Origin: Chlorokybus atmophyticus
Taxonomy: Eukaryota; Plantae; Mesostigma and Chlorokybus algae
DNA length: 64,000 nucleotides
Assembly: GCA_009103225.1 (NCBI GenBank)
Contig: RHPI01002533.1
Span: forward strand, 69,793 to 133,792
Direction: 5' to 3'
Below, in pieces: positions 1 through 64,000 of this stretch. The translations under genes and the position numbers were made by a program. The notes under the pieces were generated by a model. The model did not search any database and was not told the origin of the DNA. It saw nothing but the letters and a program-made list of their open reading frames with translations. The stretch's first letter is position 1, and every line of letters starts with the position of its first letter.

Positions 1-191
1 ACACACGCATGCGTGTCACTGCACACGTGCGTACGAACACATGAACACGGAAACTCACAAGCAACCGTTTGGTACTTGATATGCTATCCTTGATTGCTGA
101 TGGTTGGCGTAGAGCAACACACTTGTTGGTTGTGGCACATTATGCGAGTCTTGGCCTGCAATGACGGTGGCCATGAGTTTGTTGGATGCAG

Positions 192-3100
192 GTACGCGAA
201 GCTGCAGACGCTGTTAGCGCTGTGGCGGCAGAGTTCCTGACATCATCAAAGGTGGGTTCAATGCTCGTTGTCCCCTTCACGCATGTCTCAAACAATGCTT
301 TCAACTGAATGCAGGACAGCGTGATTGTTCTCAGCGGCGCCGGCACGAGCGGGCGCATCGCCATGCAGGTACGCTGGTGGTGAAGTGGCCTTCATGTTTC
401 TGTCTTTACAACGCATGCAATGCAACAAATAGTGTGCAATGGTCATCGCGTGCAGGTCGCGACAACATTCAATGGTTTACTGAACCGCCACGGCCGATCC
501 ATCCTGCCTTGCTTCAAGTACCTCATGGCTGGAGGCGATGCAGCGCTGCTGCAGGCAAGCTAAACGCTAAAGTTTCCGGTTCAACGTGTTTCAAGACTGA
601 CCATGTGCAACATGACGTACACATCATCGTGTGCAGGCGCAAGAAGGTGCCGAGGACAATGCGGTGCAAGCAGTGGCGGACTTGAGCAGCATGGAAGCGT
701 CCGGGCCTTTCGGCAAGCCATATCGCAGAGTGCTACTTGTATGTGCAAACAGCTACACAGAATATACACACAAAACGCGCGCATGATGCTACCGTGGCAA
801 GAGTTGAAAGGCTTGGCATTACAGTCGAAACCACATCAATTGCTGTGTTGTGCGTAGGTGGGCATCACGTGCGGTTTGAGCGCAACATACATTGCAGCCC
901 AACTTGAGGTGACTATCACTGCATGATCAGCTGACCGGCTATGAGTGCTCCTGATTGACAACTGACTCTTTTCCGCAGTATGCCATGTCTCAACCACACT
1001 ATGCAGTGGCATTGATCGGCTGCAATCTCCCAAGCCTTGCACGTCGGGTCCAGGTTCGTGTCAGCATGTTGGTGGCCTTGAGCTACTGGCTGATTGCCGT
1101 TATTAATACTGTTAATGTTGAGTTTGTTGGCAGGTATCTAAGAACTGCAGCAGTTTCTACGAAGTTGTGAAGCGCATGCAGCAGCTCGCACGATCGCCCG
1201 AGTCCGGAATGCAGCAGCACTTTCTTATCACTCCTGTTGTCGGCCCGGTGAGGAACCCCACCTTTGCAAGTGATGTTGTGTTGCATAGAGAGTGTACGGA
1301 TTGGCACATGTTGTCCCATTAGGAGGCCATAACCGGGTCAACAAGGATGAAGGGCGGCACCGTGACCAAAATGTTGCTCGATTTCATGTTTGGGCTTGCG
1401 TGCAGCAGAGTACTGCAGCAGCCTCTGCTTGGCACAGGTAAATCTGCGTTTACCCATAAACTTGAGTTGATTCAAGCGCCTTTCTGCAACGCATAAAGTT
1501 TAGTACTGTGCAGTTCCGCAGAAAGTGTCAAAGGTGCATGCTCTTCCGATGTCGAGCCAACTCACTCCCGCAATGCCGGCTGGATGCAACAGGCGGTCGT
1601 ACGACCTTGCTCTGGACGCTTATCAAGCGGTCATGCAAGCTGTGTATCTTGAAGCTGCCTCAATCCAAGTAAGCTGTGAGAAGTTTGTGATACTTTTGTG
1701 TCCCTGTTGTTTTTCATGTTGAGTAGTAGAGCAGAGGTCTCCGACACAAATGCACAACATGGATATGTTTCTGCAGGAGCTCATGCAGCATGCCGTGCAC
1801 AGCTTGCGCGCGAAGCGCCACTTGTACTATCTTGGCTCAGGCATAGCTGGCATGGTGGGTCTGATTGGTAAGCTCACTTGCTACTTGATTGGCGTTGTGC
1901 ATGTGCAATGCGTGTTGATAGCTTGATAGCTTTGCATGAACTTGAAACCAATACCTCCACCCTTGCCATGGCAGATGCTGCTGAGCAAGTTCCAACCTTC
2001 GGCGCGCATCCGGATGATGTCAAGGGCTTCGTCATTGGCAGCGAAAGCGCCTTTTCTTCCTTGCAAAAGCCAACGCTAGACGCCCAGCAGCAAAGACGGA
2101 CCACAAGTCATAACCCATCTGTTTCGAATGCTAGTTCAACCAGTGCTCAGGCCACAGGCAGTTTTGAATCACCATCAACGAGTCAAGAGCAGTTGCTTCC
2201 CCAAGCTGAGAGATTCAACGAGCACGCTGAGACTAATGTGACCACCAAAGCCGCAACACCACAGTTCTCCATGCCACACTTTACGGAACTTGTGCTGCCT
2301 GATTTGGGGTAGGCTCAATGCAAATGGGGTGCCAACTTTGACTCAAGCGGTGCAACCTCTATCGAAATCAAGTTCCAGTTGTGGCGTTCAGTGATGGCAC
2401 TTGGACAGTATGACAGCTGTATGATAACTGTGTGAGACTGCTTCTGTTGACAGGCCGGATGACACGCTGGTGGTGCTATTCAACAGCGAGCACAGTCGGC
2501 AGCCTCTGATTTCCACCATGGTCCTGGACCTCATCATCTACTACAAAGTGAGGCACGGTTTCCTGCTCGCCGTCGTCTCGACGCACATTGCGCCGCACGA
2601 CCGCGCCCTGTGCGTGGACTTTGACACGATCACAGAGAAGACGGACTCGCCGAAGACTTCGCGGCCCAATGGCAGGCCTGTAAGCAGGTCCAGCAGCAGC
2701 AGCAAGATCGAAGTTGGCTACGAAGTGGCGCTGTTGGCTGCCATTGAGCGCATCGCCACTGCAGCAGACACGCATGTGAAGGTGATGAGGAAGTTGTTGT
2801 TGAATGTGGCTGTGCCCAGCAAACCGTATGTGTGCGTGCGTGCGTCAAACGTTGTGCACCTACTGAGATGTTTCCTTTCTCCGTATTTGGAATGCAGGTT
2901 CAGCTTTCGATGGCCGCAGCAGCACCCATCATCCCGCACCTAGACTCATTCGGGGAGTTGGCTCTGAAGTACGTGCTCAATGCGGTGAGGGCTCAATGCT
3001 TTGTGATGTCCACTGAGACAGTCCTGATTGTCTTGCTTACTGCTGTGGCATCGCTCCATTCTGCCCTGATGTCTGTCTCATATCGTTAATCTGCACGCAG

Positions 3101-3821
3101 GTCAGTACGGGCGCGCAAGTGCTCGCAGGAAAAGTGTACAAGTCGAGAATGATCGACGTCCGCATATCAAATCACAAGGTTGTGATAGACCCTTGCGATG
3201 CAGTTCGCTCATAACTCGATAGCCGCGAGTGCGAGTACAGGGCTGTGTTCTCCTTGTGACGGCATTTGTTTGTGCCAGCTATTCGCGCGGGCGGTTCGCA
3301 TCGTGTCTGAGGTGGCAGAGGTGGATGCGGAGATATCGACCGCTTGTTTGCTGCAAGTGGTCTACGATGGTGATGGGACCGATGGACAGTTTGACGTGCA
3401 GCAGTTCCAGCGAAGACCAGTTTCAGAGGTGCATCGACTGTGCGCATGTACACCATTGCGCACACACTTGTCCAACACTTGGTCTTTGCACGTCACTAGC
3501 ATCGTGGTGCTGCGAGTGTGAACTATAACTAATTTGCTGACCTTGTGCAGCACGTCACCAAGGCTTCAAGCATGCGCAGTGTGGTCCCAATGGTAAGCAG
3601 AGCCACAGCGATCAATCAAGCACGCCGGTCTCTGCCATGTGCTTCTGCTGCATATGCACATGATGCTGACTTGTTGATGATCTCAGGCGATACTGCTAGC
3701 CATGGGTCACAGCCCGAGCACTGCGCGCGATCTGCTTCAAGGTGGCGCTTCCATTAGGTCACTCATAGCCAAGAACAGCATAATTAAAGCCCAGGACCAG
3801 TCAGAGCCACCGAGAAGTTGA
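192..3821 (+). CDS. GCKR: Glucokinase regulatory protein-like (two SIS domains; MurQ/GCKR superfamily), multi-exon, 5' end probably outside or not resolved in window
   Basis: Spliced exons (GT-AG) translate to [138 protein letters not shown]. These are colinear with motifs recalled from vertebrate GCKR. Stop TGA at 3819-3821. Confidence 0.8.
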
Positions 3822-4552
3822 TGTAAGGTGCAGTGGCACTGGCATGTGATATGCGTAGGCTTATGCTGTCAATGCTGTCTTTATGTCTGGATTAAGGCTG
3901 TGCATAAGCAAGACTGACTGACTGACTGACACTAGGCACGCATGCAATGCACGCAGTGAAAGAGCAGTGCGGTGTGGTAGGGTTTGCAAGGTAGCATTAG
4001 GCAAGCCAGTGCAGTAGCAAGCAAGGCAAATATGTTATGTTCCTTGCACCGTTGCCAAGCTGCTGGGCCCCTCAGCAGCTTGGCAACGGTGCAAGGAAGC
4101 AGCAACAGCAAAGCGCCTCACCTGCACAGAATGCGCCACATTGAGACAGATGCCTTGGGGCAACTGTTTTCTATGGCCGGGGCTGCTTGTATGCTGCAAC
4201 TACATGTCTGAGTGCTGATGATTGGGGTGCGCTGCGCATTTTGGAGCTGACTCCATATGGCTGTGTATGCATTACTTTGCACGTGAATACTTTGAAGCAC
4301 TACTGTGTACTCCTGTGCAGAGATACATCTGCCAGCGTAGTCGTGCTCATTGCAAGTAATGATTTTCTTTTCTTGCAGGCACACTTGTACTGAGTTGAGC
4401 CCAATGCAGCACTTGCAAGCTTTGATCACAACAAGAACGCAGTTTTGATTGCATGCAACTGCCCTGCAACACCTATGGGAAGAAGAAGAAAGACATGGAA
4501 TAACTTCAATGTCTAGAAAGAATGTACAACCTATACACGTACCAAGTGTATA

Positions 4553-4640
4553 GTATGGTAGTAGTAGTAGTAGTAGTCTACTACTAGTAGGTAGTAGTCT
4601 GCTACGAGTAAATACTAGTAGGTAGAATACTAATAGAACA
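4553..4640. repeat. Degenerate (TAG)n microsatellite between convergent genes
   Basis: Run tagtagtagtagtagtagtc and similar tag/ctac units are visible. Confidence 0.7.
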
Positions 4641-4778
4641 GCGTACTTACCCCTACACCGTAGCTATGCTAACCTCTATACCGCAGACCGATCAGGTCGC
4701 TACCATCTCATCTTCGCCAACCATATGTCTACGACCTAAAATTCTGAGCCTTACTACAAACCACACTCTCAGCTGCAC

Positions 4779-9076
<4,298 letters not shown>

Positions 9077-9511
9077 CCTGACCTCGCCACCCCTGTTGAT
9101 ATTCATGCACCTACCACTACCACTGCCGCCGCTGCTGCCGCCACCTACATGCACATGCTCTTGCTCTTGCACGTGCACGCACATATGCACGTCTCCTCGT
9201 ACGTCAACCACAACAACACCAGCACTACCAGCACCTACGAGTCTACCAACCCCTTATGTACCCCTCATCCCGCATCAACAATTCCCATTGTTCCGTTAAA
9301 CCACCCAAAGCGCAGAGCAGTGCCGCCGCCCCCCATCATGCCATCCCCTGGCCTGGAAGGCATGGGCACAAAAGTGGCGTGTAGTTAATACACAGAGAAG
9401 AGAGTGCGGTGTCTGTGTCGGGTTGCCAACGGAAACGTATTGATGGAGCGAGAGTTTTGCTTCGCCTTTGTTTGTTTAGGCGTGACGCGTGGCAGCATCG
9501 CTACGTCCCTG

Positions 9512-9541
9512 CACGTGAGGGGCGGGCTAATGTTTATATAT
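9512..9541 (+). promoter_or_regulatory. Putative core promoter: G-box (CACGTG), GC-box (GGGGCGGG), TATA (TTTATATAT)
   Basis: The three motifs occur in canonical order on + between the lyase start (minus strand) and the hAT remnant. The TATA also reads TATAAA on minus, so the direction is ambiguous. Confidence 0.35.
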
Positions 9542-10646
9542 CATGAGTCGGATAATTGTTCGAGCGGGAGGTGACGAGACTTACGCTACAGGCAGCGGCG
9601 CAACCGACAGGGGGGACGGGGGACTCTAGGTTGGGTTCTAGGTCGGATCATTGGGGGAAGAACCGAACGGGCTAACTAAGTAGACCGAGAGGTGGTCGGC
9701 GAGCACCGACCTTGCGAACGCGGCGAAGCCACCGTATATCGGTCATGGATTGATGACTCAGTATAACTATCGGTCCTCAGACGCCAGCGCAGAGCCCTCC
9801 GGCAAGGACTGAGCACGCGATCAGCTCCGGTACCGTTGCGGTAGCCACGCAACCCGCGGGAAACTATGCGAAGTGCTGCGCGCTTCCTGCTAAAGTGGGA
9901 AACGAATTGCTGGCGACCGTGTCGATGAAACCTGGTTGTGGTGGGCGACAATTGAGGAAGGGGGTCCCTTGTACTGATTACCGCTTACAGTGTGTTCAGA
10001 GTGGCACTCTGTTGATGAGCCGCCCCAGAGCGGCTATTGCAATGTGATGAAACGGGCGAAGCCAACGTTGTCTAACGGCAGGTTATTGGTTGCCAGTTTG
10101 GTTCTTGGCGCCAAGTGGCTGCTCTGCTCAGTACACTGCAGGACAGTACAGGGCAAGAAGCAGTACCGTACGCAGCGTTACGCCCGAGAGAGCATGACGC
10201 ACTGCGCAGCACTCTGCGCCGTGGACGTGTTCGCAGGTTGATGAGCACTAGTGCATCACGCCGTCTCACGTGCACAGCGTGATGTCCGGCCCATGTGTGC
10301 TCGCGCAGTTAGGTAGACTGTCTGACCTACCGGCTTAAGTACCGGAGATAACATTGTTGGAAAGGCCATTTAAAGTAGGATGAGTCCAACATGGACTCAT
10401 AAGCAGCCACTACGTGACAGATCTACATCAGAGATAACGTTGGTGGTATGGGGTATGTGATTTATACAATTTCTGTCATTACAGCTGTTTACGATGTAGC
10501 GACTAATTGCCGCAAACCCCGTCGCCTCGTGCTGAGGAAGCACCCTCATATGATCTCTATGGACTGCTATGCGCGTCAGGTACACATGAATACAACTCAC
10601 TTGCTTGCACGCATACACGCACATGTGTATGCGCATGCATACATAT

Positions 10647-10985
10647 TGTAAAGAGACTAGAGGGGGTGTGCCCCCTCCTCCCTTTAATCCCCTACCCCAA
10701 CACCACCACCAGCCACGACGCCACCGCCGCCGCCGCCAGGGGAATCCGCCGGAGCAGAAGATCCCCTGGCTATGGCGGCCGCTGCGTTAGCAGCGCCGCC
10801 ATACGGCTGATATCGACATGAGACTCATGTCGATATCAGTGTTACAATTAAGTAACACTACATTAGGGCCTTAACACTAGGTTAACGGCCCTAATATGGC
10901 TTAATAGACTGTATAATCCTGTTGGGACCCTTATTTAATCCTAAATAAGGGCGGGGAACCTCTATGGAGGTAGCACACCGTTACA
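10647..10985 (-). repeat. 3' LTR (339 bp)
   Basis: Direct repeat of 17183-17528, differing by 3 substitutions and one 7-bp indel on manual alignment. Confidence 0.97.
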
Positions 10986-10999
10986 TTCCCCCCCACTTA
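10986..10999 (-). promoter_or_regulatory. Polypurine tract
   Basis: Minus strand reads AAGTGGGGGGGAA immediately before the 3' LTR TGTA. Confidence 0.85.
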
Positions 11000-11107
11000 G
11001 GTTTCAATGTCCTCATTGAAGGGTTAGCAAAGCCCCACCACGAGTAAAGAAACGAAAGCAGTGAGAGAACCAGGGCCGAAACGGTAAAGATGTCTGCCAG
11101 CACCCTT

Positions 11108-14100
11108 TTACCGTTCGCGTGTGGACACCGTACTCCAGTACCCCCGAAGAATCTTTTGGCAGTTGGTAAGATTCCTTTCGGGCTCCCATGTATTGTGTTC
11201 AACACCATACCCTTTCCATTTCACCAAGTAAGACGGCGCGCGTCCGCGCCGAGGCCTACGATGACTTAGGACTGCTTCCACCTCATACTCGAAAGTATCG
11301 TCGCCATCCACTGCAACGGGGGGTGGAGGAGGTTGAACCCGACCGTCAGAACGATACGGTTTCATTACACTCACGTGAAACACATTGTGAATGCGTATTG
11401 ACTTTGGCAATTCCAAACGATACGCGTGAGTGCCGACCCGATCAATTACCTTGAAAGGGCCTATCCAGCGAGGGAAAAACTTGCGGGTACCCACTCCCTT
11501 AATGGATATGTTTTTGGTACTTAAAAGCACCGAACAGCCCACATCGTAGCTGGCCTCTCTACGATGCGCATCAGCATGGGCTTTTTGTCTGTCTTGCGCT
11601 GCGCGCAGACAGTCCTTTGCCAGCGCTAGCCTATCCTGCATGGCCGAAGCCATCTCGCGTGCTGCAGGTACGCGAGTTATGTCGGTAGCGGGCAACTTGA
11701 TGTTCGCAGGACTTAGTGGATGCACTCCGTAGTTCAAGAAAAACGGAGTTTCCTGCACACTCTCTTGCCAAGCATTGTTAATCGCAAACTCAGCCATTGG
11801 GAGATAGATATCCCAGTCAGACTGGTTTGGACTCACATAATGCCGAATGGTTTCCTCAATCACTTGATTGGCGCGCTCTGTCTGACCATCCGTTTGTGGA
11901 TGATAAGCTGTGCTCATGTTCTGCTGAATATGTAAGAAGCTGCATAGCGACTTCCAGAACTGAGACACAAATCGCGGATCGCGATCAGACACAAAGTTGC
12001 GAGGCAAACCATGCAACTTAAACACAGAGGCGACAAAAACCATCGCTAACTCACGGGAGCCTATTTCCGTGCGGCAAGGGACGATGTGAACCATTTTTGT
12101 TAAACGGTCCACAAAAACTGCAACCGCTGTGTGCCCTAATGCTGTCTCAGGGAGCTCAACAATCAGGTCCATACTCACACTTTCCCACTTGCCATCAGGA
12201 ACAGGCAAAGGTCGCAGCAACCCAGCGGGTTTCTGACGTAACGGTTTGTCACGCTGACATTTGTCACACGTGTCAACATATTGCTTTACGTCAACAGGCA
12301 ACGATGGCCACCAGTACAACTGTTGCGCTGCCTTAGTAGTCTTGCGACCCCCAAAGTGCCCAGCGTACGGTGGATCGTGTACTTCAGCTATGCATTTCAT
12401 GCGCAACCCAGCATGGTTAGGTATCACCAAGCAGGCGCCCATATAATACAAGTTGTCTCGTTTGTTAAGCTGTTGCACATTCCCTTGCATCGAGAACCAT
12501 GGGTCCAAAATATACCCCTGTAAAACAGCTTGTACAAACTCATCATTAGGAGGCAATGTACCTTGCGTCGCAAGCAAGTGCGCACGCATAACTGCCAACA
12601 ATGACGGACAGCGACTCAAAGGATCTGCCACATTGGTTTTGCCCGGCCGGTATACCCATTCAAAAGTAAACCGCGACAGAAACTCATTCCAGCGAGCTTG
12701 CCTACGCGACAAGTTTAGCTGTGTTGAGAAGTACACCAATGGGTTGTGATCAGTCACTACTGTGAACTGAACTCCTTCCAAGTAGCATCGCCAAGTTTCA
12801 AGAGCATGCACTATACCCAGCAACTCTTGCTCAGTAGTAGTGTAATTCACCTCTGCTGGGATGAATTTTCTACTCTCATAAGCACATGGCCTGCTATCCT
12901 GTAGCAATACTGCACCACACCCTAGGGTGGAGGCATCGCTCACCACAGTGAAGCGCTTATCCCAATTTGGCAGTGCCAACACTGGTGCTGAGGTTAAAGC
13001 CAGCTTCACTTGTTGCATAGCAGCTTCCTGTGCTGCTGTCCAAGAGAATGGGGCATCTTTTCGCAATAGTTTTGTTAAGGGCATCACAGCCGTAGAGTAC
13101 CCCATCATAAACTTGCGAAAATAGTTTGCCAACCCCAAGAATGATCGCAACTGATGGATATTCTTTGGTTGAGGCCAATCCTTTACCACTTGCACTTTGC
13201 GAGGGTCAGGTTTGACACCCGCACCACTCACAATATGCCCCAAGAATGGCAACTCTGTCTTGCCAAAGTCACACTTTGGCAAGTTGGCAAACAAGCGATG
13301 TGTTCGCAGTAAAGCAAACACCGCTTCCAGATGCTTTCTGTGCTCCTCTTTTGTTTTACTGAAGACAATGATGTCATCCAAGTAAACCATAACATGCTTG
13401 CCAAGCATGTTATCAAAGATCTTATTCATTTCCTTCTGAAACACTGCAGGTGCATTTGTCAATCCAAAAGGTAACACTTTGTATTGATAATGACCTAAAG
13501 GTGTTCTGAATGCTGTCTTGTAAACATCAGAAGGGTGAATACGGATTTGATGGTAACCGCTTGTCAAGTCTAGCGTACTGAAGTACGCATTACCCGACAG
13601 TTTATCAAACACATCATCAATCCGTGGTAACGGGTATCGATTCTTTACCGTAATCTTGTTTAGAGCACGATAATCTACACACATGCGCAATTTCCCATTC
13701 TTTTTCATCACAAACAAGATGGGTGCGCCAAAGGGTGAAGAACTCGGTTCAATCAATCCCTTTTCCAATAACTCTTTGATTTGAGTTTCCATTTCCCCCC
13801 TCTCATTGGGGCTCAGCCTATATATTGGCCGAAATGGAGGCTCACTATCAGGAATCAGTGGTATGGTGTGTCCGACACCTCGATCAGGGGGTAAGCCTGG
13901 CAACTCATCTGAGAATATGTCCTGATACTTTTCAATGATGTCTGCAACACCTGCCGTACTGCCTGGCACAAAGTCATCAGATGACGTTAAGTGCACAAGG
14001 AAAGCCGGTGTGTTTTTACGCAACGCACGCTTCACCTGAAGTGCACTGAGAAGCGCAGGGTCTGTTTGCTTGTGTTCCAAGCTATGCGACCCTTTTACAG

Positions 14101-14866
14101 ACAACGTTACACGCTTACGACCCTTTTTCACTGTGCACAACCGTGCACCAGTATCCAATGTCATTTTAACATTGTCCTGCCATTCCTGTCCTAGTACCAC
14201 ATCAACACCCATTATGTTGATGGACACCACTATGAAGGTGAGATTGGCATGATAATTACCAATCTTTACCTTCATTTTGATTTCTCCTTTCACTGGTAAC
14301 GTACCCCCAGCACCGGCAGCTGAAAATGCTGAGGGTTTACACGCTACTTTATTGCGCACAACCCATTGTTCCTCAATAAAATTGTGCGTTGCACCAGTGT
14401 CAATCAAGAACGAACTGGTTATTCCCTGCATTGTGCCACTAAATGTCCACAACAGAGGCACAACCCGTCCTTGAAATGTAGCCAAGAGTCCGTGACTAAT
14501 GCGAGGGTTGAGTAAAATTGCTGACAATCGCACTGTCCCTGTTTCACGCTTGCTAAATTGCTTTAACACAGTTCCCCCTCGAGTATGTTTCAACCATGGG
14601 CCATGATACTTAGGCACCATTATTACCACACTCAAAGTTCTGTGTTTACTTTGCAACTCAGTCAAAGTGTGCAACACATTGGTAAGCATGTTAAATTCCA
14701 CATATACCAACACACAAGCATTCTCTTCCACTTTTGCAACGTCAAAAAGTGGCAACTTGCTATGTGTTTGCCATGCGTGTGTCATTACAAGCACTTGGGA
14801 CAGCTCATCAAACCAGTTTGCTAATAACACAAGCAACTGGCCATCAACCACTTTTACATCAGTCAC
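11108..14866 (-). CDS. pol: Pol polyprotein: extra N-terminal domain, aspartic protease, RT, RNase H, integrase, chromodomain
   Basis: 1252-aa open frame: FLIDTGATHNF; RMCVDYRALN, LPFGLTNAP, YLDDII; SDAS and ELLGIVHAL; HDPPYAGHFG...CDKC, SMDLI, SDRDPRF, QTERANQ; YEVEAVL...YLVKWKGYG...NTWEPERNL. Confidence 0.97.
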   Translation of the reverse strand: MTDVKVVDGQLLVLLANWFDELSQVLVMTHAWQTHSKLPLFDVAKVEENACVLVYVEFNMLTNVLHTLTELQSKHRTLSVVIMVPKYHGPWLKHTRGGTVLKQFSKRETGTVRLSAILLNPRISHGLLATFQGRVVPLLWTFSGTMQGITSSFLIDTGATHNFIEEQWVVRNKVACKPSAFSAAGAGGTLPVKGEIKMKVKIGNYHANLTFIVVSINIMGVDVVLGQEWQDNVKMTLDTGARLCTVKKGRKRVTLSVKGSHSLEHKQTDPALLSALQVKRALRKNTPAFLVHLTSSDDFVPGSTAGVADIIEKYQDIFSDELPGLPPDRGVGHTIPLIPDSEPPFRPIYRLSPNERGEMETQIKELLEKGLIEPSSSPFGAPILFVMKKNGKLRMCVDYRALNKITVKNRYPLPRIDDVFDKLSGNAYFSTLDLTSGYHQIRIHPSDVYKTAFRTPLGHYQYKVLPFGLTNAPAVFQKEMNKIFDNMLGKHVMVYLDDIIVFSKTKEEHRKHLEAVFALLRTHRLFANLPKCDFGKTELPFLGHIVSGAGVKPDPRKVQVVKDWPQPKNIHQLRSFLGLANYFRKFMMGYSTAVMPLTKLLRKDAPFSWTAAQEAAMQQVKLALTSAPVLALPNWDKRFTVVSDASTLGCGAVLLQDSRPCAYESRKFIPAEVNYTTTEQELLGIVHALETWRCYLEGVQFTVVTDHNPLVYFSTQLNLSRRQARWNEFLSRFTFEWVYRPGKTNVADPLSRCPSLLAVMRAHLLATQGTLPPNDEFVQAVLQGYILDPWFSMQGNVQQLNKRDNLYYMGACLVIPNHAGLRMKCIAEVHDPPYAGHFGGRKTTKAAQQLYWWPSLPVDVKQYVDTCDKCQRDKPLRQKPAGLLRPLPVPDGKWESVSMDLIVELPETALGHTAVAVFVDRLTKMVHIVPCRTEIGSRELAMVFVASVFKLHGLPRNFVSDRDPRFVSQFWKSLCSFLHIQQNMSTAYHPQTDGQTERANQVIEETIRHYVSPNQSDWDIYLPMAEFAINNAWQESVQETPFFLNYGVHPLSPANIKLPATDITRVPAAREMASAMQDRLALAKDCLRAAQDRQKAHADAHRREASYDVGCSVLLSTKNISIKGVGTRKFFPRWIGPFKVIDRVGTHAYRLELPKSIRIHNVFHVSVMKPYRSDGRVQPPPPPVAVDGDDTFEYEVEAVLSHRRPRRGRAPSYLVKWKGYGVEHNTWEPERNLTNCQKILRGYWSTVSTRER

Positions 14867-14875
14867 GACGTAATC

Positions 14876-16351
14876 CTATTCAACCTTCTTGGCCTTGCCC
14901 TTCCCCTTGGTTGGGCAGTTCTTTGCAATGTGGCCAGGCTGATGACAGACGTAACAGGTGCGAGCCGCAGCAGGCGTAGCACCACCAGCAGGTGTGGCAC
15001 TAGTAGAAGGACCATATGTCTTCGCCTTCTTTGCCAAGTGTGCACTCGGATGAGGGAAACGCTTCCCTCCCACCCCTGGCGGTTTGGCCGAAACTGCCAC
15101 ATGTGACTTGTCCTGCACCGCCGTGTCATCGTTGTATAGGTACACGCTCAGCTTCTGCAACTTGGCCAAGTCCTCGGGAACCCAAGGCAGTCCCGTTGCC
15201 GTGTTGTACTGCAGTTGATCACGCACACGCGCATCCAAGCCGCGCTTGTACAACTCAAACTGCTCGGCCTTGTCAATAGGCATGAGGCCGCTGTTGGCAC
15301 GACCCACCAATGCCTGGAATTCTTGCAGATAGGCTGAAGCCGCCCGACCATTCTGTCGCAACTTGCTGAGCTTGTTACGAGCCTGAGTAGCCGGGTCCAT
15401 GCCACCATAGCGTTCCGTCAGGAACTGAAACAGTGCCTCCACTGTTTTGGTAGCACCGTCCTGTGTCTGCCTCGCCCACTCGGCGAGAGCGTCAGAAGGC
15501 ATGAGCAACTCAGCAACAGCAATGTGTTCACCAACGGGGCGTCTCAATGCTGTTAAATAGTGCTCAACAGTTACCACCCAGTCGTGGATACTGACGCTGC
15601 CGTTGGGCTTGAACTTCTCAGGCTTATTCAGTGCTGTAACCGGCAGCCCCGCTGATGCTCCAGCTGCTGAAGTAGCACCCGCCACCTGTTGGCGCAGCGC
15701 CACCAACTCAGCCTGCATAGCATCGAGGCGTGCCGTCAACTGCACTCGGCCAGTCAACTTGTCTTCCAAGTTAGGTCCCAAGTACCAGAACACGTCCTTG
15801 CAACGCTGTGAGGTTTCCACTCCCAAGTTGGCCAAAGCCTCAAACGCCATTCGCTTGCCTTGGTAAGGGGGAGGCTTATCGTAAACAGCCATCAGAGCAG
15901 CCACCTTCGGATCACCGCGCACGAGTGGCGGAACATTGTTCGTCAGCTCGTGCTCGAGCATGCGGATCACCATCTCCTTGCTTGCGCGAGGAAGTGTGAC
16001 AAAGTCCGTCTCATAGCCATCACGAACCTTCTGAGCCCATGCATCCCATGTTTCCTTGCCAAGCTGTGGGTTGGCATCAAGCAGAGCCTTGCGCTCCTGG
16101 GCATACTTCTCAATTGCCCCGCCAATGACACTCTGAGAGTCAACTGCAGGTGGTGCCATTTCAGCGTTTACTGCAACTGGTACACTCTGAGCAGACTGGT
16201 CGGGAGAAGCATCGCTCTCTTGCTTGTCTCCCTCCTTCTCACTGACGGTCAGCTGATAGCTCTCACTCGTGTCAGAGTAATTCACTTCCTCTTCACTTGA
16301 TGGCTCATATGATGTGGACTTCTCCACATCGTCCCCTCCTTGGTCAGACAT
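14876..16351 (-). CDS. gag: Gag with CCHC zinc knuckle
   Basis: Open frame from ATG 16351 (MSDQGG), gag-like capsid region (KPEKF...W, LRQNGR...YLQEF), and CYVCHQPGHIAKNC; TAG stop at 14878-14876. Confidence 0.9.
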   Translation of the reverse strand: MSDQGGDDVEKSTSYEPSSEEEVNYSDTSESYQLTVSEKEGDKQESDASPDQSAQSVPVAVNAEMAPPAVDSQSVIGGAIEKYAQERKALLDANPQLGKETWDAWAQKVRDGYETDFVTLPRASKEMVIRMLEHELTNNVPPLVRGDPKVAALMAVYDKPPPYQGKRMAFEALANLGVETSQRCKDVFWYLGPNLEDKLTGRVQLTARLDAMQAELVALRQQVAGATSAAGASAGLPVTALNKPEKFKPNGSVSIHDWVVTVEHYLTALRRPVGEHIAVAELLMPSDALAEWARQTQDGATKTVEALFQFLTERYGGMDPATQARNKLSKLRQNGRAASAYLQEFQALVGRANSGLMPIDKAEQFELYKRGLDARVRDQLQYNTATGLPWVPEDLAKLQKLSVYLYNDDTAVQDKSHVAVSAKPPGVGGKRFPHPSAHLAKKAKTYGPSTSATPAGGATPAAARTCYVCHQPGHIAKNCPTKGKGKAKKVE

Positions 16352-17169
16352 CTGCCCAAGAATATAAGCCGTCAATAGTTGAAGTTTGCAAGTGCACAAA
16401 CACACGAGTTGTGCACTGCAAAAGTGTCAAAATCACTTGATTTTGTCTCGTCAAGTTTCAAGTGTGTAACGTGGAGTATACAGCTCAAACAAGAGCTCCC
16501 CACACACTTCTCAACTAGACACTTGCTTAGAAACAAACCGCACGCGAATTCACGCGGCGGTTCACAAGTTACAGCTTGTCAAAGTTTGCACTTTGTACAA
16601 CTCAACTCAACCCACAATTGTAATTGACACACAGGGTGCCAAAATCTCGTTGAATCAACCCTACAGGGTGATATCAGCGAGTTGTGAGTTGTGAGTCTGA
16701 TACTGGCCGCACAGAATGACTCTGGCGGCCTCACCGCACTGACTGGCGGTAACGACAGCCGATGTTGCCACCGGACTGTCTCACAAGGGGGGTCAAACCC
16801 TTTACACCACCACGAATCCACGTGGTGGCCAGCACAAGCACACACAAGTGGTTATATATATATAAATCACTATGTGATGTGCTGGGCATGCAATACTGAG
16901 GGGGAAGGCTGCCTGAGTGGCCGCCTCCCCTACACGCAAGCTAACAAGCTCGGCTAGGCTAGGGCAGGGCAAGCTAGGCTATGCAAGGCAAGGCAAGGCA
17001 GGGCTAGGTAACTAGCCTACACCAGCAACAGCGTTTCAATAATAACAACAACAACAACAACTACCACCTAATAACTACCACTAGTTGCCGCCGCTGCAGT
17101 CGCCTGCCGCCTGCCGCCGCCGTCGCCTGCCGCCTGCCGCCGCCCCTTCCACAGGCTCTTCACGCCCGT

Positions 17170-17181
17170 GCTCCGATACCA
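17170..17181 (-). promoter_or_regulatory. Primer-binding site, tRNA-iMet type
   Basis: Minus strand TGGTATCGGAGC right after the 5' LTR; the canonical plant iMet PBS is TGGTATCAGAGC. Confidence 0.85.
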
Positions 17182-17182
17182 A

Positions 17183-17528
17183 TGTAAAGAGACTAGAGGG
17201 GGTGTGCCCCCTCCTCCCTTTAATCCCCTACCCCAACACCACCACCAGCCACGACGCCACCGCCGCCGCCGCCAGGGGAATCCGCCGGAGCAGAAGATCC
17301 CCTGGCTATGGCGGCCGCTGCGTTAGCAGCGCCGCCATAAGGCTGATATCGACATGAGACTCATGTCTCATGTCGATATCAGTGTTTCAATTAAGTAACA
17401 CTACATTAGGGCCTTAACACTAGGTTAACGGCCCTAATATGGCTTAATAGACTGTATAATCCCGTTGGGACCCTTATTTAATCCTAAATAAGGGCGGGGA
17501 ACCTCTATGGAGGTAGCACACCGTTACA
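17183..17528 (-). repeat. 5' LTR (346 bp)
   Basis: Direct repeat of 10647-10985; carries the extra TCATGTC duplication. Confidence 0.97.
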
Positions 17529-20500
17529 CATATTGCCTTGTGTAGAGTTGACTCTGTATGTCATTGAACAGGGGAACTTGTTCAAAAAGTGGTAGGCGAC
17601 TATTTCAAAGTCAACGTTAAAGCTATACTTGCGTAAAATCGCTGCACCACAATCAATTAGTACTGGTTCAATAACCATCCAGTCTACGGCAGCTGCAAGC
17701 TTGCATGTTCAGCCCCAAAGCTCTTAAGGTGGTAGTAGCAACTCGGTGGGGATCACAAGTTGACTCTATTGTACGCCCATTGCAAGTTGAAGGCGACATG
17801 AGAACCCTCTACCTTTTGCAGCGTCGTGAACTTGTGTAGTCCGTGGGTCTACTTGTGATGCACGCCAAAAAGCTACAGCCGTCGTGGATCTTGTAAGCAA
17901 ATAAGGGCTGTAGACAGCATTGAGACGTGTGGCACAACACCTCATAATCACGCCTCTCCAAGTGGTCATCGGTAGCCTTGAAGCTGAACAAGCCCGCTGA
18001 GATAACATGTTTGAGAAGTACGGCATACGGTACAAGCATTTTTGTAAGATTGGCAGTGAGGACGCAGTGGAGGACAACGATACTTGCGTTAAGAACAAGA
18101 AGTTCAGTGACCGTCTCCTTAAGAGCCTTGAGAAGCGCTGGTCAAAGATGGGGCAGTCCATATTTGTGCTCGCTTATGTACTTAACTCTGCAAGGCAAAC
18201 CCAGCAAGTACCCTGAACGTAGCAAAGCCTTTTCTTTTTTACATCAACCTATAGCTAATTAGCGTTGATGGCTGATAGGGCTGGGGCTAAACTTAACTTT
18301 GAACATAATCGACTAAACATAGAACAAGAACCTGAACAATATTATTAAATTGAAGTAAATATAACCTTATGTTGTACTTGCAGAATAAAACAAGTGACAT
18401 TCATGAGTGACAGCGATTGAACCATCAATAATGAACATCAATACGAACAAAATCTTTGATTAAACGTAGATAAAATCTATGGAAAAAACGCATACATTTA
18501 TCAATCGACTATATGCAATCGACTATGTGCATCATGCAACATGAAGCATTGCATCCTTAATGGCATGCAATTTGCTACATAACATGTATGTGAAAGCGTG
18601 AATTGAACATTGATATGACGTCGAGTCATGCTGCTTCACATGGTACGCAAAGCCACGCAACAATACAGCATGACTATGCATAATATTACGTAACTACAAA
18701 GGGTTCGTTCCCTATATGCGCCATGCATAGAGAACGAATACGGAGCATTCTTTCAACCCTTATTTTGTGCTAATTTTCAACCATTGATGTCGGAACAAAG
18801 AACTTTTTTTGCTCGTTCTTTGTAATAAAACATAATTGTTATGTCGCAGCCCTACTTGTTTAACATGCCTTTTTATACGGAAGCAGCCAGCATTACATAT
18901 AAGCCAGTAAAGTAGCCCTATGTGATGTTTGCAGAACACCAGTAACCATTGCCCATTGCACTCAGCTCATCAAAAGCTGCACAATAAGCCTATTTGCATT
19001 ATAAACAAAGCACAAATAGCCAATAAACATGTGTTAACGTTAACCATCAATACGTTAATCACGAATAAGGTAAATTGTGTTGATGCCCATCACTATATGT
19101 GAGCAAATGGGGAGGGGCATCATTCATGTGCAAATGATAAAGTTTAACAAACATATTAAACTTGACAAGCAAGAAATGTAATCACATATCATATACATAT
19201 AGTATAATAATTTATATATGTGTGTAGTGATGTTACGGCCGCTATTACAAATGAATACTTCATTATTAAATTACCAAAGCAAAAGCTGAAGAGGAATTTT
19301 GTTTCAAAGCGTTTACATGCTTCTTTACTATGGCAGACTCATTCGCGCAACGTTGCAAATTAAAGTTGGACCCATTTTTCATTTAGATTTTATTGATATT
19401 GTTATTGATACGGATAGATTATAGATTTGATTTATATTTGTTTACTTCATTACTTTACGTGCAATGTACTCATGCATTGATACTTACAAAAGTTGCATAT
19501 ATTCGAGTTAGGTATGCTAACGCAACGTGAACATTTCAAGTGTAATATGTGCATACAAATGCAAACAAATGTAATGTAATCGTATTGTAATGTGCTTATC
19601 GTATCTACAACATCATACTGCAGCTGTAAATTAGCGGTATGCTAATATTATTGTCGACCGGTGTTTTTAAAACGCTAAGTTATTTGGCTTTTAAGTTCAT
19701 TCAGTTTGCATTATAAAACTTACAAGCTATCATCTTTATGGATGTAAACATAAGATTTAACTGTATCGCTGTTAAAAATGTAACATGTGCATAAAGTGTA
19801 CAATTGAGATTGTACTAAATTGATTTGATCTGTAGTTGTTAACGGGAACTCACCATTGTGCCACAGTGGAGGTGAGTTATACCAAATATGTACTCAAGGG
19901 CTTGGTAAGCGCGTTGAGTATGTTAGGTTATACTGTACCAGTTATGAGTTTATATCACACATAGAAAATATGGATATCAAGGTGCACTACAGTGATTTGT
20001 GAAGATGAGGCAACAAGTGAAGGTCAAGTTTCATTTTAATGTAAGCTCTGATAGCAGGTTCAAAGCAAAACAAATGCAAGTTGTAATCCCTTTGTGATTT
20101 CATGCTTGGAAGTTTGACACCTTAATTTATACTCTTCAATCTCATACAATTATCCTGCTAGGTACCATACAATTACATAAGCAAGTAACTAGAAATATCA
20201 AGTGAAGCTACTTTACTTCAACATAAAAAAAAGGCTTTTATCTTATATAAACATCCAACTCAATCATTGAGCTTTACTGCACCTTATTGTAAGAAAATTT
20301 TATATGCTTCACAACATCTTGTATTATACTCACCATGCAATATGACTCAACCTATGTATATTATGTGCATAGAGTCAATGCATTGTTTCTGCCTATGTAG
20401 CTGTCATACATTATTATGACGAGTGTTAAGATTACTGTTTTCCTCATTATGTGACAAAAGTTACTATGCAAACATGCGTGTCTTGCATTTTGTGCACACT

Positions 20501-20901
20501 TGCACAACTTGTAATCAACCGTTGGCAATTTACTACTTCAACCCACAATTTCATTCAAGTCATGATAATGCTAAATTTTGAGTTCAGGTAACCAGCAACT
20601 TGAGACTAAGTAACCAATAACCTACCACGAGCTATGCCGTATGTTGATGGAACTAAGTTCTGACATGGCACCATGCTGCTGTATTTAGACCACGCATGGA
20701 CAATGCAATCCGCCAATAATTCATGTGCCAAACCAATACAGGCCTGAGCATCAACCAAGGCTCACACAGGTACATGATGAGCCCGCAGTGTGTCCACAAC
20801 ACCCATTGCATCGTCGTAGCGAGTCACTAAGGAACGATGACATGGCATGACCAATGCTGCAATGTAGTTCAGTAAGGAACGACCGGTATACTTGTACAAG
20901 C

Positions 20902-23714
20902 TCATTGCCAGTGCGCTAAAAGCCTCCCTACCAGCTGGTCTGCTTGTTTCCCAGCATCCGAGTGCAACTCAGCCAGCGAATGGAGTGTGCCCAACACGTC
21001 CTGCTTCACATGTGCCGGTAGGACTTCAGGCTGCATGTCGCAAAGCTGAGCAAACCATGGCAATATGCTCTCTACAAAGCTGCTCTGCCGCGTGAGTTGC
21101 ACAAGTGCCGTCACGATCTCGACCGCGACGTCGATGGAAAGCTGGTGCAAGATTGGACCGGTCCGCCCGATCAACCTCACCAACTGAAAATCGTCTTTGG
21201 TTTCCGCAACAATCGTGTACGCCTCATTTAACCTTGAAGCCGCTAGGTGCTCCATGATGTCGCTCCAGCTGTGAGAGCTCGCTGGAGCTGGCGTTGAGCG
21301 TGTTGTGACACTGCCCTTTATGATAGTGCTGGCACTAGTGGGTGGCGTGGGCGGGAATTGCCCGACCCATGAGCGCCGCAACCCCGGCCTTGTTGGCTTG
21401 TTGCACTCAACCTCATAGGGCGCTGATGTAGAAGGAAGGGCAGCATCATTCTCACTGTATCTGCGTGAGTGTTGGAGCGGGCGTTCATCGAATGAAATGT
21501 CCAGGCTCGCGCTGAGTGGAGAAGAGTAAGAGCTGCGTTGCGACCGCGCAGACTGCAATCCTGCAACTGTCGTTTCCAAGCGCGATACTCGATCTGTCAA
21601 TGCTGCCATAGCCGGTGGCAAGTCCGACAGCATCTTTATCATCCGTTGTTGCTGCTCCTCAATGTGCTCGAGGCGCTCATGTAAAAGTGCATCACCATTA
21701 CCTGCCACCGCAGCAGCATGCATTGGTGTGGAAAGTTCCCCAGCATTGTGTATGGACCCTTGCGAGCTGTCAGGTGTGTGCTGCTCGGGTAGGTCATGAC
21801 CTTCAGAGGCCTCATATCTGCTGAACTGTTCAACACCTGAAAAACGGGCATGAGACTCGGGGGTGGAAGGCGAACCATTGCTCAGAGGTGCTGCTGCTTC
21901 TTCTGCTGAGGCAAAGCTCGAGGACGAAGTCTCCGCTTGCAGCCTGCCATGCTCTTGTGCATCCCCGTCCTGTGCATGCTCTGATTCTGAACGTGCATCA
22001 GACCGTGGGCTGGAAGGGAGCAAAACCTCAACATGCTCGGTGGGTGATGAGGGCGACTGCGCCCAAGACTGAAAGAAGTTGGTGTTCTTTTGCTGAAGGC
22101 GCAAGTTGCTTGACCTCGAAGACTTCTCTGTCGCCAACTCCTGGGCTGCACAGAAGCATAAGCCTGAGATTTGCTTGTGTGTGCAGAGACCTGTCTTTCG
22201 ACATGGTGTCCTTCAGAATGTTCTCAATCCACATACCATCATTATTCCGCAACGGGCTGCCTTCCACTCCCCTAACAACTGGATGTGCCTCAGCAACAGC
22301 ATCTCTGACTGGTTTGACCTATGAACAACAAGGGCACAATCAGTTTGTGTGGGACGACACTGGATGCAGCGCTGTTGTGTGCCAGTTGCAAGCACCTTGT
22401 CAAAGCGGCAGAGTTCAAGCGCATCTAGCACTTCTTGCCAGTGCGGTCCAAAACGAGCGCCATTGGTTTTGGCAATCGCACTGAGCGCTTCGACCGCTGC
22501 CTTGCGCACGTTCCAGTCAGCATGCTTCGCTTTCTCCGCTAGCACGGGTACGAACTGGCCAATGAATGGCGTAAGAGAGTCTCTGCACTTCTGGGTACGC
22601 AGCATATGCTACAGTCAGTCATGGAAGCGCATATCATGGGCTCACTGCCGGCCTCACATTGTACATTTGGTAGCGTACTAAATGTTAAAAGACCTCACAA
22701 TGACAACATTCCCTCTTACCATTACTAGCTTATCGTCAAAATAACCATCATGTTGAATTGGTGAGGCAACATACCTCTGCAAGGCATTGAACGGCTTGCA
22801 GCAGCTGTGCTTCCGCTTGAAAAATTGCACTATGAAGCAATCTGACCATCCGCTGGCAGATCTTGGATAGACTCCCATCGTAAGAGCACTGTGAATGGGA
22901 GATGACAGCAGCCAGGGAGCTGGCCGCCGCAATCTGCACTTCCTTGTTCTGTTCACTAAGCGCCTCAAATAGAGGCCTGTAGAACACAACGGATGCAGCC
23001 ATTGAGGACGTATCCCTGGGGCCGCTGTATTGCATGATGCTGCCGAGCGCCTCTGCGCACGCAGCGCGCACAGCAGCATCAGGATCCTTGAAGCGCTTGA
23101 CTATGCTGGTTACAATCTTTGACGTGTGGGAAGTTATACCCTGCCCATGTACACGAGCAATCTCGCTGTACAGCAAGATGACTTCGCGCCTTGCTGGAGG
23201 TTTTTGTGTGCTGTCCACCTCGTACAAGCAACTGCGCAAGATACAATACCTCGCTGACAACCATGCTGACAATCGACTCACCAATAGCGTTATCAACTTC
23301 AATAGATATTGGCATATACTGCAAGTACACAGTAGGCAACAGCAGTGCACTTACCTAAGCACATTTGGCATGGTGTCCGCACCAGCAGCTTCAATAATGT
23401 CACGCAGTTCACCAGCAGCAGAGCGTTTTGTATCCCGATCATTTAATCGGGTCAGTGCCTACACAAGAAGTCTTTGTTTCAACATGGAGCAACGAAAACC
23501 ACATTGCAGAGCAGTGAGAAGCCCTCATCACCTGCAGAACTCTATTCTTGAGGTCAACCACAGCAGCATTGGCGAGCACCCGATTCCCACTGTTGACACT
23601 TTTTGTACGTTGCAGACCGGGTGCACTGACCGCGCGCAGCGTATGTGGCTTGTGTCCATTTGCACCAGCTTCAGCCATGGCACCGAAATCAAACCGCTGG
23701 TCACCACTGACCAT
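20902..23714 (-). CDS. TOR1: TORTIFOLIA1/SPIRAL2-like microtubule-associated HEAT-repeat protein, multi-exon
   Basis: DLKNRVLQ, ALTRLNDRDTKRSAAGEL, ARREVILLY, KIVTSIVKRFKDPDAAVRAACAEALG, LAEKAKHADWNVRKAAVEAL, LELCRFDKV, coiled coil, and C-terminal WSDIMEHL...AYTIV...DDFQLVRLIGRTGP...LPWFAQL. Start codon uncertain; an upstream exon may lie at ~24837-25017. Confidence 0.8.
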
Positions 23715-25693
23715 TGCTGCTAGCAACAACAGGCTGTACCAGCCTGCCAACTGCAGTGATTGCAGCATGAGTGCAACGCTTGCAGCTCCCACACAGGCAT
23801 ACAAGCTGACCAACACCATGCAGCAAACGCCCTGAAGACCCACCAGTAGTACCTCATGCTAGAATCTGTGTTGATGGGCTGCAGTCTCCGCCAAAGGCTA
23901 TCTCTAAGTCTTCAGCACTCCAGGTCATCTGTAGTCATAACCTTGAACCCAGATGCCACGGGCACTCCATGGCAAGCGGCCCACGAGCCATGCGGGCAAT
24001 GCTGCCATGCACAAGGCCTGTGGCATGAAAGGAACATATCAGAGATGCATGCGGAAAAGCAATGCTTCTGCTACGTTGTTGGCTGGAAAACCCGCTGCTA
24101 AAGCCGAACCCGAGTTGTTAACTGAAACAGCGGCTCATGTGTGAATTTGGCCTAACCGCATGTCAGAGTTTACAATGCGAACCCTGTCGTCCGGGACTAG
24201 CTGACTATACTGCGGACTTGTGAGGGACATACAAGATGCGCGAGCTCAACTGATCAAAACGTCATGCACGAGCTGAGACGAGAAGCCGCCACAATGTACA
24301 AGAAAGAGCATCAAGGTTTGACCAATGCCTAGCACGAGACAGCAAGACACTTAGAACAACGGGTGTTTACTTTGCAGGGGTAGCTACTTTGCACACGGCT
24401 AACATACACGCAAGTTGTAGCACATCGGGCGTGCATTGTGTCGCCCATACGTCCCATCACAGCTCGTGTATCAGAGGTTTCTCGTTCACAGTTGCAAACG
24501 TCGTATGCTACGTGCACACGTGCGCTCCTCAGCGGCCTATTTGGGAGCTCCACATGCAATGCAGGTAGTTGTAAAAGGTAGCATAAATGTCATATCAGAT
24601 GCATGACACTAAACACAATGTGACAATATAATAGAATGACAAACAGCCCGCATGGCTAATTCAAGTGGCCATGCGATGCAAATGTTTGTAATTATCTGAG
24701 CGCCAATGCAAGGCACGCAAGTAGCAGAGTTACAGCCAGCAAGACTGCGCCTGGCACAGCAGGCTTGACCCAAACACGTCAGCTCTGTCCAGCTGTGACG
24801 AAAGAAGACTGTTCTGCCTCTGGATCAAGGCTCACCACACCGTTTCTTCCACCCTTGCGTGCTCCTCGTCAGCCCGGCCGCCGCCACCGCCGCTGCCGCT
24901 GGCGTTAGCAACGCAAAGCATTGAACCGCTTAGACGGTTAGCCCCAAACCCTAATTTCCGCCCAGGTGGCACCAACCTCGCCGATATCGACGCTGACGCC
25001 GTCATCATGAACAGCGCCATACTGGCTGCTTTACAACTGTAACCGCTACCCGCTGATTACGCCACCTGCCGCGGACGGATCCCTGTATCTCGAGGACTCC
25101 GCCGTGGATATCTGAGATATGATATCTCGCAACTGGCGAGTCGCGGCACGCTGACGTTAGTGACGTAACCGAATGACAGGGAACCGTCCGAAAAGACGCA
25201 CGAGTCACCCGTAATTTGAAATCCGTTTCACTAGAAGGCGCCGATTGGTCAGCTATTGTCACACTATTTTTCCCGCGTAATCAGCCTGCTGACCTCGTGA
25301 CGCAGGCCACCGTGTCCTGTGCGATACGCTATCGTCATCCCCGATCGCCAGAGGTGTTCTCTCACCCGTGCGCATGTGGGCGACGGAGTAGCTACGGAGC
25401 CGCGTGCTGTTAGGGTTGACGTCGGCGGCGGCGGCGGCGGGGTCAGTGGTACGGTGGGTAGCAGTAATAAGGCTGGCGGTGAGGGTTGCTGCTATCTGTA
25501 GGCTGGTCCGGGCGAAGCTGTAAGTAGCAGCTGCTAGTAATTGATCGGCTGGTCAAAGCGGAGGCTTGCTGTGCACGGGGTCTAGCGGGCAATAAGGTCG
25601 GCGGGGGGGGTGGGCGGCGCCTACAACTGTCTGTGTGAGGTCAGGGCTTTCAACCTGTTGCGTTTACCTGCTGCCGGTCGGTCGTCCACCGCC

Positions 25694-27104
25694 ATGACGA
25701 TGTCGGCGGCGGCCCTCCGATTGATGTCCGATCTGAAGTCCATCAGACAAGAGCCTCCTGAGGTACGGCTGGTTGCCTCCTGTGTGTATTGAATGCAAAC
25801 AATTGCTTAGCGAGCCTCTCTCAAGGTTGAATGGAGACAATCACCTGCTTGCCAGCTGTGTGCCCTTTCGTGTGAACCAACGCTCATGTGGATAGTTGGG
25901 TGGGTGAAACGTGGTCCTGGTCGCTGTCAGCTGTTCGCAGCTGGTCGGTGTGTGAGGGTGGGGNNNNNNNNNNNNNNNNNNNNNNNNNNNNNNNNNNNNN
26001 NNNNNNNNNNNNNNNNNNNNNNNNNNNNNNNNNNNNNNNNNNNNNNNNNNNNNNNNNNNNNNNNNNNNNNNNNNNNNNNNNNNNNNNNNNNNNNGGGGGG
26101 GGGTGGGGGGGGTAAGCTGACATCAGTGTGTCATGCTGCGGGTTTCCCAGGGCGTTCCCCTTTGCAATCTTAAGACCGGTTATTGTTGCTGGCACTGAGC
26201 CTAGGGTGACGCAGGGTTGCAGCGCAAGTCCTTCCTCAGAGGATAACTTATTTGTATGGTCGGCCACCATATTTGGGCCGGACGAGACACCTTGGGAGGG
26301 TAAGCATGGATGTTGTTGTGTAGCCACCAGGAGTGCGTTTCATCATTGATCAGTCATACGTCATCATCATAGCTTCTCTGGACGTATGTATCAGCCGTAC
26401 TTGTATGTGTGAACACGGTCTCATGCAAACTGCAGGTGGTGTCTTTTCCCTGCGCATCACGTTTGGTGATCAGTACCCAGAGAAGCCGCCCAGAGTCCGA
26501 TTCACTTCAGAAGTGTTTCATCCAAATGGTAGGCAGCATATGTCAGCGCTGCTGTTAGTGCTGGGTTGAGGATGCCGATACTCTCTACTTTGTGTCTCGT
26601 TATCTGCCTTTCTCGCGTGTTGCTGGAGTAACTTTTGTGGTTGCTGACACGTGGTGCTCTTGTCGGGGCAGTCTACAGTGATGGCACGCTGTGCATGGAT
26701 ATCATTCAGGACGCCTGGTCACCGTGCCACAATATCTGCACGCTGCTGACTTCCATTCAGGTTAGAGCAGTTGTCAATGCCAGCACGGTTGTCATGCTGC
26801 GCAGTCACTACGTGCGTGCTGTTGTTCTGTACTTCGTTTACAGTCATCCAAGCTAGCTTTTTGCGAGTATGAAGGTTGATGAGTGTAATGGTACTGTGCA
26901 GAGCCTGCTGACTGATCCCAATCCTGCTAGTCCTGCTAACCCTGAGGCAGCACAGCTGTACCAGAACGATCCAACAGCTTATAGCAAGTGAGTTGTAAAC
27001 GATGTCTGTAGCAGTACCAGGCCGTCTGTGACGTGTATATGTGCTAAGTGGACTGCTGCAGGCGCGTTCGCCGCTGCGCGCAGAGGTCGATCGAGTGCTG
27101 CTAA
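25694..27104 (+). CDS. UBC2: Ubiquitin-conjugating enzyme E2, RAD6/UBC2 family, multi-exon
   Basis: [23 protein letters not shown]|[29 protein letters not shown]|[30 protein letters not shown]|[30 protein letters not shown]|[20 protein letters not shown]; TAA at 27102-27104. Confidence 0.92.
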
Positions 27105-27282
27105 GGATGAGGTGACGAAACAGTAGCTGGGCTCAAACAGGGCGTTTATGCAGTTGAGAGGGATCATTGCTTGGCAGCTACGTTCAGTAGGGCAGTGTAG
27201 GTTATGTACATATGACTATCTTGTTTGGGGTGCTGCTTAATTGCTTTCATGAATGCGTCTGTGTCCTCGGTGCTGGCGTTTC

Positions 27283-27720
27283 AAATGGGTTCTCAAGCTG
27301 TTTTTGAAAGAAATTTCCAGGACCAAGATATCAACCGCAACCAGCTCAAGTGCTGGTTGCGGTTGATATCTTGAAATCAGTCATACCTGCCTATGGGGGC
27401 TAATGCTGTGGCCTCGAAGGATTCTGCAGGACTCTGCTCAAGTGCCGGGTGCGGTTATTATCTCAGCATCAGTCATACCTGCCTATGGGTGCTCAAGCTG
27501 TGCCTCTGAAAGAATCTGCAGGACTCATCTCAAGCACCGATTGCAGTTGTATCTAGCATCACTATTACCTGTCTATCTGATTTCAAGATAGTCTGAAACT
27601 CCATAAGCAATGCGACGCAGTTGATTGTATTCTAGCATAACTAATGCCTGTCTATCTAATTTGCAAGATAAGTAGTTTGAAACACCATCAGCCATGCGAC
27701 ACAGTTGATGGTGCAGTAAA
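27283..27720. repeat. Diverged ~80-100-bp tandem repeat array; the first unit holds a perfect 22-bp-stem hairpin
   Basis: Recurring ATCAGTCATACCTGCCTATGGG..CTCAAGCTGT..CTGCAGGACTC..CTCAAG units. Hairpin CAAGATATCAACCGCAACCAGC-tcaagt-GCTGGTTGCGGTTGATATCTTG at 27324-27373. Confidence 0.7.
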
Positions 27721-28753
27721 CAATGGGTACATTTTCCTTGCGCATTTACTGAACAGTGCTAGGGACTCTGTACAGCTGCGGTACAGTCTCAGCATTGTTC
27801 AATAACTTCAATAAAGTAGAAAATTCTACCTGAGCTCTCGCTTCCATGCCGGGCTGGAGCCCGGCACGGGTGGCGCCACCAGTGGCAGAAGCGGTTGTGG
27901 CCAAGGCAGCGGAGGCGTGAGAGTCTGGGTAGTGTATAGTTGTTCTACAGTACGTGGTAGGCATGGACGCTATTCAACTCAATTGTATGCTCGTGTTTTG
28001 GTTTTTTGCAAGTAGTGTGTGTGTGTATGTCTCCCTCCATGTGAATGGTACAATGGAAGGGCCCCAAATTCCAGCAGATACCATGCAATAATGACCAAAA
28101 GACAAAGCAGTAATGGACAACACACATACACGCTAACCACTCAGTTCAAACAGTACATGACTAACAGGGTGGAGCAGTAGTAATTATGAGGTAGGGAGTT
28201 AGGCGGCCTGAGAGGTTGTGCCTTATCGCGATGGTCGTAAGTGAAGGTGTGGGTGCCCTGTGCAATGTCATGTCACTGGTGGTGTATGCAGAAAGTACCG
28301 TTGATGTACTACTGTACCCCAGCTACAGCAAGATGAGTTGCCACTGCTGCGCACAACAATCAGCACCCAGCATCGCTGTTGTCTCATATGCTACCTTAAG
28401 GCAGCACAGCTTGATACTCACCAAGGGGTTAGCATTCCACCAGCGCTTACAACATTCCTGGTCCTGCTGCTCGTTATCAGCAGCCCTGGCAATTGGCGCT
28501 TCACACAGGTAACAAGATTGCTGTGCACTTTTAGCATCCACCATATGTATATGGTTATCTACTTTAGTAGTAGTATATGGTTATATACTTTATTGCTTGT
28601 TTGCTGGCTTGGTTTGGGTGTGCAAATGCATCAGCATGGTTGTGCATGTGTGGCACAACCTTTTGTATCAATGTATACCAGACAACAACCAACCATGCGA
28701 GCAAGACAGGGATTACCGCAATGGTGTCAAGCAGAGAAATTGGCTAAACTAAC

Positions 28754-30340
28754 CTAGCTCAACACTTTGGTTCCAGGTTCCAAAACTAAGTGCTTATCAA
28801 ACAGCACCTCAACGTCTGTCAGCGCCTTCACCATGAAGTCAGGCACTTCTTCGCCCTCCAACATGCTGCCATCACCGTAGCGGTCTTCAGTGTCTATCAA
28901 GCACGTAATTGCACCAGCTCGCCTTCCGCAAACAACCTGGCAGTACCCATAAGACAAACCAATTGAGGCTACTCACAGTGTGAACAGTCACAACATGTAC
29001 ACACGCGACACTCTGCCGTAACATGGCCTTTGCAACAGCTTACATCATCTTTCGCGCTGTCGCCAATCATCATCACTTCATGCGTGCTGAAGCCCCATTG
29101 TTCGCAGATGTTCATGAGGGGAGCAGCGTGAGGTTTGTAAGGCCGAAACTCGCGACTCAAAGCAGGGTTGAATGGCGGAGCCTGCGCAATCCAAAGCATG
29201 CACTGGTCAGCAATGCTGCACCGAAAAAGTGCAAATTGCGCACATGGCACAACATACGCATGCTGCATCAGATGTACCTGAAAGTGGCTGTGAAAGAATC
29301 GAACTGAAGCATCAACATTGCGAGTAATCAATCCTCGTCTGGAAACCGGACCAGATATCAGTTGCTTGAGCTGACATGGTTGTGAGCAACATGGTCTCGT
29401 TCTAGTGTGCATGTGCAAAGCAGTCATTGCAGATGCCTGCCGTTCTCTCTATGCTCACCCAGTAGGGTATCAGCAAACCACTGTGACTGCGCACCTGATA
29501 CCTTTGTCATCCAGATATCGACACAACTCCAGAGCTCCTGCAAGGGCAACCAGATCACTTGTTACTTATGTACCGTTGAACAGGGTTGCAAAGCAGTTGG
29601 TGCATGCGAAAGGGCCCGCATGGCACCCTGATGTTTGTTTGGCAAGCTGGCAATAGAGTTTTCAGTTTTTCAAAGCACCTGGCATAATCTGAAGCCGCTC
29701 GTTTGCTTCTGTCTCTACTTCAGTAATGGCAGCGTACGCCAACTTCTGCCGCTCCGGGTCACCCCAGCTGTCAATGACTGTCAGAATATCACCGGTCAGA
29801 ATGCCCACCTGCCATACGTCTATCATCACAGAGACACAACACACAAAACAGCAGCTGAATCCAAAACGAACAACGACATATCCAACTAGCCTAGGTGAGT
29901 TTGCTCCCAATCAGCAGCATTGCAGACCCTAACCCTAGTCGGCAAGTACCAGCCGACGTGTGCCACACAGCATGCTGCGAGCCACTCACGGCATGCAACG
30001 GACATTCCACCACTCCACAACTTGGCCCAATCTAAGGCTTCAACAGCACGCATTTATAAGGAGGTATCATGACCTATTGCACGACCACACTCCTGTTCAC
30101 CCGCTTGCGCATGAGCTCGAAGTCTATGCATGGCACAGTCAGCGTCCCGTCCATATCAAATACAACTCCCCTCACTCTCCGCCGCTGCTGCAGCAAAGAA
30201 TCGCCTTCCCCGGCCCCATTAACGGCACCATTGCCGCCATTGCGGAACACCCTGTGGCCGGTAGCAGTGGCCATGCCTGCCGCAACCCTCGCAGGCCCCC
30301 TCAGCAGCGCCGCCGCCGCCGCCGCAGCCACGGCGGCCAT
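28754..30340 (-). CDS. HAD-like hydrolase (At2g33255-like family), organelle-targeted, multi-exon
   Basis: VRGVVFDMDGTLTVPCIDF (motif I), RRGLITRN, ALSREFRPYKPHAAPL, VMMIGDSAKDD, CGRRAGAITCLID. Confidence 0.88.
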
Positions 30341-30657
30341 AACGCTGAGGACATGCACAAGGTTCAGTTCAGGCTCAGTAGTACTTAGATCACTGAGGCG
30401 CACAGATCACTGGGATCAGCTACTATTCACAGGAGCTCAAAGTCGGATCATGACGGGATCAGTTTTCCCACGCTGCGGCGGCCTGTGTTACGTAACACAG
30501 ATACGTGACGCAAACTGTGTTACGGCTTTGTGCGGCGGCGGCGGCGCGGCGGGCGGCGGCGGCGCTGGTGTGAGGGGAGGCGGCGGGTTGGTTGGTGGAA
30601 GCGGGATTTTGAACTGTTGCGTTTGCAAGGAGCTGCAAGGGCTGGTTTACCGTCACA

Positions 30658-33600
30658 ATGGTGAAGCGCAGTTCAAGTAAGCAGCTTGAACGGGCAGGCT
30701 GTCCAGCACAGCTCCTGCCTCTGTTTCTACCACTGCCAGCTGTGATTGTCGTCCATGACTGCATGACTGCATGGCTTACGTCGTATACGTTGTGTCACTG
30801 CTGCCACCGCAAGTGTTTTCTCGCACTCACCAATCGTGCATGTGCTATATCATCGGCAGTAGCAGTGACATCAGGCCCGTAAGCTCGCTGTCAATCAGCA
30901 CACAGTTGTTTCATCTCCAGTTGACTCTCCAAGTAATGCTATGTTCATGGTCGTCGCGTTCTGCTTGCCTGTTCGTACTTGAGCTACCTTCGACAACCTT
31001 TTGTAACCACCATTGGCTATGTGGGAACAGAAAGCAAGAGCAAGCGCACGCCGTTGCGCAAAAAGTACAAGATCCTGAAGAAGGTGAAGGAGCACCACAA
31101 GAAGAAGGCCAAGGAGGAGAAGAAGAAGCAGAAAGCTGGGGCCGCCTCTGGCAGTGGCGGCAAGCGCAAGGCCGGCCAAAAGGACCCCGGCATCCCCGCC
31201 CAGTGGCCCTTCAGAGAGCAGGAACTTGCCAACCTCGAAGCCAGGAAGCAGCGCCTCGAGGCCGAGGCCGAAGCCAAGAAGGTTGCACGGGTGAGCTTGG
31301 TTGTGCTGACTGTGGTGTTCGTGAGTCATGCAGGTTAGCACAATGCAAGCTTGAATAAGTCTACGACTTGCTCAGGTCAAGCTTGAGCTAAGCTGAAGCA
31401 ACTTGTCTTTGGCTTAGCTCAAGACAGGCTGCCTGAGCCGGTGGTTAACGCAGCTCAAGCTTACTCATACATGTAATTCGCCAGTCAATCGTGCTATTTG
31501 ACGATAGTTGCGAATTTCTCAAGTTGCTGTCGTACACAGTCTACTAATGCGCTGCTGGTAGCGCAATTCTAGTCTATTGAGCACATTCCCTTCATGCGTG
31601 TGTAGGCAGAGAAACGCAAGATTGAGCGGCTGGGTTTGAGCGAGGACGCAGAGGATGTTGCAACGCTGGCAGCCAGTGCGTCCAAGCGCGATGAGGACTT
31701 TGAGCGCCAGCAGAGGAAGAAGGCTCGAAACAGCACCGAGTCTGCTGCCTTAAATGGTACCAACTTGTACAGTCTGTGGTTGACAGTGTTGGTGATCGTA
31801 CAACTGCTACAGTTTGTTGATACACTTGTGGGACAGATGGCTCAAGGAAGGCCTTCTACAAGGAGCTGATGAAAGTCATTGAAGCCTCTGATGTCATCAT
31901 TCAGGTGACATGTGCAGCGGTTGCTTCTACTTTTCATGGTGTGTATCTGTTGGTGAGCACTGACCGTGAGGTCCTTACAGGTGTTGGATGCGCGGGATCC
32001 GTTGGGTTGCCGCTGCGTGGAGGTGGAGCAGGCCGTCGCAAAGAGCGGAGCGCACAAACGCATTGTCCTGCTTCTGAACAAGATCGATCTGGTTCCCCGG
32101 GAAGTCGCGGAAAAGTGGCTAAAGTATTTCCGCGAAGAGCTGCCGACAGTGGCCTTCAAGTGCTCCACGCAGGTAAGACATTGGCGGTATCCTTATAGTT
32201 CATACCCTGAACACATTTGTGTAACGTGGCGTACCGGCGGTTATTGCAGGCTCAGCGCACCAATTTGGGACAAAGTGGGCGAGCCGCGAGTACCGCTGGC
32301 GCCGATGCTTTGCAGAGCAGCGAGTCTTTGGGCGCTGACACCTTAATACAGCTACTGAAGAACTACGCCCGCAACCAGAAGGTTTGACATGTAGTGTGTT
32401 TGTTAGTTCCAAGCAGCACTGTCAGTAGCAATCGTGTCTTGTCTGAACATTTCAAATTGCAGCTCAAGACCTCTATCACTGTTGGTGTGGTTGGCTTCCC
32501 AAACGTTGGCAAAAGCAGCTTGATCAACAGCCTGAAGCGGTCCAAAGTTGCCAATGTCGGCGCAACTCCTGGCGTTACCAAGACACTGCAGGTACTCTGC
32601 TGACACTTTGGCACGCGAATATCAAGCACTGAGTTTCTGTAATAATCCAGTGCTGCGCGGCTCTTGTAGCAATCAGTGGCTGTGTACTCTTACTTGAGCA
32701 ATGTGTTTCCCGGCAGGAGGTGCATCTGGACAAGCACGTCAAGTTGTTGGACTGCCCCGGTATTGTCTTTGCCTCGGCGGTCGGGTCAAACGAAGCCGCG
32801 GCAGTGCTTCGCAACTGCGTGCGACTGGAGAAGCTGACAGATTCAGTCACCCCAGGTGCGCACATTGGCATGTTGCAGTATGACAGCTTGCCAACTGGTT
32901 AAAGTACCGCAGCTTCGAAGCTGTGTGTCACATCTTGCTGCATGCCTGGCATAACTTTGTGGCTCATGAAGGCACCACACCACAAACTACTTACTCACCC
33001 TCAGGCCTCTGCCTCTGCCATAGCTTGCAGCCTCTCAGATGATGTGCTCATTCTCTGTTTGTGTGCAGTGCAAGAGATTGTAAAGAGGTGTACAGCTGAA
33101 ACGCTCATGTCCATCTACAAGATTGAAAAGTTTGTCGGTGCCGAGGAGTTCTTGCAGCGAGTTGCCGCTTCACGTGGAAAGTTGAAACGGGTATCGTTGT
33201 ATTATTATTTCAAGCCTTTGCTTTGTTGTTATTGATGCTGGCTGCTTCAACTCTCTTCCGTCCTTTCCAGGGTGGTGTAGCAGACCCCGAGGCGGCGGCC
33301 AAGCTGGTGCTGCAGGATTGGAACTCTGGTCGTATTCCTTACTTTACGCAGCCACCAAAGCGCGAGTCCGTCGACCACGACAGCACGCAACTCGTCACAC
33401 AGTGGGCCAAGGAGTTCGACATTGAAGAGGCAATGCACCCAGTGCATTGCCAGTTTATTGTCGTTTAGCATAGAATGAAACTCTGTTGCCATCAACCCTC
33501 ACCTGGTAGCTGAGTCAAGAGCATTTTCAGTTTTCATCACCATGCTTGCGGGTGTTTGCAGGTCTTCAAGAACGAAAAGTCTGCGTTAATAGAGGGATTG

Positions 33601-34359
33601 CCAAGCATGGAGTCCGGCATGTTCACAGAGATGGTGAGTGCTTGTACTAGCTGCTTGTGCGCGTGTGCTCCCCATTGCACCCACCCTGATCTTGTCATGC
33701 GTTGTTCAGCCTGCTGGCCAGCCGCTGGAGATGGACATGGCAGAGGCCGCCGCTGAGAGTAATGATGATAATGATGATGGTGCCAGCAGCGATGAGAGCG
33801 AGGAAGATGAAGAGGTGGTGGCTGCGGCAGCGGCGCCTTCAACAGCAGCGGACCAAGTTGCTGAAGCAATGGACTCGGGTGAAGCGGGACCGTCACGCGG
33901 AAAGAAGTATCTCTCACAGGTATGGGAAGCTATACTGCTAGCACTTACCGCATTCGTGCGTGCATCTTGTTTTCTATTTGCCGTTCCGTGATGCATGTAA
34001 GGCTCCGCACATGTTCTCAAGAAAAGTTTCAGAGTATCTAGTGTCTCGTGGCGGACATGATGGACTTAACTTTGAACTTGACTTGCCCCTTTCCGCTTAC
34101 ACAGAGCGAAGTTTTGTACAACGAAGAGGGGATGTACAATCCGCATGCAGCGAGGGCGGAGAAGAAGCGCAGGAAAAAGAACGCCTCCATGGCCGCCGCG
34201 CAGGACGAAGACAACAGCGACTACGACTTTGAGCATGACTTCAAGGGCGACAAGGGACAAGAAGGCGGTAATTTGGATGCGGATGCGGATGAAGATGATG
34301 CCGCTGAGGATGAAGATGAGGATGAGGCAGAAGGCATGAGCGGTGAAGATGATCAGTAG
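30658..34359 (+). CDS. GNL3: Nucleolar circularly permuted GTPase, nucleostemin/GNL3/NSN1-like, multi-exon
   Basis: MVKRSS|[126 protein letters not shown], acidic tail with SDYDF. Confidence 0.95.
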
Positions 34360-35207
34360 TGGTTTGCAGCACTTGTGCCGTTGAGTGCTCGCGTTCATGC
34401 TTGAGTTCAGCTGTGCAGGCAGCGGTCACAGGCAGAGACAGTCTGCGTGCATAGTTACTGGCCGTTGATGCATGCATGCCAGTTGCAAGTGCGCCCCTGG
34501 TATATATGCACTACCGCGAACGCGCTCGTCCTCATGAAATCATCCATAATTGCGCTATACTAGTTTGTATGTCTCAACATTGTACCAGTGGCTGTGATGG
34601 CAACAAACAGAAAACGCTGGAAACGAGACTTGCATTAATTGCAAAGGCGAGTATGGATTTATACATAGGGTACACGATGGATTGCATGTGTACAAAGTAT
34701 GCGGTGCATGTGAACATGCTTTTATGCACAGTCGCAGTCAGCACGCAAGTAAATACAGCCATTGCATTTCACCACCGAGCTATACAACTCTACTTACTTG
34801 TCGTCACTACTGCCCCAACCCGTTAGGCATGCATGTTAGCAGTTGTGATTACCTGCCACACCGCCAGTACCGTGATGTGCGCATGGTATCCGCCCTCTGT
34901 ACCCTATAAGAGATGATGCAGCATGACAAGTTTGCGTCTGCGCTGCTCTACGGTGTGCTCGGCAGTCATGCAAAAACATGCCTTCCTGACTGACAGCAAC
35001 AGTGTTGCGCTGCCTTGTGTTCCACAGATGAAATTGGGGTGGGCCATCCTACACAACAAGCAGGCTGCACCAACTCGCATTGCATACCACAGAGCAGTAG
35101 TCCTGAGCATGCAGCCTGTCATTGAGCATAACAAGTGTAGCCTCAGGCTGAGCAGCAGTGTCGCACCTTGAGAGCTCTGCGGGTGAAGCAGCACAGGCAT
35201 AGCAGGC

Positions 35208-37997
<2,790 letters not shown>

Positions 37998-38494
37998 ATT
38001 GATTTGTTTGCATTGCTGAGTACGTGGGCTGACACACAATGCACCAGACAACACTGTGTCTCAATGTATCCATTCATATATCCTCCCAAGCACTGTCGCG
38101 CAAATGACGGTGTGCTACTTGTTTGACGCACTGGTGCTGTTGCTTGCACTCAGTTCGATCCATTGCAACTCTATACCAACCATGCCTGCAACCACACCCT
38201 CTACTCTGCACCCCACCACTTGCAATACACCAAGCGGGCATTGATTGTATAGTTGGACTAGCATTTAATGGGTCCGATTCTACCAGCCTGTCTGTGATCT
38301 GGTCTCTCGAGTTCTGTATGTACTACTGCAGGTGCCCTATGCATGCAGTTATGGCAGGTGAAGTCAGCTTCATCATCGTACCAGTTAACAACACTGCAGC
38401 GCTGCAAGCAATGCGAGGCATAGAAAGCAGTATGCAATGAGGTCGATACCAATGCTATACCTGCACCATTAGTCTAGAGTGAGGCTCCAAATCC

Positions 38495-41400
38495 TTATCT
38501 ACTACCAGCCATGGCAAGGTTGCGCTCAGACTGCCGTTTAGTGACGGTCATGTAAAGCCCCTGCAGTAACAGCGCACTTCTCAGTAGCCGCGTCACGCGT
38601 AGTAGACAGTTGACATGTCAAAGCATCGGCACTCACCGTGCTTGTGTGGATGGTGGCCCCCGTGGTCATGCCAATCTTCTGTCCCGGTACGAGTTCAAAG
38701 CTGAACTGCTTGAGAAGGACGGCAAGAGCAACTACGGCTTCAAGAAGGGCAAATTGATCGCCAACGCACTTGCGTGGGCCACCGCTGAAGGGGATGTATC
38801 TAGCACAACGGCCAGTCACGCCGCGAGTCAGTACATTGCTGCTAACCACCACTGCATGTGACTGCAGTTGGACTAATGACAGCTTAATACGGCTGAATGT
38901 TGCCGCAACGACACAAGGCAAGGGAATAGCAAACTACGTGTTGTGCTTTGCACATCAGGTGCTTTCGCATTGGTTGGTCCATACCTGTAGTCAGTGGTGC
39001 TCTCATTGGGTACTGGGCCCTCCAAGTCGCCAAATCGCTCTGGAATGAACTCTTCAGCTTGATCCCAAACCTGCAATGCACGAACAGTCAAAGTCAATTC
39101 TCAGCACAATGCCATGCAACTGTAATGGGCTTGCCAACATTTTGGCAATCTAACCTGCGGTGAGTGGTGGATGTTATATACAGAGATCATAATGTCCTGT
39201 CCCTTTCCAACTTTGTAGCCTCCTGGCAATGTGTCAGGCTCAAGCGCGCGCCTAAGAAGCACCTACACACACAAATCGAATAGTTATCATGAAACAAACA
39301 CACTGCCACACGCAGTTTTCCACATGCAAGCGCACACTCATACCGGTGGATGCGGGTACAAGCGCATTGACTCGCACACGCATCTGTAAATGTACTTCAG
39401 GTCCCTTGTTTGCTCAAAAGTCGGGGACTTGGACTCTCCCAGGACTCTGTCCACTTCTTCATGAGCCTTGCGCAAGCACTCAGGGTTCTGCGCCATGCAA
39501 TAAGGGTGAGAACACTAGCTATCACAACTTGCTGCGGGAATGTGTGCTATGCAGCTATGATACTCACCTGCGCCAATAGGTACACCGTCCACGTGAGAAC
39601 AGAGCCAGTGGTTTCATGTCCAGCCACAAGCATGGATAGCAAATCGTCTCTGAGCTGCACACTGGAAACCTGCATAGAGCATAACGGTAACTTCATGCAG
39701 GTGAAGGCAGTCTTATTCCACGCATGCCAACCAAAGCAGCACATTGCCGTGAACTTTGCCGTTGTCACAAGTTGCAACAACAATGTGCGCTGCTTACGCA
39801 AACCAACCTCATCGCGGCTGTGCAGTAGAAAGCGGAGCACAGAAGGGTCTTCATCATTCACATACTCTTCATCCGATGATCCCTTCCCACCTTCACGGGC
39901 AAGCTCTGCATCTACCATCACTTTGCATTTCTTTACCAAGTCCTCCACTTGATCGCGAATGAGCTGCACAGCCGCAGTTGCCTTTCTTTGCCGAGGTGAT
40001 ATTGCACACAAAGCGGGTACCTGCATTGACATTTTGGTTACAACTATTAGTCCTCAGTCTTCGATGTAGCCAACCTCTGACAATGCACTCATACACACTT
40101 ACATGCACTGCACGGCATAACTCAATTCAGCAAGCGCTCAGTGCAACGTACCTTCCAATAAGGCAACAAATCAGTGGCGCGCGATTCAGCTTCTTTAAGG
40201 GCTGTGTACACAGCCTGGATGATCGGGCTGTTTGTGTTTAAAGAGTCAAAGTTGTAGTTGAAAACGGCCTTCCCAATTATGTCAAGTGTCAACTGCGCAA
40301 ACACAAACCAGCCATTGAATGACAAGTTGCTGGGTGCTTCAGCAACATATCAGTCCCATGTCGACTGTCACCTGCGAAAATGCGCCCTCCATTTCAACAG
40401 GAGTCCTGCTTTCTGCTGCAACCCTCAACTTCGACACTAAGCGAAGCGCACAAGCAGAGAAGACCCTATCCACCATTGTGCTCAAGTACCTGACATGTCC
40501 CGTATGTCATAAAGTGGCAATCTGGTACTTGCATGCTGATGGGCCAAGTCAATCGAGTCATAGAACTACATTTGTACTACACCTTTTGTGTAGGGAAGGT
40601 ACCACTGCTCTACGGCGCGCAGTCCAAAGCGGGCCCTCTGCAATGGCGAAGCCATCACCAAACAGAAACTTTGACACTTCTGCAACAAGTCCTTTCTCAT
40701 ACTTCGCGCCAGTTGTGCGCAGGACATGCTTCGCCACCGCTGGATCTCCTACCACTACAAAATCCTGCATGACGCTCCATCAGACACGTCAACCAGCTTG
40801 ACACTGCGCTCCGTTGCTGTGTATAGCTAACTGCTGACATTGATTAAGTCCGTAGGTAAAGACTGACTTGCATGAGTGAGCTGCATGGCTGTATGGTATA
40901 ACTAATTGATAGCAAGGCACGCGTTTCTGCATGCTTTGTTGCAACATGGAGCGATGTACAAAGCACATGTGCATAGCTCTACCTGGGGTCCAGCTGCGAG
41001 GCGATAAACTGGGCCACTGGCAAGCATCCATCTGAACAACGGCAAGAACAATGCGCCACCAAGAAGTTCCGCGACATCCGACAGCTGGGCGTCCGCAACT
41101 GGAATACCAGAGTCCTCAACGGCGCCTCCTCGCAGCTTAGATAACAGCTGTTGCACCAATGCACATGTGAGTTGACCCAGCGGCTTTGACTGAGAGCTTT
41201 CTTTGTGATTGCGTTCATTCCAACCTCACTGAAGCATTCAAGCGCTGCTAGCTTGGCATCATTTTTGACCTATTTCTGATTGCATGTGTTGAAATTGTGG
41301 ATGACAACACATCACATGGTTATAACAGTAAAAAGCCACAACTGAACGACGAAATGGCACCTGTATGCACCGTTCAATGCATGCAGATGACATGCATTGC

Positions 41401-41699
41401 ACGGTGGACTAAGGCTGGCTGACCTTCGTGAGCCAGGCAGGGCTAAACAGAGACGCTCCAGCACCCTTTATGTCAAACTTCTCCCCATCGCCACCCTCCT
41501 GGCCAGCCGCCCTGGTGACCAGCCTGCTGGCACGCAGTTGCCTGCGGGGCCATTGCGGGCGAGCGAACGAGGCGCTCAACCCCACAGACGGCCTGACGAC
41601 AGGCCTTTCGACAGCAGCAGGAGCGTCCAGTCTGTCTCGCACACCAACAGACGACCATGACACCTTCCCCACAGCCCCGGCGGACACCGCCGCCGCCAT
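38495..41699 (-). CDS. CYP97C: Carotene epsilon-ring hydroxylase CYP97C (LUT1-like), multi-exon
   Basis: [70 protein letters not shown] (CYP97C-type signature), [22 protein letters not shown], heme motif [15 protein letters not shown]. Confidence 0.93.
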
Positions 41700-42321
41700 G
41701 TTGATCACCGCGGCAACAAGCTCATCGCCGGACGAGTGCAGGGCTAACGTTCGCCTGGTGTCACAACGTTAGCTGCTGACGCTTATCCAAGCTCAAGGGT
41801 GCCACCTCAGCGCTCCGCTGATTGGCCAAGTGCCCAGCTTACGTTAGCTTCATGCACTGCAAAGGCTTGCTGGAAGCTTGCTGCTGGTGTTGAGCTCAGC
41901 TGCCAGGCAGGAGCGGCGGCGGCGGCGGTGTGGTTGTCTGCAGGTGTAAGAGCAAGAAAGGGGTTGTTGGACTTTTCCGACCGGTGTTCTCTCAGCAACT
42001 GCTCCTGGTGTCTTTGCCGCACACTCGTCTGGGTGCAACCCACAGGTCGGTTGCATGCTTTCGTCGTGTTGTGGTTGTGCGCGGCTTGTCGCTTGAGCTT
42101 GTTGGGTTTGGAAGCCATACTGGAAGACCATGCCAGCTGTGGTGCTTGCAATCAACTCATTTGGGGCAACCTTGAAAAGCATCTTTGTATTTGTGCTTGT
42201 CGCTTGTCTGTGGCGAGGCCAGCCCCAACATAGAGCAAGCCAGGCAATGCTTGATGCATGGATTTCGGGTCATGGGGTCCTGTTTTGATGCCTGCATTTT
42301 GTTGGGCATGCAGGTGGCGGC

Positions 42322-44336
42322 ATGGCGGCGGCTGTGGGGTCCGCAGCGGGAGCGTTGGCGGTGCTGCAAAGCCGCAGCACAGTCTGCAGTAGGAGGCGGC
42401 AACAACCAGCAGCACAACAGGCACTCAGACCGCAGTGGAATGCGCTGTCTCAGCGACAAAGCCGGCTCGCAGCGTCCCGGCGCCAGCGCCATATAGCAGT
42501 CTGCGCTCAAACGGACCAAAAGGAGAAGAAAGGATGGGAGGCAGACATGGAGCGCTTCAGGGAGACAGAGCGCCGGTGGGAAGGCCTGGTAAGAATTGGC
42601 TTTCCTCTCCTTTGCAGCGCATGCACCAACATCACCATGCCTGTTACATGGGGTTTGTCAAGTCACCGTGCATGTGCCATGCATGCTGTGTTGCGTGAAT
42701 GTGGTTGTGGTGTTGCCTTGCAGGTGCGCGATGGCGTGATCCGTTCTATCACATCTTCCGAAGCAGCGAAGGCAGTCAAGAACGGCACGAGCACACTGCT
42801 TGACGTCCGACCAGAGCATGAGTATGAGAAGGTTCGACTCAGATCAGTGTCTGCTATGAGTACGCACACTTCAGTGCGGTTGTTCAGCTTGTCACGACTT
42901 GCACGCATACTCAGGCCCATATAGAAGGCAGCGTGCATGTGCCAGTGTACAACACCAACGACTCTGCACCTCTCACAGACAAGCTGTACATGACTGTCAG
43001 CGGTAAGGCACTCAGCCATTGCCAAGTGTTGTTTTTTTGCTGCGCTTAAGTGATTGGTGCCTACCGTTAGCTGCATGTAACGTGCAATCATGTCAAACTG
43101 CTTCAGGTGGCACTTGGTGGATGGGGATGAGACCAGTGGCGCCTAACAGGTAGGCCGGTAGCAAGTTACAGCATGCACGCCTTTCTCCTAGTGCAGTACT
43201 CACAGCGGTTTCCATTGCGGGGCGCCTCAGGTCCTTCGGGTCGCAGATCACATCTCAGCTGGACAAGGATGCAAACATCATCGTGGCATGCCAAAAGGGT
43301 CTGAGGTACGCACACACCCTTGCCTTGCAGTTTTGCAAGGCCATACGCATCGCAGGCTGTCGTAATGCAGCAGTGTCGCATGCATGCATGGGCATGGCGG
43401 TTTCAGTTGTGGAGCAAATCATCGACAGCTTCAAGGGCACAAAGCATAGTCATCGATCATTCAGTTGTATTGCAACAAAGCCTCAACAGTTTCCAGGGCA
43501 TGAAGCATAGTCGATGTTTGTAGCATCAGCATGTCTCAATGGTCAGTACAGCTATGCAGTGTGCGTACTTCATAGCTGCAGTGTGTGTGTGCTGCAAGGT
43601 GCTTTAATCGACACTAGGACTGGTTGCCAGGTCCCTGAGTGCCTGTGAGAAGCTTGTGCAAAACGGGTACAAGAACGTGTCCTGGATGAATGGCGGATTT
43701 GAGGCGGCCAGGAGTAAGGTGAGTGATGCTTACTGCCTGTACCCGTATGCGCAGTCACTCATGCTGGTTGACATGATGAAACACCATGAGACAACTGCAA
43801 CAACTTACGAAACCTTCGAGTTTGTGAGTACAATCTCATGCTGAATCTGATCACTGATGCGTGTACCATCTACTCAAGGACGGCGCAACGCTAGGGTATC
43901 GGTTACCAAGATTGTAAGCTTATGCATTGCATGTTTGCAGGACTGGGAGCCTGCCATTGCAGGAACAACCAAGGATCTGCGCTGCGCTGGTCTTGGCGGG
44001 TTGTCCTACTGGTTGGGGTACGTTATTGTGGTTGAGGTGCTCCTGGGAAACCCGCATGCTGAGTGTTGTCAACACTTTGCTGTAAAGTAAAGTAAAATAG
44101 ATAAGCTAAGCATCCGTTCGTTGCAATGCAGATGGACAAATGTGCAGCGGAAAGATCCGGACCAGGATGCCTCTCAGCGCGCCACGTACTGGGGGCGCGC
44201 GGTAAGTTCTCGTGTGGTTGTTGATTCTGCCATCCAGTCTGGTTGGCGTTTGTGATACTCAGCAAGCGGACTGCAGATCGGTTTGTTTCTGCTGGTGGAC
44301 CTGCTGATCTACGGAGCATTCGTTGCTGGCAAGTAA
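42322..44336 (+). CDS. STR11: Chloroplast rhodanese-like domain protein (STR11-like), multi-exon
   Basis: Transit-like N-terminus, LLDVRPEHEYEK, AHIEGSVHVP, IIVACQKGLRSLSACEKL, SWMNGGF, LRCAGLGGLSYWLGWT, C-terminal hydrophobic IGLFLLVDLLIYGAF; TAA at 44334-44336. Confidence 0.8.
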
Positions 44337-46365
44337 AGTTATCAGGAGCTGCAATCAGAGGCTTGCCGCATATCACTAGTGACAGTTCTGATTTCAGCTA
44401 GCAACACAATGTAGCAATATATGTTCGTGAGCTGCGTAGTACCATAGACAACCAGCAGTTGTACTGTATGGTGTAACTTGCTGGTACCTTTTTACAACCA
44501 AGGGAAGGCGTGTCAAGCGCCCAGCGCGTGTGTTTTTCTCTTCAGCATATCTTCACCTTGCCCTACTTGCAACACGCCCCAGACATGTTGTAAGGCATAT
44601 GCATTCACATCATAGTCAACACACTCGCCACACACCATGCATGTTAGGCACAGTACCATACCCCTTGTATACACTATTTTGCCCATGCAAACAAACGGGG
44701 AAGCATGGTTGAGCTGCCATCCCCAGTGTTTCTAGTGCCCTGCATTGGGTCGGTCAGGCATTAGCAAGTCCAGTAGTTGCTCCAACTGCCCGTGCACTAC
44801 CGTCAACGCCGGGTGGTGAGGTCTCAGTACAAGCAGTTGGTTGGCAGTTGATTTACGATGATAAAGACGCCAATAGCAGCTAAACTTAAAACCTATGCAG
44901 ACATAGCGTATAGGAGTGAATGGACACGCAAAATATAGCAGTAGGCAAGCAAGCAGTAAGCACAAAGCGCATACAGATCTGTTACTGTTGATTATGGGGC
45001 TGGGTTGCTATGTGCAAGTGCGTCACTCAATACCAAGGTAGGCAGCAGAGGTAGGGACAGTAGCGCCTAGCTAGAACCTGGGCAGCACAAGAGAAGGGCG
45101 GAGGGAGAGAAGGGAAGAGGTTGAGACTGTGCACAGCATGGACGACGATACCGACCATGACTGTGCGAATGCCTACAGCCCCGCTAGTCCATTCACCAGC
45201 GTCGTACCTTATCCCTTGCGATGCAATGGGTGTAACAGGATTACTCACCAAATGGCTGACACATATGTATGCACCAAAAGCAACGCAACAGACGTGAACC
45301 AAGTAGACCCAAGCAATATTATAACGGAACAAGCCAGCAGCAAACAAGCAAGAACAACAATCAAAGGGCTGGCCCGGGCCCTTAACAATTGCAAACAACC
45401 TTATTGCAACGTGTATGGCAAACCCAAACACAACTGCCAACACACGCGCAAGCAACTCTAGAGACCACAGGTAGGCAGGCAGCGGAGGCGGGCGCTGTGC
45501 TCAGGCATATGTGCACAGCGTGTGCAGCTTAGCCGAAGATGAGAGGCAGTGGGCTTGAGCAAATCTCAGCGCATTCATGTGTGTTTCATGTTGCCTTTGC
45601 CATGCATTGTCAAACAGCAAAGATGATTGTGCATGGGCGCACTTCAATACAGGTGGGACACGCACGGTCATGTGCGCACATGCACAAGCAAGAGGCGCAA
45701 GAACCTCTACTGAACTGATTGAAATTATCCGTAAGGTATTCCTTGAGGAATCCTCACTGAGCAACATATCATGGAGCCACTTGAGCCTTGAGTGGAAATG
45801 CACTGCAAAGCTTCCCCAAACATGCTCTCCCACCTCTATTCCCCCGATATGTCCAAAGCGTAACAACACGGCTCTTCCAGCAACCTGGACAAAGAGAGAC
45901 TACCCGCCTAACCACTATCAAAGTACAAAAAGCCACCAATAGGTGACCAAGAATGAGCGCTCAGCGCTTTATGAAGGTAAGAATGAACTGACTCTGGCAT
46001 ATACAAGACGCTGATGGAGGTAGTCCCAGCCTAGTTGGCATGGCGACGGGACTGCCCCATTTGCCGCATCAGCTCTTCCCGCGCTGGTCCTTGCAAAAGC
46101 CGCTGCACTCGCCTGGTAGACAAGCTCTCCCTACACGCAAGATAAATGCTCAGAGAGGGGGGGAGCAAGTCAGCAACAAAGCTCGTAAGCTGCAATCCCA
46201 ACACTCGTCAGTCATGCGTGATTGATGCATCAAGCACTTTGGGGGGAAAGAACTCTTGTGGGGGAGCCAGGTTCATGTTTCGCTTGCCATAGACCAAACC
46301 AGTCAGCAACGCGTCACTGGCAGATCAACTGTTGCTATGGTAGAAGCAAGAGAGACAACAACAAC

Positions 46366-46850
46366 TTACAGGTCGAGATCGTTGTAGCGAGAGCTGAGCT
46401 GCTTGCGCTGCCATGCCTCCTGCGGCCGCTTCTCCTGGGCTGCAGCCGCCGTGTCGGCGTCGTCCCATCGCTGCGCAGCTGCATCATGGTCGTCGTACGC
46501 CGGCGGCGACGGTGAAGCAGCAGCCTTCTCAGCCCTGGGCGTAGCAGACGCCACGTCAGCGAGCACCTCCATCTGCGCCCGCCAGACCTCCCCCTTGTAC
46601 TCAGTCCGGCACTGCCAACTATCGCCCCTCCACCGCCGCCGGTCCCCACTGCTCCTCAACGCCACAGACACCATCTCCACCGAGACCAGCACGTCCTCGC
46701 CGCCCACACGCACCCACTCCCCCTCCTCTCCCCTCCCCTCGCCGTGCCTCTCCGCCACGGCGCCGACCACCCCGTTGACCACCTTGCGGGCCCGCCGCAC
46801 CGCCTTTGCCGCTGCTTTTCAACCGAGCGTGGCCACTCATGCGCCGTACC
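46366..46850 (-). CDS. Possible first exon of an unidentified gene divergent from ICP55
   Basis: GC-rich open frame ending at a strong GTAAGT donor-like site. No recognisable domain; reading frame and downstream exons (44730-46150) could not be resolved. Confidence 0.3.
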
Positions 46851-47245
46851 ACAGCGTTCCTTTCCGTAAACGTCAACATGTCATCATGGCAGCGTGACGT
46901 CACCTAGTCCCTTTCAGAGCTCAATTCCAATGTACCAGCATTCTCAACAACGCCTGATGCATGTCCAGAACGATTGAATTGATGAGGTTGTCCTGACGCA
47001 GCCTGCTACAAGTCCTGTTTGCTGTGAGGTTCATATGTGGGCGGATGCGGGATGGTTGGTTTGGACGATTGGGTGCCGTACATACTCATGCACTTTGTAC
47101 TTCACAGTACAAAGTGCATGAGGGGCGGCTGCAAACGGCGGGGTTTGTGTAAACGGTAGACGGGTGGCATGCAGTTGGTTAAGAGGTGAATTAGGGCTGC
47201 AGCAGCAGGTAGACGTTGGTGGTGTTAGCGCTGGGGGCTGGGGTC

Positions 47246-50074
47246 ATGAGCGGCGTCCGTCGGCTGGCTGCGAGGCAGCTGAGGGCTTTGGCAGTGCGCT
47301 GTCGAGAGTATGCCCATGCTAGCGGCGGCAGCGGCGTCACCGTCGACCCATCTTGCAGAAGCAGCCTGTGGACGGACACTGCTGCGGCTGTGAAAGCGAG
47401 AGCTGTTGCTGGACAGCCTCTTCCAGACACTCACCCAGAGGTAAGCTAGCCTGCACTTGCTCTCAGCTCTCAGCTCTCTGGAAAAGCAAATTTTGCATCA
47501 ACGCGTTGTCTTGTGCCGCTGTGTATTACGCCATCAAGTGATATTAGCCAATTGACAGCCAAAACACACGTAGTGTTGCATGTTGTTTTTGCAGTTTACT
47601 AAATACTCCGTGCTTAACGGTTTGTTGCTTACTTGCAACCCTAGCTCCGAGGTTGTCCCTTCATTAATACCTTTACTTGCAATGCACCCGAAACAGTCAA
47701 ACCTCTGCAAGGCATTGCCAATGTCATTTTTCAACCAATTGCTTTGCGCAACAGCTCTTTTACTTACTTCCTGTGGCACGTAGTTGATGCGGCCTGGTGA
47801 GCTTACACCCGGCATCGCTGCGAACGAGTATGCGCAGCGTCGAAAGGCCATCACGGCTTCAATGCCGCCAGACAGTGTGGCGATCTTGGCTGCAGCGCCT
47901 GTGGTGCGCATGGCAGGCGTCATCCCCTACCTCTACAGACAGGTAAATTAGATGCAAGCTACTACCGCAACAGTAAGTGGCAACAGTAAGTGGCATACAG
48001 AAGTTATCAAGTACTTGTTAGCTGCCATGCAATCACGCAAAGTCAGCACTGTTAGCTACGAGTGCTCTTTGGAGTGTCAATTTTCAATATTCATACTCTC
48101 TGTTATGCGATTACACAGGAGGCAGACTTCTTGTACTTATCTGGCATACAGCAGCCAGGATGTGTGCTTCTTCTGCAGCGAAAAGGTGAACTACCAGAAT
48201 TGTTCCAAGCGGACGTGTGACTGGCAGTGCAAACTTCAGGGCTTCAGGACTTGAGTCTCAAGTGTTTCTGGCCTTTGCAGGTTTATCACCAACTCCGCGC
48301 TACACAATTGTTGTGCCTCCATTCAACAAAGAGGTGGTTACTAACACTGACCTTTGCAAGCATTGATTTTGTGCGCTGCATCCATTGCCAGGCGTTGCTT
48401 GATTCGCTCATGAATGCACTGGCATGGTAACTTGCACTGACTGAAGGTTGACAGATGCGATGCGGTTTCAGACCGTCCGATGGGATGGACTGCGCATAAA
48501 CTCGGTTGCGGCAAAGGAGTACTTTGGTGCCGACGATGCTTGTGAAACCACCCACCTGCATATGGTACATGCTTACATGGCTCTCCTGTCTTGGGTTCAA
48601 TGTCGCAGCCATGTGGCGTGACCATGTTGTCTGTAGGTTTTGGACGCTGCTTTGAGTGAAGCAGATGCAGTGCTTTGGGATGAAAACACACCAACAGATG
48701 CTCTACATCCTGCAATGCCTGCTTTGCGTGCAGCAAGTGCCCAGGGGTTAGTTTTTGCCTCTCGTGCAGTCATATGACCGGATTGGTTGTGCTATCACGC
48801 GCGTGTGTGACAATGCTATCTCTCAGGAAGGTGTCTGCACTGCGGCCTCAAATACACAACCTTCGCTGGGTCAAGTCACAAGCTGAGGTGTGCCTCAAGG
48901 ACTTGTTTGTGAGAACTGGGGAGCAACAGGCTGCTGATGTACCTCGTGCTGCAGGTTGGCATGATGCGTAAGTCTGCTCATATAGCTACTGCAGCCCATC
49001 TTCGGGTAAGGGACATGCGAAAGTGCGCTCTCTTTGTATGTTGCGCGCAAATGCTTTGGGCATGCACACAGCTAGTCGCTGTCCGTTTACTCCTGCTATT
49101 AACACCACGCGCAGTGCATGCAAGAAACTGCAGCAGGTGGTAGCGAGCATTCTATCGCAGCCCTTGTAGAGCATGAGTGTCGCAAGTCGGGAGCCCAGCG
49201 CATGGCGTAAGTTGGCTCACGCGCTTGTTGGCTTCAGGTTAACGCCACATGTTGCCCATCCGAGCTTGACTGCAGGTACCCTTCAGTTGTTGGGTCAGGG
49301 CCAGACACTTGCACCATCCACTACTCACGCAATGACAAGACACTAGCCGATGGTTCACTCCTGCTGATGGACGCGGGTTGCGAGTATCATGGGTATGCGT
49401 CCGATGTTACGCGCACATGGCCGGTCAATGGAAAGTTTTCCAGCGCGCAACGCCAAGTGTATCAGGTTGTTTTGGCCGCGTACGAGAGCTGTCTGGAGCT
49501 AGCAAAAGTTGGCGCCACGCTTCGACAGCTGCACAGCTTCTCCATACAGGTGCAAGCATACTCGTAAGCAGTAAGCTGACTGCTAACCCTCACAGCACTG
49601 CGGAACTTTTGCAAGCTGCATATCTTGGTCTTGCGGTGGTATGCTTGCAGACATGTGTCAGTCCTGAGCTGGTATGCCAGTAGCTGTGTGTGGACATGTG
49701 CACACACTGTGCAGGTCCTGTCAGAAGGGCTCGCAGACCTGGGCATAGTGCAAGGCACAGCGAGTTCAATAGCGAGTTCGGGGCGCTACCGCATGTACTA
49801 CCCGCACGCGTTGGGCCACTGGCTGGGAATGGACACGCACGACACGCCATCAGTTGAACTGCAACGACCTTTGCAGCCAGGCGTGGTGCTGACCATCGAG
49901 CCTGGTTTGTACCTGCCTCACGATGACCCGGCTGTACCAGAGCGGTATCGTGGCATCGGTGTAAGGATAGAGGACGATGTGTTGATCACATCGAGTGGCC
50001 CTGAAGTGCTGTCAGGCGAGTTACCTAGGGACATACCTGCCGTGGAAGCTTGTGTTGGCAGAAGACAATCGTAG
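47246..50074 (+). CDS. ICP55: Mitochondrial Xaa-Pro aminopeptidase / intermediate cleaving peptidase 55 (M24B), multi-exon
   Basis: Presequence MSGVRRLAARQLRAL, GQPLPDTHPE, ELTPGIAANEYAQRR, LRWVKSQAE, YPSVVGSG...TIHYSRND, LLMDAGCEYHGYASDVTRTWP, YYPHALGHWLGMDTHD, VLTIEPGLY, GIGVRIEDDV. Confidence 0.94.
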
Positions 50075-50990
50075 CAGCAGAGTCAACTGCCTGTACGTAT
50101 GCCGGTGGAAGTTGTACGCTCTGCTCGCATTCCCTGTTGGTCGGTGTGTCAAGGATGTTGTCTGGTGAGTGTCTCAGATTGCGCGGAGCATGTCACAATG
50201 CACTGCGCATCGCATCCAAGCGCATGCAGAGTATAGAAGTACAGTTCGCAGTAGGACGTACGAAGTAATGCAACTCACTATATGTCCATTATATGTGCAG
50301 AACCTTGTGAATATGAGTACCAGAGGAAGGCATGCGCTTATCGAGCAACCGCAACTAGCAGATGCATAGGCCTGTCTCTATGAAATGTGGTGTAGGCCGC
50401 TCTAGCAGTGAACCACATGCGCATGATCAACCATCATCATAACTGTATGATAAAAGCTGGTCGCACTACCCGTACATCATAGTTGCACCCAACCCACATA
50501 GCTGCCCTTACTACAGCCTTGGACTGGACAAACTTGCTATTTACCCACTATAGCCCTCAGTAAAAGGACGGCAGCTTGCCTACCAGTGCTTCAAATTTTA
50601 TCTGCTTACCCGCTCTACTGGGTAGGGTCATTGAGTATTTGTAAGGGTTACACAGGCTGTTATGACTCACTACCGCTGCTGACTGGAGCGGGCAGCTAAA
50701 CTCGCCCTTAGCACTTTGCCAAGCTTAAGCGGAACATACTGACAGGCGGACGCGGAAAGGCTTACATTATGCTTGATTGTCCAGGTCAGAGCAAGCACGT
50801 GCAGTGGTGCTTCAACCAATGTGCACACGTGGGTGTCACCAATGCGGTGCTAAAGATCCATCAGGTGCATACTACTCGAGCTAGCTGTGACCACCGCTTA
50901 ACCTACACTACGCAACCAACCTGGTGGCCGCCAGCACCAGTGGTTTATTCATTGGGTGATATGAACAATGATGTTAGTAACAGTAGCTGT

Positions 50991-52512
50991 CTAGATGAAG
51001 TAGCGCAGCCGTGTGTCGGCCCTCATGGCTTCATACACGGCTATGACTTGATCTCCGCTGTTCACTGTCACCGGCCCCACCTGCACGCTGATGTACTTGC
51101 CCTTTGCTGACTCGCGGGTTGTTACAAGCCTCTGTAGAACATAACAACTCTTGTTGGTTATGATCACTTGTAACAGTACGACAGCTCTACAGCGAACCAG
51201 CCAAGCAACTGAGCTAGCTTCCAAGTGAACGCATACCTCATCTACTTCAACCTCCAGTATCCTTTTCACAGCAGACACCATAGAGTCCCTGAAATCGTCA
51301 CCACCAGAACCGATGGCTTTAAAGCTGCGCAGAGATGGGTACGTGTTCACCTGCATGATGTGCAGCGTCATGTTGCTGTGTTTGTTTAGAGCAACAGAAC
51401 ACACACACAGTTAAGCAGCAAGTGCCAGTACTCAATGGCAGCTGCCAATCAAAAACCCAAATCCAGGTCATGTAAATTATGGAGACATGCAGCTGAGCGG
51501 CTTACCTTTTCATCAAGCTGCCGCCAGTCGTCCTGTGAGGCAGTGTCTCCCAAGACAAGGTTGACAGAATTGGTTTGTCGTCCACCAGCTTTGTGCACAC
51601 CTGCCAACATCTTGCCATTACCGAACACCAACCTTGACAGCTAGTACAGTTCCTACTAGGCAACATTGGTTTACTGTAAAGTGGTCTCGCATAGCACCAC
51701 TGTATGCCCAACATGAAGCACCGATGTGCATCGCTAGGCATCATCATGGTTGCAAAAACACACAATGTGCGTTTATCATACGCAGCAACCTTACCGACCA
51801 AAAATGCAGCATTATACATTGGTTCAGCATTGGAATGAGTGCTGGGCTTCAACAGAGCTAGCTGCAACGAGAGCCGCTAAAGCTTAGCGGTTACTGAACT
51901 GCTGGACCTGTCCAGCAACTGCTAACTAGTGGTCCAAGCTGAGGGAAGTTACAGGGAAGTTACATGTTGCTCCCTGCATGCATTGTCAAGGCTGTGTAGA
52001 TGATTTAGTTTAAAACTTGTCTACTCCAACAGTATTTGCATAACAAAACGACTGTGTGCTAGTGATTACCGCATAAGCTTAAGGTAGGAGGCTGCTGTGC
52101 ATTGCAAGCACCAATGGCTTCGGCAACATGTGTAACGCACCGAATGCAAGTGACACCCGTGCTCAGACAAGCGGTTGTATGCAATCAGCCGCAGTATTCC
52201 GCAAAAGCCGTGGATTGCGGCCCTACCTTCAATGGCAGAAAGCACTGTCTCCTTGGGGTTCAGAGGCCTAGATCGCCCGCGGGAGCTGTTGCCGAAACCC
52301 CTCCCGCTAGAAGAAGTGCTGTCGCTCTGCTGCTCAGCGCAGCAGCGAGCAGGCAGCCTTGTCCCAGCAGCAGCGTTGCGCCGTCCGTGCTGCACACCAG
52401 CAGCAAGCGTAAACGTAGAGGAGGAGCCCCTAGCCACCCGCTGCTCGACAACCCCAGCCGCCGACGCCGACCGCAAGCCCGCACCCAACGATGCCACCAC
52501 CGCCGCCGCCAT
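50991..52512 (-). CDS. DUF493 (YbeD-like) plastid protein, multi-exon
   Basis: Transit-like N-terminus, DDWRQLDEK|VNTYPSLRSFKAIGSGGDDFRDSMVSAV, RESAKGKYISVQVGPVTVNSGDQVIAVYEAMRADTRLRYFI*. Confidence 0.85.
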
Positions 52513-52719
52513 GTCAGCAACAAGCAAGACAACACTGCTGCTTATGCTTCTAGTGTCAGCTCTGTGCTCTGTGCTTGTCGTTGTGGGCGGTGGCGGCGGT
52601 GGCGTGAGGGTGTGGTTGGTGGAGCTAGCTGCGAGGTGAGCTGGCAGGGCTGGCTATAGCTGGTCGGGGCAGGCTGTGGCGTTGGCCTGGCCAGCGCGCG
52701 CGACACGTAACTCGCACAC

Positions 52720-54553
52720 ATGCGGGTGTGGCTGGACTGCGATTGCGGGGTAGACGACGCGCTGGGCATCCTGCTTGCTCTCTGCCTGCCTGAGGTGGGT
52801 ACACTGGCGTGTGCATGTGTGGTACATAGCTGCATGACTTTGCGCGATAGTCAAGCTCAGAGCGTCGACTTTCTTGCCACACAGGCTTGCCTGAATGCTT
52901 GCACTGAACGCCTGACACTGGCACCTTCGTGCATGCTGCGCAGGTTGAAGTGGTTGGCATCTCCTGCGTTGCTGGCAACGTTGGCGTGGAACAGGTCAGA
53001 GAACCTGGCATACGTTTGACACTGACAGGCAGCTTGTCGTGATGTGCGTGCAAATGGAAGCGTGCGTGAGCTTACAGTGCATGCAAGACGTTCAGTGTGT
53101 ACATCTGCATACACGCTTGATGTTGCTGCATGCAACAGTACGCTTGGAGCAATCGCAAGTGGCTCGCTTAACATTGCAACAGCTGCACAATCCATGGCAA
53201 TTGTGTTTGTTGCCATGCAGGTGGCAAAGAATGTGGCACGCATGCTGACACTAGCCGATCGCGTAGATGTTCCATTCTACATTGGCGCCAGCGCCCCGAT
53301 ACTTGGCCCAAACGGCATCGGCAACAACGGGGTAAGCACGCTAGTCATCGATTGACTGGCGTTATTCAAGTCAGTGTGAAGGCGTGAACTGAAGTTGTCT
53401 TTTGGCAGTGGTTTGGAAAGGACGGTCTCAATGATGCAAAGGATGCGTCACCGCACCCACACTCGGTGACAGCGTCTCCGTCTCCGGGTTATGCAAGTGT
53501 TCGGTTGGTTGAGGAGGCCAACAAGGAAGACAGCCGAGACCTGGTTCTCATCGCAACCGGGCCGCTGGTATGCTGACTCTGCGATGTAACGCATGCAAGC
53601 CCCAATGTTGGTTATTGACACATATACAGGTTACATTGCACTACAGCATGCTAGTTGTGTACTGCATTACCGCCAGTGGGTGCATTGACGCTTGCTGATT
53701 GTGATGCTGTGCATCATCAGACCAACATTGCACTAGCATGCCGTCTGGACCCTGCTTTTCCCTCGCGTGTTGGACGGTTTTGCGTGATGGGTGGTGCGGT
53801 TGAAGCCCCGGGCAACACGCCCAACTCATGTACAGCAGAGTTCAACTTCTTATGCGATCCAGAGGTCAGTTTCTCAAGCTCTGCAGTTGGCATTTACACC
53901 ACTTTGTAACAAGGCAGTTCAATGCCAAAATGTGGTTGACACTCTGCTGCAGGCAGCATTCATCTGCCTACACTCCTTCCCAGACACCAAACTGCTGAGC
54001 ATCGACTGTGCAGAGAAGCACCCTTTGTCATGGCAGTGGTTTGAGCAGTGGATCAGCAAAGACACTGCCAAGGCAAGAGTACACAACGCTTTGCTCTTGA
54101 ATAGAGCAGCCTTCGCTGCACTTGATGCATTGAATAATTGCAACATATTGGTGCAGGCAGCCTTTGCATACGCAATCATGTGGAACTCCCGGGAGGCTGC
54201 CAGGGCTAGCAACGAGCCCGGTTGGGTTGCATGGGATCCGCTTGCTGTTGCGGCTGCGTTGATACCCGGGGCAGTGCTCACATCTACCAAGTTCTATATT
54301 GATGTGGAGCTTGCAGGAAAACACACAAGAGGGCAGTGTGTTGTAGATTGGAAAGGGATTATGCGAAAGGAGGTGAGCTGTCTGAGCACGCTGTGTACGT
54401 GTCTGCACCATGTTCTCCACTCAGTTGCAGATATGCTTGGCTGTCATGGACTGAACCTGGCTGGCGTTGTCCTTGTGGCAGCCTAATGTCACATTGGTGA
54501 CATCAATGGACGACAAGCTCTTTCTGCACTGGATGGACGTTGCACTTGAGTGA
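52720..54553 (+). CDS. Inosine/uridine-preferring nucleoside hydrolase, multi-exon
   Basis: MRVWLDCDCGVDDALGILLAL, ISCVAGNV, WFGKDGLND, LIATGPL|TNIALA, VMGGAVEAPGN...AEFNFLCDPE, WDPLAVAAAL, IDVELAGKHTRGQCVVDW; TGA at 54551-54553. Confidence 0.93.
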
Positions 54554-54649
54554 TAAAGCGCGAGTAAGGACCAAAGAGTGTGTCCAACTGTTATGGATGC
54601 AGGGTGGCGTATGCTTTGCATGAACACCACAGTTGATCGCTTCAGTGTA

Positions 54650-54935
54650 CCGTATTTGTGCAAATACACCCCCCACCCCCCCCATTACAACACCCCCCTT
54701 TGGGGGAGGGGGGGGCTTTGTTTGTAACCCCTTTCACGGGCGAAATACATCCCTAATACAACACCCCCCATTTATGTTTTTTTTTTTTTTTTTTTTNNNN
54801 NNNNNNNNNNNNNNNNNNNNNNNNNNNNNNNNNNNNNNNNNNNNNNNNNNNNNNNNNNNNNNNNNNNNNNGGGGGGGGGGGGGGGGGGGGGGGCGCTTTG
54901 TTTGTAAGGGGGGGGTTGTATTCGCACAACTACGG
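54650..54935. mobile_element. Putative Tc1/mariner-type MITE spanning an assembly gap
   Basis: Imperfect ~25-bp TIRs CCGTATTTGTGCAAATACACCCCC / GGGGGTTGTATTCGCACAACTACGG, flanked on both sides by TA. The interior is low-quality sequence and N. Confidence 0.5.
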
Positions 54936-55679
54936 TATATAACAATATTAGGCATCCGATATGTAGTACCATAGTAGACAATACTAATAGTAAGATGTGC
55001 ATACGTATGTGTCTTTGCACGTGTCCTTATGATGTAAATAATAGCATATTTACATCAATGTCAGTAGAATGTCAATATGCAGTCAATTTTGTCACTACTC
55101 AGGAGTGCCCTTACCGCGTACACTTTGCGGATTGGACACATAACCATTAAGATCAATGTCGATTTGCAAGAAGCTTCTTTTCTTCCTATTTACGTGTGAT
55201 GTGGAAATTTAGTATCTCGTGTACGCACGATTATATCGCAAGGTATATATCCAGTCGCGCAAATGAATAAAGATGACGGGTATCTCACTTCCAATCATTT
55301 GCAAAAACGCTTCAAAATAAATGGAGATACTTATTGACTTGCGTATGCTAATTCATCTCAACTTTAAATAATCAATCAAACCATATGACGATTGCAACGT
55401 GTTTACAAAAATGGTGTACAAAGTAAGCAATGAGATGAGACATGCACAACACATGCAGCAATGTTAAATGGCGTTAGTCCGATTATTAACATCACCCCCA
55501 CCACCACCGGGCTATGCATACAAAGCAAAAAGCCATAAATCAAGTTGCCACCTATCTTCACTGATGTTTGGAATGTATGTGAGCCGGTTTAGATTGCATG
55601 TGCATGGCAATAAGATCATATACCATATGACATTTGCAGTGTGGATGTATATTGTGCTCGAAAATGGAAAGTGATGGCC

Positions 55680-56400
55680 CATCACATTGGGGGCCATGTC
55701 TATAAGTTCTGTACATGAAGGGCCTGCAGCAAGTTGCTGCGGAATCAGCTTCGTCAGCGGCACGCTTGCCAAGCTTTAAATCCTCGTAAGAACAGATTGG
55801 TTTGCAGCAGACTATTCCGTTGTGCAAAAAATTCCACGTCCTTTACACCGCATTCACGATCTTACCACCAGCGGGCCACGTGACGAGTAATAGCCCATTA
55901 TCCATGCGCCAAGACAACAGCGCAACAAAGCGGAGCCAAGGAGTGGGCATTTGATTGCTTGCAGTCGCGAATGAAACATGGGTCGCTTCTTATGTCACCT
56001 GATGGTTGTAAACAACCAAACCGGTGATTGGGCCAACTCCAGCTTGGTGTGCAGTAACCATTGCCAGCAGCCTTCAACAAGGCTGATGGAACCACCAAGT
56101 GCGCAACTAATGCTTTTGTTAATACACGTTAGATACAAAATTAAAAATAACTTTTGGAAGGCTGACATTCAAAACATCGTGGGGGCCTTAATGTCATCCT
56201 TGAGTTCTCAAGCATTGTACTTCAAGAAGCCTTTGCTTATGTCCAAAATGTCTGCCCGGCGTGCCAGCGCTTCAACAACCCAACCTGGCTCGTTTATGGC
56301 GTCAATTATCGCGATGTCATGGAACTATGTATCCAGCTTAACACAATTAGCCAACTGCGAGCGGTTGCTTAACAAATCTCGTCATATGAACAAGGGTATC
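55680..56400 (-). pseudogene. Possible highly decayed pogo/DDE_1-type transposase remnant in an AT-rich island
   Basis: Minus-strand fragment GIFAQRNSLLQTNLFLRGFKAW loosely resembles the pogo LPPNTTSLLQPLD..IRSFKA motif. Many stops; weak. Confidence 0.3.
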
Positions 56401-57350
56401 GATGTCATACGCGCACGCGTGCGCATACATACGCACACATACGCATACACACTCTATTCAAGCATCCAACAGGCACAACATTGTAAATATAAAAGTTACA
56501 GTTTTTTTTTAGAGCCGTCTACACCTGCTTTGAATCAGTTAATATCATAATGAACCAACGACACATGCACATGCGTGAAACTTATAGCATGCAACATTGG
56601 CTTCAATGACAAAGCAATTACGACGATTAGTGATTATTTACATGTCCATCAAGACCAATAGGTAACATGCATACATGCATACTACACAACAGATGGATTG
56701 GGGCCAATCAATCAAGCAAGCAAGCACAACACATTTAAGCTCGATAATACAGCACTTGTTGCTTGGGTTTGTTTTGGCATCAAGCAAAACAAAAACGATG
56801 GGTTGGGGGGCCCCACCAAGTTTTAGCTAAGTGCACTAGCTATAGACCGGGGAGGGAGGAGTGTGGGCAGAGGGAAGGGGGAAGGGGCAGCGGCAAGCAG
56901 CAAAGGAAGCACCTACAGAGCACCGCGGGGGAGAAGAAGGGATATGTTGGCTATCCACCGCCGCCGCCACTCACGACGACGACGACTGTGCAACTGCTAA
57001 TGCCCCCGAGAGTTTGAGCGGCTGCCCGCGCTTTTATTCCCTGCACGTTAGTCACTCACAACAGGCAATGATCAGGGTTGGTAGTCAAAACGCGCCTTGC
57101 GAATTTAGCAGGGACGCGCACAACAGGGCATCTTCGCAGTGCACATGGAATTGCTGCGAGCTGTGCATTGACTCGACGTATATGCGGGCAATGAATCTGC
57201 TCCCCACACTCACTTACCCATCACTTACCCGTACTTACCTGTTGTCGTTATCATGTGCTGCTTGGTAGATAGGTGGCTGACATGCGTCACCCTGTGCTGG
57301 TCGGAATTGCTGCCTTATCCAATCTATGCACCACCATTACATGGACAAGT

Positions 57351-57720
57351 CAGTCACGCGAACCATAGGTGGTCACAACCGTCGTGACCACCAGTTCATA
57401 GCTCAGGACCACACTCGCGGCCATACGTCCACAGTATGGCACGAACACCACAGCATATATAATCCGCCGTCATTACCTCGTCCATGGTTCGCGAACCATA
57501 CTGGTGTGAATATAACGGAAAGTTACAACCAGTGTGGTGTAAATTTTCAGTGCCAATATGGTCATGACGTTTAAGCCATGCGTGGTGCAGACATTCACGA
57601 CAAGAGCGGCATGACAGTCACACCGTATATGGTCCACCGTCATCACCTCATCCATGGTTCGCGAACCATACTGGTGTGAATATAATTGAGCATCACAACC
57701 CGTATGTCATGACAGTTACA
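57351..57720. repeat. ~170-bp direct repeats each with a perfect 16-bp palindrome, upstream of the DNMT retroelement gag
   Basis: CCGTCAT.ACCTC.TCCATGGTTCGCGAACCATACTGGTGTGAATATAA occurs twice, with the palindrome ATGGTTCGCGAACCAT at 57484-57499 and 57654-57669. A partial copy and the hairpin GGTGGTCAC-n7-GTGACCACC lie near 57368-57392. Confidence 0.75.
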
Positions 57721-58670
57721 CTAGTGTGGCCTGGCGTGCCCCACTCAGTATGACTTGGCAATTACACCACATGTGGTCTTGCATATCATTGCCAGTATGA
57801 TATGACCGTCACACCTGTCATGCCATCTACCCTCGCATGCCAGTCCTTCTCGAGCATGCCTACACCCAGCCCCACGCCCGGGCTACCAGCATGAAGACCG
57901 CGCGAGCCCCAGCCTACTGCTAGCTACTGTACCGCTCATGTAGCATGTAGCTAGGGCTACTTTATAGACCTGCCTGTAGGGACCGCGCGTAGCTGATCAG
58001 TTGTAAGTCTGTTAATGACACATGTGCTATATCGAGTCTTAGGAGATTTCCGAAATAGCATGAGGCCTCGATGTGACCGTTGGCCTAGTGCCCGCGTGGC
58101 ACTGCACAGTCATGATTTGACATGTATAAGTAGGAAGTCACGTCACCGGACTAGCTGGTGACACTGTAAGTGAGTACTAGGAGTACCAAGAAGTAAAGAC
58201 TTTGTTTCTAAAGAGCTTGTGAAGCGACTTGAACTGGAAGCACGCTGCCCCGGTTGCCAAGAATTCCCTTACTGCGTGAGACACGGTGCATGCTCTTGTG
58301 CGATGTGCCTGTCATTGCTGTGAGCTTGACGGTGGTGTGTTGTTTCAGTAGTCAGGGTGTTGTATCCACGTGTTGCACACTCATTCACCTCACTTAACAG
58401 TGTATCATTCTATCCACTCATGCAAAGAACTGTGTCCACAGCACTACCTATCGTAGTGGCTTGTTGACTTACAGTGTCACCCTCTTTGCACAAGTGAGTG
58501 TGTTGCGATCTGCATTAGATAGTGCAGTCTGCACCCAGGGATAGATCGCTGGGCATTCGTTATCATTGTCATCACATAGTGCGCACAAGCACTAATGTGT
58601 TGGGTGGTAACAGCATCACTATAGACGGTAGAGCACAAGCACTCTACCCTTTTACCTCTGGACCAGCTGT

Positions 58671-60510
58671 ATGAGCAGGCCCACCCCGTTCTCCCCAATA
58701 GACGAGGGTGACCTCAGCAGTCGGAGCCCAACCACCAACCTCACCTACGAGCGGACCAGTGACGGGAGCATCGACCGCAGCAGCAGAGGCTCGCGCTCCA
58801 TCTCCAGCTTCACCCCGCTCCACTCTACTCCTCGTCATCAAGCTTCTCCACTATCATCGGACAGCGACGACAACGAGATGGAGTCTTCCTATTCAACCAC
58901 ATCCCTGCGCTTCTCCGGACGTGCCGGCACCACCTCGCTGGATGAGTTCATCATCAAGTTCCACTCCAAGATGCGGCAGAAAGCTCTGAAGAACAAAGAC
59001 TGGTCAGATGAGATCTCTTTCCACATTGCTGCTCAGTATCTTGATCATGAAGCACACGATGTCTGGAAGTCCGTTGCTGAACTGCATCGAGTAGACGGCT
59101 ATGGCGAGCTTGCCAGCACCATAGCATCTGCATCTCTGCACCGTCCAGCAGGTGTCGTTCCACCTGCCACTTCAGTTGCAGTAACAGGCTTGTCCATAGC
59201 TGCAGCTCTCAAGCAGGCAGAGGAGGAGGAACCAGAGTTGGTACTTGTCAACTTTACCCCTGCAGAATTTGAGTCCAAGGAGGCCACAGTCGAGTCCGCA
59301 TCCTTGACCGTTCTGCCATCATCATTGAGGAACAAAGAGCTGTACAGCAAGCGGCAGCCGCAGAGTGGGGTACTCCTCTACCTCCAGCAACACCTGGCTC
59401 TCGTGCAGGAGGCAGCGCTTTCACCCTCGGGTCAGTAGCACTGCGCGCACCAGCCATCACCGTAGGTGCTGCCATCTCTGATTCTCCACTCAAGGACCTG
59501 TACGCTGCCCTGCGCCGCACCTTCCCTTCTCAGACCACCACCAAGGTTGAGGAGCTGAGACGCTTCCGACGCAAGCCCAATGAGGATCCCCTCCGCTTGT
59601 ACTCCAGACTGGAAGGTCTGCTGAAGGACACTGACTACAAGATTGTCAGTGAGGAGGCTGCTGCAGTGATATACGCCAATGAGTTGGATGCTGCTCTGAG
59701 CGAGTCGACACGCCCGACTCCGAACTACAGCAGGCCCCTTGGTTACACCCTCAAAGAAGCCTAGAGACTGCACAAGCCATCCACAAGCGCTTGGTGTATG
59801 AGAAGGCAGTGCTGGACACCAACCGCAGCGCCGCACGGCCTGTAGTCAGCACGACAACTGAGCTTCCTCGCCGCGACCGTGGCCGGGACGCTCCACCAGC
59901 ACGCGACAAAGGGAAACGGTCAGCTCATGCTGCACTTGCTGCCCCTGTGCTGTGTCATCGCTGTGGACGGCATGGGCACTACCAAAAGGAGTGCACCGAA
60001 GAATACTCAACTTTGGTTTGCGACCACTGTCACAAGACTGGTCGTTTGGAGTCAGTCTGCTGGCTCAAGTTCCCAGAGTTGAGGCCCGCCAACAGCTACA
60101 ACCACAACTACTCCGGTGGCTACAACAGCAACAACACTGGAGGCCACACTGGCAACAACTTCAGTGGCTACAACAGCAACAACACTGGAGGCCACACTGG
60201 CAACCACTTCAGTGGCTACAATAGCAACAACACTGGAGCCCACAATAGCAACAACGCTGGTGGCAGTAACAACTACAACAACGCCAGTGTTCGCAAGGAA
60301 GAGCAAGGCTACAGGGGGAAGAATAGACCTCCTCAGCGTAAGGGACCAGAGACACGTCCGCGCGTTGCTGCTGTTGCCGCCAAGGCTTCATCCAACCCAC
60401 CAGCTGATGACCATATGGCAGCCCTGATGGCGCGTATGGCACGCTTGGAGGAAGACAAGGAGCAGGACTACCGCGCCTGCCCGATGGGCGCTGGTGGCTG
60501 CAAAACGTGA
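58671..60510 (+). pseudogene. gag: Frameshifted gag with two zinc-knuckle-like motifs and an N/G/Y-rich repeat
   Basis: LRFSGRAGTTSLDEFIIKF...WSDE...AAQYLDHEAHDVW; after a shift DLYAALRRTFP...ELRRFRRKPNEDP; after another shift CHRCGRHGHYQKEC and CDHCHKTGRLESVCWLKFPELRP. Frameshifts near 59355, 59760 and 60500. Confidence 0.8.
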
Positions 60511-61285
60511 GAGAGACAGGACCACTCCGTCCCGCGTGCAACCATCACGACGAGCACGGGGGGAAGCTGCAACAACATCAGCAGGCACCTCCTCCGAAGC
60601 CACCAGTGGGGCTGCCTCCGCAGCAACAGCCACACCGGCTACAACGTCGACTCCACCAACGTCAGCGGCACCCACTCCAGTTGCACCACAACCTGGTACA
60701 CCGATGGACACCGTGACACCGACACTGGTGAGCACAATGGCAACAGTCGCCATCTCTACCGAATCTGCACCAGCGAGCGGTGCACTTCCCACTGCAGCAG
60801 TGCCTCTGCCCGTAGGCGTTGAGACAACTCTCGCACCACCGACCGGTACCGTCGCAACTGCCACAATTGCCATCATCGAGCCCGCTGTCTCTGCAGCAAC
60901 GCGCGCAGCCACTCTGCCCGCTCTCGACGTCACTCAGGCTGTCCCAACTGGTCAGCAAGCTGAGCGAGCATGAGAGACCGTCCTGCGCGGAGCAGACCCC
61001 ACTACCATCGCCTTCGGTCGGGGGGGGGAGCGCACCACGCGTGTCGCTCGCGATGATCGCGTCTTCCCGCTACCAGAGGTTCACACCCTTCCAGCACTCA
61101 CTCAACACCAACTGGAAGATGAGATCCTTGCTGGCACTGCACCTCCGATGCGTGACAGGGTGTTTTTGATCAGCTACAGCCCACCGGTAGTGTTGGAGTT
61201 GGCCCTGCAGCTGTTCTGGGCGCTGCACAACAACATGCAGACCGCCCCGCACCAGTCTGCACGCATGCCAACCACCACCTTTTAA

Positions 61286-64000
61286 CCCAGCCCGCTGGAC
61301 ACGTATCGGGACCGCCGAGACACCGTCCAGCAGCGCATCGCCGACGCAGCCGACCTGCCTTTGGGCACTGATGAAGCACTCGGACCTCCTACAACCGCTC
61401 CCCTTCATCAGCGCTACCACGCACTGGAACAAGCATATCATTGGCGACAGGATCAAGCTGCCGCCATTGCTGCACGTGAGCAAGCTCTTGAAGCTACGCG
61501 TGCACCAATACCTCAGTCACCAACTACTGGTCCATCCTCCAGCACCACTCCGCTCTTCGTCGAGACCAACTCTGACCAAGCGAGGGCGTTGGCTCAACAA
61601 ACCAGGGGGGTGATCGCCCCGTTGCTGCCTGCGCTGGTGGAGGATCTACCTGAGGACCAAAGGGAGCCAGGGAGGGGCTACCTTACACCACAAGGGTGTA
61701 CACAAAGAGATGGAGCAGGACTGGTTGGAGAGCAACAACTACGCACTGCTCTGTTGCGACAAGCAACCATGCTGCATCGGCAAGAAGGCATCGGACTTCG
61801 GCAGATGCTTGGGATGCGAGACAATGGCAACGCGGCACGCGCACGGTTAGTGACGTGGCTGGTCACCAACCATCCCGCAGTCCCGTTGTTCGCTTTCGGC
61901 GCCAGATTAGCGTGGGTGGACGCATTCCTTCGCTCCATACGGCAAGCCTATGATGAAGTGGCTTCCGCCGCCACTGACACTCTGGAGGGAGCTCTGGAGG
62001 CGATACTGAGTTTGCCAGGAGTGGAGGCAGGACGTCAGCGCAGGCGCATCGCCGCTGCTTACGAGCAGCATGTCCAACAGCCAGAGACCCGCCTCACTGT
62101 ATGCACACGAGCAATAACAGTGCTGGAAGTGGGAGTGGTCAACGGCAGATGGGATGCTTACATGGCAGGGATCCTCAGGGTGCCCACCATCACCCACGAC
62201 ATGAGAGCGCGGCTCCTACGCGCAGTGTACCTGCAGCCCATGCCTCAGAACCATCGCTATATAGACGTGGACAACAATGCGACGGCGACATGGGAAGGTA
62301 CACTAGTCAGAGAGGCAGCCCATGCCGTGCGATGGACCTATGCAGAGGAGCAGGCTGCACGAGAGGCAGTCCCGCAAACACCAGGTCCTCCAGGGTTCCC
62401 GCTACAGCCACTGGCCACTCCTCCTGGCATGACAACAGCTGCACGGAGGGTCAACCCTCCTGCACCTCCACTTGGACAGTTTGCAGCAGCACCTCCAGTG
62501 CCTAGGCCACCACGCGTGTACCAGCAACCGCGACAAGGACGGTTTGGACAAAGCCGAGGACAAGGAGGTCCACAAGATTCATCAGGCAGAGGAGCCCTGG
62601 CTGCCCTGCGGTCAGGCCCCGCAGATGAGAGTAAAGCAACAGTCTCTCCACGCAAGAGGTTCCGTCGCTGCAAGAGGCTGCGCATCAACGCTAATGCAGC
62701 CATGATCGCCAACCAAGGCAAGCACGTGATCGTCAATGGGCGGGCACTCAAATGCGTGATGCTGGACACTGGAGCACAGCCCGTCATCATTGGGCGCTAC
62801 CTCGCACGAGATCTCGGCATCACCAGCGCTGAGCTGCTTCCCTGTCCCTACCAGCTGGACACCGCAACCGGCAACCGCGACAAGGTGCTCGGCCTTACCA
62901 AGCAGGCTGTGAGCATCCGCCTCACCGGACTAAACCCTTCCCACAGCACCGAGATTGTACAAAGGTGTGTGGTCACCGATGCCGGGTCCTTTGACCTACT
63001 GCTGGGACAGGACTGCAACTTCCCTGTCGGCATGGGGATGGACTGCTGGACTGAGCAGGCATGGTTTCGACCGCATTGGGATGAGGATGATGGAGAGGAG
63101 CAGGGATTCCTACCTCTCGAACTGGTGGCCAAGGCCCGCTCGCAACGAAGGTCGGCCGCAGCAGCCACCTACAGTCCTATAAAAAGCTCACGTGTGCCTC
63201 GTGCCCGAACGCAGCCGAGGACAACTGCAACGAGCTCGAGCCTAAACGCTGAAGAGGACTCTCCTACACCGTACGATGAGTCTCAGGAGACTGTCACAAA
63301 AGAAGTGGCCTTTCAGGAGCCATCCGAGCGTCGCTGGAGCGCACAAGTAGCAGCACACATGCTACTGACCAGGCCTCAGCTCACTGCACACTTCCCTGTC
63401 TACAAAGACCAGGCTACAGTGCAGGAGCAGTACCACATAGCTACTGGAGTTGTGGAGTTCCACATGTTCCGCCGACAACAAGGCATCACCGTGCTGGAGC
63501 TGTTCGGAGGCATAGGCAGTGGGCTTGCGGCTGTCCTCAACACAGGAACAACAGTCACCAAGTACCTCTACTGTGACCCTGACCCTCATGCACAGGAGGC
63601 TCTGAGCCATCATTTACGACAGCTGCACCAGCGCTACCCGCAGCAGTTACCGCTGTCGGCACTGCAAGGGAGCCAGAAGGCTCTGCCGCAGGACATCCGC
63701 TGGATTATCAAGGATCACCTGCAGGCAGTCGGCAACATTGACCTGCTGATAGCAGGATGGGAGTTTCAAGGGCACTCCAGGGCAGGCAGAGGCCACGGGC
63801 TCTCTGATCCTCGCTCACAGCTGTTCTGGGAGCTAATGAGAGTCGTCAAACTCCTGCAGACCAGTCAGATCGCTAGGCCCTTGGGCTACATCATCGAGAA
63901 TGTGCACTCCGAGGATGACAAGCGGCATCACGTCGCCAAAGCTTATCGACAAGTATGCTCCTTGCTGGGGCATCCTCTCAAAATCAACGCCGCACGTCAT
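61286..64000 (+). CDS. Polyprotein (3'-partial): unknown domain + retropepsin + C5 DNA methyltransferase domain
   Basis: Manually translated stop-free frame 61286-64000 (905 codons; absent from the ORF track because it has no stop in the window). VMLDTGAQPVIIG at 62756-62794; DLLLGQD; ITVLELFGGIGSGL (motif I, ~63485-63526); IDLLIAGWEFQGHSRAG (motif IV region); YIIENV (motif VI, ENV at 63896-63904). Confidence 0.88.

Follow-up and report, generated by a model that had tools for sequence, protein, structure and literature searches.

The window analyzed here is a stretch of 64,000 nucleotides of DNA from the alga Chlorokybus. Positions 10647 to 17528 (reverse strand) hold a young, whole-looking chromovirus-type Gypsy element without a DNA methyltransferase (DNMT); it has a Gag frame, a second frame for protease-RT-RNaseH-integrase-chromodomain, LTRs of about 340 bases that differ by 3 mismatches and one gap, and a 5-base duplication, CATAT. 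Host sequences include an exon of a TORTIFOLIA1-like protein at 20905–22212 (reverse strand), 100% identical to EukProt jgi/Chlat1/63, whose label probably stands for Chlorokybus atmophyticus in JGI naming, and a spliced gene for an inosine-uridine nucleoside hydrolase (PF01156) at 52700–54480 (forward strand). No tRNA genes were found in the 64,000-nucleotide window. A poly-C tract some 400 bases long and four gaps of N, at 7535–7949, 8782–8902, 25964–26094, and 54797–54870, are likely assembly artifacts.

At the right end of the window lies, on the forward strand, a multicopy element that starts with TG at 57816, within the motif TGTCATG. The summed contig depth of run X1, a sign of a repeat and not a copy number, was 1.2 to 2.8 over the flank at 55903–57708 and 48 to 337 from there to 64000, with the step from about 2 to more than 100 falling within the bin 57709–58009. 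The listed runs with matching sequence included none from RNA, a result that has no bearing on expression. The 5′ terminal repeat, named A (57816–58469, right end approximate), was delimited by this jump, by loose ends of contigs from runs X1 and X2 at 57811 and 58469, and by its start motif, which is the same as in relatives. In the adjoining low-depth stretch at 57300–57813 there are a 67-base repeat, three CA(C/T)GACA motifs, and short palindromes. Its end resembles a diverged copy of the B repeat found in relatives, and the stretch may represent either an old repeat of the B type or a different small element.

Downstream of repeat A, Gag is spread over three pieces in different frames. Piece 1 (58671–59435, frame 3, ATG at 58671 and 58878) and piece 2 (59273–59761, frame 2) match the profile of the relatives' Gag with E 8e-11 and 5e-10, respectively, and are broken by frame changes near 59288 and 59763. 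Piece 3 (59683–60507, frame 1), with a frame change near 60476, carries a CCHC knuckle at 59953–60000, a decayed second knuckle at 60019–60060, and Asn/Gly/His-rich 24-base repeats (repeat family D2) at 60081–60280. The sequence-only reading had placed a Gag with CCHC knuckles here, which is correct for the first knuckle, with a PF00098 match at E 5e-4 just under the cut-off, and less so for the second, in which Arg stands for His. An Ala/Thr/Pro-rich linker in frame 2 (60428–61285) follows and contains two in-frame stops, one at 60971 and one at 61283.

The protease-methyltransferase frame and its decay

A frame of 905 codons without a stop (61286–64000, forward strand) is bounded upstream by the in-frame stop at 61283 and runs off the window end; it was recovered from an ORF listing that allowed open ends. 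Rather than a separate gene with an independent start, it forms the tail of a disrupted Gag-protease-DNMT frame. For its first 465 or so residues (61286–62680), which lie within the multicopy element at the same depth as the rest, no homologue was detected: they matched no Pfam family, and among the 150 of 874 search matches listed no best-scoring stretch starts before residue 463. This stretch between Gag and protease is far longer than the linker of the relatives.

The retropepsin occupies 62726–63013, with LDTGA at 62762–62776, as judged from Pfam and from the alignment with relatives; at residues 481–576 of the frame, PF13650 was matched with E 1.5e-5, above its cut-off, and PF13975 with E 1e-5, below its cut-off. 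The C5 methyltransferase domain follows at 63479–64000, with a match to DNA_methylase PF00145 at residues 802–881 (E 1e-6, 28.8 bits against a curated cut-off of 22). Its motifs stand in the order I, IV, V, and VI, namely, LELFGGIG at 63494–63517, IDLLIAGWEFQGHS at 63737–63778, GLSDPRSQLFWEL at 63797–63835, and IIENV at 63890–63904, and the window stops just short of motif VIII. The single forward frame linking a retropepsin to a C5 methyltransferase and the motif order had both been described in the sequence-only reading, and both were upheld, as was the PF00145 assignment that it proposed to check. Motif IV had been given there as IDLLIAGWxxQGHS; the segment is present, but the residues left as xx are EF, and in the resulting GWEFQGHS a Phe (codon 63764–63766) replaces the catalytic Cys of the window copy.

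Protease, linker, and methyltransferase are all covered by overlapping contigs of other copies, and codon 63764–63766 encodes Cys in 8 of 8 covering contigs from run X1 and in 3 of 3 from run X2. Over 63080–64000, third codon positions hold 25 of the 33 counted differences from these contigs, as would be expected if the frame is under selection. The count leaves aside 4 of 37 rows, two of which also proved to be third-position changes when counted by hand. Among the best-supported differences, 11 of 17 were synonymous. The deeper X1 and X2 contigs vary in length at the frame changes at 59288, 59763, and 60476, so the three Gag breaks belong to the window copy. The contexts of the stops at 60971 and 61283 do not fit the CAR-YYA readthrough signal, and these stops are therefore read as probable decay, not programmed readthrough; neither is present in the 40 differences shown of 379 against contigs of other copies. 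With three frame changes, two in-frame stops, and the catalytic Cys lost, the window copy is probably no longer functional, either in its frame or in its active site, whereas the Cys in all covering contigs and the third-position bias indicate that the family keeps both.

Relatives, domain order, and terminal repeats

A word-index search returned six longer proteins, all with protease and DNMT and one of them from Mesostigma. With HMMER, 874 matches at E 0.001 were obtained among 1.84 billion representatives, and Closterium was among those named in the 150 listed; the first Atlas match of the Closterium homologue was a PF00145 cluster of 57 members, most commonly from Streptophyta. No Klebsormidium-labelled sequence was among the relatives found in the protein and metagenome searches, and none of 14 candidate stretches in viral contigs was a relative of the window element.

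The protease lies directly before the DNMT in 32 of 162 related proteins and RNase H does so in 50, while in 61 the DNMT is the sole domain seen and the remaining 19 are fragments of other kinds. The 50 proteins represent a second architecture, RT-RNaseH-DNMT-integrase-PHD; one of its members, P0083, has a G-patch domain between DNMT and integrase. The protease-DNMT order is common to the window, Mesostigma, Closterium, and metagenome relatives, and in the last of these it continues with RT-RNaseH-integrase-PHD, the full set being carried by loci L001 and L010 according to Pfam. Among the metagenome loci (80 in all, 60 distinct), an RT after the DNMT was present in 39 of the 45 with enough DNA and missing in 6, integrase in 22 of 26, and PHD in 14 of 21. 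The integrase has H2C2 and rve domains with the D, D, and E motifs kept. A PPR-DYW gene adjoins the element in one metagenome locus, which points to a land-plant host of that locus. In loci L052, L053, and L069, the DNMT and part of the RT are missing between protease and RT, and the ends and duplication are kept.

In a DNMT tree of 83 rows, composed of element domains only and including no host DNMT1/2/3/5/6, the two architectures lie on either side of one branch (SH-aLRT 93). They also split in an RT-RNaseH tree of 45 rows, where the support is 92 for a group of 8 rows and 99 for 35 of 36 rows. The split in both trees, which are unrooted and contain DNMT-bearing elements only, fits one capture and one move of the DNMT and may also reflect two captures. 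The window row stands on the protease-DNMT side, the tree placing it no more exactly than that, with a best identity of 48% over 172 columns. The earlier claim of a DNMT retrotransposon in a streptophyte alga agrees with the PF00145 match, the multicopy repeat, the host exon identical to the Chlat1-labelled protein, and the RT, RNase H, and integrase that lie downstream in relatives. Its suggestion of a possibly new lineage is true insofar as the window copy is distant from all rows found, but the copy falls, as one of its branches, within a broad clade of Gypsy elements with DNMT3 and PHD and represents no separate capture. A DIRS-like protein, noted under P0055 and P0184, carries a DNMT of the window-element family after an RT-like part, together with a Dam domain, which indicates that the domain moved between element classes.

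DNMT and RT are kept in one frame in 26 of 40 loci in which RT follows. TAG-CAR-YYA is the only stop between them in 4 of these 26 loci, TAG or TAA followed by CAA-CCC occurs in 10 (some with more stops), none lies between them in 5, and the remaining 7 carry stops of other kinds. UAG-CAR-YYA is described as the readthrough signal of tobacco mosaic virus (PMC2754532), and from the sequence context we infer probable readthrough from DNMT into RT in the relatives. In one land-plant subfamily, a leaky TAG-CAR-YYA would yield the DNMT at Gag level and the RT at a fraction of it. The literature searches found nothing on CARYYA readthrough in retrotransposons.

The terminal repeats of the relatives are split in the order A-coding-B-A-B, as read in five loci (L028, L047, L052, L069, and L078) that correspond to four distinct insertions. 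The A repeat starts with TGTCATG or TATCATG, the first B comes after a G-rich tract, B ends near CACGACA, and two bases lie between B and the inner A. TG/CA ends and a 4-base target duplication (GGTC, AAGG, ACCT, and AAAC) were present in all four distinct insertions with both ends read. The B-A junction was found in 14 of the 21 loci with DNA past the integrase, the pattern having been drawn from those same loci. In the window family, the same CACGACA-nn-TGTCATG junction emerges from the loose contig ends that X1 and X2 show at 57811, and this suggests that the 3′ structure matches that of the relatives.

Type and role of the methyltransferase

The methyltransferase of the window family is DNMT3-like by sequence and by the fold predicted for the complete domain of relative L010, to which the cut domain of the window is 47% identical. 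In a sequence search with the L010 domain, DNMT3A/B/C of human and mouse ranked first and filled the 29 top rows of 49, before M.HaeIII, M.HhaI, and DRM2. The fold, which was predicted for L010 and not for the window's cut domain, had a pLDDT of 90, and the best 32 of at least 500 structure matches were all DNMT3 (best E 1.6e-18). Motifs VIII to X are present in the relatives. The catalytic Cys is retained in 208 of 212 aligned stretches from relatives, the Glu of motif VI in 198 of 198, and the two arginines of motif VIII in 171 of 176 and 170 of 173. Motif IV takes the form E-C-Q in 108 of the 212 stretches, about half of the family, and P-C-Q in 92. An active site kept across the clade argues that the methyltransferase probably serves a need of the element. 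CpG depletion was considered as a sign of self-methylation and rejected for the window element, in which the observed/expected ratio was 0.68, compared to 0.72 in the DNMT-less chromovirus in the window and 0.73 in other DNA, with no loss beyond background.

Taken together, the locus is very likely a decayed copy, represented by its 5′ portion, of a multicopy Ty3/Gypsy-type element in Chlorokybus that encodes Gag, protease, and a DNMT3-like methyltransferase, with RT, RNase H, integrase, and PHD predicted beyond the window. The RT is deduced from the relatives because its expected position is past the window end. In working copies, the methyltransferase would be made within the Gag-protease polyprotein, packed into the particle, and freed by the protease, and it would put CpG methylation on the new cDNA before integration. 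A new copy methylated in this way would resemble host chromatin or resist editing. This self-methylation, proposed by de Mendoza et al. (PMC5890265), appears moderately likely among the possible roles of the DNMT. Through its PHD finger, the integrase would recognize histone H3 tails and thereby guide where the element inserts. The E-C-Q form of motif IV, the 6 loci lacking an RT, and the absence of CpG loss weigh against this overall reading.

Other readings account for single features of the locus. The Chlorokybus family might be non-autonomous or split, encoding only Gag, protease, and DNMT and borrowing RT and integrase; the window does end before an RT, and gene models stop inside the DNMT or past it in Mesostigma (P0007 and P0028) and past it in Closterium (P0031). 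This is improbable, as such proteins of the relatives end at a single in-frame stop with the RT directly after, which explains the models ending there, and as the RT is found after the DNMT in the 39 of 45 loci. An element of the DIRS/PAT type, equipped with a tyrosine recombinase, is still less probable. The A...B-A-B repeats of the relatives and the related DNMT in DIRS-like P0055 with its Dam domain would be expected from such an element, but the window element has a retropepsin and a CCHC Gag, and its relatives carry an H2C2 and rve integrase with D, D, and E and 4-base target duplications.

Two readings concern the methyltransferase itself, and both are highly improbable. The Phe at the catalytic position of the window copy, the absence of CpG loss, and the Klebsormidium domain, which showed no activity in yeast in a result that its authors call inconclusive (PMC5890265), would be in line with an enzyme that is catalytically dead throughout the family and acts as a DNA-binding decoy; against this, the Cys is kept in the other copies, and Cys, Glu, and Arg are conserved in the relatives at the frequencies given above. 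A host DNMT3 gene or retrocopy, lying beside a retrotransposon or caught in it once, would explain why the domain is DNMT3-like, but the domain has no introns, shares the frame of the protease and the repeat depth of the element, and follows a protease in 32 of 162 related proteins. The multicopy depth largely refutes this explanation.

Integration and comparison with known elements

A two-LTR circle opened at a single internal CA-nn-TG site would leave just such an A-coding-B-A-B arrangement, and linear cDNA formed via other strand transfers could also give it. A wider and clearly speculative model, which we regard as rather unlikely, holds that a Gypsy clade dating back to the origin of the streptophytes, with a writer (the DNMT3-like domain) and a reader (PHD), integrates from such a circle. 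Two LTRs, each consisting of B plus A and starting at the polypurine tract, would be joined, and the DDE integrase would open the circle at the internal CA-nn-TG to give TSD-A-coding-B-A-B-TSD; the DNMT, moved once between two Pol positions, would mark the free cDNA circle. A circle-junction route is used by some bacterial insertion sequences, and if the circle model is true, it would provide a retrotransposon with this route. The combination of split repeats, a DDE integrase, and target duplications raises a second, separate question, which is how the element replicates. No paper on a Gypsy element with split direct repeats and an integrase was among the literature matches listed.

The closest described system is KnitGypsy-Dnmt3 of Klebsormidium nitens, in which Gypsy domains are combined with repeats of a DIRS-like kind (de Mendoza et al. 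2018, PMC5890265). It is likewise a streptophyte-alga Gypsy with an intronless DNMT3-related domain, and according to the legend of Fig. 4 its repeat arrangement is DIRS-like, as in the relatives of the window element. The window element differs in its host, Chlorokybus, and in being a dead copy; the comparison was made by description and covered host, element type, DNMT type, and repeats. The window element very probably works like KnitGypsy-Dnmt3 and belongs to the same clade. The capture of the KnitGypsy DNMT was placed in the K. nitens lineage (PMC5890265), and members in Mesostigma, Closterium, land-plant DNA, and Chlorokybus indicate an older or more mobile clade. Later papers repeat Gypsy-DNMT3 as a streptophyte trait (PMC12344493; bioRxiv 10.64898/2026.05.21.726589).

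As far as the literature searches reach, with subscription papers and Repbase outside their scope, Gypsy-DNMT3 elements are described in print from Klebsormidium and taken as a capture within that lineage, and no title on DNMT3 retroelements of Chlorokybus or Mesostigma was among the matches listed. Chlorokybus is a streptophyte of its own class and stands with Mesostigma at the base of the streptophytes. The Chlorokybus member extends the known Gypsy-DNMT3 kind to the deepest streptophyte branch, and together with the relatives from Mesostigma, Closterium, and land-plant DNA it suggests that the clade spans the streptophytes with the active site kept throughout. The question of why a transposon carries the class of enzyme that silences it is thereby made testable.

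Retrotransposon-borne C5 methyltransferases are also described in Symbiodinium, namely, SymbioDIRS-Dnmt3, whose domains showed de novo CG methylation in yeast, and SymbioLINE-Dnmt. These are a DIRS with a tyrosine recombinase and a LINE, respectively, they reside in dinoflagellate hosts, and they are presented as separate captures (PMC5890265). The EpiLTRs of Cymbomonas and Euglena (bioRxiv 10.64898/2026.05.21.726589) are similar in that an LTR element combines a DNMT with a chromatin-reading domain; they differ by a DNMT that is sister to DNMT4 and by Dam and a chromodomain, and the preprint sets them apart from streptophyte Gypsy-DNMT3. Troyka was rejected as kin, its description in PMC12440569 giving CG ends, 3-base duplications, an occurrence in animals only, and no methyltransferase. 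Phygy and Selgy, of moss and lycophyte, are non-chromovirus Gypsy elements like the window element (Neumann et al. 2019, PMC6317226); in a comparison by description only, the account in that paper makes no mention of PHD or methyltransferase for them. Phygy is described as preferring NCGN targets, in contrast to the duplications GGTC, AAGG, ACCT, and AAAC in the relatives of the window element.
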